A DNA stretch of 4,823 bases from a virus (taxonomy: Duplodnaviria; Heunggongvirae; Uroviricota; Caudoviricetes). How positions within the stretch are numbered: position 1 is the stretch's first letter; each line of letters begins with the position of its first letter. Below are positions 1 to 4,823 of the stretch, in pieces. The DNA is taken from IMG/VR virus record IMGVR_UViG_3300013741_000060. The stretch is one strand, 5' to 3'. The translations under genes were made by a program, and so were the position numbers. Below the pieces are notes generated by a model. That model ran no database searches and had not been told where the DNA came from. It was given only the letters and a program-made list of their open reading frames with translations.

Positions 1-591
1 GCCCGGACACTGACAAAATCCGTCAGGGGACGGGTTTCATCATCACAGACGGATGCTGCCACCTTATCCAGCAGAGGTTGTGATGCAGTGCCATTTCCGG
101 ACCGGGATAACACATAAAGAAAAACCCGGCCTTCCTGCGAATGCGTTTCCGGCCCGTAAGCCTTCACATCCAGCACATCAGGATCGGCACTTTGTGCAAA
201 ATAGTGGTACGCATTTTTCGCGCCGGCGGTGCTGAGCCGTGCCCATGACAACTGGATGCGTTCGCGAAAGGCGTCATCATCTTCATACACCGCCGGTGTG
301 GGCGGAATGGTGCTGTCGTCTGCCGGAGTAATGACCAGCCGCTGTACCTGATAATTNNNNNNNNNNAGCACGGACAGCATCATTTATCTGCTGGCGCATC
401 AACGCCACCCGAAAAGCCAGCGCCTCTGCCCATTTATACGCGGGATCAGATTCCACCAGAGCCGAAAACAACGTATCCAGCTCCTGATACTTCGCCACTA
501 TCTGAGTGACCAGCACAGCGGTATCCGGCATTTCCACCGCATCCGGTACCGGTATCGCGGACAGATCAATGATTGCCTGAGACGTTGCCAA
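1..591 (-). CDS. J: Baseplate assembly protein J (P2 gpJ-like), 5' portion; gene runs off the left edge of the window. Frame is broken by the N-run at 357-366; the true continuation is the frame with codon 356..354, not the tail of the listed 283..591 ORF.
   Basis: N-terminus (M)ATSQAIIDLSAIPVPDAVE...MRQQINDAVRA resembles P2 gpJ MPIIDLNQLPAPDVVE...RQRVNEAARA. My manual translation of the minus strand from 356 to 1 gives NYQVQRLVITPADDSTIPPTPAVYEDDDAFRERIQLSWARLSTAGAKNAYHYFAQSADP...YVLSRSGNGTASQPLLDKV...ETRPLTDFVSVR, which parallels P2 gpJ (NYNTTRLTITPADDSTIPPTPAV...AGSVGAYQYHGRSADG...SVLSRENNGVASEDLL...DVRPVADRVTVQ). Start is TTG at 591..589 with an in-frame TAA just upstream and AGGAG 7 nt upstream. 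Confidence 0.85.
357..366. other. Run of 10 N (masked or assembly gap) inside J
   Basis: Seen directly; the J reading frame differs by one position across it. Confidence 0.99.
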
Positions 592-922
592 TTTTTATCT
601 CCTCGAGTCGAATCGTGTCCTGAGTTTCGTTATTCACCCCGACAAGCGTCAGCCACGCGCTTCCTTCTCCTGTCCACGTCACTTCCACCCGCCGGAGAGT
701 CAGACGTGGTTCCCAGCGTTCAAGGGCAGTTACCGTTTCACGAACAATTCTCACCTGCGTGAAATCATCCTGTGGGTTATCAAGCAGACTGAAAAGTCTG
801 CTGCCGTACTCCCTGAGCAGGACCCGACTGCCGACCGGTGTTGACAAAATATCGGTGACGGACTGGCGCAGATGTTCGTTACCGTGCAGATATCTGCCGG
901 TTGCTGAATCAATACCAATCAT
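566..922 (-). CDS. W: Baseplate assembly protein W (P2 gpW-like, GPW/gp25 family), 118 aa
   Basis: Listed ORF 566..922. Motif ILSTPVGSRVLLREYGS matches P2 gpW ILRTPVGSRVMRRDYGS; size is about that of P2 gpW (~115 aa); lies between V and J as in P2. ATG at 922..920, stop TGA at 568..566. Confidence 0.85.
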   Translation of the reverse strand: MIGIDSATGRYLHGNEHLRQSVTDILSTPVGSRVLLREYGSRLFSLLDNPQDDFTQVRIVRETVTALERWEPRLTLRRVEVTWTGEGSAWLTLVGVNNETQDTIRLEEIKIGNVSGNH

Positions 923-955
923 GTTGTTTATTCCGGAAAAAGAACAGAAAGGAGA

Positions 956-1536
956 TTACATTTGCTGACCAGGCTGTCCGGTGCTGCCACCACTGTCGCC
1001 CCGGTGATTGTGACCGTTATAGACAATTCTGATTTGACTCATCGTTCCGAGATAATCAGAAACCTCACCACCGACCATCAGATCCGCCTTAACCACCGCC
1101 TCAGCATTCATGGTTGCTTTACCCTGTACGGTCAGGGTGTCAGTGACTTCTACCGGACCGTCCAGGGTTCCCCTGCCGGTAATTTTATAGCTACCGCCTT
1201 CAGCCAGCGTGATGGACAGGGCATTAGCCTGACGGTCGTAACGGATTTCCGTTCCGGTATCAAACAAAATAACATGTTCGTATTCACTGCCCTCAGGGAC
1301 AGGAATGGCGTCAATNNNNNNNNNNNNNNNNNNNNNNNNNNNNNNNNNNNNNNNNNNNNNNNNNNNNNNNNNNNNNNNNNNNNNNNNNNNNNNNNNNNNN
1401 NNNNNNNNNNNNNNNNNNNNNNNNNATCCACCCGAACCATCACCGGGCTACCCGGGATCACCTCGTCCACCACGCCGCGACGGACCATGTCCGCCACCCT
1501 GCGGCGTAACTCAGCCACTTCATCCGCCAGACTCAT
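956..1536 (-). CDS. V: Baseplate assembly protein V / baseplate spike (P2 gpV-like, Mu gp45-like); spans the 110-nt N-run 1316-1425
   Basis: N-terminal part MSLADEVAELRRRVADMVRRGVVDEVIPGSPVMVRVD (ATG 1536..1534, GGAGG 9 nt upstream) parallels P2 gpV MNTLANIQELARALRNMIRTGIIVETDLNAGRCRVQ. C-terminal part ...FDTGTEIRYDRQANALSITLAEGG...IVYNGHNHRGDSGGSTGQPGQQM parallels P2 gpV ...FPDGAVIEYEPETSALTVSG...HTHKHPGDSGGTTGSPL. Stop TAA at 958..956. The two halves are in different coordinate frames, so the N-run length is not exact. Confidence 0.8.
1316..1425. other. Run of 110 N (masked or assembly gap) inside V
   Basis: Seen directly; the V N-terminal and C-terminal halves are in different coordinate frames across it. 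Confidence 0.99.
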
Positions 1537-2083
1537 CACTGGTGCCCTCCGATTTCCAGATAAGACGATAATCCTGCTCATGTCTCTTGCCGGTTTCCGG
1601 TACTTTACCCAGCCAGACTTCCTGTAACGGCGCACCAGCCTGAACCGCAAACGGATCTTCGCCGACCGGAATGTCCTGTTCAAAAGAGACACGGAAAACG
1701 ATGTAGTCGTCCAGCTGCCGGTCGAAGGTATCCACCTCAGCATCGATAAAAACCGCCGGATCAACGTTATCCAGCCCGAACGTGGCTCCCTCAATCCAGT
1801 CAGATAAATCCATCGCCAGACAACGGGCAAAAATCTGCGGTTTTGGCACGTTTTCCGTCTTCCCGGCCCGGTCTGTCACCACAAACAGATCACATTTCAT
1901 CGTGACCCGCGTCTGCCCGTCGGCAAACTGAGCCTTGTCCCAGCCCGGTACATCCACAAACACAGCAGGCGTCACCAGTTGCGTCACTTTTTCCGGGTAC
2001 TCATCGGCATCTTCCACCCAGGGAATTTGTTTCAGACTGTCAATCACCGCCTGATGCCAGGCTCCCATCATCAATGGCTCCAT
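1520..2083 (-). CDS. Putative head-tail joining / tail terminator protein, weakly lambda gpU-like, with a ~50-aa C-terminal extension (187-188 aa)
   Basis: Listed ORF 1520..2086 (GTG 2086 or ATG 2083; AAGGGG upstream). Weak collinear resemblance to lambda gpU: AVIDSLKQ vs AVLDALEK, PAVFVDVPG vs PAVAVYLTG, DYIVFRVSFEQ vs LTYVITYEM. Position after FII and the Z-like gene matches lambda order. Start overlaps the Z-like stop (TGATG); stop overlaps the V start by 17 nt. Confidence 0.5.
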   Translation of the reverse strand: MEPLMMGAWHQAVIDSLKQIPWVEDADEYPEKVTQLVTPAVFVDVPGWDKAQFADGQTRVTMKCDLFVVTDRAGKTENVPKPQIFARCLAMDLSDWIEGATFGLDNVDPAVFIDAEVDTFDRQLDDYIVFRVSFEQDIPVGEDPFAVQAGAPLQEVWLGKVPETGKRHEQDYRLIWKSEGTSDESGG

Positions 2084-2805
2084 CACTCCAGCCCCTTAAA
2101 TACCCGGAATTTCAGTTCATGCTCAAAATTTTTCAGGATCAGTGCTTCCGCATCCGGAAAAACAAAATCCTCTATACGGTTCAGCATGGCTTCATAAATA
2201 TCAATTTCCGTTTCACGCACCCTCCGTCGTCCGGATGCCTGTCGGATCAGTATCGTTTTCCTTTTTGATATACGTCCGTTACGATTTTCCGCTTCGAACT
2301 GGTTGATAAAGGAATCATGCGTTGACCAGGTGGTGACAGGCAGGGATTCCCCGGCAGGTTTAAAACGGATCTCCCGTGCCTTCCTGAGGCGGGAAGCTGG
2401 TGCAAAACGCCCCCGCTCATCGCGCAACTGATGGCGTTCGCCGCGTCGTCCCCCACTGATGCGTCCGCGCAGATCGCGTACTTTGATGGCGTTCAGACCG
2501 AACCATACCTTCGCCTCATCAAACTCATCACCGTTACGACGAATGATAAAATTATGCAGAACACGCTTTTTGATCATTTTCTGACTGCGTGGGGCAACCT
2601 GTTTTTTAAACTCTGCCATAGCCTTCATCCGCAGTGCAGACGTGGCTCTTTTCAGCGCCACGCCCCAGGCTTTACGGATCTGACTTTTTGACCCACCCAG
2701 TTTAGCGATAATTTTCAGCACCTCATCTTCATCAATATCGACGACGAGGTTTCGTGCCAGCCGTCGTTGCCGGGCACTGCTTCGTTCATGCTCTCTGACT
2801 GCCAT
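2083..2805 (-). CDS. Putative tail completion / minor tail protein, lambda gpZ-like (~240 aa); start codon uncertain
   Basis: Listed ORF 2083..2907; the most plausible start is ATG 2805..2803 (MAVREHE...), overlapping the FII stop by 20 nt. Arg/Lys-rich protein with stretches resembling lambda gpZ (IIRRNGDEF..GLNAIKV vs IKVNRGDLPVIKLGNARVV; RISGGRRGER vs RRRRRKKGQR). Sits immediately after FII as in lambda. A P2 gpR/gpS-type tail completion protein cannot be excluded without HMM searches. Confidence 0.5.
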   Translation of the reverse strand: MAVREHERSSARQRRLARNLVVDIDEDEVLKIIAKLGGSKSQIRKAWGVALKRATSALRMKAMAEFKKQVAPRSQKMIKKRVLHNFIIRRNGDEFDEAKVWFGLNAIKVRDLRGRISGGRRGERHQLRDERGRFAPASRLRKAREIRFKPAGESLPVTTWSTHDSFINQFEAENRNGRISKRKTILIRQASGRRRVRETEIDIYEAMLNRIEDFVFPDAEALILKNFEHELKFRVFKGLE

Positions 2806-3187
2806 AACGTTTACTCGGTCGTTCCGGTGCAGCAGGTGTATTTCTCCCCGGCTCTCCACGTGCAAGGGTGATGGTAATCCCCCCCTGACCCGCAGTGCCT
2901 GACTCATCCCAGCCGGGATCGACTACCTGATAGGGTTCGCCGTGGATCATGACCCTGTCATATTTTTTCAGACCGGCGGCCCATGCGCTCCGGGTAAATA
3001 ACACGGGCGCAGTATCACGAATTTCGCCGCTGCCAGTGTTTATCCCGGTGTTATCTGCCGGGGCATCAAAAACGGCACGGATTTTTCTTTCCGTGCCGCC
3101 CGGATATATGCTGATTTCCGTCCCCATCGTATCCAGGATGATGTCATCCGCATCGCTCATGGCCTGATCGAACAGATTATCGAACAT
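2786..3187 (-). CDS. FII: Head-tail joining protein FII-like (lambda gpFII family)
   Basis: MFDNLFDQAMSDADDIILDTMGTEISIYPGG...IRAVFDAPADN...PVLFTRS parallels lambda gpFII MADFDNLFDAAIARADETIRGYMGTSATITSGE...IRGVFDDPEN...PSLFVRT. ATG at 3187..3185 with GGGAG upstream (the listed ORF begins 2 codons earlier at GTG 3193). Stop TGA at 2788..2786. About 16 aa longer at the C-terminus than lambda FII. Confidence 0.8.
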   Translation of the reverse strand: MFDNLFDQAMSDADDIILDTMGTEISIYPGGTERKIRAVFDAPADNTGINTGSGEIRDTAPVLFTRSAWAAGLKKYDRVMIHGEPYQVVDPGWDESGTAGQGGITITLARGEPGRNTPAAPERPSKRYGSQRA

Positions 3188-3189
3188 CC

Positions 3190-3555
3190 TCACTCCCGGA
3201 TTTTTTCTGCCAGACCGTCCGCCAGCAACGCAGGAACTGCGGCTTCATTAACCAGCACAACACTGGAGGCCCGGGCAAACATCAACATTTTTCCCGTCAC
3301 AGCATCACAGGCTGGCATATGCGCCGTTTTCAGCATACGCACCCGGGCGAGTCCCCGCTCAGAATGCATTCCGTCGCCGGATGCATCGTTGCCCACATCT
3401 TCCTTCCCTGTCTCCTCCCCATCAAATCCGGCGGCCTCCTCTTCCCATTCCGCCAGGCGCTGCTCAAGATCGGCTTTTGAACCTGAAATATCTGCTTCAC
3501 GCCCCAGAATCACTGCCAGTTCCTGCAAACGTTCAGTCATCTGCTCTTTTGTCAT
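3190..3555 (-). CDS. FI: Head assembly / DNA-packaging protein FI-like (lambda gpFI family)
   Basis: MTKEQMTERLQELAVILGREADISGSKADLEQRLAEWEEE parallels lambda gpFI MTKDELIARLRSLGEQLNRDVSLTGTKEELALRVAELKEE, followed by an acidic Gly-rich linker and a C-terminal domain as in gpFI. ATG 3555..3553 with GGGAGAG 7 nt upstream (listed ORF starts one codon earlier at GTG 3558). Stop TGA at 3192..3190, 2 nt before the FII ATG. Confidence 0.75.
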   Translation of the reverse strand: MTKEQMTERLQELAVILGREADISGSKADLEQRLAEWEEEAAGFDGEETGKEDVGNDASGDGMHSERGLARVRMLKTAHMPACDAVTGKMLMFARASSVVLVNEAAVPALLADGLAEKIRE

Positions 3556-3573
3556 CACATCTCTCCCGTGCGC

Positions 3574-3600
3574 TAAAGAAAAAGGCGGAATATCCCGCCC
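3574..3600 (-). terminator. Candidate rho-independent (probably partial) terminator directly downstream of the major capsid gene
   Basis: Minus-strand RNA 5'-GGCGGGAUAUUCCGCC-UUUUUCUUUA-3': a 5-6 bp GC-rich stem (GGCGG/CCGCC) with a 4-6 nt loop followed by a U-tract, starting 5 nt after the E stop codon and ending just before the FI ribosome-binding site. Confidence 0.4.
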
Positions 3601-3604
3601 CGTC

Positions 3605-4629
3605 TTATTTCACCTGAACCACCACAAACGCATCCGGATCCGGCAGCACCATCAACGGCGCAGACTGCGTCATGGTATATTCGCAACCAGGATCCCCCAC
3701 TTCCTCCCAGTGTTTCGGATAACGAATCGCAGAGGTGATCCCTTCACTCAGTGCCTGATTATCCTGAATGGCTCCATAACAACGGACGCCTTCCGCCTGA
3801 GTGTTCCCCAGAATCAGTGTACCTTCCGGCAGATAACGCTGTTCATCCCCGTTTTCGTCAACATACGTTGTCTTCGCCACCACAATTGCCAGATCGCCGT
3901 AATGGCCTTTAAAGGAAACCACGGNNNNNNNNNNCCCAGGTCTTTCAGTGCCGTTTCCAGCTCAGATTTGGAGCCACGGCGGGTATCCAGTTTTTCACGG
4001 AACAGTTTAAAACCGTTCAGCATACGCCAGACCGTGCCGTCCATAATCGCGATATTGATGGTGCCGGAAGCGAAATCGCTGTACGCATCCAGATCATGCG
4101 TCGGATCGAAGGTGTCAGCATTCTGCTGTGACCATTCGCGTCCGCCAGCCTGCGTAATGTTATTGGCGGCAGAACGCCCAAAATCCACTTCCACCGTCTC
4201 AAACTGCTCGCCGCTCATGGTGTATTTACCCTGCAGAACGGCACTGACCGCCTGCATTTCTTCCACCTGCACAATCGCCTGCTCTTCCTGTTTCAGGTTG
4301 TCCGTCAGAATACGCAGACGGCGGTAAGCCGGGTCATTAAGGCGAGCCGGATCTTCTCCCGGAAGACGTTCCACTGCNNNNNNNNNNNNNNNNNNNNNNN
4401 NNNNNNNNNNNNNNNNNNNNGTTTCACCACCACGGCTGCGCAGCACTTTGCCTGACACCACCGGAGACACATACGCCGCAACCGGTGTTTTGCCGGTAAT
4501 TTTATCCAGCATGACTTCCTGCGTATGGAAAGTGATCGTGCGACGAAAGAACAGCTCCAGAAACAGCGCACGAAAATTCACTTTCTGCTCGGTGTACCCG
4601 AGTAACTGACGCGTGGTAAATAACCCCAT
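3605..4629 (-). CDS. E: Major capsid protein (lambda gpE family); interrupted by N-runs 4378-4420 and 3925-3934, so listed ORFs 3814..4629 and 3605..3922 are two pieces of one gene
   Basis: MGLFTTRQLLGYTEQKVNFRALFLELFF...YVSPVVSGKVLRSRGGE...PGEDPARLNDPAYRRLRI...QVEEMQAVSAVLQGKYTMSGEQFETVEVDFGRS..NNITQAGGREWS...KLDTRRGSKSELETALKDL and ...KGHYGDLAIVVA...LGNTQAEGVRCYGAIQD...RYPKHWEEVGDPGCEYTMTQSAPLMVLPDPDAFVVVQVK are collinear with lambda gpE along its length. ATG 4629..4627 with AAGGA 9 nt upstream; stop TAA 3607..3605. The frame changes across the 10-N run. Confidence 0.92.
3925..3934. other. Run of 10 N (masked or assembly gap) inside E
   Basis: Seen directly; the E frame changes across it. 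Confidence 0.99.
4378..4420. other. Run of 43 N (masked or assembly gap) inside E
   Basis: Seen directly; E stays in the same coordinate frame across it. Confidence 0.99.
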
Positions 4630-4652
4630 AATTTATTTTCCTTCAGAAACAC

Positions 4653-4680
4653 AAACGGGCCGCATCGCGCCCCGTTTTTC
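4653..4680 (-). promoter_or_regulatory. Imperfect GC-rich stem-loop in the D-E intergenic region, just upstream of the E ribosome-binding site
   Basis: Plus strand AAACGGGCCGCATCGCGCCCCGTTTTT: arms AAACGGG/CCCGTTT plus an inner CGC/GCG with one C-C mismatch and a 3-nt loop. The T-run lies on the plus strand and the minus-strand 3' flank is only weakly U-rich (UUUGUGUUU), so function and orientation are unclear. Confidence 0.25.
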
Positions 4681-4697
4681 AGTTAATCACTTCACCA

Positions 4698-4823
4698 TCA
4701 GACGTGGCTGATGGCACTTCCCACAAATGCGTTGGCTTTTTTCACCGCATCCACAGAGTCAGGCCAGACCAGCGACTCAGTGGCAAACGTACCGCTTTTG
4801 TAGTACGTCAGCGTGGGTTCTGT
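4698..4823 (-). CDS. D: Head decoration protein (lambda gpD family), C-terminal 41 codons plus stop; start lies beyond the right edge
   Basis: My translation of the minus strand from 4823 gives TEPTLTYYKSGTFATESLVWPDSVDAVKKANAFVGSAISHV*, which parallels the lambda gpD C-terminus [39 protein letters not shown]. Stop TGA at 4700..4698. Confidence 0.85.
   Translation of the reverse strand, partial: TEPTLTYYKSGTFATESLVWPDSVDAVKKANAFVGSAISHV

Follow-up and report, generated by a model that had tools for sequence, protein, structure and literature searches.

The 4,823-nt stretch of viral DNA analyzed here (hereafter, the window) comes, in our estimation (probability about 0.88), from the middle of a late (virion) operon belonging to a temperate myophage or prophage of E. 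coli, and this operon joins a lambda-family head and head-completion module to a contractile tail module of the P2/R-pyocin class. In line with an earlier note on this sequence, which placed lambda-type head and head-completion genes directly before a P2-type baseplate, profile searches, searches against the sequences of solved structures and gene order agree on this arrangement. The arrangement itself is ordinary and already known: it was first described about 25 years ago, and published accounts of lambda/P2 chimeras go back to the first papers on Wolbachia phage WO. Many E. coli genomes also contain annotated prophages with ~98% identity to the window, which thus carries little weight as a discovery. 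Two genes labeled 'hypothetical' can nevertheless be named, one as a tail-completion protein of the Z family and the other as a tail terminator ('collar') related to PA0615 of R2 pyocin.

Gene content of the window

Every gene called in the window lies on the minus strand (Table 1), and Pfam, PHROGs and PDB sequence matches together give an identity to each, with the qualifications set out below for the two middle ORFs. Plus-strand ORFs were rejected as genes, each lying inside a minus-strand gene with a strong family match. Four runs of N (357-366, 1316-1425, 3925-3934 and 4378-4420) stand where there was longer genuine sequence; they mask part of each of the E, V and J genes and disrupt their reading frames, but apart from these runs all structural ORFs are intact. 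Scans of the window for Rfam RNA families and for sigma-70-like promoters returned none; a putative terminator hairpin sits in the 46-nt gap between E and FI.

Table 1. Features of the window, listed in the direction of transcription.
Feature	Coordinates	Strand	Evidence
Head decoration gene, lambda D type (3' end, clipped by window edge)	4698..4823	-	Pfam HDPD 6.4e-9
Major capsid protein gene, lambda E type	3605..4629	-	Pfam Phage_cap_E 3.6e-32 and 1.7e-20, in two pieces
Putative terminator-like G+C hairpin followed by T run	3582..3601	-	8-pair stem with 5 G-C pairs (terminator scan)
DNA-packaging protein FI gene	3190..3558	-	Pfam Packaging_FI 1.4e-13; phrog_92 3e-32
Head-tail attachment (head closure Hc1) gene, lambda FII type	2786..3187	-	Pfam Phage_attach 8.4e-13; phrog_82 9e-30
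240-aa tail-completion/Neck1 gene, Z-like	2083..2805	-	phrog_27 ('tail completion or Neck1') 6.9e-28
183-187-aa tail terminator ('collar') gene, P2/R-pyocin-type tail	1520..2083	-	phrog_1072 1.6e-50; fold match
Baseplate central spike gene, P2 gpV type	956..1536	-	PDB 3qr8 (P2 gpV) 3e-11; 4s37 5e-8; phrog_9992 7e-23
Baseplate wedge gene, P2 gpW/T4 gp25 type	566..922	-	Pfam GPW_gp25 4.7e-15; phrog_43 6e-39
Baseplate wedge gene, P2 gpJ type (5' part, clipped by window edge)	1..591	-	Baseplate_J 6e-22 (homologue in STEC409 prophage)

The D and E homologues are adjacent and in that order, as in a lambda-type head module, and FI and FII come after E, again as in lambda. In the near-identical prophage of E. 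coli STEC409 described below, the full-length D homologue shares 60% identity with lambda D and matches phrog_49 ('head decoration'), and the E homologue shares 59% identity with lambda E over 341 aa; in the window, the E gene is interrupted by the two rightmost N runs, which shift its apparent frame. FI shares 40% identity with lambda FI over the N-terminal 40 aa (BLASTP 4e-5), and FII shares 33% with lambda FII (BLASTP E 1.5e-10). The lambda order and likeness claimed earlier are thus borne out by sequence for D, E, FI and FII; for the two ORFs that follow, called Z-like and U-like, neither BLASTP nor hhalign demonstrates such likeness.

The start of the 240-aa ORF overlaps the end of FII by 20 nt. 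Its product aligns to positions 4-194 of the 199 of the phrog_27 profile, the same PHROG that lambda Z matches at 3e-69, and a phrog_27 gene also lies between Hc1 (FII) and the terminator in phages WO, Valp1 and yong2. On the basis of one PHROG profile, the ORF can be regarded as the positional and profile-level counterpart of lambda Z, and the designation Z-like holds in this sense, while pairwise similarity to lambda Z was detected neither by BLASTP (E 4.3) nor by hhalign (probability 1.8%). The ORF had no match in Pfam, nor among PDB sequences with single-sequence and profile queries. Its AF2 model is poor (pLDDT 64), and Foldseek with this low-confidence model gave no fold match. The PGAP label of the gene in the STEC409 prophage is 'hypothetical protein'.

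The next ORF has two candidate starts, ATG at 2083 or at 2071. PGAP picks the latter, but the former, which overlaps the TGA of the preceding gene, is the likely start because homologues begin MxxPxL. The ORF (183-aa ORF below) has no match in Pfam, phrog_1072 is listed by PHROGs as 'unknown function', and PGAP calls the gene a 'hypothetical protein'. A profile of the family nonetheless matches the R2 pyocin collar PA0615 (6u5f) at E 6e-4, and with a confident AF2 model (mean pLDDT 84) Foldseek retrieved the R2 collar (6e-8), the Mu terminator (3e-7), T5 p142 (2e-4) and lambda gpU (4e-4). By sequence, the ORF does not fall in the lambda gpU family: lambda U belongs to phrog_37, BLASTP found no similarity between the two, and the hhalign probability was 0.7%. 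Likewise, the family had no BLASTP or hhalign match to P2 gpR, nor did P2 gpR match PA0615 by sequence. Judged by its predicted fold, the 183-aa protein is a tail terminator whose nearest solved relative is the R2-pyocin collar PA0615 (about 20% identity) rather than lambda U or P2 gpR. The label U-like is therefore apt for the terminator fold, but there is no lambda-derived sequence signal behind it. By analogy with the structures of R2 pyocin and P2 (P2 preprint), the protein would form a hexameric ring capping the tube and gripping the last sheath layer. An exhaustive search for representative homologues, which carries no gene context, gave 387 clusters at E ≤ 1e-3, and word-index searches returned enterobacterial relatives only.

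HMM and PDB sequence searches of each protein confirm the assignment of V, W and J to the baseplate, as had been proposed, and no sheath or tube gene is present in the window between the head-tail joining genes and the baseplate. The match of gpV to 3qr8 spans residues 6-203, its full length, and identity to P2 V is 26%, also over the full length; the gene is split by the N run at 1316-1425, and Pfam Phage_base_V and Apex score under the curated cut-off. Identity of gpW to P2 W is 39%. The gpJ gene shares 26 nt with the gpW gene and contains the N run at 357-366; its homologue in the STEC409 prophage shares 41% identity with P2 J and matches PA0618 (PDB 6u5b) at 4e-57. Exactly as described earlier, the collar gene (TGA at 1522..1520) and V (ATG at 1536) overlap by 17 nt, and a GGAGG motif (1550..1546) lies 9 nt ahead of the V start.

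Near-identical prophages and wider relatives

The Stx2e prophage adjoining dusA in E. coli STEC409 (NZ_CP041422.1; locus L001) shares 97.9% nucleotide identity with the window over 97% of its length, with the same gene set and order and point changes only. Its flanks hold the terminase, portal and protease genes upstream and the sheath, tube and tape measure genes downstream. Upstream, the series is lambda-type Nu1, A, W, B, C, D, E, FI and FII, with identities to lambda of 64% (A), 49% (W), 62% (B), 54% (C) and 33% (FII) besides those given above for D and E, and of 46% over the C-terminal half for Nu1. Downstream follow I, H, G, sheath, tube, E, tape measure, U, X and D. Identity to P2 is 36% for I and G, 37% for the sheath, 22% for the tube, 33% for U, 51% for X and 38% for D, the last at 2e-29 although Pfam Phage_GPD remains under the cut-off. 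Sheath and tube, both located outside the window, match Pfam Phage_sheath_1/1C and Phage_tube as well as PA0622 (1e-52) and PA0623 (9e-14); other Pfam matches are Tail_P2_I (4e-35), Phage_P2_GpU (3e-27) and Phage_tail_X (1e-19). The prophage carries no lambda V/G/T/H/J tail set, and BLASTP of its proteins revealed no lambda-type tube, tape-measure or tip genes. A myovirus-type tail on a lambda-type capsid, as suggested before, is what this gene content implies.

At least 80% of the window is present in 75 complete E. coli genomes, at 96-98% identity. When the whole window was compared with 50,697 phage records by megablast, no match was returned; the close relatives are prophages and not deposited phages, and the Stx2e phage P27 is not a near relative of the window's module. 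A contig scan, the yield of which was restricted by its peptide pattern to 14 enterobacterial loci, was followed by tblastn: ORF240, ORF183 and V were matched in that order in all 14, and FII in eight of them. Because of this confinement, taxonomic breadth was taken from tblastn against phage records.

The quartet of FII (phrog_82/7787), phrog_27, phrog_1072 and gpV is kept in WOcauB1, Valp1 and yong2. Wolbachia phage WO (WOcauB1 and others) has a lambda-like terminase, portal, C and E-type capsid, followed by FII-like, phrog_27 and phrog_1072 genes and then P2-like gpV, W and J, all as here, and it shares the collar/V start-stop overlap. It differs in the sequence of its collar protein (28-31% identity), an extra small gene between V and W, an alphaproteobacterial endosymbiont host and a eukaryotic-association module. 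WO has been called a lambda/P2 chimera, together with Xylella XfP1 and XfP2 (PMC3235987). The isolated phages Valp1 (Vibrio) and yong2 (Hafnia) carry the same FII/Z-like/collar/V block and a P2-type tail. Valp1 also has a lambda D/E-type head but differs in being a telomere phage (protelomerase). In yong2, a ClpP-capsid fusion and a cement protein replace C/D/E, and W-J-I-H are placed after gpD, not after V. In Citrobacter phage Chris1, the collar homologue alone was seen (48% identity); across Valp1, yong2 and Chris1, collar identity is 35-52%. The genes imply that the prophage tail, too, would be contractile, by analogy with Valp1, the one relative with electron microscopy, which shares the gene order and is a myovirus whose contractile tail measures 90 nm (PMC11054321).

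Position of the seam and proposed assembly

The earlier note set the head/tail junction at the overlap of the U-like gene with V and read the overlap as a sign of an old, co-adapted join. We place the junction further upstream. Since the 183-aa ORF is the collar of a P2/R-pyocin-type tail, the collar/V overlap falls within the tail module, and the seam lies upstream of this ORF rather than at the V start; most probably, judging from sequence comparisons, it lies between FII and the Z-like gene. FII shares 45% identity with its counterpart in a Serratia prophage with a lambda D/E-type head (L009) versus 28-34%, where detectable, in yong2-type prophages, the capsid of which is the ClpP-capsid fusion, while similarity to the two is about equal for the Z-like protein (36-41%), the collar (42-52%) and V (46-55%). 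This placement draws on a modest identity contrast in a single protein, FII, which is not cleanly assignable to either module because both head types keep the lambda-family terminase, portal and FII. That the join is old follows from finding the FII/Z-like/collar/V quartet conserved in phages as far apart as those of Wolbachia and E. coli. The overlap, on the other hand, is no evidence of age, as FII/ORF240, ORF240/ORF183 and W/J overlap likewise.

A reading closer to that of the earlier note is that lambda supplied the Z-like and U-like genes as head-tail joining genes and that the seam lies exactly at the overlap with V. The order FII-Z-U is indeed that of lambda, the Z-like ORF shares phrog_27 with lambda Z, and the 183-aa ORF has a gpU/terminator fold. 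However, by sequence the family of this ORF matches the R2-pyocin collar and neither lambda U nor P2 gpR; the pyocin cassette, devoid of head genes, opens by locus-tag numbering with the collar directly before the V homologue; and collar-V adjacency is kept even in yong2-type genomes, where W-J-I have moved away. We therefore consider a lambda origin of the two genes quite improbable. Slightly less improbable, yet still unlikely, is that the module comes from a prophage that has become defective, or from a tailocin-like element that has been domesticated, its head/tail combination being a relic that yields no infectious phage. The STEC409 copy holds a frameshifted methyltransferase and a truncated hypothetical gene, and many Stx2e prophages vary in the morphogenesis region (PMC8705337). 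Against decay stand the intact structural ORFs, the conservation of the module across the E. coli genomes mentioned above, the complete set from terminase to gpD in STEC409, and relatives of the same design that are isolated, plaque-forming or inducible phages. As for a chance adjacency of two elements, in which a lambda-like remnant happens to lie beside the remains of a P2-like prophage or tailocin, a cassette of the collar-V-W-J kind can exist without head genes, as R-type pyocins demonstrate, but the idea is effectively refuted. From FI to V the genes are tightly packed or overlap on a single strand, and neither an integrase nor an att site or regulatory gap separates them; the STEC409 prophage has a single copy each of integrase, lysis cassette and terminase; and isolated phages with complete genomes of 39.5 and 43 kb show the same gene order.

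For the joined operon, which we retain as the preferred reading, the identities, order, context and conservation of the genes are the observations, and an assembly order and protein-protein contacts can be modeled on the established lambda and P2/pyocin pathways. Heads would be built and filled in lambda style by the Nu1/A terminase aided by FI, with the B portal, C protease, E shell and D cement, and would then be closed by W and FII. Tails would be made separately in the manner of P2 and R-pyocins, with the V spike, W/J/I wedges, D hub, U and the X glue in the baseplate and with tube and sheath polymerizing around the tape measure. The tail would be finished by its own two proximal-end proteins, the Z-like protein (240 aa) and the hexameric terminator or collar (183 aa), of which the latter, a PA0615 homologue, would cap the tube and anchor the last sheath ring. 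Head and tail would finally join via FII and the collar, a contact we infer by analogy with lambda FII-gpU and the P2 adaptor-gpR contact (P2 preprint). If assembly proceeds in this way, the seam would match the division between the pathways that assemble head and tail. Because the terminator comes with the tail and has to dock on an FII of lambda type, the lineage is a convenient natural system for asking what sets head-tail compatibility.

Comparison with lambda, P2 and R2 pyocin

Compared with lambda, the genes from Nu1 to FII stand in the same order at 33-64% identity and a Z-family gene follows FII, but in lambda the genes beyond this point are U, V, G, T, H, M, L, K, I and J and specify a non-contractile tail. 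P2 (Peduoviridae) has homologous V, W, J, I, H, G, sheath, tube, U, X and D (22-51% identity), with V-W-J-I-H-G ahead of sheath and tube. It differs in having its own head genes Q, P, O, N, M and L, in the position of X (in the head/lysis operon of P2, between U and D here), and in gpR (phrog_65) followed by gpS (phrog_26), that is, with the terminator before the completion protein. BLASTP of the STEC409 prophage proteins found no match to P2 Q, P, O, N, M, L, R or S, and gpR and gpS have no detectable sequence similarity to the two middle ORFs. With a lambda-type head and a phrog_1072 rather than a phrog_65 terminator, the element would, on these sequence assignments, not be classed as a true P2-like member of the Peduoviridae.

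In R2 pyocin of P. aeruginosa, PA0615, PA0618, PA0622, PA0623 and PA0627 are matched by the collar, J/Tri1a, sheath, tube and glue X, and the spike also matches 4s37. The matched locus tags ascend in the order of the genes here (collar, V, J, sheath, tube, X) within the R-pyocin structural cassette PA0615-PA0628 (PMC11871291). R2 pyocin differs in having no head, portal, FII or Z-like genes, and it packages no DNA. We tentatively raise the possibility, itself rather doubtful, that phrog_1072 is the collar/terminator common to R-type pyocins and the lambda-head/P2-tail lineage and that R-type pyocins descend from that chimeric lineage. If so, they arose by losing everything upstream of the collar gene, and their ancestor was not P2-like (Peduoviridae), contrary to the usual statement.

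If the element of the window carries stx2e like its closest relative, a contractile tail and two fibre genes would bear on the host range of toxin transduction. A literature search on Stx2e phages with a tail sheath and lambda found no paper, but Stx2e phages have already been grouped as 'myovirus-like' (PMC8136144).

Lambda-type head and P2-type baseplate genes

All real genes of the window are located on the minus strand. Comparison with a 98%-identical prophage revealed that three of the four runs of N are shorter than the sequence they replace (runs of 10, 110 and 43 N stand in for 48, 153 and 55 nt, respectively). As a result, the J, V and E frames are artificially broken, and E is seen as two apparent ORFs in the window.

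Coordinates of genes and other features in the window
Feature	Coordinates	Strand
Lambda-D-type decoration gene, last 41 codons	4823..4698	minus
Lambda-E-type major capsid gene	4629..3605	minus
FI	3558..3190	minus
FII	3187..2786	minus
240-aa ORF	2805..2083	minus
183-187-aa ORF	2083 or 2071..1520	minus
P2-type gpV	1536..956	minus
gpW	922..566	minus
gpJ, first two thirds	591..1	minus
Hairpin and T-rich run 3' of D stop	about 4685-4650	minus
Hairpin and T-rich run 3' of E stop	3601-3582	minus
TGATG region at 240-aa/183-aa ORFs	2071-2086	minus
N runs, four	357-366, 1316-1425, 3925-3934, 4378-4420	

Pfam matches were obtained for D (HDPD, 6e-9), E (Phage_cap_E, 4e-32 and 2e-20), FI (1e-13), FII (Phage_attach, 8e-13) and W (GPW_gp25, 5e-15), while J was confirmed via its full-length homologues (Baseplate_J, 6e-22). 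V stayed under the Pfam cut-offs and was identified by comparison with sequences of solved structures, matching P2 gpV over its full length (3qr8, 3e-11) as well as a second baseplate spike chain (4s37, 5e-8). In BLASTP searches against the proteins of the GenBank records, identity to lambda amounts to 60% for D, 59% for E, 40% for FI (N-terminal 40 aa only) and 33% for FII, and identity to P2 to 26% for V, 39% for W and 41% for J. The same searches against lambda and P2 proteins yielded no match anywhere to P2 head genes or lambda tail genes. Lambda-type head genes followed by P2-type V, W and J, as the earlier note had proposed, are thus borne out by Pfam, PDB-sequence and BLASTP matches, and the overall reading of a lambda-type head with a P2-type baseplate is supported, with two corrections.

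Two proteins match PHROG 2353 (labeled 'major head protein', 481 positions), namely the capsid protein over positions 1-314 and FI over positions 361-481 (20196-21637 in L001, the prophage of E. coli STEC409). Some members of this family in databases seem to have been annotated as E-FI fusions or as read-throughs.

G+C-rich hairpins with T-rich runs are found directly 3' of the D and E stops, where genes are otherwise tightly packed. Of this pair, only the post-E hairpin passed a terminator scan. Both may act as partial terminators or stabilize the mRNA, setting a high ratio of D and E to minor-protein expression.

Identity of the two genes between FII and gpV

The 240-aa ORF has no Pfam match. 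It does match phrog_27 ("tail completion or Neck1 protein") over almost the whole profile (7e-28), a family also matched by lambda Z (3e-69), while direct comparison with lambda Z gave no match (BLASTP E 4.3; hhalign probability 1.8%). An AF2 model of low quality (pLDDT 64) gave no structural neighbor. We therefore assign the protein to the Z family at profile level only. Mutants of lambda Z yield particles that look normal yet are not infectious.

The 183-aa ORF, annotated by PGAP as a hypothetical protein, belongs to phrog_1072, which carries the PHROGs label "unknown function". Its family profile matches one solved protein, the R2 pyocin collar PA0615 (6u5f/6u5j, E 6e-4), in a region that takes in a conserved C-terminal P-x-x-G-x-x-H-x-x-D-Y stretch. 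In the collar, the conserved residues of the C-terminal arm read P-E-x-G-R-x-H-x-D-D-Y-R-L-I. The best Foldseek matches of its AF2 model (mean pLDDT 84) are the R2 collar (6e-8), the phage Mu terminator (3e-7), the T5 p142 terminator, lambda gpU (4e-4) and T4 gp15, and these matches identify the protein as a tail terminator that resembles U in both fold and role. In sequence, the protein groups with the pyocin collar and not with lambda U (phrog_37) or P2 gpR (phrog_65). P2 gpR has been described as a tail terminator that bridges adaptor and sheath, and was compared with PA0615 (recent P2 cryo-EM preprint). The lambda-like sequence that the earlier note had ascribed to both ORFs therefore holds only in part: a Z-family profile and a U-like fold and role stand, whereas neither protein directly matches lambda Z or U in sequence. 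Functional names for these two "hypothetical" genes are modestly new.

In the PGAP annotation, the 183-aa gene begins at the equivalent of the ATG at window position 2071. Homologues start with M-x-x-P-x-L, which fits the ATG at 2083, so the true start probably lies 12 nt upstream of the annotated one. The A of the ATG at 2083 is also the last base of the preceding gene's TGA (TGATG), a predicted further translational-coupling overlap. Downstream, the collar stop (1522-1520) and the V ATG at 1536 give a 17-nt overlap, with GGAGG 9 nt 5' of the ATG; the overlap and the GGAGG site agree exactly with the earlier note. That overlap had also been taken as a sign of an old join. However, FII and the 240-aa ORF (20 nt), W and J (26 nt) and, if ATG 2083 is used, the 240-aa and 183-aa ORFs (1 nt) overlap too, so the collar/V overlap is not special and does not speak to age.

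Age and position of the head-tail join

The collar protein was compared with phage records by tblastn. Its gene directly precedes gpV in the phages yong2 of Hafnia (52%), Chris1 of Citrobacter and Valp1 of Vibrio (35%), in one Burkholderia phage, in four E. coli vB_EcoM isolates and in fourteen records of Wolbachia WO (27-31%). The order FII-family, phrog_27, phrog_1072, gpV recurs in WOcauB1, Valp1 and yong2, with start-to-stop overlaps of 8-14 nt between collar and V. Valp1 is a myovirus whose contractile tail measures 90 nm (PMC11054321). The block of 240-aa ORF, 183-aa ORF and V was also detected by tblastn in fourteen enterobacterial prophage loci, eight of which have a detectable FII match. 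Because this order is kept in such distant phages and prophages, the join is ancient; the old age suggested earlier is thus upheld by a block conserved from Wolbachia WO to enterobacteria.

Around this block, gene content varies. In most of the enterobacterial relatives among yong2 and the fourteen prophage loci, the order is V, sheath, tube, E, T, U, X, D, W, J, I, H, with collar and V kept together. Phage yong2 carries a ClpP-capsid fusion and a Phage_cement_2 protein in place of lambda C, D and E, and the other yong2-type loci gave no D or E match. Judged from these comparisons, capsid genes and tail gene order are both shuffled around a constant core of FII, Z-like, collar and V genes.

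The earlier note had placed the junction at the U-like/V overlap. The collar-V pair is kept in yong2-type genomes, where W-J-I-H sit at the end of the tail operon; these genomes have a different capsid and the same lambda-family terminase, portal and FII. FII identity follows head type, being 45% to a Serratia prophage with a lambda D/E head and, wherever FII could be matched, 28-34% to the yong2 type. By comparison, the two head groups hardly differ in their similarity to the Z-like protein (36-41%), the collar (42-52%) and V (46-55%). With moderate confidence, we place the module boundary between FII and the Z-like gene. Lambda FII is part of the head, and lambda Z and U are part of the tail; the boundary placed here would coincide with that between the head and tail assembly pathways.

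Matches to R2 pyocin PDB entries have locus tags that rise in the gene order found here: collar PA0615, Tri1a/J PA0618, sheath PA0622, tube PA0623 and glue/X PA0627. The pyocin structural cassette, PA0615-PA0628, is without head genes. Other tail proteins are about equally distant in sequence from P2 and pyocin. Collar and cassette order suggest that the lineage is tied to R-type pyocins more closely than P2 is, in those two respects only, a link that is modestly new.

Virions would be assembled from lambda-style heads closed by W and FII, and P2/pyocin-style tails built on a V/W/J/I/D/U/X baseplate. A collar hexamer would cap these tails, and the Z-like protein would complete them. Joining would occur through contact between FII and the collar.

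The STEC409 prophage and known chimeras

The window is present at a coverage of at least 80% in 75 of 5,426 complete E. coli genomes, and STEC409 and an ETEC17xx strain are examples of lysogens with this prophage; one of 220 matching places is on a plasmid record instead of a chromosome. It is 97.9% identical to a prophage of E. coli STEC409, which adjoins dusA and carries one integrase, lambdoid early and late regulation genes, stx2e and a lysis cassette. The virion genes are ordered Nu1, A, W, B, C(S49), D, E, FI, FII, two ORFs, V, W, J, I, H, G, sheath, tube, E, a 550-aa tape measure, U, X, D, a second fiber gene and a DUF4376 gene. Of the tail genes, I, sheath, tube, U and X were confirmed by Pfam and PDB sequence matches, and D by BLASTP against P2 D (38%, 2e-29), its Pfam Phage_GPD match being under the cut-off. 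A lambda-type tail set in the flanks would have spoken against the P2-type reading; since this relative has no lambda-type tube, tape-measure and tip set, that reading stands.

This architecture has precedents. A passage in PMC3235987 presents WO phages, following Masui and colleagues, as chimeras of lambda-like packaging and head and P2-like baseplate genes, and cites Xylella XfP1 and XfP2 as further lambda/P2 chimeras. Stx2e phages form the "myovirus-like" cluster C of an Stx phage survey (PMC8136144), and reviews mention rare Stx phages among the Myoviridae (PMC8065619). Given this literature, both the architecture and this very sequence are already known, and the feature represents an unremarkable type of mosaic prophage that has been described before.

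Stx2e conversion is a trait of the STEC409 prophage, the closest relative of the window; its stxA2/stxB2 genes (e subtype group) are preceded by tRNA-Ile, tRNA-Arg and tRNA-Arg, these features together occupying L001 8062-9302 and 7719-7970. After gpD, L001 33506-36072 holds the second tail-fiber gene, whose 667-aa product shares 47% identity with part of P2 H, and the DUF4376 gene. Together with the H/G pair after gpI, this gives the prophage two fiber sets, which may bear on host range.

Follow-up and report, generated by a model that had tools for sequence, protein, structure and literature searches.

A terminator-like hairpin of changing stem sequence after the major capsid gene E in lambda-type head modules

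Intercistronic stem-loops such as the malE-malF REP hairpins protect upstream mRNA from 3' exonucleases. The hairpin described here, which lies between the major capsid gene E and the DNA-packaging protein gene FI of a lambda-type head module, is similarly a stable hairpin after a cistron needed in excess, and the fact that REP hairpins require no U-tract fits three classes of the E-FI hairpin that have no U-rich tail. REP hairpins are a repeated family, whereas the E-FI hairpin is single-copy, sequence-diverse and usually followed by a terminator-type U-tail. A further likeness is to T-phi of phage T7, a hairpin and U-run directly after the major capsid gene 10 and within co-oriented structural genes. 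As described for T7, read counts fall after T-phi while downstream genes are still expressed by read-through, and inefficient terminators are presented as balancing expression. T-phi is not homologous to the E-FI hairpin and acts on the single-subunit phage polymerase with no antiterminator, whereas the element studied here would act on host polymerase with Q, which should suppress termination: Q-modified polymerase is described as termination-resistant, with Q complexes bypassing intrinsic terminators. Terminator-like hairpins inside antiterminated phage late operons have already been noticed. In the P22-like phage L, an intrinsic-terminator-like site follows the capsid-building genes of a lambdoid late operon with Q-type antitermination, and either partial termination or the blocking of non-antiterminated transcription is proposed in that report for this procapsid-module terminator. 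Phage L differs in carrying a P22 coat gene rather than lambda E and another gene downstream, and its site was predicted without comparative analysis.

The closest relative of our element is the orthologous spacer of lambda (NC_001416, 7161-7201), in which the E stop codon is followed by 2 nt, the stem-loop AUGGCCC-UUCG-GGGCCAU, UGUUUCUCU, the Shine-Dalgarno sequence GGAGGAG and the FI ATG. In both cases E lies before the hairpin and FI after it, and lambda has its own hairpin between D and E (GCCGC-CUGU-GCGGC, then U7). The lambda E-FI element differs in its unrelated stem, its UUCG tetraloop and its weaker U-tail (discriminant 9.7, against 35.1 for the consensus of the family described below). 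A search of the available literature found no paper describing or testing the lambda E-FI or D-E hairpins.

The window analysed here is the full stretch of 4,823 nt, and the element was studied on its minus strand, which carries all of the recognisable genes (Table 1). As its genomic reference we used 42 kb around the best match, which is 98% identical (NZ_CP041422, strain STEC409; hereafter L002). Gene E of the window contains two masked runs of N, and its C-terminal part matches PF03864 (E = 1.7e-20); the homologue in L002 is full-length (342 aa, PF03864 E = 2.7e-65) and labelled "major capsid protein" by PGAP. Together with PF14000 and the PGAP labels in this prophage, these matches bear out the gene identities E and FI that had been proposed from the window sequence. 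Farther downstream, the two ORFs ahead of the baseplate genes have no Pfam match, and their L002 counterparts are hypothetical proteins according to PGAP. Runs of N at 357-366, 1316-1425, 3925-3934 and 4378-4420 break the ORF downstream of W, the baseplate V region and E, and ORF calls across them are unreliable. In a megablast search of complete E. coli genomes, the window region was found at 98% identity in STEC chromosomes, where the matching genes are annotated as head decoration protein, major capsid protein, gpFI and head-tail joining protein; the junction region was matched in about 2,000 of the 5,426 genomes.

The initial annotation started FI at GTG 3558 and thus gave an E-FI spacer of 46 nt. 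The start is most likely ATG 3555-3553, because this is the PGAP start in L002, it is suitably spaced from the Shine-Dalgarno sequence, and MTK is likewise the beginning of lambda FI. This start gives a spacer of 49 nt (3556-3604).

The transcriptional context of the element was taken from L002. Between 5700 and 35200, L002 is a Stx2e-converting prophage with a lambda-type head module (Nu1-like to FII) and a P2-type contractile tail. Its late genes lie on one strand in the order Q, three tRNAs, stx2e, lysis, terminase, portal, protease, D, E, FI, FII and contractile tail. The antitermination protein matches PF03589 (Antiterm Q, E = 1.9e-52) and the head genes are about 14 kb downstream of it. 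A scan of the window for sigma-70-like promoters gave no matches where 3.2 were expected, and late regions as a whole contain fewer promoter-like sites than shuffled sequence. As Q lies upstream, the genes share one strand and no promoter-like site was detected, E and FI are internal genes of one long Q-dependent late operon. Given the resistance of Q-modified polymerase to terminators, attenuation at the E-FI hairpin during lytic growth should be small.

A GC stem followed by a U-tract, beginning 5 nt past the E stop on the minus strand, had been reported for this spacer and is indeed there. Read along that strand, the E stop codon is followed by a 5-nt gap (GACGG), the hairpin, the U-tract, AGCGCAC, the Shine-Dalgarno sequence, AUGUG and the FI ATG. 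The core stem consists of six pairs (five G-C and one G.U) closed by a 4-nt loop, with an energy of -8.8 kcal/mol, and can be extended to eight pairs, three of them G.U (3601-3582). The tail contains 8 U in 9 nt and starts 0 nt from the core stem. The hairpin is intergenic, ends 28 nt before the FI ATG and is on the coding strand of all flanking genes. It remains stable when its flanks are included: the structure predicted by RNAfold is dominated by this hairpin whether the 46-nt spacer or a 141-nt context is folded. The site therefore combines the features of an intrinsic terminator, namely a G+C stem in the range of about 5-14 pairs, a U-rich 3' run, a positive discriminant and a co-oriented intergenic position. 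A terminator acting on the opposite strand or in both directions was rejected, as the plus-strand version has only five pairs and a poor T tail. An Rfam 15 search of the whole window (E <= 1) returned nothing at 3559-3604; its sole match, at 1131-1151, is irrelevant to the element.

Table 1. Positions of the genes and RNA elements of the window discussed in the text.
Feature	Position	Strand	Details
Major capsid gene E	3605..4629	minus	ATG 4629-4627, TAA 3607-3605
DNA-packaging protein FI gene	3190..3555	minus	PF14000, E = 1.4e-13
FII-like head-tail attachment protein	downstream of FI	minus	PF05354
Two ORFs (188 and 274 aa)	1520-2086 and 2083-2907	minus	between FII-like gene and baseplate V
P2-type baseplate proteins V and W	beyond the two ORFs without Pfam match	minus	
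E-FI hairpin, 5' arm GGGGCGGG	3594..3601	minus	G+C core GGCGGG, 3599-3594
E-FI hairpin, loop AUAU	3590..3593	minus	
E-FI hairpin, 3' arm UCCGCCUU	3582..3589	minus	core UCCGCC, 3589-3584; one C short of relatives
U-rich tail UUUUUCUUU	3575..3583	minus	directly after core stem
FI Shine-Dalgarno GGGAGAG	3561..3567	minus	5 nt upstream of ATG 3555; read from sequence
D-E spacer hairpin AAACGGGGCGC-GAU-GCGGCCCGUUU, then GUGUUUCUG	4644..4677 (hairpin 4677-4653)	minus	one G-G mismatch

The copy of the hairpin in the window is weaker than those of its relatives. Where all 62 other loci with the same type of stem read ...TTCCCGCC, the window reads ...TTCCGCC, with one C fewer. In L002 (20583-20603) and these 62 loci, the sequence ...AUAUUCCCGCC forms a perfect GGCGGG(A)/(U)CCCGCC stem of 6-7 pairs at -12.2 kcal/mol; loss of one C from the CCC run (3584-3589) weakens the window stem by about 3.4 kcal/mol and requires a G.U pair instead. 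This 1-nt deletion could reflect a true mutation or an artefact of sequencing through the homopolymer. The 46-nt spacer folds at -15.1 kcal/mol (z = -1.78), a stability equalled by 13 of 200 shuffles, and a core hairpin as good as that of the window occurs in 4% of shuffled spacers. Terminator prediction on the minus strand, suggested earlier as a check, placed the site first in a simple scan, which over-calls (10 sites in the window against 4.4 +/- 2.5 expected); the discriminant of the site is 18.9, against 35.1 for its relatives. For the window copy taken alone, chance is thus excluded only marginally. What removes this doubt is that hairpins recur at this position across 13 classes of unrelated stems, together with the shuffle tests on those classes; both are set out below. 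For the window itself, the feature is ordinary and expected, with a slightly damaged local copy.

A near-identity search of the phage collection gave no match. A more distant search recovered the E genes of lambda, 21, N15, phi80 and Gifsy-1, mostly with no alignment across the spacer, and for this reason the spacers were compared by extraction from a fixed position. Loci encoding relatives of the E C-terminus were collected from IMG/VR (68), from GTDB (62, found by alignment query with one genome per species) and from lambda, or about 130 in all. Each locus was anchored on the E stop codon and the downstream spacer was taken, with the hairpin core defined as a perfect stem closed by G-C. A G+C-rich hairpin soon after the stop codon was present in all 60 distinct spacers between E and the next gene, lambda included. 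Its distance from the stop is 3-12 nt in most spacers and reaches up to 36 nt in three longer ones, and it ends about 17-29 nt ahead of the next ATG.

The stems fall into 13 classes that have no sequence relationship to one another. They include the window type (GGCGGG/CCCGCC), the lambda type found in many enterobacterial genera (GGCCC-UUCG-GGGCC), GGGGC/GCCCC, CGGGGCC-GGAA-GGCCCCG, GGCGAGC-UGUGUGU-GCUCGCC, CGGGGGC/GCCCCCG with its double-substituted relative CGGGAGC/GCUCCCG, an 11-bp stem (GCACCACGGUC) and a 10-bp stem from a marine Amphritea contig. As the stems cannot be aligned between classes and were chosen as hairpins, covariation statistics across classes would be invalid; each class was instead compared with its own shuffles, and pairs were counted within the lambda-type class. 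For 12 of the 13 class representatives, no more than 3% of composition-matched shuffles had a hairpin as good. The exception, L127, has a bulged stem (-21 kcal/mol) that is under-scored by the perfect-stem measure.

In the window-type family, the stem and a nine-base U-tract are fixed, and variation is seen in the 5-nt stretch ahead of the stem, in the loop and in the bases beyond the U-tract: the loops of relatives read AUAUU, AAUAU, AUAAC, AUAUA or GAAA around a constant stem, and in the 11 window-type spacers of one alignment (A2) the U-tract is identical and the adjacent downstream sequence is not. The sole stem substitution in this family, a C to U change in eight loci, keeps a G.U pair, and does so only in RNA of the coding strand. 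In the lambda-type class, none of the five core pairs varies, and the two outer pairs have changed in a compensatory manner (UA to CG, n = 4; AU to GC, n = 2). Of the cells examined in this class, 96% are paired, compared with 33-59% when the 3' partner columns are slid by one to three positions. Because of these compensatory and G.U-preserving changes, and because stem and U-tract stay fixed amid variable flanks, the comparison indicates that the hairpin is a selected RNA-level structure tied to its position after E.

Two side observations were made on the same loci. In alignment A2, the variants of the 5-nt flank and those of the post-U-tract sequence are combined in several ways, which suggests recombination between E and FI modules within the invariant hairpin and U-tract core. 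In addition, about 20 short GTDB contigs (L079-L110) assigned to unrelated taxa (such as Bacillus-like, actinobacterial, Bradyrhizobium and Colwellia) carry an E-FI junction identical to that of lambda. These are most likely lambda control-DNA contamination of the assemblies, and lambda-identical GTDB matches, marine ones included, were collapsed into one sequence.

The U-rich tail is less widespread than the hairpin. In 8 of the 13 classes, T occupies at least 5 of the 9 positions that follow the stem; two further classes are intermediate, and in three (L062, L074 and L114) the tail is essentially absent. In L062 and L114 there is a T-run 5' of the hairpin, so that a terminator is formed on neither strand. 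The tails are rich in U specifically rather than in A+U, with T averaging 4.8 of 9 positions and A averaging 3.3 of the 9 that precede the stem, a weak excess (Wilcoxon p = 0.049, n = 13). Most lineages thus possess a full intrinsic-terminator signal, but only the hairpin is universal, and its retention in L062, L074 and L114 with no U-tail points to an RNA-level role of the hairpin itself. Terminator strength was estimated with a re-implemented discriminant of the d'Aubenton-Carafa type, which combines hairpin energy and a weighted U-tail using ViennaRNA energies. Beside the values for the window copy, the window-family consensus and the lambda E-FI hairpin already given, the lambda D-E hairpin scored 22.2, and lambda tR2, lambda t-oop, T7 T-phi, rrnB T1 and trpA t scored 22-52, a range that includes the window-family consensus; the scores serve for relative ranking only.

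The E-FI hairpin has a companion upstream. The D-E spacer of the window contains a hairpin that is interrupted by a mismatch (Table 1) and that forms a perfect 11-bp stem in L002. A hairpin with a U-rich tail is found at this position in lambda and most other classes, and its U-run is usually stronger than that after E (7-8 of 9). E is accordingly placed between two terminator-like hairpins. In the lambda Nu1-J block, intergenic terminator-like hairpins are found only after D and after E. The D-E and E-FI spacers also stand out by their length, since neighbouring genes elsewhere in the late region mostly overlap or abut. The late operon of L002 (about 28 kb) has at least 11 positive-scoring intergenic hairpins on the coding strand. 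Besides those that follow D and E, there are hairpins behind Q, where tR'-type sites are expected, flanking stx2e, around the lysis genes, ahead of the sheath gene and downstream of the tube gene. Hairpins follow the structural genes of highest abundance, which in L002 are D, E and tail tube; in the Nu1-J block of lambda, such hairpins follow D and E alone. Two strong hairpins on the minus strand of L002 are again associated with structural genes of high expression: one (12209-12226) immediately precedes the tail sheath gene and the other (14254-14271) immediately follows the tail tube gene. The latter has the top discriminant of the operon (42.5).

The reading that we prefer, tentatively and at slightly less than even confidence, is that the element is a conserved stem-loop of the intrinsic-terminator type marking the 3' end of the capsid segment in the Q-antiterminated late transcript, and that it would act mainly by 3'-end protection with a minor contribution from termination. 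During lytic growth, most Q-modified polymerases would read through the hairpin. Some RNAs would end at it, in part because a minority of polymerases terminate there, and more importantly because transcripts cut further downstream would be trimmed back to it by 3'-to-5' exonucleases. RNAs ending at the hairpin would gain a protected 3' end, and the message for D and E would outlast and exceed that for FI and the genes downstream; polymerases lacking Q would be stopped efficiently. In accordance with such a role, the hairpin is a stem-loop at the 3' boundary of an abundant cistron, present in all 13 classes including the three without a U-tail. A pure decay barrier would need no U-tract. As the window family keeps the tract unchanged and 8 of the 13 classes possess one, it is likely that real termination or an RNase E site has also been under some selection. 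Levels and decay of mRNA reportedly differ little along the lambda late operon, which would limit any effect on transcripts to a small or modest factor. The net direction would be that proposed in the initial annotation (capsid message in excess of downstream message), reached mainly post-transcriptionally and probably to a modest extent.

A related possibility, which we hold to be unlikely without being remote, is that the hairpins after D and after E are not terminators under Q at all. Together they would bracket E and define processed, long-lived D and E messages; the hairpin would be the selected component (13 of 13 classes) and the U-run secondary (8 of 13), for example as an RNase E entry site. 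If true, this would offer a general explanation for "terminators" in lambdoid late operons that are disregarded by the operon's own antiterminator.

The initial annotation had proposed a leaky terminator as a plausible control of capsid stoichiometry. In the pure form of this model, a substantial share of polymerases would stop after E, and transcripts of D and E would clearly outnumber those for FI, head completion and the tail. The first half of this proposal stands, in that the anatomy and positional conservation are those of a terminator-like element linked to the capsid gene. Its anatomy is complete and its discriminant is positive. The U-tract adjoins the stem directly and is fixed throughout the window family, and across classes the tails are rich in U rather than in A+U. 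T-phi, with its drop in read counts immediately after the T7 capsid gene, is a precedent, and partial termination is one of the roles suggested for the phage L site. A ratio of D and E to downstream transcripts set by leaky termination is not established, and we consider substantial termination improbable and favour 3'-end protection over strong attenuation for several reasons. First, Q is encoded upstream and Q-modified polymerase resists terminators. Second, at least 11 hairpins in series over about 28 kb of L002 would starve the distal tail genes if each were an efficient terminator. Third, the similar hairpin in the D-E spacer, if it terminated efficiently, would reduce the amount of E below that of D, and these two proteins are needed 1:1. 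Fourth, the hairpin outlives the U-tract in some lineages, namely the 3 of 13 classes noted above. Finally, Sampson et al. 1988, by its title, assigns the control of relative late-gene expression in lambda to translation initiation.

A different use of the same anatomy is a fail-safe insulator, in which the element would be a full-strength stop only for polymerases without Q, such as those arising from spurious initiation or read-in in the lysogen, and would keep the late genes Q-dependent. We regard this as quite improbable. Such a role is suggested explicitly for the intra-operon terminators of phage L, it would require the U-tract that is conserved here, and it agrees with the many terminator-like hairpins along the L002 late operon. 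It does not account for the restriction of hairpins in the lambda Nu1-J block to the sites after D and E, which encode the two most abundant proteins, nor for the three classes without a U-tail, and promoter-like sites in late regions are fewer, not more, than in shuffled sequence.

An action at the level of translation has a still smaller share of our confidence. The hairpin would either uncouple ribosomes terminating on E, a very heavily translated gene, from initiation at FI or shield the FI ribosome-binding site, with the U-rich stretch as an unstructured landing or enhancer region. The hairpin does always lie between a stop codon and the next Shine-Dalgarno sequence, the spacers concerned (D-E and E-FI) stand out by their length, and translational control is what the title of Sampson et al. 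1988 announces. However, such an action gives no reason for tails rich in U rather than in A+U, and for pairing of the U/C tract with the Shine-Dalgarno sequence, 20 of 21 representatives show no gain in stability over shuffled sequence. Sequestration of the FI Shine-Dalgarno sequence by the U/C tract does appear in the MFE and RNAalifold structures, as a helix of -3.6 kcal/mol, and was rejected as a candidate because about 60% of shuffles are as stable; the single exception among the representatives is L062 (0.04).

That the repeat has no regulatory function, being a chance inverted repeat or a recombination joint between head-shell and head-completion modules, could draw on the marginal statistics of the window copy and on the flank and downstream variants recombined around a fixed core in the window-type family, but is very improbable given 13 unrelated stems at the same position, which is beyond chance or sequence homology, and the compensatory and G.U-preserving changes.

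The step from a terminator-like structure to leaky termination is thus complicated by Q, by the D-E hairpin, by the classes without a U-tail and by the title of Sampson et al. 1988, and the competing mechanisms are inseparable by sequence alone. The element is more than a peculiarity of a single prophage. Lambda has it too, and because genetic and biochemical tools exist there, its role is directly testable. If the ratio of capsid to downstream message is truly shifted, the hairpin would be a compact, portable part for tuning expression within operons; if it is not, the conservation would still call for an explanation. What is added here to earlier sightings of such hairpins is breadth. In the loci compared, the hairpin is a positional rule of lambda-type head modules, always found after E and usually after D, with a stem sequence that changes freely.
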